From NCBI GenBank assembly GCA_963721455.1, contig CAVRJG010000033.1, forward strand, positions 1 to 64,000: a stretch of DNA of 64,000 nt, written 5' to 3'. Position numbers and translations under genes: made by a program. Positions within the stretch are counted from its first letter, which is position 1. Each line of letters begins with the position of its first letter. Source of the DNA: an uncultured Methanosarcinaceae archaeon. GTDB lineage: Archaea; Halobacteriota; Methanosarcinia; Methanosarcinales; Methanosarcinaceae. Positions 1 through 64,000 of this stretch are shown here, piece by piece. A model generated the notes under the pieces. The model saw only the letters and a list, made by a program, of their open reading frames with translations. It was not told the DNA's origin and did no database searches.

Positions 1-393
1 CGGGGCGGCTTCTGATAGCCAAGGGACCACAGAGCGCGGTAATCGAGGATTGGGTAGGGCCTCTTATCACAGAAATGGAGGATGACGGAGGCGGTGGGCC
101 ACTCGACACCTGCGAGGGAACGAAGGATGTACATCTTGGCCCGGTCGTCGTCGGTGGCTAAGGCTATCGCTGTCGCCTCGCGGACTCGCGAAGCGAGGTT
201 GGTGGCACAGCGGGGCTGTGATCGAGGCGTCTTCCAGCGGCAAAGGCGGAGGAACTCGCTTCGTGTCAGATACCCGCGAGCCTGCACCGTAGAGGCGACT
301 GTCCGGGTGATCGAATCCTCCCCGGGGTAGGAATACCGGGCGGACCAGTGCGTGATCTCAGACGGTGGGAATCTCAGTCTGAACAAGACTCAC
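1..393 (-). CDS. Cassette gene, HhH/DNA-glycosylase-like hypothetical protein (runs off window; frameshift near 5' end)
   Basis: Manual minus-strand translation ...RGYLTRSEFLRLCRWKTPRS...LRSLAGVEWPTASVILHFCDKRPYPILDYRALWSLG; LxGVxxxTAS and PILD resemble the HhH-GPD motif. Not in the ORF track. Confidence 0.6.
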
Positions 394-867
394 CCTCGCT
401 GGCGCCTAACGAACTAGCGGTTAAGCTGCCGGCGCGAAAGTGCACCAGGCGAGCCGTCTGGTCAATGACCTGGTCATGGAGAGTGCCAGGCGCTCATCGC
501 TATGCCCGGTGGGAGCACCGGCCAGCTTCAAGCGCCGGTTAGGCGCCACCACGTTTGGCACGAGGGCCGTGCAGGCGACCTGATTGTCAGTGCTGTCAGC
601 TCGACCTCAACTTCGGCCCCCGGCGCAGCAGAGTTTGGCGCGGCCCGAGTGCGGTGGACCGTGGATCCCGGTGCAGGGAAAGCCGCCTCCCGTGAAGCGA
701 CGATCTTGCTCTTTCACCAACGGGAAGCCCTTCGCTGTTCTGGCGCGGGTGCGCGCCTAACGAATAGGCTTAAGCAGCGGCGCGGCCGCCAACTGCCAGG
801 GCCATGTGATGGACGGCGGGCCGCGCCGTCTGCTTCGAGCCGTAGTTAGCCAGCGAGGGGTCCAAGC

Positions 868-1485
868 TCACTCCTTCCAGAACAGCGTCGCGAAGTCCTG
901 CTTGTGCTCCTTGGACGATCCGAGGGCGTCAATGTCAACCGCGTAGTTCGCTGCTGCCAGCAGGCGCTCGTTGATGAAGCTCTTGCTGCCGTCCTTGGAC
1001 TCGAATGCGAAGTACGCCGCGAGCACGCGAACTCCCTGCTTGTTCAGCGCTCGAACCAACGGAACGAAGTCGCCGTCGCCGGTGACTAGAACAGCCACAT
1101 CGATCATCTGGCCCAAACCGACCTGCAGGGCGTCGACGGCGAGAGCAACGTCTACGCCTTTCTCGCCGTGCTTCTGCGACATTGGCAGATACTTGGGTTC
1201 GACGCCGGCGTGCATCAAGTCGTGGTGCCGGTTGCGATCGCGCTTCAGCTGATCGGCAGTCGCGTCCTTGGACGTGAAGAGACCTTGGTGCCATGCGGCG
1301 TAGACGACCTTGTAGCTAGCAAACCCCTGCTCTCGCAACCCGATGTACTTCTCTAGGAAGCGATGTAATTCGGGGAAGCGAAGCCAGCCCAGCTGCCGCT
1401 CGTGGTAGTAGTAGTTCTGTGCGTACGAGAAGAACGATCCGTCGTAGAAGACGCCCAACCTGCAGATCGCTCTGTGCTCCCTCAT
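868..1485 (-). CDS. NYN domain (LabA/DUF88, PIN-fold) protein, cassette
   Basis: FYDGSF, EKGVDVALAVD, LVTGDGDFVPLV motifs. Confidence 0.9.
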   Translation of the reverse strand: MREHRAICRLGVFYDGSFFSYAQNYYYHERQLGWLRFPELHRFLEKYIGLREQGFASYKVVYAAWHQGLFTSKDATADQLKRDRNRHHDLMHAGVEPKYLPMSQKHGEKGVDVALAVDALQVGLGQMIDVAVLVTGDGDFVPLVRALNKQGVRVLAAYFAFESKDGSKSFINERLLAAANYAVDIDALGSSKEHKQDFATLFWKE

Positions 1486-1733
1486 GCCGGTTCCCCTCCA
1501 GTTCTGGCTAACGCGCTGCGCTCTGAGGCCTCGCCGTTCTCTCGCTGGCTAACGGATCTGCGCTTAAGCTGCCGGCGCGAAAGTGCACCAGGCGAGCCGT
1601 TTGGTCAATGACCTGGTCATGGAGCTTCCCAGCCACTCATATCTACCGCCCGGCGGCGCGCCGGTCGGCTTCAAGCGCGGGTTAGGCGGCAGCACGAGCG
1701 AGAAAGCGACCTCTTCGGCGCCCGGTGCGCCAA

Positions 1734-2541
1734 TCACCAGCAACAATACAAGTAGTCCCGAAGGAATCGGGTCACCACATTGTCGGAGGGCAGGCCAGAG
1801 GTTAGGTACGAGAACAACTGGTCACGATGGTGCTCACGCTCGGGATCGTCGTCCAGTGGGATGCTGAGGAAATACGCGATGTTAGAGAGAAGCCAGGTTG
1901 CCTCATCGCTGAGAAAGACGCGCCCGGTGCTGTCGGTGATGCCGGTGACGCGCGCGAGCCCGTCCATCTTGGCCGCAAGCGCGCATACAACAGCCCGTGT
2001 GGCCTCTTTGACATCCCGAGTTGTAACTAGCGATTCGAGGATTCCGAGCGCGTGGACCTTTGTGAGCGTCGGGGTATCAACTCGGCGTAGCAAGGCAATA
2101 GCCGGCCCGGGAGGGAGAGCTAAGGCGTGGTAGAGCAGGGCTGCTGCTTGTACATGGGTACTTGAGAAGGGCCCTCCGCGCCTCACCGCGCATCACGTCG
2201 ACGAGGGCCACCGCCGCCAACTGGCGGTCCCCTTCTGTGAGTAGATAGGCGCTAACCCCTTCGAGCGGAAACCGCGTCGTGTCAATCTCGTGAATTGGCC
2301 AGAATGCTTGGGTGGAGTCCCAGTCGTGCACAACGTCGGAAAGGTATGGAAGAAAGACAGGAAGCCAGAGGCGCTCGATTGCGAGCTTGGGGTCGGCCAC
2401 CAGCCACGCTGGTGGCGTGGTGGCGTCCGCCCGGAGCAAGGCACGGCAGCTCTTCTGCGCCACGAGGGTCCGTGGAGAGGCCGCTGGGAGCAGGATCACC
2501 GCACCTGCCAAGAAGAGCAGTAGGGATCTAGCCGCGCGCAT
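1734..2541 (-). pseudogene. Cassette gene, secreted hypothetical protein split by frameshift
   Basis: Overlapping ORFs 2077-2541 (signal peptide) and 1734-2186 fill one cassette. Confidence 0.5.
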
Positions 2542-2560
2542 GGATCTGGAGTTGCCGCCT

Positions 2561-2871
2561 TGTATATCGCTTCTTCCCTAAAGTGCAAGCAGATTGCGGT
2601 GGGCGATAGCCCGTGTTGCCTCGGGTCCGCGGAACCGTCCGTTAGCCAGGGCGTCGCCCACCGTCAGGACTCGTCGGAAGCCCGAACAGTTGGTCGGGGC
2701 CGAGAGCCCGCATGTGGCAAGGTCGGGTCGCGACGAGGCCGTTCTCCGAGGAGGGGGCGATGAGTGGCGAGCCGGTGTTCGTGGGGCTGGACGTGGCCAA
2801 AGCGACGCTCGACGTGGCGCGGCGGCCGACGGGTGAGGCCTGGCAGGTCGCCAACGACGAGTCAGGGATCT
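2561..2871 (+). mobile_element. Truncated IS110-family element inserted at the CT of an attC core
   Basis: Removing 2561-2871 restores GTTGCCGCCT|AACGGATTGCG, the expected cassette-end/attC junction; CT on both flanks; 5' non-coding region followed by a transposase N-terminus. Confidence 0.85.
2597..2740 (+). ncRNA. Putative IS110 bridge RNA (target-binding and donor-binding loops)
   Basis: Two consecutive stems with large internal loops: 2597-2606/2654-2663 and 2670-2676/2731-2737; loop segments match the insertion site and the element end. Confidence 0.75.
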
Positions 2872-2873
2872 AA
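2760..2873 (+). pseudogene. IS110 (DEDD) transposase, first 37 aa only
   Basis: GAGGAGG RBS then MSGEPVFVGLDVAKATLDVARRPTGEAWQVANDESGI*; GxDVxK motif; stop codon supplied by the attC TAA. Confidence 0.85.
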
Positions 2874-3047
2874 CGGATTGCGCTTAAGCTGCCGGCGCGA
2901 AAGTGCACCAGGCGAACCGTATGGTCAATGACCTGGTCATGGAGCCTCCAAGGCGCTCATCTCTACGCCCGGCGGGAGCGCCGGCCAGCTTCAAGCGCGG
3001 GTTAGGCGGCGCCTTCTTCACCACCTCGAACATGTTACTGTTCCTGT

Positions 3048-3158
3048 GTGTGCGGGCAGTCCGGTTTGCAGCCCGTAGGCCGCTGCGTGTGGGTTCGATT
3101 CCCATGGAGTTCCGTGGGCCGCGGCACGGGCCCCGGGTTCAAATCCCGGCCGCACACC
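3048..3158 (+). ncRNA. tRNA-like RNA with a nested second T-arm, inside a cassette
   Basis: 8-bp GTGTGCGG/CCGCACAC stem, D-like arm GCAG-TCCGGT-TTGC, stem GCCCGT/ACGGGC, T-arm CCGGG-TTCAAAT-CCCGG, inner TGGG-TTCGATT-CCCA; upstream TGtTACTGT. Confidence 0.65.
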
Positions 3159-3167
3159 TTCGTTCCG

Positions 3168-3461
3168 TCACGAGGGGTCAATGGGACCGCCGTACGAGGG
3201 AAACACCCTCACCATGCCGGGCAAGCGTTCCAGCCACTTGGCAGCCGCATCGACGATCGCCTTCTCCGCGTCCCAGTCGAACCGTACCACTCCAGGGACC
3301 TCGCCATCAGCGGGGGGGAACAGCATCAGGTCGTGGTAGGCGATGCCCAGCGACTGGAACTCTCGAGAGAACTCGCGCGGGTCGTGCCCAGCTGCCTTGA
3401 GGCGGAAGCCCACCTGAGGCCGAATCTCGTGTTCGTCGCGCGGGTCGGAGTCGCGATCCAC
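3168..3461 (-). CDS. Cassette hypothetical protein (97 aa)
   Basis: ORF starts right at the cassette 5' end; convergent with the tRNA-like element. Confidence 0.6.
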   Translation of the reverse strand: MDRDSDPRDEHEIRPQVGFRLKAAGHDPREFSREFQSLGIAYHDLMLFPPADGEVPGVVRFDWDAEKAIVDAAAKWLERLPGMVRVFPSYGGPIDPS

Positions 3462-3654
3462 TGGCGCCGCCTAACGACTCTGCGCTTAAGCTGCCGGCGC
3501 GAAAGTGCACCTGGCGAACCGTCTGGTCAATGACCTGGTCTTGGAGAGCACCAGGCGCTCATCTCTATGCCCGGCGGGAGCGCCGGCCAGCTTCAAGCGC
3601 CGGTTAGACAGCGCGGGAGCCATGCTGATCAGACTGATAACTGTCTGCTGGCGG

Positions 3655-4080
3655 CTATTTGCCGATACCGAACGCCGCGCGGCCATGCCGGGTTAGTAGC
3701 AGAGCCAAGAGCAAGAGCAGGAAAGTCTGGACCACAACCGCGCCGCGGATCGCCGACCGGTCGCCGCTGAGAATCCACCGGTGACGGATGATCGCCTCAA
3801 GGGGATTCAGGACGGTGACGGCAAGGGCCGCATACCAGCCCAACGGGTGTTGGAGCCAGGCTCCAGCGGCCATGTGAACACCTAATCCAGCTTGGAAGAT
3901 CGCGTTGATACGGTGAATCCGGCTTAGGCGGCGGAGTCCGGTGTCCAGTTCCTTCGGCAGCAGAATGAGCATGATGATGAAGCTGCCGCTGACGGCGATG
4001 CCGACGACAAAGACCGTCCAGCGCGTGACTGCTTGTGTGACTTGAGGAGTTAGCACACCGAGTATCGATAGGGGGTTCAT
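3655..4080 (-). CDS. Cassette membrane protein
   Basis: Hydrophobic ORF from MNPLSILG fills the cassette. Confidence 0.7.
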   Translation of the reverse strand: MNPLSILGVLTPQVTQAVTRWTVFVVGIAVSGSFIIMLILLPKELDTGLRRLSRIHRINAIFQAGLGVHMAAGAWLQHPLGWYAALAVTVLNPLEAIIRHRWILSGDRSAIRGAVVVQTFLLLLLALLLTRHGRAAFGIGK

Positions 4081-4261
4081 TCTCTGCGAACGTGCGCGCT
4101 GTCTAACGGACTTGCGGTTCTGCTGCGGGCGCACTCCTCACCAGCAGCAAGGAACTCTGATTCATGCCTAATCTTGCCAGGCGCTCGTATCTACCGCCAG
4201 CCACCGCGCCCGCCAGCAGCAAGCGCCGGTTAGACAGAGCGCGACCGCGCGGCATCCCGCC

Positions 4262-4519
4262 CTAGTACCCTCGCCACTCGCGCCACGCCTGTTCCTTGCG
4301 CACATCCTCGCCGGCTCCGGCTTCGCTCTGCCAGCGGCGTTCCCACGCGGCGCGTTTGCGCCAGACGATCAGCAGCCCGACGGGCCCGAGGACCAGGCCC
4401 CAGAGGAAACCTCGGCCGGCATGATTGTCGTGGCTCAGGAGGCCGGCGCTCACGAGAGCGCTGATGCCCCAGGCGGGAACGAGGCCGTACAGCATTGCGG
4501 CTGGAAGAGAGGATGGCAC
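4262..4519 (-). CDS. Cassette small membrane protein
   Basis: GFLWGLVLGPVGLLIV motif; fills the cassette. Confidence 0.7.
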   Translation of the reverse strand: MPSSLPAAMLYGLVPAWGISALVSAGLLSHDNHAGRGFLWGLVLGPVGLLIVWRKRAAWERRWQSEAGAGEDVRKEQAWREWRGY

Positions 4520-4678
4520 GGATTCATGCCTTACATGGACCGCTCTGTCTAACGACTCTGCGCTTAAGCTGCCGGCCCCAACTTGCCAGCAGCAACGTCA
4601 GGTGAACGTACCTTCGTACTCGCCACGCGGCCAACCTCATTCCTTCGCACGTACGGGCCGGGCGGCTTCAAGCGCCGG

Positions 4679-5017
4679 TTAGGTGGCGGCTTTGGATGGC
4701 AAGCCTAGCAGGCGCAGCGCGTGATCACGCACCTCGGCGCACTTCGTGATGTGCCAGAGCGCGATCGCCACCGCCCGGCGGTGGCGGGCCAACCGATCCG
4801 TGATGCCCTGATGCGCTTCCAGCGTCTTGAGATACTCCGCGATATGCACCTCGGTCGCATCAGCCTCAGCCATGCCCCGGATGGTGGCCACGTACTGCAT
4901 GAGGAGTGGATCCGGCGCCTTGGCGTCGAGCTCGAGATACGACCCCAACACGCGGGAGAGCGTCCGTTCAGGCGGTTCACCGCGATAAACCCAGTTGCTG
5001 GCGTTTGGCGTGATCAT
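4679..5017 (-). CDS. Cassette hypothetical protein
   Basis: ORF stops in the attC core; start estimated at MITPNAS. Confidence 0.6.
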   Translation of the reverse strand: MITPNASNWVYRGEPPERTLSRVLGSYLELDAKAPDPLLMQYVATIRGMAEADATEVHIAEYLKTLEAHQGITDRLARHRRAVAIALWHITKCAEVRDHALRLLGLPSKAAT

Positions 5018-5247
5018 CGGCTGCCAGTATCCATCACTTGTCCGGGGACCGGACTCTGCCCCGCTCTGATCTATCCCGCTCCCGCCGCCACCTAACGGAC
5101 TCTGCGCTTCAGCTGCCGGCGCACACCTCACCAGCAGCAAGGAATTCTGATTCCTGCTCAATCTCGCCACGCGCTCGTATCTACCGCCAGCCATCGCGCC
5201 CGTCAGCAGCAAGCGCGGGTTAGGTGCCACACACCTCGACGACCTGG

Positions 5248-5751
5248 CTAAGGCACGTTGCCGCGCAATGCTCCGGCGGTGGCTCGGGTGTTGGCTTCGA
5301 TGTCTGTCAACACCGCGATGGATTCAGCTGCGGCCCAGGTGAGAAGTGTCCAGAAGGTTGCAGCGGTCACGCAAACAGCACCTTGCGCCGGCTGTTTGGC
5401 CCTATAGAGGATTGCGGCGAGCACAAAGCCAGCAATCAGTATCATGACTGCAGTGACCTTCACCAGGACTACTATGCTGGCGAGCGCCGGATACCGGCGA
5501 TTGCTCTTGCCGAGAACGATGTCGCTCGATGCTGGCTCGTAACCATCGCCGGGCTTCTTCACCGTAGCGCTGGGGGCAACACTCGACCGCCGATCACGGT
5601 TCGCGCGTTCATTGAGCAAGATCTGCCAGAGCGCGGGGTCGAGTCCTTGAGGTCCTTCAGCGATGAGTGCGGCGAGACGAGAGTCTGGCATGTAGCGCGC
5701 CTCCCACTCAGCGCGCCAACGTGCGTCAGATGTTATTGGGCGGGGCTCCAT
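5248..5751 (-). CDS. Cassette membrane protein
   Basis: GGAGGAG RBS; C-terminal TM helices followed by DIEANTR. Confidence 0.75.
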   Translation of the reverse strand: MEPRPITSDARWRAEWEARYMPDSRLAALIAEGPQGLDPALWQILLNERANRDRRSSVAPSATVKKPGDGYEPASSDIVLGKSNRRYPALASIVVLVKVTAVMILIAGFVLAAILYRAKQPAQGAVCVTAATFWTLLTWAAAESIAVLTDIEANTRATAGALRGNVP

Positions 5752-5973
5752 TGCTCCTCCGACGTAAGCGACGTTCGGCGGGCCGCGACGTGTGGCACCT
5801 AACGGATTGCGCTTAAGCTGCCGGCGCGAAAGTGCACCAGGCGCACCGTCTGGTCAATGATCTGGTCATGGAGACGACCAGCCACTCATATCTACCGCCC
5901 GGCGGCGCGCCGGTCAGCTTCAAGCGCCGGTTAGGCGTCACCTTGATTGTGCGAACCGCTATCGGCTGGCCGC

Positions 5974-6597
5974 CTACCCAAGCCCGATCAGCTCGGCGAC
6001 GAGGTTGTTCAGTAGATGGAGCGCGACCGGGAGGGCGATTCCACCAGAAAGGGCGCGCAACGTGCCGAGAACAACGCCAAGCCAGAGCATCGGCGGAATC
6101 GCACCTGGTCCAAGCACTAGCCAGTGTACAAGGGCAAACGCTGCTGAGGTTAGCGCGATCGCGGCGACAGAATGCCGATCGCGGCCAACCAGGTCGAACA
6201 GGAGGCCGCGAAAGGCGACTTCCTCGATGACGGGCGTGAATACCGCTACAGCAAGGAGCACACGGAGGTCGAAGCTCGGAAGCACGTGATCGGTGAGGGC
6301 GTGCACCTCGCCGTCGGGCCAAGCCCACATGGCAACGACCGCGATGAGCCAGCGTCCCGCGACCACGGCTCCGTAGCCAAGGGCGAGGAGCGTGATCCAC
6401 CGTCGCCAGGTCAGAGCCCAACCGAAAGCGGCGGAGCCAGTTGCGAGGCCGGCTGCTATCGCGACCAGAGCCAACACGGCGGAGAGAATGAGCGCTAGCC
6501 ATCCGGATGGTCGGGCCGCAATCAGCGAACCGTAGGCCGCGCCGATGAGGGCGAGGGCCGCAAGCTGGCACTTCACTCTCCCCGTAGCTGGGGTCAC
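5974..6597 (-). CDS. CPBP/CAAX (Abi) intramembrane metalloprotease, cassette
   Basis: PVIEEVAFRG, FALVH, HLLNN motifs. Confidence 0.9.
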   Translation of the reverse strand: MTPATGRVKCQLAALALIGAAYGSLIAARPSGWLALILSAVLALVAIAAGLATGSAAFGWALTWRRWITLLALGYGAVVAGRWLIAVVAMWAWPDGEVHALTDHVLPSFDLRVLLAVAVFTPVIEEVAFRGLLFDLVGRDRHSVAAIALTSAAFALVHWLVLGPGAIPPMLWLGVVLGTLRALSGGIALPVALHLLNNLVAELIGLG

Positions 6598-6828
6598 GTG
6601 CAGTGGATCATGGATGGCATGGGCTTGTCGGGGCCGACTACTCTCGTGACGCCTAACGGACTCTGCGCTTAAGCTGCCGGCCCTAACTCGCCAGCAGCAA
6701 CGCAGAGTGAACGTACCCAGGAATTCACCACGCGGCGCAAAGACCTCTTCCTTAGTGAACGTACAGGGCCGGCCAGCTTCAAGCGCCGGTTAGGCGCACG
6801 ATGGCGAGCCAGTGAGCTACCGGCTCGC

Positions 6829-7250
6829 TCAAAGCGTTAGGGTCACGGCAACCGATCCGGGAACGGCGCACCCGTCTAGCAACGCGGGTGCGAACGTCCA
6901 CAGCCGCAGGGTCTCGATGAACTGCTCGAGGTAGCGGTGAGCGGATGGGACCCCGTGATCACCGTCGCTGCGAGGTCTGGCTGCCCCTTCTCGTTGACTC
7001 GGAAGCGCACCACCAGGGTCGCGGCCGTCGAGATACTGAGGAGCGCATCCGGGGGCAAGCGTGTGTACTTTGGAGCCGGCGGGAACGACCCTCATCGAGT
7101 CGGCGGTCATTACCGCGCGCCAGATGCACGGAGTCGCATTCGGGCCCGGAGCGAGTGGGTCCGTCCGGCGCGCGAGTGGTCACGGGCGCTCGGCCGGTGA
7201 CGCGCGCGGCACACGCAGCGCGAAAGTGACGCAGCAAATGCGAGCCATGT
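6829..7250 (-). pseudogene. Frameshifted cassette gene, TonB-C-terminal-like
   Basis: Fragments VVRFRVNEKGQPD and LRLWTFAPALLDGCAV in different frames. Confidence 0.45.
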
Positions 7251-7419
7251 CTGGTCAATGACCTGTCGTGCGCCTAACGGACTTGCGCTTAAGCTGCCGG
7301 TCCTAGCTCGCCAGCAGCAACGCAGCAATGAACGTACCCAGGAATTCACCACGCGGCCAAACACTCCTTCCTTCGTGAACGTAAAGGGCCGGGCAGCTTC
7401 AAGCGCGGGTTAGGCCGCA

Positions 7420-8175
7420 TCAGTGCCGCCGCTCCCGTTGCGCTATCGTCAGCGCCACCTCAACGGACTCAAGCATCCTGGGGTGGTCGAAGAAGGGTAT
7501 GGTGAGCGCGACGCTGCCATCTGCCGAAAGAGCGATGATGGCTGGCACCACAGTCCGGGACTCCTGGTCGGGATGCTGCGCGCTAACCCAAGGATCGATG
7601 AACACATCCCTCCAGCCATCGGCGAGAGCTATCCGCACGCCCGCCGAGACTGCGGTGAGATTCCGCGACGCCTCACTGGCGACCGTATCGAGGGAGACAA
7701 GATAGAGCACGGCGGTGCGGGCACGTGCAAGGGCCTGGATGGTGTCGATCGCGGCGAGCAACGCCGGGCATGATGGACAGTCATCGGACCATAGCGCGAG
7801 GAGCGTCGGGTGCCCGAGCAGGGAAGCGCGGGTAGGGGCGTGCCGTCCAGCAGGCGAAACGGAAGGGCGCGATTGGAAGGCCCACCTGGGGCAGGCTGCG
7901 GAGGCGCGAGGCGCAGTCGCGCCCGCGAACTCCGCGCCCGGTGCGAGCGTGAGGGGTTCCTGGCCGGTGAAGGGCTCGGGCATCGGAGTCTCATGGGAAT
8001 CGCGGAACAAACGGAGCCTGAGGCGGACCGTAATCACCCGGGCTGTTGTGAGGTTCTTGACACTCGGCTGAATGATGCGGCTAGCTGTGCGGCGCAGGTC
8101 AATCGAAATGCGGGATTCTTCCGCTCGGTGGATAGCTCGGTATGTGAAATACGTGTACCAAACAACCGCGATCAA
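7420..8175 (-). pseudogene. Fused/frameshifted cassette remnants; C-terminal TlpA/thioredoxin-like domain
   Basis: LWSDDCPSC CxxC motif; unrelated N-terminal half; adjacent attC is only a half site. Confidence 0.5.
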
Positions 8176-8252
8176 CGTGGCGGTGAGTACGGCAAGGGTC
8201 GGGTCGTACCTTCCACCGGGGTTGTGCCCGTCAGCAGCAAGCGCCGTTAGAC

Positions 8253-8552
8253 GACGCCATGGCGTGAGGGGCCGCGCCGCTGCCGCGGCACAGTGCCCGG
8301 GGCCACCGGCTGGAAACTCACCGTCGACTCCTGGTGCGCCGACGGCGCGGTCCCGAACGCGGTGGGAACGGGCGCGCCGGACCGCGGGGCCGCGCGGCGC
8401 AGCGGAGCAATTCCTCGGGCAACGAGGAGGAGCTGGTTGCGTTGTGCGGTGCGCGGAGCGGCGAGCGCGGCCCGAGAGTGAGGAGCGTGACGGGCCACCA
8501 CCCGGATCCTGCTTTGCTCACCACCCTGGTTCATGCCGTTGTACCTGGCGAC
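8253..8552. other. ORF-less cassette, copy 1 (paralogue of 13460-13766)
   Basis: High similarity to 13460-13766 with frame-breaking indels. Confidence 0.7.
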
Positions 8553-8724
8553 GTCTAACGACTCTGCGCTTAAGCTGCCGGCCCTAGCTCGCCAGCAGCA
8601 ACGCTAAGTGAACGTACCCAGGAACTCACCACGCGGGCAAAGACCCCTTCCTTCGTGAACGTACAGGGCCGGCCAGCTTCAAGCGCCGGTTAGGCAGATG
8701 CCTTGGTCGCCAGGCTCGGCTCAT

Positions 8725-9051
8725 TCACTCAAAGAAACCCTTCATCGCTTCACAGATAGCCCACAGGAGAGCTGACAAGAGTGCTGCCCCGAAGCCAACA
8801 ACGACAAACGTGCGAGAGTTGGAGACACCGAAGGCGACCATCGCGACCAGGAAGCCGGCGGCTGTCGTGACAAGGGATACTGCTTGCACGTCTTCCAACA
8901 CCTCTACGGCACGACCGTCAGCCTCCGCGACGGCCTGGGCGTGGTGCTCCGAGGGGGGGTGTGGCAGGCCGCGAGAGCGCGTAGCCCTCCGCCAAATGAA
9001 CCCTGCGACCGAAGCCGCCCCGAGGACCACCAACAGAAGGCGGAGGGGCAT
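8725..9051 (-). CDS. Cassette membrane protein
   Basis: Three hydrophobic segments. Confidence 0.65.
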   Translation of the reverse strand: MPLRLLLVVLGAASVAGFIWRRATRSRGLPHPPSEHHAQAVAEADGRAVEVLEDVQAVSLVTTAAGFLVAMVAFGVSNSRTFVVVGFGAALLSALLWAICEAMKGFFE

Positions 9052-9297
9052 TAGGGGACACCTGCCTTGCCCCCGTTTGTGGTCACGCTTGTGGGAACAG
9101 GCCTCAGTAGGGCGCGAATGATGGTGAGCGAGAGGATCGATGCCGTCATCAAGCGACCTCGCGACGCATCTGCCTAACGGATCTGCGCTTAAGCTGCCGG
9201 CCCTAGCTCGCCAGCAGCAACGCAGAGTGAACGTACCCAGGAATTCACCACGCGGCCAAAGACCTCTTCCTTAGTGAACGTACAGGGCCGGCCAGCT

Positions 9298-9845
9298 TCA
9301 AGCGCCGGTTAGGCGGATGCCGCTACATGCTACGACGTGAACGCTGTCAGACATCCGGTGCCATCCGGCCTCATCCCGCTTGAACCGGTAGAACCCGTGA
9401 CCTTGGCAGGGCTGGGGCTCCTTCAAGAAGCTGCTACGAACCGGGTATACCGCTACGCGCAGCCTGACCCCGTCGCCCTGGCGTGTGAGCTCGCCGGCTT
9501 GAATGACCACATCGTAAGCAGGGCTGCCGTCGCGCCACCGCTGGAAGAAGCCATCAGGAGTGCGGCAACTCGAGCCAGAGACGACAATCAGTCCTCGGCC
9601 ACGGGCCTCTTGAATCAAGAGACTATCAGGCGATCGGTAGTCGTCGTGCTGCCAGGCCGCGGTGCCGTGGTTGATGGCAGACACATGACGCCGTAGCGGA
9701 CGGAATCGATCTCAGCAGCGGCTTCGAGCGCGGCGAGCCAAAGGGCGGTGCGCGTCCGTCCCGCCGGCACGAGGCTGAGTCCGTGCCCCGCGCAGGCGAC
9801 CGCTGCGAGGAGGAGAGCGAGGGTCCTCACGTTGCTTTGCCGCAT
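9298..9845 (-). pseudogene. Frameshifted cassette lipoprotein-like gene
   Basis: Signal peptide with AVAC in 9615-9845, continuing in frame 9298-9684. Confidence 0.55.
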
Positions 9846-10020
9846 CCGCCTAACGGATTGCGCTTAAGCTGCCGGCCCTAACTCACCAGCAGCAACGTCA
9901 GAATGAACGTACCCAGGAACTCACCACGCGGCCAAAGACCTGTTCCTTCGTGAACGTACAGGGCCGGCCAGCTTCAAGCGCGGGTTAGGTGCCACAGCTC
10001 GGTCGCGCGAGCGGGCACGG

Positions 10021-10326
10021 TCAGGGGGCTCGCCCCGAACCTGACGCCGTAGGCTTGGCGGTGCCGAAGCCGAGAGCCTTGCCAAGAATGCTGCCCGCGC
10101 CTGCCCCGACGAGCGCAACGACCAGAGCTACGGCGGACCTATAGTTCGCATGCAATGCAGCATTGAAGGCGAGCACGGGCAGGCCGACGGCCAGCCCGAC
10201 GAGCCATCGGGAGCGAGGCGCGATGGTCGAGACCAAGGCGGCGCAGAGGAAGAGCGCCCCTGCGGTAATACCGGCGTCATCCCAGGTGGCTCGGGAATCA
10301 ACGTAGCCGATGCCCACGCCGAGCAT
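10021..10326 (-). CDS. Cassette small membrane protein
   Basis: GYVDSRATWDDAGIT motif with TM helices; true start probably slightly upstream. Confidence 0.7.
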   Translation of the reverse strand: MLGVGIGYVDSRATWDDAGITAGALFLCAALVSTIAPRSRWLVGLAVGLPVLAFNAALHANYRSAVALVVALVGAGAGSILGKALGFGTAKPTASGSGRAP

Positions 10327-10526
10327 GAGGCCGACCAGGGGTGCGACCAGCGAAGACCTGAGCGACAGGCTGCTTCCCTCCTGTGTGGCACCTAACGGAC
10401 TTGCGCTTAAGCTGCCGGCCCTAGCTCGCCAGCAGCAACGCAGAATGAACGTACCCAGGAATTCACCACGCGAGCAAAGACCCCTTCCTTCGTGAACGTA
10501 CAGGGCCGGCCAGCTTCAAGCGCGGG

Positions 10527-11150
10527 TTAGGTGGCGTTCTCAGAATCCCACGCCGATCGTGACCGGCATGAAGCCCACGCCCCGCACGCCATCCATGCCT
10601 GACCGTAGCGCCATTCCAGCATCAGACACGGCCCGCCGACACGCACCTGCAGGCCCAGGCCGGTCTGGACGCCCAGCCCCATGCCGTCGCGCACGACCCA
10701 GGCACTATCCGGGTCAGCGCTCGGCGCGCCGGCGAGGTGGGACTGAAACGCCCCCACTCCCAGCACGAAGTACGGCGTCACGGCGTGGGGCCCGAACGGG
10801 AAGGCCACGAACGTCCCCAGGAGCCCGAGCGTACGATCCCGTCGCGCCGTCGCGACCACCTCGGTCCCGACGTAGGCGTAGCTCCACGCGGTGGAGGTCA
10901 GTCGATTGTAGAAGAGTTCGGTCCGAAACCGGAGCCTGGTGGTCCCGAGGGGCCATTCGGTCATCGCGCGCAGATGCAGGCCAGCGCGGTCGGCGCCGGT
11001 GAGGCTCCCCGTGGTCGCCGGAACGACGATGCGGCTATCGGCGTTCCCGACGAAGCTCCAGCCGACGGCCAGGCCGAAAGTGGGGCGCTGTGCCGGGAGC
11101 AGGGTCGGTGCGAGGAGACACGCCATCACGCAGAGGCTAGAGCGACGCAT
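10527..11150 (-). CDS. Outer-membrane beta-barrel protein, cassette (3' frameshift likely)
   Basis: Signal peptide, PYFVLGVG, GLGVQTGLG, LEWRY strands; implies a diderm host. Confidence 0.75.
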   Translation of the reverse strand: MRRSSLCVMACLLAPTLLPAQRPTFGLAVGWSFVGNADSRIVVPATTGSLTGADRAGLHLRAMTEWPLGTTRLRFRTELFYNRLTSTAWSYAYVGTEVVATARRDRTLGLLGTFVAFPFGPHAVTPYFVLGVGAFQSHLAGAPSADPDSAWVVRDGMGLGVQTGLGLQVRVGGPCLMLEWRYGQAWMACGAWASCRSRSAWDSENAT

Positions 11151-11274
11151 CGGTGCTCCCCCCTTCCGTGGAGCCTACGCAAGTCCGCATTCTCACGAGC
11201 CGCCTAACGGATTTGCGCTTAAGCTGCCGGCCCTAACTCACCAGCAGCAACGCAGGTTGAACGTACCCAGGAAC

Positions 11275-11766
11275 TCACCACGCGAGTAAAGACCCCTTCC
11301 TTAGTGGACGTACAGGGCCGGCCAGCTTCAAGCGCCGGTTAGGCCGCCAACCACGGTACGACGTCGATGAGGTGATAGGCGTGAGCTTCAGCGTGTCTCG
11401 CACCATGTGCGCCGTGATGCACCAGGCCTCACCTGGCTCTACCCGAATCATGACCGTCCCGGCGAAGTATCCGATCTGGCGCACCCATAAACGGTAGACG
11501 CCCGGGGCGATATTCGGGATGCTGTCGACCCCGTATGCAGGATGGGCAACCAGAGAATCCAGCCCGCCGGCATCTACCTGCAGCAGCATCAAGCCGAGCG
11601 AGGGCCCATGAGCCTCTGGCGGGTCCAAGATGACTCTGATGGACCCGACATTGCCTTGGCTGACTTGCGTTGGACAGTGTGCCGGGCTCAGACGGCTCGT
11701 GATGCGCGACGTACAGCACGCCCCGCATAGAAGAAGGATGGCGAGTACACCGGGCTGTCGGCTCAT
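11275..11766 (-). CDS. Carboxypeptidase-regulatory-like domain lipoprotein, cassette
   Basis: IPNIAPGVYRLWVRQIGY motif; reads into the attC. Confidence 0.65.
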   Translation of the reverse strand: MSRQPGVLAILLLCGACCTSRITSRLSPAHCPTQVSQGNVGSIRVILDPPEAHGPSLGLMLLQVDAGGLDSLVAHPAYGVDSIPNIAPGVYRLWVRQIGYFAGTVMIRVEPGEAWCITAHMVRDTLKLTPITSSTSYRGWRPNRRLKLAGPVRPLRKGSLLAW

Positions 11767-11913
11767 CTGCGTTGGCGGCCTAACGGATTGCGCTTAAGCT
11801 GCCGGCCCTAGCTTGCCAGCAGCAACGCAGAATGAACGTACCCAGGAATTCACCACGCGAGCAAAGACCTCTTCCTTCGTGAACGTACAGGGCCGGCCAG
11901 CTTCAAGCGCGGG

Positions 11914-12219
11914 TTAGCCAGCAGCCTTGCGCGCTTGGAGCCACCGCTGAAGAGAAGCCTGTGTTTCGCCTGACCGCCGGCCGGCGAGCAGGTCTTCGAC
12001 GCTGATGTCTTCGTCGAGGTCGGGCCAATGGATGCCGTGACCGCGTCCGATGAGGCGCCAGTTCCCACGCTCGGTGGCCGTGCCGTGCGACAGACGCGGA
12101 TACCACGCCAGCGGAACGGACAGGGTCCGCCCATCCACCAATTCGACGGTCAGGGCATCGTCCGTAACGCGGACTTCCTGCGCCAGGACGGCCCGCACGT
12201 CAGTCGGTGAAGTAGTCAT
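11914..12219 (-). CDS. DUF2442 protein (TA-like partner)
   Basis: LVDGRTLSVPLAWYPRL...GIHWPDLDEDISV. Confidence 0.92.
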   Translation of the reverse strand: MTTSPTDVRAVLAQEVRVTDDALTVELVDGRTLSVPLAWYPRLSHGTATERGNWRLIGRGHGIHWPDLDEDISVEDLLAGRRSGETQASLQRWLQARKAAG

Positions 12220-12436
12220 CCCACGCCTTTCGCAACTGATCTGCGCGCGCTGCCACCTGCGCCTCGAGCGCCCCGAGTTCGGGACCCCGGAACCCCACGC
12301 TGTCGTGGAGCCGAACCGGGTCGAGCCAGAACTTCCCGTGACAATCGTCCCGCTCGACATGCACATGCCGTGGTTCCTGCCGATCGGCCGAATAGAAGAA
12401 GAAGCGGTAGGGGCCGGATCGGAAGACAGTCGGCAT
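12200..12436 (-). CDS. DUF4160 protein (TA-like partner)
   Basis: MPTVFRSGPYRFFFYS..EPRHVHV..KFWL; overlaps DUF2442. Confidence 0.92.
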   Translation of the reverse strand: MPTVFRSGPYRFFFYSADRQEPRHVHVERDDCHGKFWLDPVRLHDSVGFRGPELGALEAQVAARADQLRKAWDDYFTD

Positions 12437-12637
12437 TGCAACAAGTCTATGTCGGGCCGGGCGAGGGTGGCAAGCGTTCCGGGCTGCTGGCTAACGGACT
12501 GCGCTTAAGCTGCCGGCCCTAACTCGCCAGCAGCAACGCAGAATGAACGTACCCAGGAACTCACCACGCGGCGCAAAGACCCCTTCCTTCGTGAACGTAC
12601 AGGGCCGGCCAGCTTCAAGCGCGGGTTAGGCGGCGGC

Positions 12638-13270
12638 TCATGACGCGCGGTCAAGTGAAAGGGTTACTCGTTGAACGCGCAGGAGCGGTCCGCCATAGCA
12701 GAAGCTGGTGACGGCTTCTGGCAGTACTCCGCTTAGGTCGATGCCATCCCCATCTCGGATTTCAATTTCGCGTGGGAACTCGATGGGGTACACGATGTCG
12801 GTCGGACGGCCGGGGTTCAGCCGGATCCGCGGGCAGTTCTCGGCCACACCTTCCACCACGGCCCTGCCCCCCACGAAGGCGTCTATTCTGTCGTGTAGGA
12901 AGGGGATGCCAAAGACCTCAACGGCGTTGGCCGGGCTCCCCGACTGGGAGGCCAGAATCCTAATACCGGCCCAGGATCCCGGCGCTGGGATTGACACCGT
13001 GGCGTCGTACACGTTCGGCGCGACGCACTCGAAGTTGGCAATCGTGGCTCGTGCGTACACCACGACATCGGCACCATCCACGTGCGTGCCGAGGTACTTG
13101 AGGGTCCCGCAGCCCGTGGAGCCTACGGCCCGGAGTTGAAGGTCGCTGCCGACGAACCGAGCCTCGACCCAGGCTACCCTGGCCCGAGTGTCGTCTGGCC
13201 CAAGAATGCCGCAGCCGGTCGCGAGGGCCATGAGGACCGGTAGCCAGCAGCGGTCGAGGAGTCTTCGCAT
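12638..13270 (-). CDS. Cassette lipoprotein
   Basis: LATGC lipobox; fills the cassette. Confidence 0.7.
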   Translation of the reverse strand: MRRLLDRCWLPVLMALATGCGILGPDDTRARVAWVEARFVGSDLQLRAVGSTGCGTLKYLGTHVDGADVVVYARATIANFECVAPNVYDATVSIPAPGSWAGIRILASQSGSPANAVEVFGIPFLHDRIDAFVGGRAVVEGVAENCPRIRLNPGRPTDIVYPIEFPREIEIRDGDGIDLSGVLPEAVTSFCYGGPLLRVQRVTLSLDRAS

Positions 13271-13459
13271 TGACCTGCTCTCCACTGCCGATACCCGCCG
13301 CGGCGCCTCAGGGTCACGGGGCCGCCGCCTAACGGACTGCGGTTCTGCTGCGGGCCCTACCTCACCAGCAGCAAGGAACTCCGATTCCTGCTCAATCTTG
13401 CCAGCATCTCGTATCTACCGCCAGCCATCGCGCCCGTCAGCAGCAAGCGCCTGTTAGAC

Positions 13460-13766
13460 GACGCCCGTGGTGCGTGAGGGGCCGCGCCGCTGCCGCGGCA
13501 CAGTGCCCGGGGCCACCGGCTGGAAACCCGACCGCCGGCCCCCGGGTGCCCCGACGGCGCGGCGCCGAACGCGGTGGGACCGGGCGAGCCGGAACGCCGG
13601 GGGCCGCGCGGCGCAGCGGAGCGATTCCTCGGGCAACGAGGAGGAGTTGGTTGCGTTGTGTGGTGCGCGGAGCGGCGAGCGCGGCCCGAGAGTGAGGAGC
13701 GTGACGGGCCGCCACCCGGATCCTGCTTTGCTCAGCACCCTGGTTCATGTCGTTGTGCCTGGCGAC
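13460..13766. other. ORF-less cassette, copy 2
   Basis: Paralogue of 8253-8552; both carry a family-C attC. Confidence 0.7.
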
Positions 13767-13902
13767 GTCTAACGGACTTGCGCTTAAGCTGCCGGCGCGA
13801 AAGTGCACCAGGCGAGCCGTCTGGTCAATGACCTGCTCCTGGAGAGCACCAGCCACTCATTTCTAATGCCCGGCGCGAGCGCCGGTCAGCTTCAAGCGCC
13901 GG

Positions 13903-14340
13903 TTAGACGGCGCCCAGGGTTACTTGTGGGAAGCGTAGGGTATCACCAGCCAGCCCGCTAGGCGCGCTATCACGAAGAGAGCGGACGTCGAGTACGCTAA
14001 TGCGGTGGCTCGCCACAGAGGCGTTGAGGGAGCCTCGAGCTCCCTTGAGAAGTAGCCCGCCAAAAGCACAAGTACGACTATGAACAGAGCGGCCGAAGGA
14101 GGAGAGTCTGCGCCGTACCGATGGGGCGAAGGCGAAGTTCAGGATCGTGAAAGCAACGTGGACAATGGGCAAGGCAAAGCCGATCGTGACGAGCACCGAC
14201 TTGGCGGACGCGCTGAGGGAGGACCTGGGTCGCGTGGCCGCAGGCCTGGCAGCACGTACACGGGTCAGGTAGGAGCCAACCCAGAGGAGTTCGGCGGCGA
14301 AGAGAACCGCGAAGAGGAGAGAGAGTGCTGAGCGCGTCAT
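13903..14340 (-). CDS. Cassette membrane protein (possible 3' frameshift)
   Basis: Two TM helices; stop in the attC core. Confidence 0.55.
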   Translation of the reverse strand: MTRSALSLLFAVLFAAELLWVGSYLTRVRAARPAATRPRSSLSASAKSVLVTIGFALPIVHVAFTILNFAFAPSVRRRLSSFGRSVHSRTCAFGGLLLKGARGSLNASVASHRISVLDVRSLRDSAPSGLAGDTLRFPQVTLGAV

Positions 14341-14502
14341 CTTGGAATGATCCGGCGCCGTCTAACGGACTTGCGCTTAAGCTGCCGGCCCTAGCTCGCC
14401 AGCAGCAACGCAGAGTGAACGTACCCAGGAATTCACCACGCGCGCAAAGACCTCTTCCTTCGTGAACGTACAGGGCCGGCCAGCTTCAAGCGCCGGTTAG
14501 GC

Positions 14503-15089
14503 AGCGCTTCGGTCAGCGTAGCCGCCATGGCGATTGCGCGCCAGCGTGCGAACCAGGTCCGGCCTGGCCGTCGACCTGCCGCAGCCGATCGCGCATGGCG
14601 CTGTCTCGGCAGTGCGCGCGCATCCAGGCTCCGGCCAGGTCGCACGAACGTGACGACGCTGCGTCACGTGAGCGGAGTCCCGAGCGCCTCGGAGGCTGTC
14701 GGGCAGCCGCGATCGAGGATGCCGGTCGAATCTCAGCCGAAGCGCATCCTCGCGCAGATGGTAGCGTAGACCCGGCGGTGCCGGCCATCGATCGGTACGC
14801 AGCGATCAGTCAAAGCTCCAGTGCGACGAGCGAGCGATGCCCGGCGACGACGACCCGGATCCGACGCGCACGAGAGGCTGCGGCACGGATCACGGGTCCT
14901 GGAGCGAGCGGGCGAGCTGAGCTCGTCGATCGTGCAGCGAGCGTCCGGGTCGGTAGTCGAGTATCGCCGGCTGCCCGTGGTACCGGCCACGTAGCCGCAA
15001 CTGCGCAGGAGTCCGAGCGTCAGGATGCCACTGACGGTTGCACGGATCATGGCGGGGCTCTCGTCCGCGCTCGGATGTCACTGCGCGCT
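14503..15089 (-). pseudogene. Cassette with degraded or frameshifted gene
   Basis: Bounded by attC sites; only MIRATVSGILTLGLL... start, no full-length ORF. Confidence 0.35.
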
Positions 15090-15240
15090 GCCTAACGACT
15101 CTGCGCTTAAGCTGCCGGCCCTAGCTCGCCAGCCGCAACGCAGTGTGAACGTAGCGAGGAACTCACCAGGCGGCCAACCTCTCTTCCTTTCGAACGTACG
15201 GGCCGGCCAGCTTCAAGCGCCGGTTAGGCGGCGTCCTTGA

Positions 15241-15840
15241 TCAGGTGGCTTGGACGGCCACGACCAGCGCGGCAAGGGCAATGAGAATCGCCAGCACCGC
15301 CAACAGAAACGCCAAACGTATGAGCGTGCGCGAGGCCGGATAGGGAACCAGCCACGGCGTCATGTCGCCGTGTGGTCGCCCCCTCGCGCCGGGTCGGATC
15401 GATGCCAGCCGACGACACGCGTCCCGTGCGCGGTCGAGCGCGACGCCCATCTCGGTGAGCACCGTGACTGCGGGGACTGACTCGGGGTGAAGTAGCCCGA
15501 GGAGCAGATGTTCGGTACCTACATATTGATGTCCGAGCTCGCGGGCCTCGCCCATGGCGAACTCCAGGACTTTCTTGGCCTTGGAGGAGTAGGGGAGGTC
15601 AGGCGGACCCGGAGCGGGGTCGTGGTGGCCCACCTTCACGGATGCCTGAGCCCTTCGGAGGAGTGCCTCGGGCTCCACCGCCAGGTCGGTGAGGATGGCG
15701 GTCGCGACACCGTCGCCCTCCTGGAGGAGGCCAAGCAAGAGGTGCTCTGCCCCAACGTACTCTTGGCGCAGAGCGGTTGCCTGCTCTCGCGCGAGTTGGA
15801 GGGCTCGCCGCACCTGGTCGGTGAAGTTGTAGCCGTTCAT
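15241..15840 (-). CDS. Clp protease N-terminal domain protein with C-terminal TM anchor, cassette
   Basis: MNGYNFTDQVRRAL..YVGAEHLLLGL twice; no AAA+ domain. Confidence 0.9.
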   Translation of the reverse strand: MNGYNFTDQVRRALQLAREQATALRQEYVGAEHLLLGLLQEGDGVATAILTDLAVEPEALLRRAQASVKVGHHDPAPGPPDLPYSSKAKKVLEFAMGEARELGHQYVGTEHLLLGLLHPESVPAVTVLTEMGVALDRARDACRRLASIRPGARGRPHGDMTPWLVPYPASRTLIRLAFLLAVLAILIALAALVVAVQAT

Positions 15841-16015
15841 TCCGGCACCGATGGACGCCGCCTAACGGATTGCGCTTAAGCTGCCGGCCCTAGCTCACCA
15901 GCAGCAACGTCAGTTGAACGTACCCAGGAATCCACCACGCGCGCAAAGACCTCTTCCTTCGTGAACGTACAGGGCCGGCCAGCTTCAAGCGCGGGTTAGA
16001 CTGCGCAGGCGACGC

Positions 16016-16537
16016 TCATGGCAGCACATCGCAGAACCCAGAGTGCTGTGAGGCCGCCGCCCAAGCCCCGCTGACCGCGCGGTTGTGCGTGGAGCTGACA
16101 GCCAGTAGGCGTCCGCGGGCGGTCAGGCTATCCGTCGCTCCAACGGCGGGGAAGACGGAAGTCAACTGGATGTTGCCCGTCGTCCGGTTTGTGTCGACAA
16201 AACTCAACATCTCGGTCCCCGCCACGACCTGAACGTCATGGGTGCCAACGTCAGTAATGTACCGCGCGCGACCCGCCTGCCGATCGATAGCATCGTAGAC
16301 TTCCATCAGCTCAAGCGGGCGCTCTTGAGCGATCTGTGTAGCTCCCCTACCCAACGTCGTTGCCGTCCCGGTGTCAAATGAACAGCGAAGGCGTTCTGCT
16401 GAGTACATCAGGCGGTGGCCAGGATCTGGGACGCGCTGCTGCACCGCCTCGTCCTGCTGGAACCACGGTCCACGGACGAGCGCGGCCGAAGCGACGATGC
16501 TGAGTGCTGGAAGGAGAATCTGGAGCGGTCTCGGCAC
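16016..16537 (-). CDS. Cassette secreted hypothetical protein
   Basis: GAGGAG RBS, signal peptide. Confidence 0.7.
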   Translation of the reverse strand: MPRPLQILLPALSIVASAALVRGPWFQQDEAVQQRVPDPGHRLMYSAERLRCSFDTGTATTLGRGATQIAQERPLELMEVYDAIDRQAGRARYITDVGTHDVQVVAGTEMLSFVDTNRTTGNIQLTSVFPAVGATDSLTARGRLLAVSSTHNRAVSGAWAAASQHSGFCDVLP

Positions 16538-16714
16538 TGGCTCTCCTCAGCAATCGATCTTGCGCAGTCTAACGACTCTGCGCTTAAGCTGCCGGCGCGA
16601 AAGTGCACCAGGCGCACCGTCTGGTCAATGACCTGGTCATGGAGCTTGCCTGCCACTCATTTCTACGCCCGGCGCGGGCGCCGGCCAGCTTCAAGCGCCG
16701 GTTAGACAGCAGCG

Positions 16715-17296
16715 TCACACGCGCTCGGCCCAGTTGTCGTCGAACCAGACTCGCGGAACTTGTGCTGTCTTCGCAGCTTCGGCCAGAGCGCTCTGAACGA
16801 TCAGAAACTTCTCCTTTGAGTCGATCTCGCGGATCGTGGCGAAGGGCAGGCGCAGGCCAAGGCGACGTAGGCGCCGGATGATGATGCTGTCGATTGGGAC
16901 GGGGAGCCATGGACTGATGCGACGGACTTCAGCGTCTCCGAAATATCGAGTGTGTAGGGAGATATCACGCAGATAGAGCGAGAGAATCTTCGCGGCATGG
17001 CCCCATTTGAGACCGGGTTGGACCCTGGGGTTCCTCGTGTTGAGTTCGCTGAGGCACCGGGTTATATGGTCGAGTTGATGTTCGTACCACTTCGCAAAGC
17101 GGTCCTCATCGAGAGCGGGGAGTTCGTGGGCAGGGAGTCCTTCTAGTAGTGGTAGCAGGCGCTGCTTCGTGCCGGCCCGGAAGACCCGGATGACGGAGCT
17201 TCCCAGGACCCCGCGCGCCACCCAGGCCTGCATGGCGTCACGGTGGCGGTCCCGAAGACGAACAAACTCCTGGCTGAGTGCGGTTCCGTTGTGCAT
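16715..17296 (-). CDS. Cassette hypothetical protein (helical, glycosylase-like motifs)
   Basis: WGHAAKILSLYLRD...VPIDS motifs. Confidence 0.7.
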   Translation of the reverse strand: MHNGTALSQEFVRLRDRHRDAMQAWVARGVLGSSVIRVFRAGTKQRLLPLLEGLPAHELPALDEDRFAKWYEHQLDHITRCLSELNTRNPRVQPGLKWGHAAKILSLYLRDISLHTRYFGDAEVRRISPWLPVPIDSIIIRRLRRLGLRLPFATIREIDSKEKFLIVQSALAEAAKTAQVPRVWFDDNWAERV

Positions 17297-17457
17297 CCGT
17301 GTCTGCTGTCTAACGACTCTGCGCTTAAGCTGCCGGCGCCAAGGTGCACCAGGCGCGCCGTTTGGTCAATGACCTGCTCCTGGAGAGCACCAGCCACTCA
17401 TATCCACCGCCCGGCGACGCGCCGGCCAGCTTCAAGCGCGGGTTAGACTGCCGCGCG

Positions 17458-17958
17458 TTAGGGCGCGGGGCCCCAGGTGGTGCTCTGCGAACCAAACAAC
17501 GCCCCCCAAGCGCCGATGCCGATGGCTCCGGTGAGGGCCCAGACCGGCACCGGGGCCCCGCATTCGGCGCTATCGCAGAATCCGTTGTAGGCCGCCCCGG
17601 CCAGTACGCCCCACAGGACGCCGATCGCTGCACCGATGGCCGCCCCGCGCCAGAGGTGGGTGCCTCGCGCGACCTCGATGTCGGCTAGCGTCGCCACGGA
17701 CACGCTGTCGACGCGGTGGGGCACCAGGTCGCGGCAGGGCGGGGCCGGGTACCGACAAAACGTGACCTGGGGGCTCTGGGCCGTGAGCGGTCTGAGGAGG
17801 CGGCCGCGCAGGAGCCGGCCGTCGTCCAGGTGCAGGCGGACCAACTGCCCGCTGTCGAGGGGGATGGTGAACAGCACCTGCTGGCCGGCCGCCGGTGCTC
17901 GAAGGAGCGCGAGGCTGGCCGCAGCGAGCAGCACGGGGAATGGGCGGTAGCAGGGCAT
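17458..17958 (-). CDS. Cassette secreted protein with glycine-zipper TM
   Basis: Signal peptide, GAAIGAAIG repeats. Confidence 0.75.
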   Translation of the reverse strand: MPCYRPFPVLLAAASLALLRAPAAGQQVLFTIPLDSGQLVRLHLDDGRLLRGRLLRPLTAQSPQVTFCRYPAPPCRDLVPHRVDSVSVATLADIEVARGTHLWRGAAIGAAIGVLWGVLAGAAYNGFCDSAECGAPVPVWALTGAIGIGAWGALFGSQSTTWGPAP

Positions 17959-18115
17959 ACGGCGCGGCAGTCTAACGACTCTGCGCTTAAGCTGCCGGCC
18001 CTAGCTCGCCAGCAGCAACGCAGTCAGTGAACGTACCCAGGAATTCACCACGCGGGCAAAGACCCCTTCCTTCGTGAACGTACAGGGCCGGCCAGCTTCA
18101 AGCGCCGGTTAGGCG

Positions 18116-18301
18116 TCACGGCTCCGGTACCTCCAGGTCGCGACAGATCTTCCGGGCCAGAAAGTCATCGACCTCGCGATGCCGAGGCACCGTCGAGGTC
18201 TTGCGTCGTGCGCGATTCACGTAGACCGAGTGCTGGGCGCCTTCCCGCAGCAGCTCACACCCGTTGGCCTCCAGGTGGCGGATGAGATCGCGACGCTTCA
18301 C
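18116..18301 (-). CDS. hicA: HicA family toxin
   Basis: MKRRDLIRHLEANGCELLREGAQH...VPRH. Confidence 0.93.
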   Translation of the reverse strand: MKRRDLIRHLEANGCELLREGAQHSVYVNRARRKTSTVPRHREVDDFLARKICRDLEVPEP

Positions 18302-18516
18302 GCCGGCAGGCGCAGCGGCTCGCGAATCACCTCCTTGGTCCCGATCGCTTCCTCCGCGAGCACGCGGTTGGCCTCGAGCACGAGCCGGACGGCTTCGGCA
18401 AGGTTGGCCCGGGCCTCCTCGAGGGTGGTGCCCTGGGTATTGGCGCCGGGCAATTCCTCGACGAAGCCGATGTAACCGAGGGGCACCTTTTGGAACACGG
18501 CGGTCAGTTCTGGCAT
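18298..18516 (-). CDS. hicB: HicB family antitoxin
   Basis: ELPGANTQGTTLEEARANLAEA; GTGA overlap with hicA; TGcTAGATT just upstream. Confidence 0.93.
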   Translation of the reverse strand: MPELTAVFQKVPLGYIGFVEELPGANTQGTTLEEARANLAEAVRLVLEANRVLAEEAIGTKEVIREPLRLPA

Positions 18517-18682
18517 GGCTTCAATCTAGCAAGATCTTTCAGTGACGCCTAACGGACTCTGCGCTTAAGCTGCCGGCGCGAAAGTGCACCAGGCGAGCCG
18601 TCTGGTCAATGACCTGGTCATGGAGCTTGCCTGCCACTCAATGCTACGCCCGGCGGAAGCGCCGGCCAGCTTCAAGCGCCGG

Positions 18683-19546
18683 TTAGGCTGCACCTCGGCG
18701 TGCACGCACCAACCTGACGACCCACCAGCCCAGACCCGCGATCAGAAGCCACGGTGCCAGGAATGTCACCAGGTAAACCAGCCACGACAGGGAGGTGGAG
18801 AGAACGTGAAGCGCTTGACCAAACGCCTCCTTGATCGGAGCGGTAGAACCTGGGCGCAGCAGTGCGCCTGGCTCGACGAGTGTGACCGTAATCGTCGATA
18901 TGGCGATCCGCTGGTCGTAGTAGCGTCGCTCGCCCTTGAGCTGCTCAAGCTCTGTAACCACACGGGAGAGCTCCCGTTCGACGTCGAGAACATCGGAGAG
19001 TTTGCCTGTGCGATCTGTCAGGAGGCGCCGGAGTCGCGCCGCCGTCTCCTCCTTCACCGTCAGTCTGGTCTCCAGGTCAGCGTACGCTTTCGTAACGTCG
19101 TCCGTGGTCACGGCCTCACTTCTCACCTCTCCGAGGCGCTTCAAGCTCGCCAGCGTCTCCGCAAACCGCGCGGCGGGGACCCGAATGACGAGCACAGCGC
19201 TCCGGCGGCGGTCTTCATCTTGGTTGAGGTGTATGTCGGCGAGGAGGGCGTCAGACTCTTTGGCTACACTATCCGCGCGTTGCACAGCGAGCGGCACGCT
19301 ATCCACCTGCAGGCGCAGCTCGGCGGACCGAATGAGCTTCTGTTCCGCCCACATCGACTGCAGCGACGGCGTGGGCGTCTGAGCCGCGAGCGAGGTCCCG
19401 CGACCGCCATCGAATGCGGCCGGGGCGGGAAGCGCAGTGGCGACCTCGACTTGGTCCGCAGCCCGCGCGCGCGGAGCCTCCGCCCCGCCACACGAAGCGG
19501 CGAAGAACGCGATTGAGGGCGCGAGGAGGCTGAACAGGGATCGCAT
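18683..19546 (-). CDS. DUF4349 lipoprotein, cassette
   Basis: KLIRSAELRL, IRVPA, DVTKAYADLETRL, C-terminal TM. Confidence 0.9.
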   Translation of the reverse strand: MRSLFSLLAPSIAFFAASCGGAEAPRARAADQVEVATALPAPAAFDGGRGTSLAAQTPTPSLQSMWAEQKLIRSAELRLQVDSVPLAVQRADSVAKESDALLADIHLNQDEDRRRSAVLVIRVPAARFAETLASLKRLGEVRSEAVTTDDVTKAYADLETRLTVKEETAARLRRLLTDRTGKLSDVLDVERELSRVVTELEQLKGERRYYDQRIAISTITVTLVEPGALLRPGSTAPIKEAFGQALHVLSTSLSWLVYLVTFLAPWLLIAGLGWWVVRLVRARRGAA

Positions 19547-19728
19547 GAAGGTGGCCTCCACAGTGGAACTCGACACTAGAGTTGTGCAGCCTAACGGACT
19601 TGCGCTTAAGCTGCCGGCCCTAGCTCACCAGCAGCAACGTCTGTCAATGAACGTACCCAGGAATTCACCACGCGCGCAAAGACCTCTTCCTTCGTGAACG
19701 TACAGGGCCGGCCAGCTTCAAGCGCCGG

Positions 19729-20109
19729 TTAGGCGTCACCCCTGACAACCCCGACTGGGCAGTCAGTGGGACGGTGCTTGTTCCAAGCATCAATCACTGT
19801 GCTTCGGTTCCGCCGATACCAATCTCGGATCTTTCGAGTGTGGACCTTCAAGGCACCATGGAGGCGCTCGCCGTCCGATAGCCTGAAGGTCGCAGTCTCT
19901 CCCTGATACCGGACCCGGAAGTGCGGTGGCGGATGCTCGCGCGCGAACACCTCCACCCGAAAGCCATTGAACCGGTCGACCTCGACCTTCCTGATGTACG
20001 AGAGCTCCGGAGGTGGGCTCGGATCGGGGTCTTCCAGCGCACCCCAGAGGTCGGCCAACGCAGCCGGGTCCTCCAACCTCACCGTCCACTCAAGATCTGT
20101 CGCGGCCAT
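19729..20109 (-). CDS. Orphan DUF4160-domain protein, cassette
   Basis: REHPPPHFRV motif. Confidence 0.8.
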   Translation of the reverse strand: MAATDLEWTVRLEDPAALADLWGALEDPDPSPPPELSYIRKVEVDRFNGFRVEVFAREHPPPHFRVRYQGETATFRLSDGERLHGALKVHTRKIRDWYRRNRSTVIDAWNKHRPTDCPVGVVRGDA

Positions 20110-20248
20110 CGGTGACGCCTAACGACTCTGCGCTTAAGCTGCCGGCCCTATCTCACCAGCAGCAACGTCGATTGAACGTACCTGCGAATTCACCACGCGG
20201 CCAACCTCATTCCTTCGAACGTACGGGCCGGCCAGCTTCAAGCGCCGG

Positions 20249-20761
20249 TTAGACAGCGCGCGTCGCACGAGGCGGAGCGGATTCGGCGGCGCGCACGAAG
20301 AACCGCAAGAACTCATCCACACGCATCTGCATTATGCGGTCGAGCCATTGGTCTTCGTTCTGAGGACGTGGATCAAGGGTGCGCCATTGTGCTGTCCACC
20401 CGGCTCGAGTCGAGGTGTGTTCGACAAGAAACATGATGTCGTAGCGCGCGACTTCGAAGAACCCGCCAAGTTTGCTGTCCGCCCACTGCTTGTCACTTAT
20501 CGCAGTGAATTCGGGGCGCCGCACGCGAAAGAGATCGCCGAGGCGATCCTCTGGGCGCAACTTGCCAGCAGCAACACCGAGTTCCTTTGCGAGTCCTTCC
20601 GCCAAGCGCAGCGCCGCCGCAACGGGAGCGACGTTGCTTGATTGGAGTAGGTCGATTGTGGTTCTATCCTCGCGATCTTCTAAACGGGCTCGAACGATCG
20701 TGCGACCAGCATTCATGATGCGTCCTAGAGCTCTGTTCTGCGTGAACGTGAAATCGAGCAA
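20249..20761 (-). CDS. Cassette hypothetical protein
   Basis: ORF fills the cassette; stop in the attC core. Confidence 0.65.
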   Translation of the reverse strand: MLDFTFTQNRALGRIMNAGRTIVRARLEDREDRTTIDLLQSSNVAPVAAALRLAEGLAKELGVAAGKLRPEDRLGDLFRVRRPEFTAISDKQWADSKLGGFFEVARYDIMFLVEHTSTRAGWTAQWRTLDPRPQNEDQWLDRIMQMRVDEFLRFFVRAAESAPPRATRAV

Positions 20762-20794
20762 GGAGGCACCCCACGCAAAGAGCCGGCGCGCTGT

Positions 20795-20974
20795 CTAACG
20801 ACTCTGCGCTTAAGCTGCCGGCCCTAGCTCGCCAGCCGCAACGCAGTGTGAACGTAGCGAGGAACTCACCAGGCGGCCAACCTCTCTTCCTTTCGAACGT
20901 ACGGGCCGGCCAGCTTCAAGCGCCGGTTAGGCGGCGTCCTTGATCAGGTGGCTTGGACGGCCACGACCAGCGCG
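20795..20974. repeat. Exact 180-bp duplicate of 15092-15271 (attC plus 3' end of the Clp-N cassette)
   Basis: Identical by eye, offset 5703 bp. Confidence 0.9.
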
Positions 20975-21112
20975 CGCCGTCGGGATCATCCTTCGACGCC
21001 GGACTCGGGCTGAACTTCTGATGTTCTTCAGTCCTCGCCGAGTAGCTCACGCGAACGGTCCGATTGGTCCCCCACCCGCAGACGATTCGCGATGGTCGAG
21101 CGAGAGGATCGC

Positions 21113-21525
21113 CTACTCCCGCAGCCCCACGGCTTCGAGGGCCTCGTGCGGATCGCTATAGGCCCGCTGCGACAAGCCCTCCGGAGTCCGGGTCAGCACG
21201 TTTCCGGTCCGAGTGTCGAGGGGCACTCCGCTTGCCCTGGCCCTTCCGGTCGCGCGGATGACGGCGACTACTTGGTTGTCGCTGACCACGCGGAAGTCCA
21301 CCACTTCCTGATGCCAGTCCTCCCAAACCGAGTCCACCTCCCTCGCCCACTTCCGCAAGCCATCGATGCCTCGGTAGGACCCCGCCCCTTCGGCAGCGGC
21401 AAGTACAAGTTGAACTCCACCTCGGGGCCGACAAGTTCCGCGACCGCGTCGAATTCCCGCGCATTCAATGCGGCCAGAAGGGCCTCGAAGCCCTCGCGCG
21501 TGAACTCCACGTTCTCCTGCGACAT
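21113..21525 (-). pseudogene. SnoaL/NTF2-like 'MSQENVE' family gene, frameshifted
   Basis: Starts MSQENVE and ends EALEAVGLRE across two frames. Confidence 0.8.
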
Positions 21526-22060
21526 CGCCCGCCCAGTATCCCGCCGCCGCTGCGAGGCAGGCAAGGGGCTGCGCTCCACTGGCCTGGTGTCTGCCGGGGG
21601 TCGAAGCCTTAACCCACGACTGGGGGTTCCGTAGTTCGCCTGGGAACTAGGGGGTAGTCCTTCGGATGGCTGCGAGCCTGCTCAGCATCATGCTCTCCGT
21701 CTATGAGATGGCTCAACTGGCTCAAGTACAGATGAGATAGCCAGCCGGAGGGGAGGCGCCCAGGGCGCAGCTGCCCTACGCGATCAGACCCGTCTTGAAG
21801 TCGGTCACGTGAGCAAAAAGGAAAGCAAGGTTACTTATCCAGAAATTAGTCCGCTTGAGCGAGTTGAAAAGTGGTTTTACTTGTCCATAAATTAGTCCTC
21901 TCGAGCGAAGCGAGAAGGACCCCGTGCTGTTGCGATTACATCGCAACTCCCAGAAAATCTCCGATTTCCTGTGATCCCGAAGCGGAACTCGGGAGGCGCA
22001 ATGCGGGAGGGGGAGGCGCAATGCGGGAGTCTCGACTAGGAGTGCTACAACAATAAAAGT

Positions 22061-22636
22061 TTATAGGGTGCCTTTAGTGCTTTTTACCTCTTTGCCTTCA
22101 ATTTTTACAGCCCTTTTCATGGCATAGGCAAAAGCTTTGAAAAGAGCTTCGATCTTGTGATGGTCGTTATCTCCGTAGACACTCGCATGGAGGGTGATTT
22201 TTGCATTTGAGGCGAGAGTTTCGAAAAAGTGCTTCACAAGTTGAGTGCTGAACTGCCCAACCTGAGGTGTCGCAAACCCGGCTTTCAGGACAAGATAGCT
22301 ACGCCCGCCTATGTCCAGGGCAACCTCGGCAAGGGCTTCGTCCATTGGAATTCTGGCTTCTCCAAAGCGGGCAATCCCTGCCATGTTTCCAAGCGCATCT
22401 GCAAGAGCCCTTCCGAGAACTATCCCGACATCTTCTACCAGGTGGTGCTCGTCCACATAAAGGTCACCGTCTGCGCGTACCTTAAGGTCAAATTCCGCAT
22501 GTCTTGCAAAAGAAGTAAGCATATGATCAAAAAACCCGATCCCAGTGCTAACATCTGCAATTCCTGTGCCATCAAGGTTAAGTTCAAGCTGGATGTCGGT
22601 TTCCTTTGTCTTGCGGGATATTCTGCATGTTCTCAT
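22061..22636 (-). CDS. hisB: Imidazoleglycerol-phosphate dehydratase
   Basis: [24 protein letters not shown]. Confidence 0.98.
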
Positions 22637-22779
22637 ACAACATCACATTCTTTTTAAATTTATAAACACTTTGTATCCGGTTGCCTGCTCATCCCTTGTC
22701 TCCTCTTTTCCCCGGAAAATTAAGGAAATGAGTAGATGGAGAATCTCTCTGCCAGGAAACAAAAAGAGGCTCCCGGTCA

Positions 22780-23514
22780 TTAGCGCCGGGTTGTCTCAAT
22801 CGCGTCTTCAAGTGTGAACCTGCCTGTGTAGAGAGCGCTACCTACCACAACTCCTGCAGCTCCCGTCTCCTTCAAGACTTGCAGGTCTTGCAGAGAACTT
22901 ACTCCTCCGGATGCGATTACAGGAATGCTGACAGATTCAACAAGGTTCTTTGTAGGAACAGGATTTACCCCCTGCATAAGACCTTCGGTATCTATATTCG
23001 TAAAAAGCAAGCTGCCTGCACCCAGCTCTTCAAACTTCCGGCCCATTTCCACAGGAGTTTGCGTGCATTCTTCAGTCCAGCCCTTGATTGAGATTTTCCC
23101 GTTTTTTGCATCAAGGGCAACGGTTACACATTCGTTCCCAAAGGCACTGGAAAGCCGTGTTACAAGTTCCGGGTTCTGAAGGGCAGCGGTTCCTAGAATC
23201 ACCCTCGAAACCCCGAGTTCAAGAAGAGAAACTGCATCCTCAAAGCTACGAATACCTCCTCCGACCTGGATACACACTCCTTTTTTCCTGCACGCGCCGA
23301 CTATTTTTTCAATTATCGGGGCGTTTTTGCGTTCGCCTTCGATTGCCCCGTCCAGATCTACCAGGTGCAGGGTCTTTGCCCCTTTTCCGACCCAGTCAAG
23401 GGCGACTGCAAGAGGGTCATCAAGAGATACGATTTCGCTGCCAGGTACTCCCTGCACAAGCTGAACGCATTTCCCGCCCCTCATATCCACCGCAGGAATC
23501 ACTTCGAAAAACAT
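22780..23514 (-). CDS. hisA: ProFAR isomerase
   Basis: IPAVDMRGGKCV, HLVDLDGA, QVGGGIR. Confidence 0.97.
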   Translation of the reverse strand: MFFEVIPAVDMRGGKCVQLVQGVPGSEIVSLDDPLAVALDWVGKGAKTLHLVDLDGAIEGERKNAPIIEKIVGACRKKGVCIQVGGGIRSFEDAVSLLELGVSRVILGTAALQNPELVTRLSSAFGNECVTVALDAKNGKISIKGWTEECTQTPVEMGRKFEELGAGSLLFTNIDTEGLMQGVNPVPTKNLVESVSIPVIASGGVSSLQDLQVLKETGAAGVVVGSALYTGRFTLEDAIETTRR

Positions 23515-23569
23515 TGAAAACTACATCTCCGGAATATCATTCTGTTCATTTTACCCGGTCTTTTTCCTT

Positions 23570-24439
23570 TCAGGGCATTATCCTTTCGATGGGGACGACA
23601 AGGATATCCCTTGCACCGACTTTCTTCAGCTTGTTTACAATGGTAAAGATCACGTCCGCATCCACAACAGCATGAACTGCAAGGATCGATTCTCCGGATA
23701 ATTTACTGGGCTCAACCTTCATGACAGTCGGGCCTGACATCCCTGGCAAGACCTCTTTTACTGCCTTAAGGGAAGCCTCGGGAACATTCATCATAAGATA
23801 GCGCCGCTGCTTTGCATTGAGCACGCTTTCCAGTGCAGTTTTTATATCCAGGATTTTGTCCTTTGTCCGGAGGCTTTCTTTATTTGCGATCAGGTAGACA
23901 GTGGAGGAAAAGACTGTGTCAATAGCTTTTAAGCGGTTGATCATCAGAGTCGTTCCTGAGCTTGAAATATCCACGATCGCGTCCGCAATTCCCACATGTG
24001 GAGTCATTTCACAGGCTCCGCTGACCTTTATGACCTCAACGTTAACTCCAAGCTTTTTAAAGTACTGGCTCGTAATTTCCGGAAACTCGGTTGCAATCTT
24101 TTTGCCTTCAAGGTCCTGAGCTTTCTGGAAATTAGAATCCTCGGGGACAGCCAGAACAAGGTTAGCGTTCCCGAATTTCAGGTCCAGAAGGGCTTCAACC
24201 TTTGCCCCTCTTTCCGTGATGAGATCCAGGCCTGTGATGCCGACGTCTGCAGCTCCGTCCTGTACATACTCAGGGATATCAGCGGCCCTGGCAAAGAGGA
24301 TATGGATATCCGGATCTGTAGTTTGTGCAAAGAGTTTTCGGCTTTCGGCTCCCCCACTGATTGGGAGCCCTGAATCTTTGAAAATAGAGATTGTGGGGTC
24401 GTAAAGGCGTCCTTTGTTGGGTATTGCAATGCGAATCAT
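23570..24439 (-). CDS. hisG: ATP phosphoribosyltransferase (long form)
   Basis: IAIPNKGRL, DISSSGTT. Confidence 0.98.
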   Translation of the reverse strand: MIRIAIPNKGRLYDPTISIFKDSGLPISGGAESRKLFAQTTDPDIHILFARAADIPEYVQDGAADVGITGLDLITERGAKVEALLDLKFGNANLVLAVPEDSNFQKAQDLEGKKIATEFPEITSQYFKKLGVNVEVIKVSGACEMTPHVGIADAIVDISSSGTTLMINRLKAIDTVFSSTVYLIANKESLRTKDKILDIKTALESVLNAKQRRYLMMNVPEASLKAVKEVLPGMSGPTVMKVEPSKLSGESILAVHAVVDADVIFTIVNKLKKVGARDILVVPIERIMP

Positions 24440-24912
24440 CTACTGTGTCCTCGAATATGTAATCTGCCGGGAAACTTTCCTCCCGGGTAAGCTCATCCAG
24501 ATAAAAACGTTTATTCAGAATACACTAGTATAATATAGACTTCGCGGTAAGATCTCATAGAAATTTTCCTTCGAGAAATATAAGTCCATAGAGAACAACA
24601 CAGCTCATAGTGGAATAAACTTCGAGAGGTAATCGAATAAGCTTTTAATATTGAAGGTAAGAATATGTTTTTTAGGAAGTATATTACCTCCAGTAATGAT
24701 GGTGTGGGAACAAATATATAGCCCTAGTAATTTAATAGAAACTGACTCTCGAGTCATATATATAATAATATTAATGTTATAGCGATATGGGAATTAATTA
24801 AAATTAAGTGCTAAAAAAGCAGCTGATGATACAACTGACCGACAAATAGTAAACCAATAACATCAACATTTACTAATAAAACTATTGTTAATTTTGAAAA
24901 AAGAGGATCCAA

Positions 24913-26109
24913 ATGGCCCGAAATATCAAAGTAGAAGAGCTCTTGCAAACCCCGATCGAGAAACAGCGGATAGAGCTTGTAGAACGCAAAGGGATAGGGC
25001 ACCCTGACAGCATATCGGACGGACTGGCCGAAGCCGTAAGCCGCTCACTATGCAGGGAATACATAACCAAATGTGGAGCAGTACTCCACCACAATACCGA
25101 CGAAACCCAGATCGTCGCCGGAAGATCCAGCCCCAAATTCGGGGGCGGAGAGGTGCTCCAACCCATATATATTCTGCTGGTAGGCAGAGCCACAAAGGAG
25201 TTCGAAGGTATCGAGCTTGCTACCGAGTCTGTGGCCCTTCAAGCTGCCAGAAGATACCTTAAGAATACCCTTGTGAATATGGACCTCGAAAGAGACGTGA
25301 TCATGGACTGCAAACTCGGGACAGGGTCTTCAGACCTGAGGGATGTCTTCAAAAGAGACAGGGTTCCGGTTGCAAATGACACTTCATTCGGGGTTGGGCA
25401 TGCTCCGTTTTCCGAACTTGAGAATCTCGTATACAATACAGAAAGGCAACTCCTCACGGACCTGAAATCACGCATGCCTGCAATCGGAGAAGACATGAAG
25501 GTCATGGGACTCAGGGATGGAGAAGATATAACCCTTACAATATGCAGCGGCATGATTGGGAGGTATATCGACGACCTGGACAGTTATATAAGCATGACCG
25601 AGGAGATGAAAACGTACGTGGAGGAACTCTCAACTCGCTACACTGAGCGCGATGTGAAGGTCTGCATTAATACCGGAGATAACCTGAAAACCAGCTGCGT
25701 TTTCCTCACAGTTACAGGCACTTCAGCTGAAATGGGAGATGACGGTTCTGTGGGGCGCGGAAACCGCTGCAATGGGCTGATCACGCCAAACAGGCCTATG
25801 AGTATGGAGGCAACCAGCGGAAAGAATCCGATAAACCATATCGGCAAAATCTACAACCTCCTCTCGACTCAGATGTCCCGTGATATTGTAAGGCAAGTCC
25901 CGGAAGTACAGGATGTTTATGTCAGACTGCTTTCCCAGATAGGAAAACCCATTGATCAGCCACTCGTGGCAAGTGCACAGATTATCCCCAGGGAAGGTAC
26001 CTCCTTTGCAAAAGTCAAAGCGGAAACCGAAGTTGTCATTGATGACTGGTTTTCCAATGTGACAAAGATTACCGAAATGGTGATCAGAGGAGAATTGAAT
26101 ACTTTCTAA
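24913..26109 (+). CDS. mat: Archaeal-type S-adenosylmethionine synthetase
   Basis: [28 protein letters not shown]. Confidence 0.97.
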
Positions 26110-26153
26110 ACAAGGCAGATATTGTCGAGAAGAACCTTCCGGTTCTTTTCATA

Positions 26154-26222
26154 CATTTTTTACTGCTATTATTTTTACTGCTATTATTTTTACTGCTATT
26201 ATTTTTACTGCTATTATTTTTA
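26154..26222. repeat. 16-bp tandem repeat (ATTTTTACTGCTATT-type) x~4 in the terminator region
   Basis: Direct reading. Confidence 0.8.
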
Positions 26223-26466
26223 ATATAAATTTATTCTTAATCAGGAATTGCTTTTTAGAAACATGACATAAACAGATTAAGGCTGAAGTTATAGATTTTT
26301 CAAAAAATTAGAGAAGAATCTCAGGCTTTCAGGAAATTAGTGATATTAAGGTACATTTAGCCATCTGACTGTAAGGTATCTTTGGCCATATGACTGAGAA
26401 ATTTTCTCTGAGCCTGTTCCAAACTTAAAATTTGCTTCGTTGAATCTAGCATTTAGAATAATCAAT

Positions 26467-27718
26467 CTAGTGCATCGATTCTGATATAAATCCATAAAAT
26501 AATTATATTAATTGTTCTATAAATGTACTTATGCCTCGTATAAGCCGTCGCCCTAAATTATCATTTACTCAAAAAGAGTTAGATTATTTGACCAAGTTAA
26601 GTCGCTCTAGAAATCAAGCTGCAAGCATTGTTAAAAGATCCACGATAGTTCTTTTGAGCTATCAGGGAAAAAACGATACCGAGATCTCCAGAGAGTTAAA
26701 AGTGGATTACAAAACTGTAAGACTCTGGATACAAAGAGTTTTAGATTTTGGGGTCAAAGAAGGCTTGGTAGATAAATCAAGAAGTGGGAAACCTCGAGAT
26801 ATTAGTGCTGAATCACGAGCTCGCGTAGTCTCACTTGCATGTATGAAACCAAAAGATCTTGGTTATCCTCATGAAATATGGACTCAGAGACTCCTTGCTG
26901 AACATATCAGGGAGAATTGTATCAAAGAGGAACATCCTGATTTATCGAAGATAAATCAGGGGACAATTTCAAAGATTCTCAATGCAAGCAAGATAAAACC
27001 ACATAAAATTAGCTGTTACATTGCTAAAGTTGATCCCAGATTTTGATCAAAAAGCAGCCAATGTTCTGGATACATATAGAGAAGCTAAAAGACTAAATGA
27101 AAAAAAAGGAAAAATGAACAAATTAAGACAGTGATTATTTCCTACGATGAAAAACCAGGTATTCAGGTAATTGGAAATGTTTATCCAGATCTTATGCCAG
27201 TAGAAGGGTATTATTCTACAATAGCAAGAGATTATGAGTATAAAAGACATGGGACTCTTTCACTATTAGCTGGAATTGACTTGATATTTGGGAGAATTTA
27301 TTATAAAGTATTTGAGCAGCATAGAAGCTGCGAATTCATTGAATATCTCAAAGGACTTGAGTCAATATATCCAGAAGAAAAAATCATAATTATTCTGGAT
27401 AATCTTAAAATGCACACATCAGAAGAAACTCGGAAATATCTGGCGACAGTTCCTGATAAATTTGAATTTGTTTTCACACCCAAACATGCTTCGTGGCTGA
27501 ATATTATTGAAAGTTTTTTCAGTAAAATGGGGAGGAGCGTGTTAAGAGGAATAAGAGTGGACTCAATAAATGAATTAAAAGAAAGAATTAGTCAATATAT
27601 AAACCAGGTTAACGAAAAACCAGTTCTATTTACGTGGAGATATAAAATGGAAGAAAGGGATGAAATGCCTGGTGGAATCACAATCTAAAATGGAGTTAAT
27701 TAGGAATCGATGCACTAG
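26467..27718 (+). mobile_element. IS630-family insertion sequence
   Basis: Inverted ends CTAGTGCATCGATTC / GAATCGATGCACTAG; HTH ORF 26531-27046 and DDE ORF 27131-27688. Confidence 0.93.
26531..27688 (+). pseudogene. IS630 transposase, split by frameshifts
   Basis: YDEKP, YKRHGT, LDNL, PKHASWLNIIE motifs; two frame changes (~27036 and the A-run ~27100). Confidence 0.85.
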
Positions 27719-27909
27719 TTCCGGATCATAAAAACAATCCTGAAAATTTCTGATAATTAAGAATAAAATGAGTTTTGGGACGAACTTTTATATATGGAAA
27801 TTTTATAAAGGCATCCTTATAAACCACATCCAGCGAAAAACATAAATATCATCACCATATAAGGAGATGGTGCACTGAAGCAGTGCAGTAATGGATTAAC
27901 ATACATCGT

Positions 27910-28025
27910 CCCGCCTTAACTCAGTGGTAGAGTGCGCGGCTGTAGTTCGGCTCGTGCGGGAAAAATTACCCGTACATTTCTGCGCAGGCACCGCGATGTC
28001 CCCGGTTCGAGTCTGGGAGGCGGGA
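27910..28025 (+). tRNA. tRNA-Tyr(GTA) with 44-nt intron at 37/38 (27946-27989)
   Basis: CCCGCCT/AGGCGGG acceptor (C1-G72), CGCGG-CT-GTA-G...A-CCGCG, GTTCGAGT T-loop. Confidence 0.92.
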
Positions 28026-28138
28026 CCTGAAATACATACCAGAATCGAAAACCTTCAACGGGAACATTTATATATTGGAAAAGACATTTAAGGTTTGCTC
28101 GCAACGCGGGCAAAAACAATAGCTAAAGAGACCAAAGT

Positions 28139-28211
28139 GTCCGGATAGTGTAGAGGCCTATCATGGAGCCCTGTCGAGGCTCCGACCCGTGTTCGAATCC
28201 CGGTCCGGGCG
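28139..28211 (+). tRNA. tRNA-Asp(GTC)
   Basis: GAGCC-CT-GTC-GA-GGCTC anticodon arm, GTTCGAATC, followed by a T-tract; one T-stem mismatch. Confidence 0.92.
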
Positions 28212-28510
28212 CTTCTTTTTTTTGTAAATGTGACTGATTAAATGGATTATAATGAAGTTGTATAATATTGATTACACAACATTTAAACATTTAATTTCTA
28301 ACCTTTGATTTTTTTCTACTTTTCACTTAACCTGAACCAGATATTCGGGCGGATTTGAACTATTTCGATTTTAAAGCATCTGTTGTGACCCAACGGTGGA
28401 TTCTGCCGATTTTTAAACAGTTTTGAGGCTCAGATTACTCCCGGTATACTCTTTCCCTCACTGACCGGCATCAGCCTTCTAAAAGCCTTGAAGTTTATCC
28501 TTGAGATACG

Positions 28511-29227
28511 ATGAGAAAAGATACGATGAGAAATAAACTATGTAAGAGAAAATACATAGAAAACGAGCAAAAAGGTAAGAGGGAAGAATACAAAATGGAG
28601 ACTGAAGCCGATATTTCAGATGAGCCCCGAGAAAAAATCAAGCGCATAAGGGAGAGATTGGAAGCTACCAGAGAGAAAATGGAAATTGAAGCCCTCACTT
28701 TTATTGAAGCTACCAAACGGTTCACCTCTGAATGGATTCGAAGAGAAATGGAAACTGCCATGCTTTCTTCGGATGGGACATCTTTTCCTGACAACTTAGA
28801 ATTAGATAGCGAAAAACCCAGTCGATCAAACTCAGACCTGAAGGAACTGCCCCTAAAGATACCAGACATTGTTGAAGCCCACCTCAACTGCGGCGATTAC
28901 TGGGTTCACAGAAGCGAACTGCTTCAGGCAGGAATTTCCAGGGACTACCTTGATTTTAAAAACGAAAAAATTCGAAGGGAACTGACCTTGCGCATTCGGA
29001 TGATCCTCGGCTGCACTGCGGAAATATTCTGGAAACCGGAAGAAGGGGAGCCTGAGAATAAAATATGGGTAAAAGAGCTGGGAAGAAGGAAGTATGTGTG
29101 TTTGCTCAGGTTTTCAGACGAAATGACAGAGTCTCTGAACCGTTATTTTGCGATGCTTGAGGAGCTTTTTATTCTGGACCATGAAATGAAGGAAGAAATG
29201 TTAAGGATAGACGGAAAAAAGGCCTGA
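28511..29227 (+). CDS. Hypothetical protein (start uncertain)
   Basis: 238-aa ORF with charged helical composition. Confidence 0.75.
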   Translation: MRKDTMRNKLCKRKYIENEQKGKREEYKMETEADISDEPREKIKRIRERLEATREKMEIEALTFIEATKRFTSEWIRREMETAMLSSDGTSFPDNLELDSEKPSRSNSDLKELPLKIPDIVEAHLNCGDYWVHRSELLQAGISRDYLDFKNEKIRRELTLRIRMILGCTAEIFWKPEEGEPENKIWVKELGRRKYVCLLRFSDEMTESLNRYFAMLEELFILDHEMKEEMLRIDGKKA

Positions 29228-29266
29228 CAATAAGAACTTTATTCACAAACGCCAGAATAACCTTGC

Positions 29267-30436
29267 ATGACAGAGCCAGAATTCAGCATAAAAAAAGCCC
29301 TTGAAGAAGCAGGAACCGATGCTTATCTTATGACAGGGAATATTCATAATTCCGATATTTATTACGTGACCCGCTTCCTGGCGTCCGACGATTTCGTGTA
29401 CCTGCAAACAGGAGCAGAAGAAGAAATACTTTTTATTTCGGAGATGGAAAAAGGGAGAGCCGAAATCGAGTCAAGGGTTTCTACTATAAAGACGACTCAG
29501 GATTTGGGCTATCGGGAAAAGATCAAGGAGAAAAAAGACGCATCTATCGCCTATGCAGCCTGCATATCCGAGCTGCTCGCGGGAGAAGGGATAAAGAGAG
29601 TTGCAGTGCCTTACGATTTTCCGATATTTTACTCGAATTCCCTCAAAGAAGCAGGTTTATCCGTAGTGCCCATAAAAAGCCCGTTCAGTAAAATCAGGAG
29701 CTTGAAGAGGCCGGAAGAAATTGAGGCAATAAAGTATGCCCAGTCAGCTGGAGAAAAGGCTATGGAAACCGCAATAGCACTGATAGCAGGAGCCGAAGAA
29801 AGGGAAGGTATTCTCTATCATGAAGGACAGGTGCTGACAGGATCTAAAGTGCTCTCAGTTATCGACCATACCCTTCTTGATTACGGGTGCGAGGCAGAAG
29901 AGACTATCGTTTCATGCGGCAGGGATACGGCAAATCCCCATGGAACTACAGACGGCCCTCTAAAGACAAACGCACCAATTATCCTGGATATTTTCCCGAG
30001 AAGCAAGAAGAAACGTTATTTTGCGGATATGACGCGCACAGTCCTGCATGGAGAGGCTTCGGAAGAGCTCAAAAAGATGTACGGAACAGTACTTGCAGCC
30101 CAGGAAAAAGGGCTTGAAATGGTTAAGCCGGGAGTTCCGGCAGCCGATGTGCATAATGCGGTCTGTGATATATTCGAAGCGCGTGGCTATGACACCTACC
30201 GAAGCGGTGCGAAGGTCGGATTTATCCACTCCACGGGCCATGGGGTCGGACTGGACATACATGAGCTTCCGGGAGTCGGAGAAAACGGAGTTTTACTTGA
30301 GGCGGGCAACGTAATTACTATCGAGCCCGGCTTATACTACCCTGAAACCGGAGGAATACGGCTCGAAGATATGGTACTGGTTACTGAGAATGGATGTGAG
30401 AATCTTACAGGACTGGAAAAGAGATTTGTATTATAA
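29267..30436 (+). CDS. Xaa-Pro aminopeptidase (M24B)
   Basis: ADMTRT, HSTGHGVGLDIHE, TIEPGLY, GIRLED. Confidence 0.95.
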   Translation: MTEPEFSIKKALEEAGTDAYLMTGNIHNSDIYYVTRFLASDDFVYLQTGAEEEILFISEMEKGRAEIESRVSTIKTTQDLGYREKIKEKKDASIAYAACISELLAGEGIKRVAVPYDFPIFYSNSLKEAGLSVVPIKSPFSKIRSLKRPEEIEAIKYAQSAGEKAMETAIALIAGAEEREGILYHEGQVLTGSKVLSVIDHTLLDYGCEAEETIVSCGRDTANPHGTTDGPLKTNAPIILDIFPRSKKKRYFADMTRTVLHGEASEELKKMYGTVLAAQEKGLEMVKPGVPAADVHNAVCDIFEARGYDTYRSGAKVGFIHSTGHGVGLDIHELPGVGENGVLLEAGNVITIEPGLYYPETGGIRLEDMVLVTENGCENLTGLEKRFVL

Positions 30437-30602
30437 CAGATTTACAATTTAAAGAATCTGTTTGAATCTGTTTATATCTTATCTGACAATACCTAACCTG
30501 CTCAAATTGGAAATTAGCGGTTTACAGTCAGGAACACATACTCAGGAATTTATAATTTATCAATCCGGGCAGGAATCTATTATCATCCAATAAGGGGTTA
30601 AC

Positions 30603-31493
30603 ATGACCGATAATGTGCACAATAAACAAGAGATCCTTGAGAAATACAGGGAAGCAGGCAGGATCCTGAAAATTGTCAGGGCCGAAGCCGTGGAAATGAT
30701 CAGGATCGGAAACACTCTGCTGAAAGTTGCGGAATTTGTGGAAAATCGGACTATAGAGCTTGGAGGTAGGCCGGCTTTTCCCTGCAACATCTCAAGAAAC
30801 GAAGAGGCTGCGCATGCAACCCCAAAGATAGGAAGCACTGACGTTTTCGGGAGAGATATGGTTAAGCTGGACCTTGGAGTCCATGTGGACGGATACATTG
30901 CAGACGCGGCTGTGACTGTTGACCTTTCAGGAAATCCGGATATCTTAAAAGCAGCTGAAGAGGCTCTTGCCGCAGCCATTGATCTTGCAAGACCAGGGAT
31001 TATTACAGGAGAAATCGGAGCTGCAATCGAGGACAGTATTCGCAGTTACGGGTTGAATCCTATAATGAACCTGACAGGCCACGGGCTTTCCCAGTACTCG
31101 GCCCATGATGAACCTTCTGTCCCTAACCGGCACGTGGAAGGAGGAGTCGTTCTAAAGGAAGGAGATGTGCTTGCAATCGAGCCCTTCGCTACGGATGGAG
31201 CAGGCTTTGTCCATGACGGAAACTGGGCCGAGATATACAGCCTTATAAGGAAAAAACCGGTCCGCATGCCTGCAGTCCGAAACGTCCTGAAACAGGTAGA
31301 AGAATACAGGGAGTTGCCTTTTGCAAAGCGCTGGCTCGAGTCCGACAGGCTGGAGTTTGTATTAATCCAGCTTGAAAAGGCAGGAATTCTTCACCCTTAT
31401 CCCGTACTTCTTGAAAGTGCAGGTGGACTTGTAGCCCAGGCAGAGCACACTATAGTAATAACCCAGGACGGCTGCGAAGTCACAACAAAATAA
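30603..31493 (+). CDS. map: Type II methionine aminopeptidase
   Basis: AFPCNIS, DLGVHVDGYIAD, AIEPFAT, AQAEHT. Confidence 0.97.
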   Translation: MTDNVHNKQEILEKYREAGRILKIVRAEAVEMIRIGNTLLKVAEFVENRTIELGGRPAFPCNISRNEEAAHATPKIGSTDVFGRDMVKLDLGVHVDGYIADAAVTVDLSGNPDILKAAEEALAAAIDLARPGIITGEIGAAIEDSIRSYGLNPIMNLTGHGLSQYSAHDEPSVPNRHVEGGVVLKEGDVLAIEPFATDGAGFVHDGNWAEIYSLIRKKPVRMPAVRNVLKQVEEYRELPFAKRWLESDRLEFVLIQLEKAGILHPYPVLLESAGGLVAQAEHTIVITQDGCEVTTK

Positions 31494-31586
31494 AACCGGA
31501 AAAGAATAGAGAAAAAATAAAACCGGGAAATGAGAAGAGGAAGAATATAAAGTTGAAAAAAGGGTGAAAAATAAAAAAGAGATGAG

Positions 31587-32399
31587 TTGAGCGTCGTGAA
31601 ACTGTATAATCTTCTTTTAACATATTTTGTGTTAATAACTCTTCTTATGCCTGCCCTTCTTGCAGAACCCTGTACTGCTGCCTTCATCTCCGGCAATAAC
31701 ATCACACTGGAAAGGGACGGAATGACCTGGAAATATGAAGAACAAATTACAGGCAATGAAGCCGTTACTTTCAGGGATTTCATAGACCTGCAAGCAGGCA
31801 ATAATGACAACTTTGTCAATGCCTGGGAAATCCTGAAAGCGGAGACGGTTCTCAGGGGCAGAATGAAAGAAACTATAGAAACAAAACCTGACGTAAGGCT
31901 TAATGATACTTTAGAAGCTGTTAAAGTCACGGATGTTGATTTCTGGCTCTCGAAAGAAGCTCTCGGCAAGACCGAAAAAAGTTCGGCAATTACAAACCAT
32001 GCCACTGTAACCTACGGTTTTGAGAAAGAAGCAGGCAAAGGAACCGGAATCTTGCTCGTGGGCACTCCGAACTCGAATATTACAATAAGATTGCCTCAGG
32101 GCTTTGATGCAGAGAGAATAGAAGGGCTGAATGGAAAAAATCCGGGATTTGAAAGCAACCTTGCCGTGCTCAAAGGCAGCTTCGACTCCAGCGGAAATAT
32201 AACTCTCTGGCTTTCGGAGAACGAGAGTTCCGGGGGAGAATTGCAGGGAATAACAGAAAATACTGAGAAGGCTGTGGAAAACGAGAGCAGAGAAGCAGGA
32301 AACCAAACCGTAGCTGCTGAAGATATAGCAGAAGCCCGGGAATCCTCAGGATTTTTCAAAAATGTCTTTACACAGCTTCACCTGAGTCCAAAAAGTTAA
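31587..32399 (+). CDS. Secreted hypothetical protein
   Basis: N-terminal hydrophobic signal. Confidence 0.8.
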   Translation: MSVVKLYNLLLTYFVLITLLMPALLAEPCTAAFISGNNITLERDGMTWKYEEQITGNEAVTFRDFIDLQAGNNDNFVNAWEILKAETVLRGRMKETIETKPDVRLNDTLEAVKVTDVDFWLSKEALGKTEKSSAITNHATVTYGFEKEAGKGTGILLVGTPNSNITIRLPQGFDAERIEGLNGKNPGFESNLAVLKGSFDSSGNITLWLSENESSGGELQGITENTEKAVENESREAGNQTVAAEDIAEARESSGFFKNVFTQLHLSPKS

Positions 32400-32426
32400 T
32401 CTGGCTTGAAGCTTATTCTGAAAAAC

Positions 32427-32714
32427 ATGCTCATTGAACAAATTCGGCTTGAAAGCGGATGCGCCCTTGGCCTCCGTTTTGAGATGCAAAAATACCCTCT
32501 TCTGGTTATAAGGGCCGAAAAAGGGTTCCTGATGTGCGGATATCTGAATGTAAATGCTGCAGAGACGCTCGAGGATACGGCAGCAAAGGTAAAAGGCGTA
32601 CAAAGCTTTGAAGATATGCTCAAAGCCCAGGTCGTCGAAGTAACTCAGTTAGCCAGGGAACTCGGGATTGAGCCCGGAATGACTGGCAGGGAAGCCCTTG
32701 AAAAAATGTTTTAA
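32427..32714 (+). CDS. YunC/DUF1805 family protein
   Basis: KGFLMCGYL, GMTGREAL. Confidence 0.9.
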   Translation: MLIEQIRLESGCALGLRFEMQKYPLLVIRAEKGFLMCGYLNVNAAETLEDTAAKVKGVQSFEDMLKAQVVEVTQLARELGIEPGMTGREALEKMF

Positions 32715-32916
32715 GAAAAAATTGCTTTTAACTAGAAGAATTGCTTTTAATTGATACTTATTCAGGCAATTTCTTCCGGATTTGCCGACTTCACTTTTTG
32801 AGAAATTCCATTTAAGGGTTATCCTCGCATCAGCACAATAAATTTGAGATTATTTCCGAATTACACGCTACGAATATTATTTCGAACTATAATTATCAAC
32901 TTATTCCGGATCACCA

Positions 32917-33978
32917 ATGTTATACGCTTTTGAACTCTCTGGAGAACATGAAGAACTGCCATCTGCCGAAGTCTTTGCCTGCCTCAAAATAGAGGGGCTT
33001 GATTACCGTCCCCATACCAGGACTGACCAGTGCCTCGTAGTGGATATAGCAGGCAAAGAAAAGGATGTTGAAAGAACACTTAGAGGCCCGATAACCGAAA
33101 GGCTGGCAATGACCCACCATATCCTCAAAGTTGTAGGGATTACCGAAAATACCCAGGACTCGGTCCTGAAACTTGCAGAGGCATTTGAGCCCTCTAGCTA
33201 TATCAGGGAAGGACAAAGTTTTGTGGTCAGGGCAAAACGGATTAGACATCATGTGGACTTTCCGGGCGAGTTTCTGGAACAGAAAATCGGAGGCTGCATC
33301 TACAGGAAGGGCTTTCGGGCAAACCTGAAAAACCCCGATGTGGAATTCAGGGTGATCCTGAGTGAAAAAGCTGTATTCGGAACCCTCCTGTCTTCTATCG
33401 ACAGAAGCGCATACGAATCCAGAACTCCCCAGAACAAACCTTTTTTCCATCCTGGAGTCCTCATGCCCAGGGTCGCACGCGCCCTTGCAAACCTGTCGGG
33501 AATAAAGCCGGGTGAACTCATTCTGGACCCCTTCTGCGGCACTGCAGGGATTCTTGTTGAAGCCGGGCTTGTGGGAGCAAGGGTTATAGGAGTCGATGCC
33601 CAGGAAAAACTTGTTGTGGGTGCCCGTATGAATCTTGAAGCCTTTAAGCTGGACTATGCTCTGATGGAAGGGGATGCCTGCAGGATTCCGTTTAAGGAAG
33701 CAACAATAAATGCAGTCGTTACTGACCCACCATACGGCAGGTCAGCAGCAATTATCGCCGAGTCCCTTGAAGAACTTTATTCCTGCGCCCTTGAAGAGAT
33801 CCACCGTGTCCTGAAGCCCGGGGGTATAGCAGTTGTAGTCTCGGACAAGGCAGCATTGGAATACGGAGAAAAAGCAGGGCTTAAGGTTCTTGAGGTTTAT
33901 GTCCAGAGAGTGCATAGAAGCCTTACCCGAACAATAACTATTTTTCAGAAAGAAGCGGGAAATGAAAATAAGAATTGA
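32917..33978 (+). CDS. THUMP-domain tRNA (guanine10-N2) methyltransferase, Trm11-like
   Basis: FELSGEH, LDPFCGTAG, TDPPYG, VHRSLTR. Confidence 0.92.
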   Translation: MLYAFELSGEHEELPSAEVFACLKIEGLDYRPHTRTDQCLVVDIAGKEKDVERTLRGPITERLAMTHHILKVVGITENTQDSVLKLAEAFEPSSYIREGQSFVVRAKRIRHHVDFPGEFLEQKIGGCIYRKGFRANLKNPDVEFRVILSEKAVFGTLLSSIDRSAYESRTPQNKPFFHPGVLMPRVARALANLSGIKPGELILDPFCGTAGILVEAGLVGARVIGVDAQEKLVVGARMNLEAFKLDYALMEGDACRIPFKEATINAVVTDPPYGRSAAIIAESLEELYSCALEEIHRVLKPGGIAVVVSDKAALEYGEKAGLKVLEVYVQRVHRSLTRTITIFQKEAGNENKN

Positions 33979-34028
33979 AAATAAAAAATGAGATATGGAA
34001 TATAAAAAGTGCCCTTTAAGGGCATTTT

Positions 34029-34841
34029 TTACTCATGAGAAATCAGTTCTTCAAGTACTTCTGCCATAACCCTGTGCCTCAGGATGCGTTTCTGGTTCTG
34101 CTCACCTGCTCTCCTTATGGAATAATTGTCATCGATCCATCCTATAAAATCCTCTTTGTAATTCACTTTCATAAGGGTCAACCCATAGGCAGGAGCAGGT
34201 TCGATTCCTTCTTCATATATATCGGGATTTAGCATCTGAAGCAGCCAGTCATTATCACGTACTCCTTTTCCGATCATGGAAAGTGCGGTCACTATTTTTC
34301 GGACCATATTCCAGAGGAAACTATGTCCAACAACATCGATTTTGGTAAGCTCTCCGTCTACGCGGGCATTTATCATTTCCAGGGTGCGAATCGTACTCTT
34401 TTCTCCATTGGTTCTTGAAAAGTTTTCAAAATCATGGGTCCCGATCAGCAATTTTGAAGCTTCCCGGATCCTGGAGATATTGTACTCTTCCCCGCTCATC
34501 ACATAGCGGTAGTGTCTGGAAACCGCATCTCTCCGAGCGTCAAAGTCGAGGGGCACTTCCGCATGGGCCCATGCCCAGATTGTTGGGGGAAGTTCGGAGT
34601 TTATGACCCTTGGAATTGCCAGGTTCGGTTTGTCCGTGTCAAAAGCGACAACCTGCTCAAGGGCGTGGACCCCAGCGTCGGTCCTGCCAGCACAGGTATA
34701 ATTAGCAGACTTGGGGCTTTCTATGATCCCGAGATTCCGAAGAGCCTTGAAGAGTTCTCCCTCCACGGTCTCGACATTGGGCTGGATCTGGGAGCCGTGA
34801 AACTCGGTGCCTATGTATGCAAGCTTTAAAGCGACTCTCAT
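34029..34841 (-). CDS. truA: tRNA pseudouridine(38-40) synthase
   Basis: AGRTDAGVHA, SFLWNMVR. Confidence 0.97.
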   Translation of the reverse strand: MRVALKLAYIGTEFHGSQIQPNVETVEGELFKALRNLGIIESPKSANYTCAGRTDAGVHALEQVVAFDTDKPNLAIPRVINSELPPTIWAWAHAEVPLDFDARRDAVSRHYRYVMSGEEYNISRIREASKLLIGTHDFENFSRTNGEKSTIRTLEMINARVDGELTKIDVVGHSFLWNMVRKIVTALSMIGKGVRDNDWLLQMLNPDIYEEGIEPAPAYGLTLMKVNYKEDFIGWIDDNYSIRRAGEQNQKRILRHRVMAEVLEELISHE

Positions 34842-34853
34842 ACCAATCTCCGA

Positions 34854-35771
34854 TTATTTGGCTTTTTTCTTATAATAGACTTCTCTTACAATCATCAGAA
34901 ATACTATAAAAATACACCCGAAAAGAAACCAGACTCCAGGGTGAAGAGAAAGAGTATCATAAAGCCCGTGAATCCCGCCTACGTGAGCGAGCCCTTCAGA
35001 CGGGACAGGAGGAAGCCCATGAGCGGAATCTAGACCGTCTGGAACGGACATGGGAACTTCAGGAGCTCCCTGAGCCGGGCCGGCTTCCAATCCAGAAGAG
35101 ACATTCCCTGTTCCGGCTTTCAAAGCCTCAGAACTTGCATTCAGGGCTCCTTCTGGCATCTGCTGGTCGAGAGCTAACTTCGGGCTCATATTGTTGCTCT
35201 CGTTGACTCCCGTAACCATTGCTTCGGGGAAAGCCTCATTTGCTGCCTCCGGTATCCCCATTCTCAAAGGAACAGTTGCATCAACGATTCTTTTTGCCTG
35301 CATATAGGCTGAAAAGTATTCTATCCCTGCAGCTGCAAAAAAGGCAGCTCCGATTACCCCGATATATTTCTGCAACAGACTTATGATAGAGAGCTTGTCC
35401 ATAGAGTTCCTCGAAGGAACAAGGACAATCAGCTTTTCCACTGACTCGTAGATTTTTATCTGCCGCCCTTTCTGGCTCCATTTAATTTGTTTGACTTTTA
35501 TAAGATCGGATTCGAACAGAGAATCAAGATTATACTTGACAGTGGTGAGGGGGATATTCAGCTCCTCTGCAATATTGGTTGCAGACATGCTTTTTTTCCC
35601 TAGCAGTTCAAGGATCTTCAATGATGTTTCATTGGAAAGAATCTGCGTTATTTTTCTGGATTCCCCATTTACCGGGAGAAAAAGCACCCTGCTGCCCGGC
35701 TCCATACGTTCAGGCGCCTGCGGAGGCTCGTCGGGTTCCGATAAACCGTCTCGATCTTCAAGCCCGTCCAT
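34854..35771 (-). CDS. Membrane-anchored ArsR-type HTH regulator
   Basis: N-terminal wHTH, two TM segments. Confidence 0.85.
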   Translation of the reverse strand: MDGLEDRDGLSEPDEPPQAPERMEPGSRVLFLPVNGESRKITQILSNETSLKILELLGKKSMSATNIAEELNIPLTTVKYNLDSLFESDLIKVKQIKWSQKGRQIKIYESVEKLIVLVPSRNSMDKLSIISLLQKYIGVIGAAFFAAAGIEYFSAYMQAKRIVDATVPLRMGIPEAANEAFPEAMVTGVNESNNMSPKLALDQQMPEGALNASSEALKAGTGNVSSGLEAGPAQGAPEVPMSVPDGLDSAHGLPPVPSEGLAHVGGIHGLYDTLSLHPGVWFLFGCIFIVFLMIVREVYYKKKAK

Positions 35772-35961
35772 GCTTATTTCCTGGGTTAAAAACCTGCCTA
35801 TTGTTATTCAGTCTGTACTTTAGTTTACACTGATCTGAATATAAAGTTTTATTTTTTGTGGGTAAATATACATCCACTACTATATTTATATATAGAATCC
35901 AGACCTTAACCTTAAATATAACATTGTATATTCTAATCTAAATTTTCCGCTGGTACCAATC

Positions 35962-37032
35962 ATGATAACAAAACAGCAGGTTCTTGAATTTCTGAAAAAT
36001 TACGATTTAGAAAACATTACAATTGCAACAGTCTGCTCTCACTCAAGCCTTCAAATATTTGATGGAGCTAGAAAAGAAGGCTTCAGAACTCTGGGAATCT
36101 GCGTTGGTAAACCTCCGAAATTTTATGAAGCATTTCCCAAGGCAAAGCCAGATGAGTACCTTGTCGTTGAAAGTTATGAAGACATAATGAATAAGGCTGA
36201 GGAACTTAGAAAGAAAAACACTATCATCATTCCACACGGTTCATTTGTTGCTTACCTGGGGACGGAAAATTTTGCAAAGATGGCTGTGCCTACATTCGGG
36301 AACCGGGCTGTACTTGAATGGGAATCGGACAGGGATAAAGAAAGGGAGTGGTTGCTCGGAGCAGGCATCCACATGCCCGGAAAAATCGATGACCCTCACG
36401 ATATCAATGGGCCTGTAATGGTTAAGTATGATGGAGCAAAGGGAGGAAAAGGTTTCTTCGTTGCGAAAACCTTTGAAGAATTCGATGAGCTCTTAGACCA
36501 TACCCAGAAGTACACAATTCAGGAATTTATTACCGGAACCCGTTATTACCTTCACTACTTCTACTCTCCGATCAGAAATGAGGGATATACTTTAAGCGAG
36601 GGCAGCCTTGAGCTTCTTAGCATGGACCGCAGGGTAGAGTCCAATGCCGATGAAATCTTCAGGCTGGGCTCACCCAGAGAACTTATAGAAGCAGGTATCC
36701 GTCCTACATATGTTGTCACAGGAAACGTACCCCTTGTAGCAAGAGAATCCCTGCTGCCGCTTATATTTTCTCTGGGAGAACGGGTAGTTGAAGAGTCTCT
36801 GGGCCTTTTTGGCGGGATGATAGGAGCTTTCTGCCTTGAAACTGTTTTCACGGATTCGCTTGAGATTAAGGTATTTGAGATTTCGGCAAGGATTGTCGCA
36901 GGGACAAACCTTTACATCTCAGGTTCCCCTTACGCAGACCTGATGCAGGAAAACCTCTCCACCGGGCGGAGAATGGCCCAGGAAATCAAAATAGCAGCTC
37001 AGACAAACCAGCTGGATAAAATAATATCCTGA
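35962..37032 (+). CDS. purP: FAICAR synthetase (ATP-grasp, PurP family)
   Basis: SHSSLQIFDGARKEGF, IPHGSF, FEISARIVAGTN. Confidence 0.93.
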   Translation: MITKQQVLEFLKNYDLENITIATVCSHSSLQIFDGARKEGFRTLGICVGKPPKFYEAFPKAKPDEYLVVESYEDIMNKAEELRKKNTIIIPHGSFVAYLGTENFAKMAVPTFGNRAVLEWESDRDKEREWLLGAGIHMPGKIDDPHDINGPVMVKYDGAKGGKGFFVAKTFEEFDELLDHTQKYTIQEFITGTRYYLHYFYSPIRNEGYTLSEGSLELLSMDRRVESNADEIFRLGSPRELIEAGIRPTYVVTGNVPLVARESLLPLIFSLGERVVEESLGLFGGMIGAFCLETVFTDSLEIKVFEISARIVAGTNLYISGSPYADLMQENLSTGRRMAQEIKIAAQTNQLDKIIS

Positions 37033-37278
37033 GAAGACAATGCCATAAAACTGTCTGGGATATAAAACAGTCCGAAACTTTCAGAAATCTACTTTTTGTG
37101 GGTTGAGCGAATCTCTTAACCCCAAACTTTCAGATCTTTTTTTACAAACATAAATGCTTAATTTCACTTTGGAGATATCTCTGGACTTGCTCAACCCTGA
37201 AAAATTCATAAGTCCGGACTTTTATTCAGTGGGAAATGAGTAAATTATTTTAAATAGTTTTCAGTCCGATATTATCAG

Positions 37279-38616
37279 ATGCCAAAAGTAGAAAATAAAG
37301 AGTCAAGGCCTATTTTTGGAGGAAAAGTTACCGGGGCATTGCGTGTGCTTGGAAACGAAGAAAACCCCGGAGAAGGGCTTCTGTCCATTGGAAATTACAT
37401 GGCACTTGACCATTCCCGGGGAGCTGCCGTTTATCTTGATGCCCTGAAGCCTCATGCCATTTTGATCTGCGGAAAAAGAGGATACGGAAAATCCTATACT
37501 ATGGGCTGCATGCTGGAGGAACTTGCCCTTCTGGAACCGGCTATTAAGAAAAGGCTTGCGTCCCTTATCATTGACACTATGGGGATTTTCTGGACAATGA
37601 GCCACCCAAATACTTTTGAAATGCAGAGGTTAAAAAGCTGGGATCTCGTCCCAGCCGGGCTCGAAACTGAAATTTTCGTGCCAGCGGGCAACGTTGAGGT
37701 TTACAGGAAACGAAACATCGATGTAAAGCCTTTTTCCATCTCAATCAGGGAACTTTCAGGAAGTCAGTGGTGCAGGATCTTCAATATCGAAGAGGTTTCC
37801 CCTCTTGGGATTCTGCTGGTAAGGGCAATTGAATCCCTCAGGGATAGAGGATACGCATATTCTTTTGAGGAAATTATCGGTGAGGTGCTTAAGGACACTC
37901 GCGCTGACCCGGCTTCAAAAGGGGCTGCTGAGAATTACTTCAGGGCAGTGAATTCCTGGGGCCTTTTTTCAAAAGAAGGTACATCCCTGTCAGAACTCGT
38001 GTCCGGAGGTAAAACAACGGTCCTTGACGTGAGTACTCTTGAAAATGAAAATGTATGCGCTGCAGCAGTATCAATCCTTGCAGGCAGGCTTTACGAAGCC
38101 AGGCTTGAAGCCAGAAGAGCCTATGAAAAGAAGCTTATGGGAGAAAAAGCCGGTGAGGAAGGATTTCCCATGGTCTGGTTCTTTATAGACGAGGCTCATA
38201 TTTTCGTACCCGCGAGGGCCGAAAGCCTTGCTTCCGGAGTGCTTATTAACCGCTGCCTCAGGCAGGGCAGGCAGCCTGGTCTCTCTCTGATCCTGGCAAC
38301 CCAGAGACCTGCAAGCCTGCATCCTGATGTTGTTTCCCAGAGCGATCTTCTTATCTGCCACCGTCTTACAGCAAGTGATGATATCCAGGCTCTGGAAACT
38401 TCCCGACCCCTTTATATGCAGGAAAGCCTCCAGGCGTACCTGAAGAAGATGGGGAGCGAAAGAGGAGCTGCGCTGATAGTGGATGACCATTCCGAGTCAG
38501 TCCATCTTGTGCGCATCCGCCCGAGGATAAGCTGGCACGGGGGAGGAGAACCGAGCGCTCTTGAACCTCATGCAGAAGAAAGAAGCGAAAAAACAGCACA
38601 TCAACTGCCGGAGTAA
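37279..38616 (+). CDS. HerA/DUF87-like P-loop ATPase
   Basis: GKRGYGKS, FIDEAH, LATQRP. Confidence 0.9.
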   Translation: MPKVENKESRPIFGGKVTGALRVLGNEENPGEGLLSIGNYMALDHSRGAAVYLDALKPHAILICGKRGYGKSYTMGCMLEELALLEPAIKKRLASLIIDTMGIFWTMSHPNTFEMQRLKSWDLVPAGLETEIFVPAGNVEVYRKRNIDVKPFSISIRELSGSQWCRIFNIEEVSPLGILLVRAIESLRDRGYAYSFEEIIGEVLKDTRADPASKGAAENYFRAVNSWGLFSKEGTSLSELVSGGKTTVLDVSTLENENVCAAAVSILAGRLYEARLEARRAYEKKLMGEKAGEEGFPMVWFFIDEAHIFVPARAESLASGVLINRCLRQGRQPGLSLILATQRPASLHPDVVSQSDLLICHRLTASDDIQALETSRPLYMQESLQAYLKKMGSERGAALIVDDHSESVHLVRIRPRISWHGGGEPSALEPHAEERSEKTAHQLPE

Positions 38617-38803
38617 CTTATTTTTTAAATTTCCTCGGCAGATTTAAGATTAAAAAAGCTGGAATTGTTAACCAATTTTTATAGCCTGCCAGAAAATAAT
38701 TTAAATATTACCTGTGATACTTCAACCCTGTGAATGCAGCTGAGTTACAGGCTGTAAGTATTCTAATAATAGCATTTAATTGCAGCAAACCACTGGTGAT
38801 GTT

Positions 38804-39292
38804 ATGAAAGGAAAAGCCTGGAAATTCGGAGATGACGTGGATACGGATGCAGTAATTCCCGGAAGGTACCTGATTTACAATACCCCTGAGGAGCTTGCAA
38901 AGTACACGTTTGAAGGCGTGCGCCCTGAATTTGCAAAAAACGTTCACGAAAATGATATCGTGGTCGCTGGAAGCAATTTTGGCTGCGGTTCCTCGCGCGA
39001 ACATGCGCCCCTTGCCCTGAAAGGGTCAAAAGTGGCCTGTGTAATTGCAAAGTCTTTTGCAAGGATTTTTTTCAGGAACGCAATAAATATTGGAGTCCCT
39101 GTCCTGGAATGTCCGGACACTGACAGGATCGATGACGGAAACGAGCTTGAAGTAGACCTTGCGACAGGAGTTATCGAAAATAAAACAAAAGGTGAGACCT
39201 ACCAGGCAACCCCCCTCCCTGATTTCGTGCGTGAGATCGTGGATGAGGGAGGGCTTATTGAATATGCCAGAAAAATGGTCTCTGAGCGCTGA
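38804..39292 (+). CDS. leuD: Isopropylmalate/homoaconitate dehydratase small subunit
   Basis: [27 protein letters not shown]. Confidence 0.9.
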
Positions 39293-39387
39293 AAAACAGA
39301 AAATCTGTCCGTAGACAGACCTGTCCGCGTTTGACATCTCACAATAAAAAAGGCAATTTTGCCTGTAAATTCGAAAGGAGTATAAAC

Positions 39388-40515
39388 ATGACGCAGTATA
39401 AGATTCCGGTCCTCCCGGGTGACGGGATAGGCCCAGAAATCATAGCCGAAGGTAGAAAGGTCATAGACGCAGTCGGCGAAAGATTTGGTTTTGATGTAGA
39501 ATGGATTGAATACCCGCATGGAGCAGATCATTACCTTGAGACGGGAGAATTGATTTCGGAAGAGGCCTTAAAGGAATTATCCGGCTACCCTGCCATTTAC
39601 CTTGGCTCCATCGGAGACCCCAGGATTGCCCCGGGCATCCTTGAGAAGGGAATCTTATTAACTGCGCGCTTTTACTTTGACCAGTACGTCAACCTTCGCC
39701 CGATAAAACTCCTGGACGGAGTCTGGACCCCGCTCAAAGACAAAACCTCAAAGGATATCGATTTCGTGGTCGTCAGGGAAAACACCGAGGACTTCTATGT
39801 AGGGATCGGCGGCAGGGCAAAAAAAGGAGAGAGCAAAGATCTTCTTGAAGTCAAAAGAACGCTCTACTCCGCGAAATTCGGGCTTGATATCGAGACCGAC
39901 AGCGAAGAAATAGGGTACCAGATAGGCCTGATTTCAAAGGAAGGCACAAAAAGGGTCATCGAGTACGCTTTTGACCTTGCGGAAAACCGGAAAAAGCATG
40001 TCTCCTCTGTGGACAAGGCAAACGTCCTTTCCGACATCTACGGCTTATGGAGAGAAGAGTTCAGCGCAGTTTCTGCAAAACACCCGGGCGTTACCAGGGA
40101 CTTCAACTTCGTTGATGCCATTACCATGTGGTTTGTGAAAAACCCCGAGTGGTTCGATGTGGTCGTAACCCCAAACATGTTCGGAGACATCATCACCGAC
40201 CTCGGAGCCATGATCCAGGGCGGCCTCGGCCTTGCCCCAGGCGGAAACATCAACCCTAAAGGCACAAGCATGTTTGAGCCTATCCACGGTTCAGCCCCAA
40301 AATACAAGGGCTTAAACAAAGTCAACCCGATTGCCACAATCTGGGCAGGTGCAATGCTCATAGAACAGCTCGGAGAAAAGGAAGCAGCGGACACCATAGT
40401 CAGTGCAATCCAGAAAAATATCCTGGACAGCAACGTCAAAACCTATGACATGGGCGGCAGGAGCAGCACCTCTGACGTTGGGGACGACATTACAAGGATA
40501 ATAAAGGGAAAATAA
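39388..40515 (+). CDS. leuB: Isocitrate/isopropylmalate dehydrogenase family protein
   Basis: [28 protein letters not shown]. Confidence 0.85.
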
Positions 40516-40774
40516 TCCAGAACTCCCTTTATTACATTTTCTTTTCTAATTAAGATAGAATTGCCGAAATTTTCGGCTCCCTTTATTGGAATTCAGAATT
40601 ATTTGTGATCAAATTTTTTTAAATTGAGAATTCAGGTTTCGAGCCGCGAGATCGACACCGAAAGTACGAAAACACTGCACAGTATGTTCGAAGGTGACCT
40701 GCCGACTTTCAGTCCGTTTTATGTAGATATAAGAGATATGATTCCGTGAAGGCGATATACAAGGGGCTTTACAG

Positions 40775-41386
40775 TCAAACACCATTTATATCGTCTAAGT
40801 AAGCTACATTATGGCATAACTTATTAATCAGATTTTTTTCATGGCTTACAACTAATACCCCAATATTCAGCTCTTCGACTATATCTAAAACTATATTCCA
40901 GATTTGAGCTTGAGTAATAGCATCTACCATTGTAGTTATTTCATCAGCTATTAAGAACTTAGTTTCAGGGCTTAAAGCTCGTGCAAGGGCGAATCTTTGA
41001 AGCTCCCCTCCGGAAAGCTCATTGGGCCACCGATTAAGCCAGCTCTTTTTAATTCCAAATGAATCTAAAATGTCCTGTGAAACAAGATGTCCTTCATTTA
41101 AAATATCTTTCATTTTCCATTTGGGATTTACAGCTTTTTCCGGGTGTTGAAAGACAAGCTGAACCGGATTATAGCCTTTTGACGGAATCTCTTTTCCGTC
41201 GAGAGTTACCTTTCCCTGATACTTATTTTCGTAGCCAGCTAATATCTTACAGAGAGTTGATTTTCCGCTTCCACTATCCCCAATCAGGCCTAATACCTCA
41301 CCACTACCTAAAGAAATATTAACATCCTTTAAAATCAAATTATTTCCATTATATCCGAAACTTATGTTCTCACCTTTAAGACGCAT
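40775..41386 (-). CDS. ABC ATP-binding subunit (Ni/peptide, NikE/OppF-like)
   Basis: GDSGSGKST, LSGGE. Confidence 0.93.
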   Translation of the reverse strand: MRLKGENISFGYNGNNLILKDVNISLGSGEVLGLIGDSGSGKSTLCKILAGYENKYQGKVTLDGKEIPSKGYNPVQLVFQHPEKAVNPKWKMKDILNEGHLVSQDILDSFGIKKSWLNRWPNELSGGELQRFALARALSPETKFLIADEITTMVDAITQAQIWNIVLDIVEELNIGVLVVSHEKNLINKLCHNVAYLDDINGV

Positions 41387-42389
41387 TATTGCACCTCACC
41401 TCTCCTCCGTTGACCTTTTTTAATTGGGGAATACCCTGAGAACAGAGAGCTTTCTTTTTAGAGCATCTTTCATAAAAGATACATCCATCAATCACTTCAT
41501 CCTGCATTGGTTGATGACCTTTAATTGCCTGGAATTTGTTCTGGGGAAGGGCATTCCAGAGTGCGCGGGTGTATGGGTGCCTTAAATTCTCGCCATTATT
41601 TTTAAAATCTTCAACATTCGCTACTTCTAAAACCGTACCTGCGTAGAATACTGCAATTTTATGAGAGATTTTTAATGCAGCCTCTATATCATGAGTAATA
41701 AGTATCACTGCACATCCCTTATCTGCCATGTCTTTGAAGTAACTTAAAGTCTCATTCAACGTTTTTTCATCTAACCCCGGGGTCGGTTCATCCGCAATTA
41801 TGAGCTTTGAAGAGCTTATTACGGCAGTGGAAACCAGAACTCTCCGGGCCATGCCCCCTGATAGCTCATGAGGGAGCATTCTTTCAACACCCGGTTTTAA
41901 ATCGTATCTCCGAAAAATTTCACTCTGGAGTTTCTTCATTAATCCTTTATTTTTCTCTTCAACATCTCCTATCACCTGATTTGAAATTCTCATTAAAGGA
42001 TCAAGGTAGGTTATAGATTGAGGGATAAGGGCTATTTCTTTGCCTCTCAATTCTTCTTTTTTCTCCTGAGTAAGTATCTGGCCATTATATTCCATCTTAC
42101 CCTCGAGTTTTGAGTTTGAAGGTAGAATTCCTAAAATAGCATGTGCCAGAAGACTTTTACCGGACCCGCTTGACCCTACGACAGCCAGAATCTCGCCTTT
42201 ATAAGCCTGTATACTCAAATTAGAAATCACTTTTAACTCGGTTTGTCTAAGTCCTGAAGCATATTGAATGAACGAAAGTGAGATATCTTCTACTTTTAAT
42301 AGAGCTTCAGCTTTTTTCTTTTCTCCAGCAATTGTTTCAAGTCCGATGATTGACGCTTTTTTAGTATTTATTTCAGCTTTATTTCCCAT
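41376..42389 (-). CDS. ABC ATP-binding subunit (NikD/OppD-like)
   Basis: GSSGSGKS, LSGGM, HPYTRAL. Confidence 0.93.
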   Translation of the reverse strand: MGNKAEINTKKASIIGLETIAGEKKKAEALLKVEDISLSFIQYASGLRQTELKVISNLSIQAYKGEILAVVGSSGSGKSLLAHAILGILPSNSKLEGKMEYNGQILTQEKKEELRGKEIALIPQSITYLDPLMRISNQVIGDVEEKNKGLMKKLQSEIFRRYDLKPGVERMLPHELSGGMARRVLVSTAVISSSKLIIADEPTPGLDEKTLNETLSYFKDMADKGCAVILITHDIEAALKISHKIAVFYAGTVLEVANVEDFKNNGENLRHPYTRALWNALPQNKFQAIKGHQPMQDEVIDGCIFYERCSKKKALCSQGIPQLKKVNGGEVRCNNAS

Positions 42390-42419
42390 ATTCCACACCA
42401 TCTAAATATAAATTTAACA

Positions 42420-42531
42420 TATTTTTATCCAATGCATTTTTTATCCAATACATTTTGATCCAGCACATTTTGATTTAACACATTTTGATTTAACACATTT
42501 TGATTTAACACATTTTGATTTAACACATTTT
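42420..42531. repeat. 15-bp tandem repeat CACATTTTGATTTAA x~7 inside the operon
   Basis: Direct reading; degenerate copies at the left. Confidence 0.85.
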
Positions 42532-42598
42532 TGAAGCCGGTTTCTGCTGCAAAAGATAGCTATTGGACAAAGAGTTTCTTCACAATACCGGATGAGAT

Positions 42599-43456
42599 TT
42601 ATTCATGAGCATTTTTTGGATTCATCAACTTTCCTAAATTTTCTCCAATCACATCAAATGCCAGGACTACAATTAACAGTGATAATCCTGGAAAGAAGGC
42701 AAGCCACCAGTATCCTGCTGAGAGGTACCTCATAGACTCTGATAGAATTATACCGATTGCCGGTTCGTGTGGTGAAAGTCCGAAACCCAGGAACGTGACT
42801 GAAGCTTCATGTAAAATGGCATGTGGGAACATTAAAATCGTACCCAACAATATCTGGGGAACCAGATGAGGCAGAATATGTTTCGTAGCTATCCACCATT
42901 TTGACCTGCCAAGGTTTCTGGAGATGTGGATATAGTCCTGGGTTTTCAGCTGCTTGATCTCTGCTCTTACAATCCTTGTTAAGCTTGGCCAATGAGTTAA
43001 TGCAACTCCGACGATAACTCCTGTTTCTCCTCCCCCGAATCCTATGGAAATAAGAATTATTAAAAGAAGATGCGGAATTGAAAGAAATATATCTACCAGC
43101 CAGGATACAAAGGAATCTGCGGTCTTCCCTGCACTTGAAAGTAAGCCTAAAATTATGGTCAGTACAGTACTAATTGTGGAAGCTAAAGCTCCAACTACTA
43201 TACTTAAACCCAGTCCCTCCAGAGTTCTTATATACATGTCTCTTCCCATCCAATCTGTCCCAAACGGATGTTCCAGGGAAGGAGCAAGGTTTTTAGAGCC
43301 AAAATTGGTCTGTAATGATTCCCCGCCTAAAAACACGCTGGAAATCACAATTGTAAATAATAAAAGTGACGTGAAACCTATTATTAAAAGAGTCTTCTGT
43401 CTTAGATTTAGTCCTCTGAATAATCCTCTGTTAACTGTTACAACAGCAGTACTCAT
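42599..43456 (-). CDS. ABC permease (NikC/OppC-like)
   Basis: HPFGTDWMGRD, multiple TM helices. Confidence 0.93.
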   Translation of the reverse strand: MSTAVVTVNRGLFRGLNLRQKTLLIIGFTSLLLFTIVISSVFLGGESLQTNFGSKNLAPSLEHPFGTDWMGRDMYIRTLEGLGLSIVVGALASTISTVLTIILGLLSSAGKTADSFVSWLVDIFLSIPHLLLIILISIGFGGGETGVIVGVALTHWPSLTRIVRAEIKQLKTQDYIHISRNLGRSKWWIATKHILPHLVPQILLGTILMFPHAILHEASVTFLGFGLSPHEPAIGIILSESMRYLSAGYWWLAFFPGLSLLIVVLAFDVIGENLGKLMNPKNAHE

Positions 43457-44445
43457 ATTGATGCCTCCTGTTGCTTTATCCTCGGATCAACGAATTCATA
43501 GATAATATCAGCAATTAAATTTCCAAAGAAAACAAATAAAGCACTGAAGATAACTATTCCTAAAAGCAGCGGTACATCAGATCTCAATCCTGCTGCTACT
43601 GCAGCCTGTCCAATTCCAGGATATGAGAATACCTGTTCAACCAGAACTGTTCCTCCAAACAATTCACTGAATCCTAAAAATTGCAGGGTAATGGCCGGAA
43701 GCGCAACATTTCGAATTCCATGCCTCAATACCAGATCTAATCCTTTTTCACCTCTTGCTTTTGCAAATAATACATAATCACTGGATAGGACTTCTATTAG
43801 TTTTTCTCGAGTGAACATCGCAATTTTGGCAACGTCTAATAAACTCAAAGTAAGTGCAGGGAGAATTAAACGCTGAAACCAATCAAAAAACGTCACATTG
43901 TCGGCTGTGACCCCTATAGGTACACTCAATCCTATCGGGAACCACCCCAAATAGACTGAAAAGACCATCAGAAGAATCAGTGCCAGCCAGAACGTCGGTG
44001 CGGCAGCTAAAGCGTAACAATAAGTTTTTATTGCCTTATCTACCCACGTTCCTTGCTTCATGCCCGCTATTATTCCTAAAATAAAACCTAGAATTCCTGA
44101 AAACAGCCATGAAACCCCCATCAGAACAAGGGAAGCTGCAAATCGTTCTTTAATAACATCAATAACTGGAATTCTATAAATCAATGAAGTCCCAAAGTCT
44201 CCTTTAAGAATATCTCCAGCCCAATTCAGGAATTTGTCCTGCGGAGGCGTGTTAACCCCCCAGTACTCTTCAAGTTTAGCTTTGTGCTCTTCGGTTACTG
44301 GCATTTCCCCGATATAAGCTCTAACAGGATCAATAGGCGAATATTGAATAAGCATGAAACTTGCAAAACAAACTACAATCAAAAGGCTTGTCAACCTGAA
44401 GGTCTTTTTTCCTATGAAGCCCGCTATTTTTTCATTGTTTGACAT
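43453..44445 (-). CDS. ABC permease (NikB/OppB-like)
   Basis: GDFGTS, AKARG, VEQVFSYPGIG. Confidence 0.93.
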   Translation of the reverse strand: MSNNEKIAGFIGKKTFRLTSLLIVVCFASFMLIQYSPIDPVRAYIGEMPVTEEHKAKLEEYWGVNTPPQDKFLNWAGDILKGDFGTSLIYRIPVIDVIKERFAASLVLMGVSWLFSGILGFILGIIAGMKQGTWVDKAIKTYCYALAAAPTFWLALILLMVFSVYLGWFPIGLSVPIGVTADNVTFFDWFQRLILPALTLSLLDVAKIAMFTREKLIEVLSSDYVLFAKARGEKGLDLVLRHGIRNVALPAITLQFLGFSELFGGTVLVEQVFSYPGIGQAAVAAGLRSDVPLLLGIVIFSALFVFFGNLIADIIYEFVDPRIKQQEASI

Positions 44446-44712
44446 GCTACTCCCTCGTACATTAATTATTTTACAATGACATCCCTTTTAACGTGACTAC
44501 AGGTCTATGAACGATTTTTCAGGAATTTTGAGGAGCTCTCGTACTGTTTTAAGCCAGAATAAGATCAAATCTGGCAAAATAGACGTTTTATCACCTTTTC
44601 AAATCAGCCCCATCAAATTCCAGCTTTGAAATAAAAAGAAAGGTAAAAATGAGTGATACCTGTAACATTAGAGTTACAGGATCAGTTACTCATTAATTAC
44701 AGGATCAATTAC

Positions 44713-46401
44713 TCATTTCGAAGTCGAGCTGGCTGCGTTTACTCTTTTCCATTCATAGATATTTCCTAAAATATCTGATCCTGCGTTTCTTTGTGGAGTC
44801 CCCATATCCAGGGTTTCATCCGCCATATAAAGGTAATCAATTGTCACCAGCCATAACCAGGTCGCATCTCCTGCAGGCCCGTAACCGGTATTTCCATCAT
44901 ATGCAGCCAGTTGCCAGTATTTTGTAGCCAGGTCCTGATCCGTAGACCTTAGAGCTGCTTCCAAATATCCATCTACAACAGGATTATTGTAAAGACCGGG
45001 ATTTTTGTATGTATCATCGGCTGCTTTGCTGTGGTACTGCATATATAAATTAAATGTGTCTATACTGCTGTAAGCGTATAAAATGGCGGAACTGTATTGA
45101 TTAGCATATATTTCGTCCCAGTTTGCGCCTACAAGGTCTATTTTTATACCTAATTCTCTGGCCTGTGCGCTTACCGCTACTGATAGAGCTTGCCTTGTCT
45201 GATCTGTGGAAGAATAGTATAGCTTAAATTCTGCTTTAGTCCCGTTCTTTTCCCGGATCCCATCGCCGTCAGTGTCTTTCCAGCCTGCGTTTTCTAATAT
45301 CTTTCTGGCTTCTTCGACATTTGAATCCCTGAGTCTGGCTTCAGGGTTTCCAAAGTCCCGCTGGTCTACTCCAGTGTATTCTACGTCTCCTTTTCCGTAT
45401 ATTACTCCTTCAAGCAGGGCTTCTCTGTCGATACCGAGGTTTAAGGCTTTTCGAATCGCTATATCTGCTGTGACATTATTGCCTATCGGATCTCCCTTAA
45501 GACTTTTTTCACCAGTATTATTCTGCATAGGGAAGGAAACTCCCTGAGCTCTTGCTGCCGGAAGAGCTACTAACTTATACCCATCTACAGTCTGGTTTGC
45601 ATAGCTAATTTCGATCTCAGCTACGTCCACATCCCCGGATTTTGCAGCTGCAAACGCAGTATCTTTATCTAAAAATAGCATGGTTATTTTTTTGAAGTAC
45701 GGCTTTTTTCCATAGTAGTCTTCGTTTAATTCGAATATTGCCTGCTGCCCCTTATCCCATTGTACGAATTTATATGGCCCTGATCCGATTGGATTGAATC
45801 CGTAGGATTCTTTTTTGTATGCATGTTCTGGCACAATCCCAACGTATCTGAGTCTCCATATGAAACTGGATTGAGGTTCTTTTAATTCGAATTTAACTGC
45901 AGTGTTGTTTATTGCCGTAGCTTTTTCGAGATTACTCATATCCAGCTCGGAATCACTTCCAATTGCCGTATTAAACGTAAATGCCACGTCTTCTGCTGTT
46001 AATTTATCACCGTCTGTGAACCTGACGTCGTCTCTTATATTCACAGTCCATACTTTTCCATCCGAACTAACCGAATAATTCGTAGCAAGGTCATTTATTA
46101 TGCTTCCATCGTCAGCTGATTTAAAAAGAGTACTCTGTACCAGTGGCTCGAAATTCACATGACCGCAACCCCATCCAAGAAGTGGGTCAAATCCGGTTTT
46201 CGGTTCACCTGTGTGCGAATATACATTCACCACCAATTCATCAGATCCCTGAGAAACTAATTCATCCGAACCCTCGGAAACTGATTCACCAGAAACCTGG
46301 AATGTCGAGCTGACTGGTTTATCCGCTGACGTTAAAATAAAAATAACCGCTATAATTATGACTACTGTCCCTACCAGTAGATACTGTTGATTTTTCTTAA
46401 T
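44713..46401 (-). CDS. ABC substrate-binding protein (family 5), probable ATT start
   Basis: PIGSGPY; open frame extends 55 codons above the ORF-track start to an ATT after GGAGG. Confidence 0.9.
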   Translation of the reverse strand: MKKNQQYLLVGTVVIIIAVIFILTSADKPVSSTFQVSGESVSEGSDELVSQGSDELVVNVYSHTGEPKTGFDPLLGWGCGHVNFEPLVQSTLFKSADDGSIINDLATNYSVSSDGKVWTVNIRDDVRFTDGDKLTAEDVAFTFNTAIGSDSELDMSNLEKATAINNTAVKFELKEPQSSFIWRLRYVGIVPEHAYKKESYGFNPIGSGPYKFVQWDKGQQAIFELNEDYYGKKPYFKKITMLFLDKDTAFAAAKSGDVDVAEIEISYANQTVDGYKLVALPAARAQGVSFPMQNNTGEKSLKGDPIGNNVTADIAIRKALNLGIDREALLEGVIYGKGDVEYTGVDQRDFGNPEARLRDSNVEEARKILENAGWKDTDGDGIREKNGTKAEFKLYYSSTDQTRQALSVAVSAQARELGIKIDLVGANWDEIYANQYSSAILYAYSSIDTFNLYMQYHSKAADDTYKNPGLYNNPVVDGYLEAALRSTDQDLATKYWQLAAYDGNTGYGPAGDATWLWLVTIDYLYMADETLDMGTPQRNAGSDILGNIYEWKRVNAASSTSK

Positions 46402-46796
46402 TTAGACACCTCCTCTATTTTTACCAGAGTCCTGAACATTTAAGCAGGAATTGAACTATTAAGCAAGGATTTTTAACTGTTACAGATGATTCGGGAAGTC
46501 CTCTCTAAATAATATTTTTCTGGCTAAAGATGACAATAAAATGTTACTTTTTACAACAAAAGTAAGACAACTTAATTAAAACAATTTTACTATAAATACA
46601 TTCCGAAATGTATGTGTTACTAAGCTCTTAGTTTTAAGTAATTTAGTATTACTAAATAGGAATTCCAGTCGTTTTTCTGTATCTGTAAGTGATTGAAACA
46701 TTGAATACTGAAAAATAAGTTTAGATTCTGGCGATCCCAAAAGATATCGAAAGAATTATTACAATAAGCCCCTCACGAGCTTAGGAATTTACAGAA

Positions 46797-46880
46797 AGGG
46801 ATATCAGTAATCTAAAGATTGGAGAAGGATATCAGTAATCTAAAGATTGAGAAAAAAAATAGCAATCTAAAGATTGAGAA
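46797..46880. repeat. ~29-bp tandem repeat (GGATATCAGTAATCTAAAGATTG) x3
   Basis: Direct reading; third copy degenerate. Confidence 0.7.
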
Positions 46881-46993
46881 ATATAGATTCTAAGCAAATT
46901 CGCCAAAAAATAGTCACACTGAGGAGTCTTGCATCCTCAGCTTTACTAAAAAATATTCAAGAACAGTTCCGTTACTGAAAGTCAGTTTGCAGT

Positions 46994-48655
46994 TTAATTC
47001 GTTGTGCGTTTCCATTCCAGGATATTACCAAAGATATCTGCACCGTGAGGCTGTATTTTGGGAGTCCCAATATCTAAATCCTCATCCAGAATGTACAGAT
47101 AATCAACAGATGCCAGCCACAGCCATGTGGCATCTCCTTTTGCAGAAAATCCCGTTGTTCCGTCCCAGGCAGCCAGTTGCCAGTTATTATTAGCAGTATC
47201 TGGATCAACACTGGTTATGGCTGTCCTTAAATAATTATCCACGACAGAATTGTTGTACATTATTATGTTGTTGTAGCTTGAAGGATTGTAGCTTTTACTG
47301 TAGTATTTCAGGTATAAGTCAGTTGGATCAAGCGAACCGAAACCGAAAACTATCGGAGTTGAATGTGCAAGGGTGTCAATCTCATTCCAGCTCTTACCCT
47401 CGAGTTTAATGTTTATGCCCAGTTTTCGGGCTTCCTCGCTCAATGCAACGGCTAATGCCTGCCTTTCCTGTGCATTTGAATAATATAATAAAGTAAATTC
47501 TGCTTTCAACCCATTCTTTTCAAGGATGCCGTCGCCGTCCGTATCTTTCCAGCCTCCGTCAGCTAAAATCTTCCTGGCTTCATCTACTTTTCCATCTTCA
47601 AAAATAGCTTCCTTATTTCCGAACGGTAATTTGTCCACACCCGTAAATTCCTCTTCACCCTGCCCGTTTAATGCCCCATTGATTAAGGCTTGCCTGTCTA
47701 TTCCAATGTTCAAGGCTTTTCTTATCGCAGGATCGGAAGTTACATTGTTCCCGATTGAATAGCCGTTTTCCGTTTTCCTGCCTGTGTCGGGCTGCATGGG
47801 GAAGCTTATTCCCCGGGCGTCGATGGAATCAAGGGATACTATTTTCATTCCATCTACTTTCTCATTAGCATAGGAAGAAGGAATTTCGGCCAGATCAACC
47901 TGCCCTGACTTCGCTGCCGCAAAAGCCATGTCTGATTGCATGAAGAGTAAAGTTAGTTTTTTAAAGTACGGTTTCTGGCCATAATAATCCGGATTTGCTT
48001 CAAAGATCGCCTGCTGGCCTTTATTCCACTGTACAAACCTGTACGGGCCCGACCCAATCGGATTTTCCCCGTAAGTCTCGTCGTAAGCATGCTCTGGCAC
48101 AATCCCGATCACTGCAAGCTTGTTGATGAAGGTCGCCTGCGGATCGTTTAATTTGAATTCAACCGTATAATTATCGAGGGCTACAGAATTTTCCAGCACG
48201 GAGAGATCCACTCCACTCGAATTTGCCGCTGTGTTAAATGTGAATGCTACATCCCTGGCCATTAAAGGCACCCCGTCATGGAATTTAACGTCATCTCTTA
48301 TATTAACAGTCCATGTCAACCCATCCTCACTAACAGAATAACCTGTCGCTAAATCATGGACCAGAGACCCATTACTATCCTTTTTAAAGAGGGTACTTTG
48401 AACCAGTGGTTCGCGATTGTAGCCCCATCCGGTAATCGGGTTAAAACCGGTTTCCGGCTCTCCGCCGTGGGTCCCCACTGCTGCGACCAGCTCGTCCGAA
48501 CCCTGCGAAATTAATTCATCCGAGCCCCCGGAAACTGATTCATAAGAAACCTGGGAAGCCGGGCTGACGGGCTCACCAGCCGGCATAAAAACAAAAGCAG
48601 CCGCGAGAATTATGGCTACCATCCCTATTAAAAAATATTGCTGGTTTTTCTTAAT
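46994..48655 (-). CDS. ABC substrate-binding protein paralogue, probable ATT start
   Basis: Paralogous to 44713-46401 with the same GGAGG..TAA-ATT-AAG-AAA start context. Confidence 0.9.
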   Translation of the reverse strand: MKKNQQYFLIGMVAIILAAAFVFMPAGEPVSPASQVSYESVSGGSDELISQGSDELVAAVGTHGGEPETGFNPITGWGYNREPLVQSTLFKKDSNGSLVHDLATGYSVSEDGLTWTVNIRDDVKFHDGVPLMARDVAFTFNTAANSSGVDLSVLENSVALDNYTVEFKLNDPQATFINKLAVIGIVPEHAYDETYGENPIGSGPYRFVQWNKGQQAIFEANPDYYGQKPYFKKLTLLFMQSDMAFAAAKSGQVDLAEIPSSYANEKVDGMKIVSLDSIDARGISFPMQPDTGRKTENGYSIGNNVTSDPAIRKALNIGIDRQALINGALNGQGEEEFTGVDKLPFGNKEAIFEDGKVDEARKILADGGWKDTDGDGILEKNGLKAEFTLLYYSNAQERQALAVALSEEARKLGINIKLEGKSWNEIDTLAHSTPIVFGFGSLDPTDLYLKYYSKSYNPSSYNNIIMYNNSVVDNYLRTAITSVDPDTANNNWQLAAWDGTTGFSAKGDATWLWLASVDYLYILDEDLDIGTPKIQPHGADIFGNILEWKRTTN

Positions 48656-48957
48656 TTAAACTCCTCCTTTCTTTTAATTAAATTGAGTTATTGCAATAGT
48701 ATTACCTTACCAGTAGTATTTTCAATAATTTTTAACCCATTTAAATAACACTTTTTTTGATAGCAATATACCTAAAATGTTACTTATTAGGCAAGAGTTA
48801 AGATAAATTAAACTAAAACCATTTTGTTATAAATACTTTCCTAAATATAGGTAATACTAAATTAGTCATTTTATAGAATTTAGTAATACGAGAGGTGAGT
48901 GTTATTACTTTTGTGGAGTTTAGGATTGATTGCAGCCACCAGATGTCGAAAATAAGT

Positions 48958-49140
48958 CTAGTGCATCGATTTCAAATTATGAAAATAAAATCGGACTTTG
49001 AAATCAACACCAGTCAATGAGTTTCCCATAAAAAACTACAAATGGACACGGATAAACACGAATTGAAAACATCTGTATTCATCTGTGTTCATCTGTGTTT
49101 ATCCGTGGTTTATTGAGGATATATGGAATCGATGCACCAG
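48958..49140. mobile_element. MITE with the same ends as the IS630 at 26467
   Basis: CTAGTGCATCGATT ... AATCGATGCACCAG, 183 bp, no ORF. Confidence 0.8.
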
Positions 49141-49170
49141 ATTTGGAAAAACTACAAAAATAGCAAAAGG

Positions 49171-49278
49171 CATCATTACGTTAAATCGCTCAAACAAGGA
49201 TTGAAACAAAGTGTAGCATGAAAGGAAATTAGTAAGGTAGGATTCGTGAGCAAAATCCACTAAAACCAGGATTGAAAT
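49171..49278 (+). CRISPR. Degenerate CRISPR remnant 1 (2 repeats, 34-bp spacer)
   Basis: ...AAACAAGGATTGAAAC ending 49207; ATTCGTGAGCAAAATCCACTAAAACCAGGATTGAAAT at 49242-49278. Confidence 0.7.
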
Positions 49279-49573
49279 ACTGGAGATACAAACTCAACAG
49301 CTCCCGCAAAAGTTGCGAAAAGGCCAGGATTCCAGCCAACGCCACTTTGAATTACGCGGAACAAGCTGGCACTGCAAGCCCGGATACAATTAAACTGAAA
49401 AACGAAAGCTTACGAACAAATTCCGATCTTTCACTTCTAAAGATAAAAAATAGAAAAGCTTTATGAAAAGAAAGCGTTTTTATTTTGCATTTTCAATGCT
49501 TAATCAATTACCGATCATAAATCGTAGCAATTTTTCAGTTGGGAATAAATCGTTATTCCCACTTCTTATGATC

Positions 49574-49972
49574 TTATTCCGTAGTCACTCCGTCGAACTC
49601 CGCTTCATTGGCTTCGGCTTCTTCCTTCGTGGCGCGCACGATTCCATCCTTGTGATGCGCCGGCGAATAGATCGTATAGAGTTTCAGATCATCCGTTTCC
49701 GAAGTGTTGATGACATTGTGCTGGGCGCCGGCCGGTACCACCACCGCAACTCCGTCACCGAGTTCATGTTCGTTGCCGTCAATTATGCACTTCCCCTGCC
49801 CTTTCTCAAAACGGAAAAACTGATCGTTTTCCTCATGCACTTCCATCCCGATTTCTTCCCCGGGCTTGAGGCTCATAAGTACCAATTGGCTGTGCTTTGA
49901 AGTATAGAGCACCTTGCGAAAATTGCCATTTTCCAAAGTGGCGTCTTCGATATTAATAGAAAATCCTTTCAT
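49574..49972 (-). CDS. Cupin domain protein
   Basis: FRKVLYT, EIGMEVH..DQFF, HNVIN. Confidence 0.92.
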   Translation of the reverse strand: MKGFSINIEDATLENGNFRKVLYTSKHSQLVLMSLKPGEEIGMEVHEENDQFFRFEKGQGKCIIDGNEHELGDGVAVVVPAGAQHNVINTSETDDLKLYTIYSPAHHKDGIVRATKEEAEANEAEFDGVTTE

Positions 49973-50007
49973 ATGCTTTTAATTAATAATTAATAGTATA
50001 TAAAAAT

Positions 50008-50120
50008 ATAAGAGGGCAAGATCCAATAAAACAAGGATTGAAACTATCAGAATTTGAGAAGCTGAGGCACCCATCGAAAAAACATTCGCAAGCAAGATCC
50101 TCTAAAACAGGGATTGAAAC
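50008..50120 (+). CRISPR. Degenerate CRISPR remnant 2 (2 x 37-bp repeats, 39-bp spacer)
   Basis: Repeats 50008-50044 and 50084-50120 ending GGATTGAAAC. Confidence 0.8.
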
Positions 50121-50343
50121 GGTGTTTTTAATGTATATATAGAGATCAGAAGACATCGTTTATAGGAACGTAAAAATTAGTGAAGTACTGAAATTGTTTC
50201 AGGGAAAATATAAAAAATGGAAAAATTATGAATAGATAACAGAACTTTTGAATAACTGATATAAAAATAACTATTCAAGCCCTATTACTTTTTCACAAAT
50301 TTTTCACTTAACTGTGCTCTTCTTTAATATTTACTTCCAATTT

Positions 50344-51618
50344 TTATTTTGATTCACCGACAGTTATCGAATACCCAAAAGATTCCGCATTTTTAGGCAT
50401 AATTGAGAGTTCCCAATTTCCAGTTGCTCCCTTAACGGTATAAGTTTCTACATAGTGCGTGCCGTAATTTTGATAAATTGTGTTATTATCCATTGACCAT
50501 GTCGGGAAATAGTATCCTCCTGTATTGACATTCATGCTTTGGGTTGTTTTTGTAAGAGACATCTTAACAGGGTTAGAATTGGATTTCAGGTTCACATTAA
50601 AAGATGGTTCTCCTATTTTAGGTGAAATACGCAGTCCCATAGTCTGGTCGTAATAATCAGTTGAAACTTCAATCGTTATTGGGTCATTACTCGTGGTGTT
50701 GAAGGTTTTCACATAAGGAACTGTAGGCCGTTGCACAGCTGTGAAGTACAGCTCTATTTGCGGGCTAGATCCGTCATTAGCTTTTCCATCAACATTCATT
50801 TTGATGTACCCATTGTACGATCCTGTCGCATTTTCCGGAACAGGCACCTTAATGGTCATGCTAGCAATTTCACCTGCTTTTATAACTGAAGGGGCAGAGA
50901 TGACTATTGCATCATCGCTGAAAGCAAATGTATTAGATGAACCAGCATACTCGTAGCTGGTAGCTTTAGGATCAATGGTGATATCTTTGTCTGCTACATT
51001 TCTAATTTTTATGTTGTACTCATATTCTTGTCCTGCCTCAACGGTATCAGAGATATAACTTGTCTGAAGCTCGATTTTCGGACTGGCCTGGACTGAGATA
51101 TCAAGTATCATTGAATTGACATATCCTGTGGAATCTGGCAGAAGATCATCTGTGAAGGCTATAGCTGTTTGATAGGATGTGCTTTCTGCATCCTCGGGGA
51201 CATTTACTTCAACTGTAAATTCTTGTAATGCACCTGATTCTACTGTTGCGTTTGTTGGAGAGATAGTGATCCAGCTTTCGTTAAAGTTGTCACTGGTGTA
51301 AACGGTATCTACAAGTTTTGGCGTTACATTAAGTGTTTCATTACCTTCATTCTTGAAACTAACAGTAAACTTTTCGCTATTTCCCGATATTAGATATGTA
51401 GAATAATAAGTCGGATATATGGTATGTACTGTGACATTTTCACCACTTATATCGTCATCAGTTACATTTTCATAAGTTCCATTTTCGCAAGTAACATTTC
51501 CAAAAGTTGACTCTTTGTCAGAATTTCCAGGTTGAGCACACGCAGCCTGTATTAATACCAGGCAAAGCAGCATCCCTAACAACCGGGGTATTACCTTTAC
51601 TCTATTATTTTTGTTCAT
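50344..51618 (-). CDS. Secreted Ig-like/cell-surface protein
   Basis: Signal peptide; T/S/N-rich beta repeats. Confidence 0.85.
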   Translation of the reverse strand: MNKNNRVKVIPRLLGMLLCLVLIQAACAQPGNSDKESTFGNVTCENGTYENVTDDDISGENVTVHTIYPTYYSTYLISGNSEKFTVSFKNEGNETLNVTPKLVDTVYTSDNFNESWITISPTNATVESGALQEFTVEVNVPEDAESTSYQTAIAFTDDLLPDSTGYVNSMILDISVQASPKIELQTSYISDTVEAGQEYEYNIKIRNVADKDITIDPKATSYEYAGSSNTFAFSDDAIVISAPSVIKAGEIASMTIKVPVPENATGSYNGYIKMNVDGKANDGSSPQIELYFTAVQRPTVPYVKTFNTTSNDPITIEVSTDYYDQTMGLRISPKIGEPSFNVNLKSNSNPVKMSLTKTTQSMNVNTGGYYFPTWSMDNNTIYQNYGTHYVETYTVKGATGNWELSIMPKNAESFGYSITVGESK

Positions 51619-51742
51619 ATTTCTGGCTCCATTAATTTATCAAGAAAACAACCGTTTTAACTTCTTCGCAGGGCTTTCAAGCATCTGCACAGTTACTGTA
51701 TTACATGGGGGTTACATCGTTAAACTGGAAATTCAACAGCAT

Positions 51743-51975
51743 TAGGACTTACCACTCGATGTATAAAATAAAGTACATTAAACGTCATGGAATTTATATG
51801 TTGGACATTTAACGGTTTAATGCTACCTTTTTTCAGGTCATATGCGTAAGTCCTGCATAAATCCCAATACTGACTTTTAACTATGTGAATTCCAAACATT
51901 ACAACTTATACACATCCATATAATTTATATGACCAAAGTATCTAACAATTAGCACTGTTAGGACTTACGCAGTTG
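51743..51975. mobile_element. MITE-like inverted ends (AGGACTTACGCA / TGCGTAAGTCCT)
   Basis: TAGGACTTAC 51743, TGCGTAAGTCCTG 51843, TAGGACTTACGCA 51959. Confidence 0.55.
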
Positions 51976-52005
51976 AATCTCCGCAAGCTTAAAATCATTT
52001 TAAAT

Positions 52006-52189
52006 ATTCGCGAGCAAGATCCGATAAAACAAGAGCTGAAACATCAGGTTCTCGGGGAGTGTAAAATCTTTGAACAAATTCGCGAGCAAGATACACTAAA
52101 ACAAGGATTGAAACCCGAATTGAGTTTTGGCTCACTTCTTGAGCTTACCAAGGTTGAGAAGTATCTTCCATTAAAGCAAAGGTTAAAAT
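52006..52189 (+). CRISPR. Degenerate CRISPR remnant 3 (3 x 37-bp repeats, 35- and 38-bp spacers)
   Basis: Repeats 52006-52042, 52078-52114 and a degenerate one at 52153-52189. Confidence 0.8.
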
Positions 52190-52261
52190 TCCGAAAAGTT
52201 CCGCAATTTTCCTTTTCAGTTGCCTTTAAATCCCATAAACTAGCTACTATTCCTGATTGAC

Positions 52262-53302
52262 GTGGCAAGGAAAAAGCAATTTGAGAAGCCCCTGCATGGG
52301 GACAAGGAAAGCCTGCGCTTTGCAACCCCTGAACCTATTGCCAGCTACAGGGCACAGCGCCTGAAGTGTAAGACTCTGGCTGACATCAGCTGCGGAATAG
52401 GAGGGCAGACTGTTTTTTTTGCACAGCAATGCGAGTTCGTTTATGCAGTGGAAATTGACCCCAAAAAAATCGAATATGCCAGGCAGAACTGTGAGATGTA
52501 CGGGCTTGATAATGTAAAATTCATTTGCGGAGACGCCCTTGACCCGAAAGTTATAGAGCAGATCCCGGCAGTTGATGTGGTTTTTTCAGACCCGTTCCGT
52601 CCGGCAGAAGAAAACGAAAGGCACGTCTCAAGCCTTGAGCCGGGCATTCCTAATGTGCTGTCTGCTTACGGGGAAAAGACAAGAAATTTTGCCTTTGAAG
52701 CTCCTCCTCAGATGCCGCCTGAAAGAATTCCGTTTGACTGCGAAAAGGAGTACATCTCTCTGGACGGCCAGCTCAACCGGCTGACCCTTTACTTCGGCTG
52801 GCTGAAGCGGTATGACAGGATGGCTGTAGCTCTTCCTGCAGGCGAAGGACTGGTTCCAAAAGATGGGCTGCTCCCGCAGATAAGGGAAACTGAGAAGATG
52901 AAACTCTGCGCCTACGAGCCCGAACCCTCTGTGGTTGCAGCAGGGCTGCTGCCTGAACTCGTGGAATCCATGATACAGATGATAGGACCTATTATGGGGC
53001 ATTTCGAACTCTTCAAAGTTGACAAAAAGAGGCTTTTGCTCACCTCTGATGCCCTGATGAAGCAATCCATGATCAAAAACCATTATCTGGTCCTGAAAAC
53101 CTGCCCCTTTGAGCCAAAGGATATCAATAAATTCCTGAAAGATAGAAATGTCGGGAGTGTAGTGCTCAGGGCAGGCGTGAAGCCCGAAGATTACTGGGAA
53201 GTCCGAAACGAGGTTGAAAAAGGCCTTGAAGGAAAAAAGACAGTGCACCTCTTTGTAAAAGGCGGGACTGCAATCCTCTGTGAAGTTATCTTTAAGGACT
53301 GA
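52262..53302 (+). CDS. SAM-dependent (RNA) methyltransferase with THUMP-like C-terminus
   Basis: DISCGIGG, VEIDP, FSDP. Confidence 0.88.
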   Translation: MARKKQFEKPLHGDKESLRFATPEPIASYRAQRLKCKTLADISCGIGGQTVFFAQQCEFVYAVEIDPKKIEYARQNCEMYGLDNVKFICGDALDPKVIEQIPAVDVVFSDPFRPAEENERHVSSLEPGIPNVLSAYGEKTRNFAFEAPPQMPPERIPFDCEKEYISLDGQLNRLTLYFGWLKRYDRMAVALPAGEGLVPKDGLLPQIRETEKMKLCAYEPEPSVVAAGLLPELVESMIQMIGPIMGHFELFKVDKKRLLLTSDALMKQSMIKNHYLVLKTCPFEPKDINKFLKDRNVGSVVLRAGVKPEDYWEVRNEVEKGLEGKKTVHLFVKGGTAILCEVIFKD

Positions 53303-53534
53303 AAGAGACTTTAAGAACTGAAAACGCTTTTAAAATCTCTTTCAGACTTTAAGGACTGAAAAGAGGGTGAGCTGGAAAAGTTTGAAAGGGAGATAGCACA
53401 AAAATCAAAAAGGGTAAAAAACCGGGCTTTAAAAACCCGGTATCAGTTTTTATTGATTTCTTAATTTATTTTGATTCATTTAATTCTTTTTGATTCGTTT
53501 GATTCGTTTGATTCTTTTTGATTCATTTGATTTT

Positions 53535-56312
53535 TCAGGCTTGCTTGCAGGCTTCTTTCACAAGTTCAAGCCCGCGGGCAAGGGCATCCTGAATTCTTGT
53601 GGGGTCAGTTCCACCGCCCATTGCAAACGCAGGCTTCCCACCGCCGCCTCCGCTGACAATTTTTGACATCTCGCGGACAAGGTTGCCGGCATTGATTCCA
53701 CAGTTTAGGGCTTTTTGTCCGGCAGACGCTACGATCTTAACTCCTTCAGCATCGCTTGCAAGAAGAGCTACCACATCTTCATGTTTAAGGAATTCAGTGG
53801 CGATTTTCTGGAGCTCAAGGGAATCAGCCCCATGAATAAATTCGGCAATAACCTTAAGGCCTGCAAGCTCAAACGCTTCGCCCAGCAGCCTGTAAACCCT
53901 GGAACGGGCAAGCTCTTCCTTGAGCTTCTCATTTTCTTTTTTAAGGTCTTTCCATTCCCCGAAGAAACGCTCAACGCTTGTTGGAAGGTGTTCGGGAGGT
54001 ACACTCAGGGTCTTTGAGGAATCGGTCAGGAGCGAATCTATATTTTGCATGGCACGTACGGCTGCAACACCGGCTGCAAACTCAATCCTTTCCACACCGT
54101 CCTGGATCCTCTCGGCCTTCAGGATTTTGATAGGACCGATAATCCCTGTACTGATGCAGTGAGTACCGGCGCAGGCCTCGACATCATCTCCGACCTTTAC
54201 AATCCTGATCTTTTCTCCAGGAGGTACTCCACCCTGATAGAGCCCAAAGCCATATTCCTGCTCGGCTTCAGTCCTTGGCATCCATTCTGTAATAATCCGC
54301 TTGTTTTCCATGACCGTGAGGTTTGCCAGAAGCTCGATCTGCCTCAGTTCTTCCGGAGAGATATGTTTGTAATGCGAGAGGTCAAGCCTCGAATGGTCCT
54401 CAAACTTCTGGGCACCGGCCTGCCAGATGTGTTTTCCAAGAACTTTCCTGGCGGCATCGTTTACTATATGGGTTGCCGTGTGGTGCCTGGCAAGGGCCAT
54501 CCTGCGCCTTTCATCCACTTTGCCTGTGACAATGTCGCCTTTTCGGATCTCAAGATCCCCATCCGGATTATCTACTGCATGCACGATTACGCCGTTGTAC
54601 ACCTGGACGTCCACTACCCTGTACACAGCATATCCGGCAGTGATTAACCCGATATCTGCAGGCTGCCCTCCGCCTTCGGCATAGAAAAAGGTGTTGTCCA
54701 GAACTATGTGGTTGCCAAAGACATCCAGGACAACAGCTTCGAATTCCAGGCGCGTGGGTTCATCATAAAAGCTGCGCTTTGTCTTCGGGAGGTGCTTAAG
54801 CCGGTCTGCAAACGGGACTACCTCTACTTCCTTTTCTTCAGCCTTGTTATGCAGCTCACCAATGATGGAATAGAAATTGTCAGGGAATTCTACTTCAACT
54901 CCGATTTCGGCTGCTACTTCCTTTGCCATCTCGGGTGGGATTCCATGGGAATCATAAAGTTCGGTCAACTGGGACAGAGGGATCTTTTCCCCGCTTTTCT
55001 TGAAGTGAGATGCCGATTTCTGGATGATCCTGCGGCCTCTCTCCATTGTATTATTGAATTTCTCTTCTTCAGATTCCAGGATGTCCTGTATGACCGGGAA
55101 GTTTTGCCTGAATTCGGGATACTCGGGCATATTCTTTATATGCATTTCTACAATTTCGGAAAGCGGGGTCCGGATGTCAAGGTCATCCATCATGCGTAAA
55201 GTCCTCCTGAGGACAAGCCGGGCAAGATATCCTGCCTTGACATTCGAGGGAATGATCCCGTCTCCAAGCATGAAAGTCAGACATCGTGTGTGGTCAGTGA
55301 TTGCATAGACCTTTTCTACGGGTTCCATTATAGCCGAGAGTTTATCAACTGTCATTCCAATGCTTGAGGCAACCTTTTTCCTGAGTTCCATAAGGTTTGC
55401 CTTTTCACTGACATCCATAAACCCTGCAAGTCTGGCGTTCTGGGCCAGGATGTTTGCATACTCGGAGTTATCCAGCTCATGTTCAAGCCCTGCAAGCCCC
55501 ATGAGTTCGTTCACTATGCCAGGGAAAAGCGCGTCATAGATTGTAGGGGAACCCTTTGAAGCCCAGGCAAAACGTTCGAGCCCGTATCCCGTATCCACGA
55601 TATAGTTATCCATCTTCGAGTAAGTTTCACCTTTGATCAGGACATCTCCTTTTTTGTCGGCTTTCAGGTCCATGAAAACAAGGGTAGCAAGCTCAAGCCC
55701 GTGCACAATTACCTCGACACAGGGTCCGGCATTTCCTCCGCCTGCCCAGGGCTCTTCTTTGTAGGTTACGGCAAAGGGGTCTACCTTCAGTGAATTTAAG
55801 AGCTCGTCACAGAGTTCCAGGGTATGTTCCTTCCAGTAAATTTCGTTATCCCTTTTATTGAAGGCATGGTGTGCCATCATCTCAAAAGTTGTAAGATGGC
55901 GTCCACTCCTGCCTACCGAGTCCAGGTCGTTCAGGCGAATGCAGGGCTGGGAAATCGTGAGGGGATTTGCAGGTGGGGGAACCTGCCCTGAGGTTACGAA
56001 AGGCTGGAAATCGGCAATGGATGCAATGGTAAGATAAATGTCATCCCTCCAGCGGGCAACTACAGGATTACGGTTGATCCTTGTATGCCCTCTCGCCTCA
56101 AAGAAGGAGAGGTAATACTCACGCATCTGTGAGATATCAAATTCCCTGAAAAATACCGGGCTTCCTATGAAGGAATAAGGATCGCAGGGCGCATCTCCGC
56201 ATGTCTTTCGATCAAGGTCACGTGTCCAGAAGAACTTGCCGCATGTCTGGCACTGCTTCCGGACGAATCCATTGTTTTTGAAAAATTCAAGTTGATATTC
56301 ATCTTCAAGCAT
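53535..56312 (-). CDS. alaS: Alanine--tRNA ligase (archaeal)
   Basis: TIASIADFQP, DTGYGLER, HHTATH, CAGTH, GGGGG. Confidence 0.98.
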   Translation of the reverse strand: MLEDEYQLEFFKNNGFVRKQCQTCGKFFWTRDLDRKTCGDAPCDPYSFIGSPVFFREFDISQMREYYLSFFEARGHTRINRNPVVARWRDDIYLTIASIADFQPFVTSGQVPPPANPLTISQPCIRLNDLDSVGRSGRHLTTFEMMAHHAFNKRDNEIYWKEHTLELCDELLNSLKVDPFAVTYKEEPWAGGGNAGPCVEVIVHGLELATLVFMDLKADKKGDVLIKGETYSKMDNYIVDTGYGLERFAWASKGSPTIYDALFPGIVNELMGLAGLEHELDNSEYANILAQNARLAGFMDVSEKANLMELRKKVASSIGMTVDKLSAIMEPVEKVYAITDHTRCLTFMLGDGIIPSNVKAGYLARLVLRRTLRMMDDLDIRTPLSEIVEMHIKNMPEYPEFRQNFPVIQDILESEEEKFNNTMERGRRIIQKSASHFKKSGEKIPLSQLTELYDSHGIPPEMAKEVAAEIGVEVEFPDNFYSIIGELHNKAEEKEVEVVPFADRLKHLPKTKRSFYDEPTRLEFEAVVLDVFGNHIVLDNTFFYAEGGGQPADIGLITAGYAVYRVVDVQVYNGVIVHAVDNPDGDLEIRKGDIVTGKVDERRRMALARHHTATHIVNDAARKVLGKHIWQAGAQKFEDHSRLDLSHYKHISPEELRQIELLANLTVMENKRIITEWMPRTEAEQEYGFGLYQGGVPPGEKIRIVKVGDDVEACAGTHCISTGIIGPIKILKAERIQDGVERIEFAAGVAAVRAMQNIDSLLTDSSKTLSVPPEHLPTSVERFFGEWKDLKKENEKLKEELARSRVYRLLGEAFELAGLKVIAEFIHGADSLELQKIATEFLKHEDVVALLASDAEGVKIVASAGQKALNCGINAGNLVREMSKIVSGGGGGKPAFAMGGGTDPTRIQDALARGLELVKEACKQA

Positions 56313-56773
56313 AACAATCTCTCCGGCGGGTGGGGGTTTGCTCTGCCCTGATTTATCTGAAAACAAAAGGAGAAATACCCCGACTCAACCGTTTCAAGGA
56401 ACTTCCAGGCACTTTAAGTGCATATACGATAATTCAATCCATTTATCCGTTAATTTTGTATAAAGCATAAGGGAATTAACCTGAAATAGTGAAATATTCG
56501 TAAATTTTGTGCGAATAAATTTTTTTAGTTCTAAGCTTCTTTTACAATATAAACAACTTACACAACATTAACGAAATATATAATAATGTTGCATTAAACC
56601 AGACCCGTACTTATGGGCCTTAACCTATTACAGGTATTCTACAGAAAAACCTTATTCTTCACTTTAAAAGGCAGGAAGTTACTTTTATAGAAATAAAAGA
56701 CAGGCTTCTTATTCGAAAAATTTGCTGAAAAATCGGAACCAGGGAAAAAGATCGTTCCTGCGCCCTGGATTTC

Positions 56774-57034
56774 TTATCTGTACAGAACCACTGTCCTTCC
56801 GCGTACCTCGATCAGTGTGGATCTTGTGGCGTCTGCAATTTCTTCCGCGATAGCTTTTAAGTCTTTTCCTTCCTCAGCACTTTTCAGTACCCTTATCTTT
56901 ACAAGCCTGTTAGCTTTTATTTGTTTATTCAATTCTTCAATCAGAGTGTCTGTTACCCCGTTCTTCCCGATATTAAGAATAGGGGAAATCTGGTTTGCTT
57001 CGGATTTCAAACGATATAATTTTTCTTTCTCCAT
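56774..57034 (-). CDS. YhbY/CRS1 RNA-binding protein
   Basis: IGKNGVT, LVKIR, GRTVVLYR. Confidence 0.92.
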   Translation of the reverse strand: MEKEKLYRLKSEANQISPILNIGKNGVTDTLIEELNKQIKANRLVKIRVLKSAEEGKDLKAIAEEIADATRSTLIEVRGRTVVLYR

Positions 57035-57542
57035 TGCCCTTCCTCGCATTGATAATTATAGAACCCATGCTGCCAATCATGAAATAGCCATTAATATAAT
57101 AGTAATCCATGTTATTATAATAGAATATTACTATTATTAGAGACAATAATAAAAAATTATGCAGCTAATAATAAAAAAACTGTCTCCTCCTGGAAGCTCT
57201 TTACCATTGAACCAGGTTCCTCCTTTTCTCATCAGCATCTATATCAAAGTTTCCTAGTAAACCGAAAGGCAGTCAGTTAGTTTTCTTTTCCGGGTTCAAC
57301 ATTAATTCTTTTCACTTAGCTGTTCTTGCCAGTTTATTCAACAAATTAAATAATGGTTATATCAGGGATTCTACCCGTAAATTCGCTAAATTATGGCTGT
57401 TTGCCCAATTTAATTAGGAGCAAGACGAAGTTTTCAAATAATTTCGACACCTTTATTAGCAGTTTGGCACTCATTAAGGATTATAAAAAACGGAACCGGT
57501 GAACGAACCCCTTTTTCAGAAGTTCAGGACGGTGACTGTAAA

Positions 57543-58334
57543 ATGAATCCAGGCTTGCTTGATCTTATCTTGTTTTCAGAGAAGAGAAAAGATTTTCTCC
57601 TGCTCCTGAAAGAAGGCCCGATAAATATTGAAGAGATACTTGAGAAGCTTCAGGTGCCCAGGACAGCTCTCCTTCCGCAGATTAAGAAACTGAAAGAAGA
57701 GGACCTTGTAATACACGAAGACGGAGTGTACCGGCTCAGCACGATAGGGGAAATCGTTGTAGAAAAGATGCAGCCTCTCCTTGACACCCTTGCAGTTTTT
57801 GAGAAAAATGAAGATTTCTGGGCAAATCGAAAACTTGCTCCTATTCCCCCTCATCTCATGAAAAGAATCGGGGATCTTGGAGATTACCGCCTGATAGAAC
57901 CTGACCTCAGCCATACCTTTGATATGAACCCTGAGTTTGTAAAACATCTTTCGAATTCAAGCTGCATCCACATGTTTTTTTCCTATTTTCACCCTCAGTT
58001 TCCGGCTAATTTTCTCAGCCTTGCAAGAAAGGGCATTGACATTTCCCTTATCTTGAGTGAAGCTGTATACTTACGGCTTGAAGAAGATTTCAAAAAAGAG
58101 GGAAAAGAATTCCTCAAAATGGAAAACACAAGCCTCTTTATCCTGGACAAAAAAAGAATAGAAATACCTGCGGTTATTGCTTCCACTGACAGGATAATGA
58201 CTCTTGGACTTTTCAACGAAAACGGCAGATTTGATCGCCAGTATATAATAAGTTTTGAACGTGGAGCAATAAAATGGGGAGAAGAACTGTTCAAATATTA
58301 CAGGGACATGAGCAGGGAAATAAAATCTAAATAA
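57543..58334 (+). CDS. Winged-helix transcriptional regulator (DUF1724-like)
   Basis: SEKRKDFLLLLKEGP; WGEELFKYY C-terminus typical of Methanosarcina paralogues. Confidence 0.88.
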   Translation: MNPGLLDLILFSEKRKDFLLLLKEGPINIEEILEKLQVPRTALLPQIKKLKEEDLVIHEDGVYRLSTIGEIVVEKMQPLLDTLAVFEKNEDFWANRKLAPIPPHLMKRIGDLGDYRLIEPDLSHTFDMNPEFVKHLSNSSCIHMFFSYFHPQFPANFLSLARKGIDISLILSEAVYLRLEEDFKKEGKEFLKMENTSLFILDKKRIEIPAVIASTDRIMTLGLFNENGRFDRQYIISFERGAIKWGEELFKYYRDMSREIKSK

Positions 58335-58533
58335 AGATTAAAAATGTAAAAAGCAGGAAGATTTACAGCTTTTTATAGATGCATCAATGTACGGACGACG
58401 AGACCTATTGAAAGCGAATTATTGACCCGTAAATATGATTAAAGGTTTTTTGAGTTATAATACTTTTTTTAAATAATCTGGTTTTCAGGCAATAATCTTG
58501 AAAGAACAATGCTGTCTGCATTAAACTTAAATA

Positions 58534-58580
58534 TTAGGTATGCCTAAATGCGGATAAACTAAAAGATTAGGTATGCCTAA
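58534..58580. promoter_or_regulatory. Two TTAGGTATGCCTAA palindromes, DtxR/IdeR-type metal box
   Basis: 58534-58547 and 58567-58580, upstream of the feo genes. Confidence 0.75.
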
Positions 58581-58596
58581 AAATGAGAGTAGACGT

Positions 58597-58719
58597 ATGA
58601 AATTGCCATTTATCTGTCCCGAAGGGGAATGTTGTTGCGGAAAAAAGGGATGTACTCCAGGAAAAGGGCTCCCGAAAGTCGTACTTATCGGAAGTCCCAA
58701 TGTGGGGAAAAGCCTGTGA
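58597..58719 (+). pseudogene. feoB: FeoB N-terminal remnant (40 aa)
   Basis: MKLPFICPEGECCCGKKGCTPGKGLPKVVLIGSPNVGKSL*; G1 motif then stop. Confidence 0.8.
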
Positions 58720-58883
58720 ATTGCCCTCTCTGCGGAAACAAGTTTGAGAAACCTGATGAAACAAAATGCACCGGTTGCGGAAAACTTCACAGCTGCAACA
58801 GGCAGTGCTGTCCGAACTGCGGATATGAGCTTGTAAAAGAAGCAAAAATAATACAATCCATACGGAAGTTTTTCAAATGTTAA
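58716..58883 (+). CDS. Small Cys-rich (Zn/Fe-S) protein in the feo operon
   Basis: CPLC, CTGC, CCPNC; GTG start. Confidence 0.75.
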   Translation: MNCPLCGNKFEKPDETKCTGCGKLHSCNRQCCPNCGYELVKEAKIIQSIRKFFKC

Positions 58884-59128
58884 CAGAAAACTCACACATT
58901 GCCCTGAAAACCACGGATCTCTGCTCAATGGAGCCTAAAAAAATAGGAAAGATATCCCACCTGGAAACTAAAAACCCGGGAATTTTGCAGAAACTCATAT
59001 CAATGGGCATCCTGCCAGGCATGCCAGTTACTCTGCTCAGGCGATCTCCGTCATACCTTTTTGAGGTCGACCAGACCCGGTATGCTGTTGACAGGGAAAT
59101 AGCAAACCATATCTACGTCAGCTACTGA
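58877..59128 (+). CDS. feoA: Ferrous iron transport protein A
   Basis: KLISMGILPG, RRSP, A..IYV. Confidence 0.9.
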   Translation: MLTENSHIALKTTDLCSMEPKKIGKISHLETKNPGILQKLISMGILPGMPVTLLRRSPSYLFEVDQTRYAVDREIANHIYVSY

Positions 59129-59236
59129 TTGATCTCTTGAAATTACAGGCTAGAATCCATTTTGGATGCGAGCCCCAGGGATCAGGCTGTTTAGCCCGCT
59201 GTGAACAGGTACAACAAAAAAATAGGAAAAAGAAAA

Positions 59237-59794
59237 TTATTCCCTTACATGCCTGACAATGTGGCCGGCTTCGGGAATGATAATTTCGGAAAGAGCCAGT
59301 TTCACGGCATTCGGGGAACCAGGGAGGCAGAATACAGCTTTTCCTTTAATCACGCCTGCTGCAGCCCGCGTAAGGATTACCGACGTTCCTATCTCGTCAA
59401 GGCTTTTGTACCTGAAAAGCTCTCCAAAGCCTGGAATTTCCTTCTCAAAAAGAGGGGAAATGGACTCGATTGTAAGGTCTTTTGGAGCAAGCCCCGTACC
59501 CCCGCTAGTAATTATAATATCTGTGGAACTACCAAGGGCAGCAAAAACTGCCTCTACGATTGAAGTTTTTTCGTCGGAAACGAGCCTGTAGAAAGCAACT
59601 TTATGGCCAGCGGCTTCAAGAAGATCCTGCATAGCCTTTCCTGAAAGGTCTTCAGCTTCTTCAGGTAAGGCAGAATCTCCGTATTTTTCATACCTTGAGG
59701 TCGAAATTGTAATTAAGGCAAAAGAAAAAGACTTTTTAGCATCTTTTTTGTGAATTTCCGGTGTGGGTTCTTTCATGAAAACAACGCTCTCCAT
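59237..59794 (-). CDS. moaB: Molybdenum cofactor biosynthesis protein B
   Basis: TSGGTGLAPKD, PGFGELFR, LPGSPNA. Confidence 0.92.
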   Translation of the reverse strand: MESVVFMKEPTPEIHKKDAKKSFSFALITISTSRYEKYGDSALPEEAEDLSGKAMQDLLEAAGHKVAFYRLVSDEKTSIVEAVFAALGSSTDIIITSGGTGLAPKDLTIESISPLFEKEIPGFGELFRYKSLDEIGTSVILTRAAAGVIKGKAVFCLPGSPNAVKLALSEIIIPEAGHIVRHVRE

Positions 59795-59875
59795 TTTTAG
59801 ACATGTTTATGCGGTGTCCGGTTTATTTCTACTTGCCTGCCTATGTTTTAATAGCTTATCAGCCAATGCTCAGAT

Positions 59876-60997
59876 ATGCTCATACTTGCAGCGGATATAG
59901 GAACAGGTACACAGGATATCCTGCTCTTTGATTCGGAAAAAGAGGTGGAAAACAGCCTGCTTATGGTTATGCCTGCTCCCACCCAGGTCACTGCGGAGAA
60001 GGTGCGGAAAGCGACCAGAGAAGGGAGGTCGATAGTGCTTACCGGGAACATAATGGGAGGAGGCCCTTCAACATTCGCTATAAGGGATCACCTCAAGGCA
60101 GGTTTTCCGGTGTATGCTACTGAACAGGCTGCTCTGACCATCCATGACAGTCTGGAAAAAGTAAAGGCTTTTGGGGTCAGGATTGTCTCCGAAGAAGAGG
60201 CAAAAAAACTTGCATGCGAGGGAAGTGCACTGAATATCGTTATGCGGGACTTCGACCCGGAATCGATTTCATCCGCACTTTCTGTTTTTGAAGTTCACAT
60301 GCCTGAAAACTATGCTGTGGCGGTGCAGGATCATGGGAATTCCCCTGAGAAGAGCAACAGGGTTTACCGATTTGAACTCTTCAGAGAACTTATTGAAAGA
60401 GGAGGAAAACTTGAAAACTTCGTGTACAGTCCAGAGGAAATCCCTGACGCCTTTACCCGCATGAAAGCCCAGGCAGATTCCCTTCTCAAAGCTGTCGGAA
60501 ACCTGGAAACAAGGTCGGTTTTCATGGATACCGGCCCTTCAGCTATCTTCGGGGCTCTTACTGACCCTGCAGCCATCCAGCCTTCGGTCGTGGTTAATAT
60601 TGGGAACGGGCATACCCTTGGGGCACTTGTGCTTGAAAACAGGATCGCGGCACTCTTTGAGCACCACAGTTCCCGCATGAGCGCGGAAAAACTGCAGGAC
60701 TATATAATAAGGCTTGCCGACGGAAGCCTTGGTTTTGATGAGGTCTTTGCAGATGGAGGGCACGGCGCGTACATAAAGGAGGCTCCAGGCTTTGAGCAGG
60801 TCAGATCTATAATAGTGACAGGCCCGAAAAGAGAAATACTTGAAAAGCTTTCAGATTCCGAGATCAGGAAAGGAATTAAAGAAAAGTTGCATTTTGCCGC
60901 GCCTTTCGGGAGCATGATGCTGTCAGGCTGTTTTGGGCTCCTTGCGGGATTCTTTGAAAAATATCCGGAACCATCAATAAAATTTATAAACCACTAA
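59876..60997 (+). CDS. DUF1786 family protein
   Basis: DIGTGTQDILL, AVQDHG, NIGNGHT, FEHH. Confidence 0.88.
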   Translation: MLILAADIGTGTQDILLFDSEKEVENSLLMVMPAPTQVTAEKVRKATREGRSIVLTGNIMGGGPSTFAIRDHLKAGFPVYATEQAALTIHDSLEKVKAFGVRIVSEEEAKKLACEGSALNIVMRDFDPESISSALSVFEVHMPENYAVAVQDHGNSPEKSNRVYRFELFRELIERGGKLENFVYSPEEIPDAFTRMKAQADSLLKAVGNLETRSVFMDTGPSAIFGALTDPAAIQPSVVVNIGNGHTLGALVLENRIAALFEHHSSRMSAEKLQDYIIRLADGSLGFDEVFADGGHGAYIKEAPGFEQVRSIIVTGPKREILEKLSDSEIRKGIKEKLHFAAPFGSMMLSGCFGLLAGFFEKYPEPSIKFINH

Positions 60998-61192
60998 GTA
61001 GTAGGGAGTAAGTCATAAACACCCGGAATATATAAATTTTCAGGGGTTAAAAATTTCAAGCCCGAATCCCCTTCAAAGGGCACGGGGACGCAAAAGTTGC
61101 CTGCTAAAGCCCACCAGGGCCGATTTACAGATAAATGTAAATACAGGCAGGTATCTCTATATGCACATATCTCATACTGAATGGTTTGCTAA

Positions 61193-61813
<621 letters not shown>

Positions 61814-61849
61814 CCAGTTAAACTGTTAAAATCAAACGGGAGTATAATA

Positions 61850-62458
61850 ATGTACGATTACGAAGAGCTTTTGAACCGTGCAATGGAAAAAATGCCGGAA
61901 ACCGAGACTACGGACGCTCGATTCGTAATCCCTGAACCCAGACTCTTTTCCGAAGGCAAAACCACAATTCTGGATAACTTCGGAAATATTGCAGATATCC
62001 TTAACCGGGACCCTGACCACCTGATGAAATATCTCACCAGGGAGCTGGGGACTGCAGGGAAGATAGAAGGCACACGTGCCGTCTTCCAGGGAAGGTTTAC
62101 GAGAGCTCAGATGACTGACAACATTCAGGCTTATGTGGACGAATACGTAATGTGTTCGGAATGCGAACGCCCGGACACCCAGCTTGTCAGGGTGGACAGA
62201 GTGCTTATCCTGAAATGTTCTGCTTGCGGGGCTCACAGACCTGTCAAAAAGAGAAAGGTCAGCAATGTGGTTATCAGGGATGCCATTGAAGAAGGTGGAA
62301 TCTATGAACTCCGGATTGATGCAGTCGGGTCCAAAGGTGACGGGATAGCAAAGATAGACAAATATACGGTTTTCGTGCCCGGTGCCGGAAAAGGCGACGT
62401 GGTTAAAGTAAAAATAAAGAAAATCAGCGGAAACCTCGCCTTCTCAGAGAGGGTCTGA
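61850..62458 (+). CDS. eif2b: Translation initiation factor aIF-2 beta with C-terminal TRAM domain
   Basis: [16 protein letters not shown] zinc ribbon, GDGIAK. Confidence 0.96.
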
Positions 62459-62730
62459 GGTTTAAGCGTTTTTAGAAATCATTAAGGCAGTCGGGGCCGA
62501 TTACTCCAGTTCTCGTGCCCGGACAGCTTAAGTCCTTATTTTCAGGGATTACCTTTTATATCCAGAGATTAAAATCTCGTATTCAGACATTACCTATTTT
62601 TGAAGCTTTCAGGTGCCATTCAGCCATTTTTAATTAGAGACCTTCTGGAGTTCAGCCTCCGGAAACCCCCAGGGCGATTTTAAATATCTACCAGTCAACC
62701 ACCATTAAAAGCAGGAATGTGTGAGAAAAA

Positions 62731-63957
62731 ATGACTCCTGAAAAAAAGGATATACCGGAAATTCCATTGAGGGATGCTCCAGTGAAGGACAAAAATATAG
62801 AAGTCCTCTCCATGCCCGGATTATCAGTGAACCTTCAAAATGCCGGGGACACCCTGGAACTTACAGCAAGCGGAACCCTGAAAGCAGTCTGCAGCCCTAT
62901 CCTGAAGAAAATTAATTCCCGCCTGAGGGAGGAAAAGCCAGCCCTCGTACAGGAAGACAGAGTCATTGCCTCGGCCTGGCTCCCTCCAATTCCGAGCCCG
63001 GTTTTCAAACGTCTCATTTTTGCAGAAATACAGATAGCCCTGGGGAAATACATTCCAGAAACCGTATCCATCGAACTTACCCGCCAGAACGGTTCGAGAT
63101 ATCCGCCTGAAACAATCGCAGACGAACTGGATACGGGCACCATTAAAAGAATAATAGACGAAGCCCTTGAACTTGGCACTTTCACTATCACATTTACCGA
63201 GAATGATCCTCTACTGCGCGAAGAAATCTTCGAGCTTATCAGGTATGTGGATAAAAAACGCGCTATAGTAAACTGTTCCACATGGGGTACGGACTTTTCA
63301 AGAGAAACTGCCTCCCGCCTGAAAGAAGCAGGGCTTCATTCCCTGATGGTGGGGATTTACTCAACTGACCCTGAAAAACACGATTCTATCCGAAAGTCTG
63401 AGGGAGCATATGAAAGAGCGGTTTCTGCCATAAAATTTGCACTTGAAGCCGGGCTAATGGTCGTAATGACAACCCACGCCTCTCCCTCAAACATTCAGGA
63501 ACTCCCAGCCCTCTATTCCCTTGCATCGGAACTGGGGGTACATGAATTTTCAGTCTGGGAAGCAATGCCTAAAAACAGGGATGAGCCCGCAATCACTGAT
63601 GGAAACAGAAAAAATATCCTTGAAATGTACCACAGGATAAACACCCGTCCCGAAGGCCCTCGAATGTTTGCAAATACCTATTTTGAAGGGCAGATGATGG
63701 GGGCAATGGCAGGCAGGCGCTGGATGCATGTAACGGCAGACGGAGACGTAAAACCCAGCCCTTACCCCCCTTTCAGTTTTGGGAACATAAAAGAAGAACC
63801 CTTGAAAGAGCATTGGCAAAGAATCAGGAGTTACCCTTATTTCCAGAAGCAGAAAAGCTTGACCCCCATGCATGACCCCGAGTTTTTGGAGTTTGTTGAT
63901 AGAATTCCGGCAGGAGCAAAATTGCCCTATCCTTTTGAAAAGGTTTGTAGAAAATAA
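62731..63957 (+). CDS. Radical-SAM/SPASM-like protein lacking cluster cysteines
   Basis: Radical SAM barrel motifs (DPLLR, HDSIR, GDVKP) with no CxxxCxxC. Confidence 0.8.
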   Translation: MTPEKKDIPEIPLRDAPVKDKNIEVLSMPGLSVNLQNAGDTLELTASGTLKAVCSPILKKINSRLREEKPALVQEDRVIASAWLPPIPSPVFKRLIFAEIQIALGKYIPETVSIELTRQNGSRYPPETIADELDTGTIKRIIDEALELGTFTITFTENDPLLREEIFELIRYVDKKRAIVNCSTWGTDFSRETASRLKEAGLHSLMVGIYSTDPEKHDSIRKSEGAYERAVSAIKFALEAGLMVVMTTHASPSNIQELPALYSLASELGVHEFSVWEAMPKNRDEPAITDGNRKNILEMYHRINTRPEGPRMFANTYFEGQMMGAMAGRRWMHVTADGDVKPSPYPPFSFGNIKEEPLKEHWQRIRSYPYFQKQKSLTPMHDPEFLEFVDRIPAGAKLPYPFEKVCRK

Positions 63958-64000
63958 CCACTGGATAACCGGTTAGAGCACCTTTTTATAGTGATTTCCC

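Follow-up and report, generated by a model that had tools for sequence, protein, structure and literature searches.

The IS1111-attC group of insertion sequences (ISPa21, ISPst6, ISKpn4 and ISPa25) is said to have been treated by Tetu and Holmes in 2008 and by Post and Hall in 2009. As far as its accessible text goes, Siddiquee et al. 2024 (PMC11187229) demonstrated a seekRNA for the IS1111 group; the available parts of that paper and of PMC11616780 describe DEDD-family elements that occupy a fixed attC position in one orientation and have a short RNA matching both target strands, and the accessible portion of PMC3001079 adds that they lie antisense to the cassette array. The clade considered here is alike in all these respects. 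RNA-guided targeting of attC as such is already published for the IS1111 group, and the known mechanism is unchanged by our data. Group IIC-attC introns (PMC3001079, available in part) are also a selfish lineage homing to attC antisense to the array, but they are retroelements with a ribozyme and a reverse transcriptase and have no sequence or mechanistic relation to our elements.

The closest comparison is with IS621 and ISCro4 (Durrant et al. 2024, PMC11208160; Hiraizumi et al. 2024, PMC11208158). Our clade resembles them in its DEDD RuvC-like and Tnp domains, whose catalytic residues (D, E, D, D and S) align, in a left-end RNA placed upstream of the gene and folding into two stem-loops with internal loops, in left guides that are sense copies and right guides that are reverse complements, and in a short right donor guide of core plus 2 nt (as given in the accessible text of PMC11208160). 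The CT core is common to both: the IS621 record ends ..ACAGTAT-CT and starts TGTAT, which bears out the donor ACAGTAT-CT-TGTAT given in the initial annotation, and the donor of this clade is ACAGTTG-CT-TGTAT. The differences are a protein identity of only ~34%, a target that is the integron attC core and not the natural IS621 target, and, in the RNA, two positions after ACAGTTG that vary and do not read CT. Moreover, IS621 has its own stop codon and ~100 nt after it, whereas here the open reading frame ends at the last base of the element and TAA is provided by core and target. The closest named relative found, ISEc32 (IS110-like, from E. coli plasmids; 47% protein identity), has the same ACAGUUG donor guide, but in the record examined it is not in attC, and that copy is followed by IS1. 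An attC-targeting clade of the IS110 group was not found in print, although the supplementary IS110 target tables of Durrant et al. may list some.

The locus lies in a window of 64,000 nucleotides, the whole stretch of DNA that was analysed, at the start of contig CAVRJG010000033.1, which is assigned to an uncultured Methanosarcinaceae archaeon. Very probably it holds the 5′ stump of a compact IS110-group bridge-RNA element that targets the attC R′ core, and this copy was left as an inert fossil by deletion. The features are the following:

401–20934, minus strand (cassette genes): cassette array with 30 attC copies, from profile search and cassette ORFs
2546–2560, plus strand: left half of the interrupted attC core with its cassette-specific flank (“left target”), from sequence and orientation analysis
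2561–2871, plus strand: IS110-group element stump, 311 bp, with complete left end and leader, 37 codons, and a break at an internal CT joined to attC AAC
2596–2741, plus strand: bridge RNA core, covariance model R1, 167.1 bits
about 2597–2663, plus strand: target-binding stem-loop, model R1
2613–2621, plus strand: left target guide GTGTTGCCT, same sense as left flank plus CT, predicted to pair with the bottom strand
2637–2645, plus strand: right target guide GTCCGTTAG, reverse complement of CT+AACGGAC, predicted to pair with the attC plus strand
about 2667–2740, plus strand: donor-binding stem-loop, model R1
2686–2692, plus strand: left donor guide ACAGTTG, which recurs as the final 7 nt of full-length elements ahead of the right core CT
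2717–2721, plus strand: right donor guide GCAAG, whose CAAG is the reverse complement of CT+TG; invariant in alignment A2
2760–2870, plus strand: recombinase codons 1–37, with only the first D of DEDD, closed by TAA at 2871–2873
2869–3009, plus strand: rest of the interrupted attC, nhmmer with the window-attC profile, 105.1 bits

As the initial annotation had stated, the 311 bp sit between CT and AAC of an attC core, and CT is found at either flank. The junctions read ...GTTGCCGC-CT|TGTATATCG... into the insert, with the core CT at 2559–2560, and ...CAGGGAT-CT|AACGGATTGCGCTTAAGC out of it. The right flank runs on as one of the ~145-bp repeats of the array; this copy begins at the core CT and has the invariant AAC, the spacer, the two L arms and, as its far R box, GTTAGGC. 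The insert comprises the first 199 nt (leader) and 37 codons of an IS110-group element of ~1157 bp, and TAA at its end is built from the core T and attC AA. Its earlier reading as a non-coding leader plus 37 aa of IS110 transposase holds, since the peptide matches, at 100% identity, the N-terminus of P0003, a protein of 319 aa that carries both PF01548 and PF02371. The ORF 2760–2870 alone gave no PF01548 match, only PF02983 at E 0.048, because it is too short; the proposed test against DEDD_Tnp_IS110 finds its answer in the full-length protein.

The insert is 98.7% identical to positions 241–551 of locus L005 across all 311 nt; after the CT at the breakpoint, L005 goes on as an ORF and the window as attC. 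Contigs of sequencing runs X2 and X4 match the window up to 2871 and then continue as the full-length ORF, and the X4 contig also carries the junction of the right end with attC. Judging from these contigs, near-identical full-length copies are present in the environment. Searched against its own assembly, the 311-bp stretch is a single copy with no match besides itself; against 60 relatives it gave one 21-nt chance match, and against plasmids (distant-mode DNA search) none. No public run has more than 0.33 of the sampled words of 2300–3200, so that none independently confirms the window’s own junction.

The orientation of the array determines which part of attC was split. A profile built from 23 of the window’s own repeats, with the core at profile position 8, finds 30 copies between 401 and 20934, all on the plus strand, which shows the bottom-strand geometry of attC, while the cassette ORFs are located between the attC sites on the minus strand. 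The repeats have R″/R′ boxes (RYYYAAC...GTTRRRY), paired L boxes and bulges and form an array between short cassettes; one attC folded as DNA gave z −2.68, and the arm facing AAC carried two single-base bulges. With the genes on the minus strand and bottom-strand geometry on the plus strand, the element interrupts R′ where a cassette begins. The array sense strand is thus the minus strand of the window, and the integrase cut is 2 nt away from the point at which R′ (RYYY|AAC) is split. On this sense strand 2546–2560 are the opening bases of the cassette with the ORF running from 2541 to 2077, so that the initial placement of the insert at the end of a cassette starting at 1681 has to be abandoned. 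The sequence motifs named there are genuine: CTAACGGAC is common in the attC sites, with 12 occurrences in the window (11 on the plus strand), and TTGCCGCCT, GTGACGCCT and GTGCAGCCT are real attC left flanks of this array.

The array falls short of a complete integron, as the top match to intI (TIGR02249) in the assembly scores 33.4 bits against a cut-off of 265. The contig starts within the array, and intI may therefore be unassembled; alternatively, the array may be a cluster of attC sites without integrase. It forms a block of 62–66% (~64%) G+C at the contig end in an assembly of 42.5% G+C, which makes the host assignment shaky.

The relatives found in genome and metagenome collections are compact elements of 1139–1157 bp encoding a 319-aa DEDD/Tnp recombinase, and they come mostly from Gemmatimonadota metagenome bins. 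Ten genome loci align with the insert from its base 1. In 86 loci the left end begins TGTAT directly after ..CT, and in 85 of the 86 the right end ..ACAGTTG-CT was found, each time followed by flanking sequence. The left end is ~199 nt long, and the right end extends 0 nt past the ORF, which stops at the last base of the element. P0003 matches PF01548 (2.3e-24), PF02371 (1.3e-18) and NF033542 “IS110 family RNA-guided transposase” (216.9 bits, cut-off 140), and among PDB chains ISCro4 (4.7e-37) and IS621 (6.4e-36). Its residues D11, E55, D97, D100 and S235 align with the DEDD and serine residues and are invariant in alignment A1; the full-length protein thus has the RuvC-like DEDD domain and the Tnp domain with catalytic serine of an IS110 family recombinase.

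The elements have the anatomy of the IS110 group: a long non-coding left end, an RNA upstream of the gene and a short right end. The longest exact terminal inverted repeat within the first and last 40 nt of 85 elements is 3–7 nt, mostly 5 (TGTAT/ATACA by donor); 18 of the 85 have a 7-nt repeat, and the elements were scored as free of long (7–17 bp) subterminal repeats. This architecture, together with the IS110-like nature of the nearest named relatives, supports at the sequence level the membership in the IS110 rather than the IS1111 group that had been proposed. The assembly contains no recombinase of the P0003 clade; the next-best match is 29% identical, and its PF01548 region has two in-frame TGA stops. 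A phylum search with P0003 returned 0 of 401 genomes at E ≤ 1e-60, an empty answer that carries no weight.

The leader was said to fold into two internal-loop hairpins, and comparative data agree. The structure was derived by RNAalifold on 10 sequences, and its 37 named pairs were then counted on 90 distinct sequences (alignment A4): 91.8% of cells are paired, against 33.7–49.4% in slid controls, and compensatory change occurs in 29 of the 37 pairs, a level that 0 of 500 shuffles reach, with the alignment fitted to R1 and the controls leaving relatedness in. The two covarying stem-loops with internal loops correspond to those of an IS621-type bridge RNA. R1 matches upstream of the gene and on its strand in 91 of the 100 sources searched, and the RNA of the stump, at 167.1 bits, is inside the range of full-length copies (137–174). 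The model also finds ISEc32 (E 4e-4) and IS621 (E 0.029), in both cases in the left end and directly before the gene; its alignment to these left ends places ACAGUAU and GCAAGG, the latter motif being aligned in IS621 too.

The structure is supported by covariation, since the single-sequence fold is unremarkable (−72.9 kcal/mol, z −1.12; 25 of 200 shuffles fold as well). An Rfam search of window positions 1–8000 (E up to 1) returned two tmRNA-like T-arm fragments only and no bridge-RNA family, and the name “bridge RNA” rests on our own model R1 because Rfam is without a matching family. A sigma-70 consensus scan found nothing at the left end in the window or at the natural right end–left end junction of L086; the hexamers TTGCTT ... 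TAAAGT were dropped as a promoter, being below the scan threshold. No sequencing run recorded as RNA contains the stretch.

To list the insertion sites of full-length homologues had been proposed as a check, and most of them are in attC sites. The 86 related loci represent 82 distinct insertions, and CT|AAC is present at 78 of the 80 with a readable right flank. The automatic attC test (either an adjacent match to the window-attC profile or complementarity of 7/10 or more in the far R box) scored 58 of 71 assessable insertions as attC-like, and reading raised this to 61 by adding L092 (the same event as L110), L089 and L091. Among the 13 that fail the automatic test, L007, L090, L095, L130 and L163 look unlike attC after reading, and L012, L014, L094, L124 and L156 have only an attC-like start. 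The profile matches at the insertions begin at profile position 8, that is, at the core, and the element is antisense to the cassette genes. Relatives of 60–70% identity (L018–L024, L027) are also at CT|AAC, but the R-box test did not show their sites to be attC-like. Relatives of ~50–70% identity keep the RNA fold, carry other guides and occupy other, non-attC repeats.

All four guide segments proposed initially keep their positions (columns 53–61, 77–85, 126–132 and 157–161 of A2) and covary with the target and donor flanks. Loop 1 holds a sense match to the left flank and an antisense match to the right flank, both including the core; loop 2 matches the element’s own right end and left end, where CT+TG is the core with the first 2 nt. 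Between the left guide and its own flank there are 376 matches of 532 (shuffles 318.8 ± 5.9), and for the right guide 471 of 560 (431.5 ± 4.0); 0 of 10000 shuffles reach either value, so the guide–target covariation that was to be checked is present. Right-guide variants GTTCGTTAG, GTTAGTTAG and GCACGTTAG accompany AACGA.., AACTA.. and AACGTGC flanks, respectively. At the guide position beside the core, T occurs with target T in 5 of 5 events and C with C in 68 of 71. In L018/L019, L054 and L030 (ACAGGTG, ACAGCTG, ACAGTCG; relatives of ~50–70% identity), an altered donor guide goes with a correspondingly altered right end.

At the positions furthest from the core, position 1 of the guide matches weakly and position 2 in part. 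The flank tolerance seems to result from this weak constraint on two positions. The initial suggestion that a G/U-rich guide tolerates cassette-specific flanks fits the lineage of the window and L005 only and is not a family trait, other members having guides such as GAGCCGC or GCGCTGC. In the window, the occupied left flank TTGCCGCCT gives 6 Watson–Crick and 2 wobble pairs of 9 with the left guide; the occupied site as a whole has 14 of 18 Watson–Crick pairs, and other array sites have up to 16. The sites, guides and structure of the relatives support the view that the RNA guides are programmed against the attC core around CT.

It might be argued that the leader is nothing more than a common 5′ UTR or promoter region and that the recombinase protein alone reads attC, e.g. 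as a folded hairpin, the guide matches being by-products of repeated insertion by similar sequence. A structured, conserved target makes a read-out by protein or structure conceivable, the single-sequence fold is unremarkable, and no RNA-type run contains the stretch. This explanation is nevertheless highly improbable: the guides vary with the flanks at variable positions, the donor guide tracks the right end, relatives of ~50–70% identity retain the fold with other guides in non-attC repeats, and the architecture was experimentally validated, according to the accessible text of PMC11208160, for IS621, whose left end R1 detects. It is hardly credible, furthermore, that we deal with a member of the known IS1111-attC group (a relative of ISPa21, ISPst6 or ISKpn4) in a new host, despite the common target class and protein superfamily and the antisense position reported for that group in the available part of PMC3001079. 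In the IS1111-attC elements the RNA is downstream of the gene and the subterminal inverted repeats are long (PMC11187229 and PMC11616780, as far as accessible); the relatives display neither, having the structured RNA upstream in 91/100 sources, nothing downstream of an ORF that ends at the last base, and terminal inverted repeats of only 3–7 nt. Their named relatives are IS110-like (ISEc32 47%, IS621 34%). Their insertion point is in the R′ box, at the 3′ end of attC, whereas the same portion of PMC3001079 reports the IS1111-attC elements close to the 5′ end. The latter occur for the most part in clinical class 1 or Pseudomonas hosts and integrons; the present relatives are known mainly from Gemmatimonadota bins.

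For the particular copy in the window, a false join of the 5′ part of a repeated element to attC, without a real deletion, has to be considered, since this part of the contig is compositionally foreign to the assembly and located at the contig end, no public run contains the whole stretch, and assemblies are frequently broken or misjoined at repeats and IS copies. We regard such an artefact as very unlikely, because the joined parts have only 2 nt (CT) in common, far under any assembler word length, the right-hand attC is otherwise complete, and a contig of the unrelated run X1 has a similar stump, with 2807 joined to 2870, behind another cassette (one contig, with a side of only 27 nt). The stump could also have been kept because its bridge RNA still acts, whether as a decoy, as a regulator or in trans with the recombinase of a newly arriving copy: nothing is missing from the RNA region, its score is within the range of full-length copies, and the IS621 bridge RNA works in trans (accessible part of PMC11208160). 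Yet the assembly is without a recombinase of the clade, its best other match being the 29% protein with two in-frame TGA in the PF01548 region, the stump is present once and expression evidence is absent, and at 98.7% identity to L005 it is young, so that its intactness needs no selection. Retention for function is very unlikely, and we continue with the inert stump of an attC-targeting IS110-group element.

In the intact element the ~199-nt left end encodes the bridge RNA, which would be expressed, and the 319-aa DEDD/Tnp gene follows up to the last base. In loop 1, the left guide repeats in sense the 7 nt preceding CT together with CT itself, and the right guide is complementary to CT+AACGGAC; in loop 2, ACAGTTG repeats the right end in sense and CAAG is complementary to CT+TG of the left end. 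By analogy with IS621, the recombinase–RNA complex would pair the ends of the excised circle (..ACAGTTG-CT-TGTAT..) with the target ..RY-CT|AAC.., and strand exchange would occur at CT. The target is the attC R′ core on the recombinogenic bottom strand, RYYY|AAC, 2 nt from the integrase AA|C cut; its conserved half is attC AAC with the spacer and its variable half the first bases of the next cassette. The stop codon TAA of the intact element is composed of the core T and the invariant attC AA.

The copy in the window probably lost everything past codon 37 when a deletion joined an internal CT precisely to the right-end core CT, and it is presumably inert because neither the copy itself nor the rest of the assembly supplies a recombinase. 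A recombinase-guided origin of the deletion was rejected: the internal breakpoints, ..GGGAT-CT-CCGAG.. in the window and ..GCGACG-CT-CGACG.. in X1, have no match beyond CT to any of the four guides compared by eye. Perhaps the deletion proceeded in two steps, a nested insertion at the internal CT followed by excision of the segment between the inner left end and the outer right end. This route leans on the statement, in the accessible part of bioRxiv 10.64898/2026.08.31.748434, that donor-arm recognition suffices for excision.

As the recombinase has no stop codon of its own, its C-terminus would report the state of the element. A natural right end–left end junction is present in L086, and the frame across such a junction reads through the leader to a TGA overlapping the element’s ATG, adding ~66 residues. 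This frame is open in 66 of 68 distinct leaders, and the other two frames stop within ~25 nt. One may imagine a switch between insertion and resident states, in which attC AA closes the ORF of the integrated element, the circle or tandem is read through, and the element may travel with cassettes when the integrase moves them, since it is situated immediately within the cassette boundary, at 2 nt from the cut. Reading the sequences in this way is speculative, and we consider the switch rather unlikely. No description of a target-supplied stop codon was found in the literature.

The elements described here represent a third, independent selfish lineage at integron attC sites, derived from the IS110 (bridge RNA) group and added to the previously known IS1111-attC elements and group IIC-attC introns; most of the relatives come from environmental cassette arrays of Gemmatimonadota type. 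With a length of ~1.15 kb and without 3′ non-coding sequence, they belong to the most compact natural bridge systems in this analysis. Over 80 insertions combine a constant target half (AAC and spacer) with a cassette-specific one and make the natural mismatch tolerance of the left guide readable. Because the insertion is 2 nt from the integrase cut, the elements probably affect cassette mobility.

A GC-rich stretch ending in ..GTTGCCGC-CT reaches position 2560 of the window and is followed by 311 bases (2561-2871), which start with TGTATATCG and end with ..CAGGGAT-CT. To the right of this insert, AACGGATTGCGCTTAAGCTGCCGG.. is the beginning of a repeat of about 145 bp. A profile built from 23 window repeats detects 30 copies between 401 and 20934, all on the + strand, and the copy at 2869-3009 begins at the core CT. 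Each repeat has a ..CTAAC box on its left, a GTTAGGC box on its right and paired arms in between, and the repeats are therefore attC sites; CTAACGGAC occurs 11 times on the + strand of the window. The initial annotation had described a 311-base insert interrupting an attC core, with CT on both flanks, four guide-like segments within it and attC left flanks resembling one of them; the sequence agrees on all these points, the quoted flanks being true attC flanks of the array.

Features of the insert and agreement of its target guides with the flanks of their own insertion sites

2561-2871, + strand: 311-bp remnant (stump) of an IS110-group element, inside an attC core at CT|AAC
2613-2621, + strand: left target guide; 376/532 non-core positions match the own flank, shuffled pairings give 318.8 +/- 5.9, and 0/10000 shuffles reach the observed value
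2637-2645, + strand: right target guide; 471/560 non-core positions match the own flank, shuffled pairings give 431.5 +/- 4.0, and 0/10000 shuffles reach the observed value
2686-2692, + strand: donor guide ACAGTTG
2717-2721, + strand: donor guide GCAAG

The 37-codon ORF of the stump is too short by itself and matches no Pfam family; the enclosing 53-aa ORF matches 53 longer proteins, most of which have 319 aa and carry PF01548 and PF02371, and one full-length relative (P0003) is 100% identical to the stump ORF across its 37 residues. An alignment of 19 of these longer proteins (A1) was used to fetch related loci, namely the best 80 of 128 confirmed stretches in genome contigs and the best 80 of at least 459 in metagenome contigs. 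The 311 bases align from base 1 with locus L005 (98.7%) and with nine more loci. Among these best 80 genome and best 80 metagenome loci a leader profile placed the complete left end in 86. The element begins with TGTAT immediately after ..CT in 86/86 loci, and its right end, ..ACAGTTG-CT, was located in 85 by a search allowing one mismatch; the length is 1139-1157 bp with one CT counted, except in L148 (1112 bp). The last codon of the recombinase ORF is TGC, the C of which is the core C, and the stop codon TAA consists of the core T and the first two bases of the flank. Among the best 80 of 128 genome loci, the closest full-length relatives belong to bins labelled Gemmatimonadota (most), Alphaproteobacteria (L005 only) and Binatia (one). 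A sample of 401 genomes from the window's own phylum yielded none of these relatives, an empty answer that carries no weight.

The 86 loci represent 82 distinct insertion events, and the junction is CT|AAC in 78 of the 80 with a readable right flank, the remaining two being CT|TAC. An event was counted as attC-like if the window attC profile matched the sequence immediately following the element, or if a far box GT[TC][AG][GA].. lay within 170 nt with at least 7/10 positions complementary to the split box. This was the case for 58 of the 71 assessable events, a further 11 having flanks too short to judge. According to manual reading of the 13 failures, L092 and L110 are one event, and L110 passes; in L089 and L091, plain L arms and a GTTGGGC box can be recognised; L012 (which contains N), L014, L094, L124 and L156 have an attC-like beginning and no far box; and L007, L090, L095, L130 and L163 bear no resemblance to attC. 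Relatives with about 50-60% identity (Nitrospira, Blastocatellia, gammaproteobacterial and other bins) occupy other repeats. Seven loci from Gemmatimonadales and Longimicrobiales bins with 60-70% protein identity (L018-L022, L024 and L027) are located at ..CT|AAC.. and have right guides with ..GTTAG, and their flanks fail the attC test; the link to the AAC box may predate the clade under study.

Leader columns 53-61 reproduce in sense orientation the last 7 nt ahead of CT and CT itself, and columns 77-85 are reverse complementary to CT and the following 7 nt. With own-flank matches above all 10000 shuffles on both sides, the earlier proposal of guides programmed against attC is borne out. Guides ending in ..GTCT occur with flanks ending in ..TCT (5/5), the right guide GTTCGTTAG accompanies AACGA.., GTTAGTTAG accompanies AACTA.. 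or AACAA.., and GCACGTTAG accompanies AACGTGC at 9/9 positions; in L007, both guides are altered and the site is unlike attC. Flank tolerance had been ascribed to wobble pairing by a G/U-rich guide. This idea suits one lineage alone, since such a guide is common only to the window and L005; other lineages have GAGCCGC, GCGCTGC, GAGTGGC etc., and wobble pairing is therefore no family trait. Position 1 of the left guide shows little relation to the target and position 2 only a partial one, and the tolerance of cassette-specific sequence seems to reside at these two positions. The donor loop contains ACAGTTG, equal to the right end, and CAAG, the complement of CT and TG; in relatives with the right ends ACAGGTG, ACAGCTG or ACAGTCG the donor guide is identical to the own right end, and the two positions after ACAGTTG in the loop are variable and are not CT. 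The stump guides would form 10-16 Watson-Crick pairs of 18 with the array sites and 14 with the occupied one, many sites fitting about equally well.

Ten leaders folded jointly by RNAalifold yield a pair of stem-loops, and each of these contains an internal loop. A covariance model built on 37 named pairs, with the loop positions kept unpaired, has a single match upstream of the gene and on the same strand in 91/100 sources, and reaches relatives down to about 45% protein identity. In 90 distinct rows, standard pairs occupy 91.8% of cells and both sides have changed in 29/37 pairs, so that the two internal-loop hairpins proposed earlier hold up under covariation analysis. None of 500 shuffles, which ignore relatedness and use an alignment fitted to the model, reaches the observed pairing values, and control structures slid by 1-3 columns are 33.7-49.4% paired. 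The window sequence folded alone does no better than shuffles, and no such RNA family is present in Rfam. With filters off, the model matches the left ends of ISEc32 (E 4e-4) and IS621 (E 0.029, 16 bits), in both cases immediately upstream of the gene, and aligns ACAGUAU and GCAAGG of IS621 with ACAGUUG and GCAAGG of the clade. Function of the IS621 bridge RNA has been established experimentally, as the available text of PMC11208160 reports, and these matches tie the clade's leader RNA to it. The elements agree with the IS110 group in every sequence feature tested: domains, catalytic residues, upstream RNA, two-loop RNA and CT-core guide logic, with neither a downstream RNA nor long terminal repeats.

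The copy in the window retains the whole leader and 37 codons. After ..ATCT, L005 reads CCGAGCTC.. whereas the window reads the AAC of attC, and the deletion therefore starts at an internal CT and stops precisely at the core CT of the right end. No second copy of the element was found in the assembly at the DNA, RNA or protein level; the sole further gene of IS110 type shares 29% identity, and two TGA codons break its DEDD_Tnp_IS110 (PF01548) region. Contigs of four coded metagenome runs were compared with 2300-3200. Those of runs X2 and X4 match 2592-2871 and 2613-2871 with 3 differences and then continue as L005 does, and a further X4 contig has ..ACAGTTG-CT preceding attC. An X1 contig, behind a different 444-nt cassette, joins 2807 to 2870; it is a second stump, broken at another internal CT and joined to the right core CT, as seen in one contig of depth 4.4 that matches window 2557-2807 and 2870 onward and extends 27 nt beyond the joint.

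Partial copies also adjoin complete ones. A 61-nt left-end fragment lies directly before the full copy in L089 (742-803) and L090 (617-678), which have a common left flank and different right flanks; it stops at the DNA encoding the left target guide, a self-made left half-target. A 12-nt left-end fragment occupies this position in L009 (760-771) and also in L144. In L086 (1-300), the left end of the full copy is immediately preceded by the 3' end of a second recombinase gene (..ACGGTTG-CT-TGTATG..). Here a right end meets a left end in a natural junction of the tandem or circle type, and the right end is one base off the usual one. Stumps and fragments may arise when an element inserts into a resident copy and copies or ends then recombine, a route that we only infer because neither internal breakpoint is explained by a guide match.

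Four Pfam matches (NYN, Rce1-like, Clp_N and DUF4349) come from ten long ORFs on the minus strand between attC sites and none from ten plus-strand ORFs, so the cassette genes are on the minus strand. The + strand DNA fold of one attC has AAC in one arm, and the arm across from it carries two single-base bulges. According to the available text of PMC5027507, the recombinogenic bottom strand carries the AAC triplet in R', with the extrahelical bases on the opposite arm, and the integron integrase cuts between A and C of this triplet; by these rules the + strand of the window is the attC bottom strand. In this window, to which the orientation test and the single attC fold apply, the element thus divides R' into RYYY|AAC at a distance of 2 nt from the integrase cut, and it lies in antisense to the cassette genes. 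In formal terms, it opens the cassette whose ORF runs from 2541 to 2077. The box after insertion retains CTAAC and loses two outer positions.

No intI reaching the family cut-off was found in the assembly (best 33.4 vs 265 bits). The contig begins inside the array, and past the last attC (20935-21800) there is no recognisable integrase, the + strand ORF at 21092-21634 having no Pfam match; possibly the attC cluster has no integrase at all, or the assembly may lack the end that carries it. The first 21.8 kb or so of the 163-kb contig, which make up the array block, have 62-66% G+C, against 34-50% in the remaining window and 42.5% in the assembly, the rest of the contig also being far lower, and the switch near 21.8 kb lies beside a short direct repeat (about 21990-22030). 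Only 14/751 5-kb windows exceed 57% G+C; of these, four contigs have twelve at their starts and a fifth, C19, has two in its interior (the contrast was noted in the window and in contigs C8, C19, C44 and C54). Within the assembly the attC profile matches only the array contig. This contrast fits horizontal acquisition, as in acquired islands, and a chimeric join alike. The cassette adjoining the interrupted attC contains two tRNA T-arm-like hairpins (3090-3104 and 3132-3149) with weak tmRNA matches (E 0.12 and 0.015), at which ARAGORN finds no tRNA; the right flank of L163 likewise ends in a tRNA-like 3' part.

The bridge RNA mechanism is already known (2024), and so, from the available text of PMC11187229, is the RNA-guided targeting of attC by IS1111-group elements, whose seekRNA lies downstream. 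Those elements are antisense, like the present one, but are reported near the 5' end of attC, as far as the text of PMC3001079 describes. IS621, in its named plasmid record, also starts with TGTAT, but has its own stop codon and a right end of about 100 nt finishing in ..ACAGTAT-CT, whereas the clade borrows its stop from the flank. The literature searched, with supplements outside its scope, yielded no IS110-group clade aimed at attC; no recombinase with a stop codon taken from its target was found in the literature searched either. Across joined ends, the frame continuing the recombinase ORF runs uninterrupted as far as a TGA that overlaps the ATG in 66/68 distinct leaders (first 215 nt of 68 distinct left ends; 2563-2762 in the window), and the remaining two frames are closed after about 18-25 nt. 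This open frame is intriguing, and could be inherited chance in GC-rich, related sequences. The finding bears on both integrons and bridge recombinases, and should be of moderate interest to those fields.
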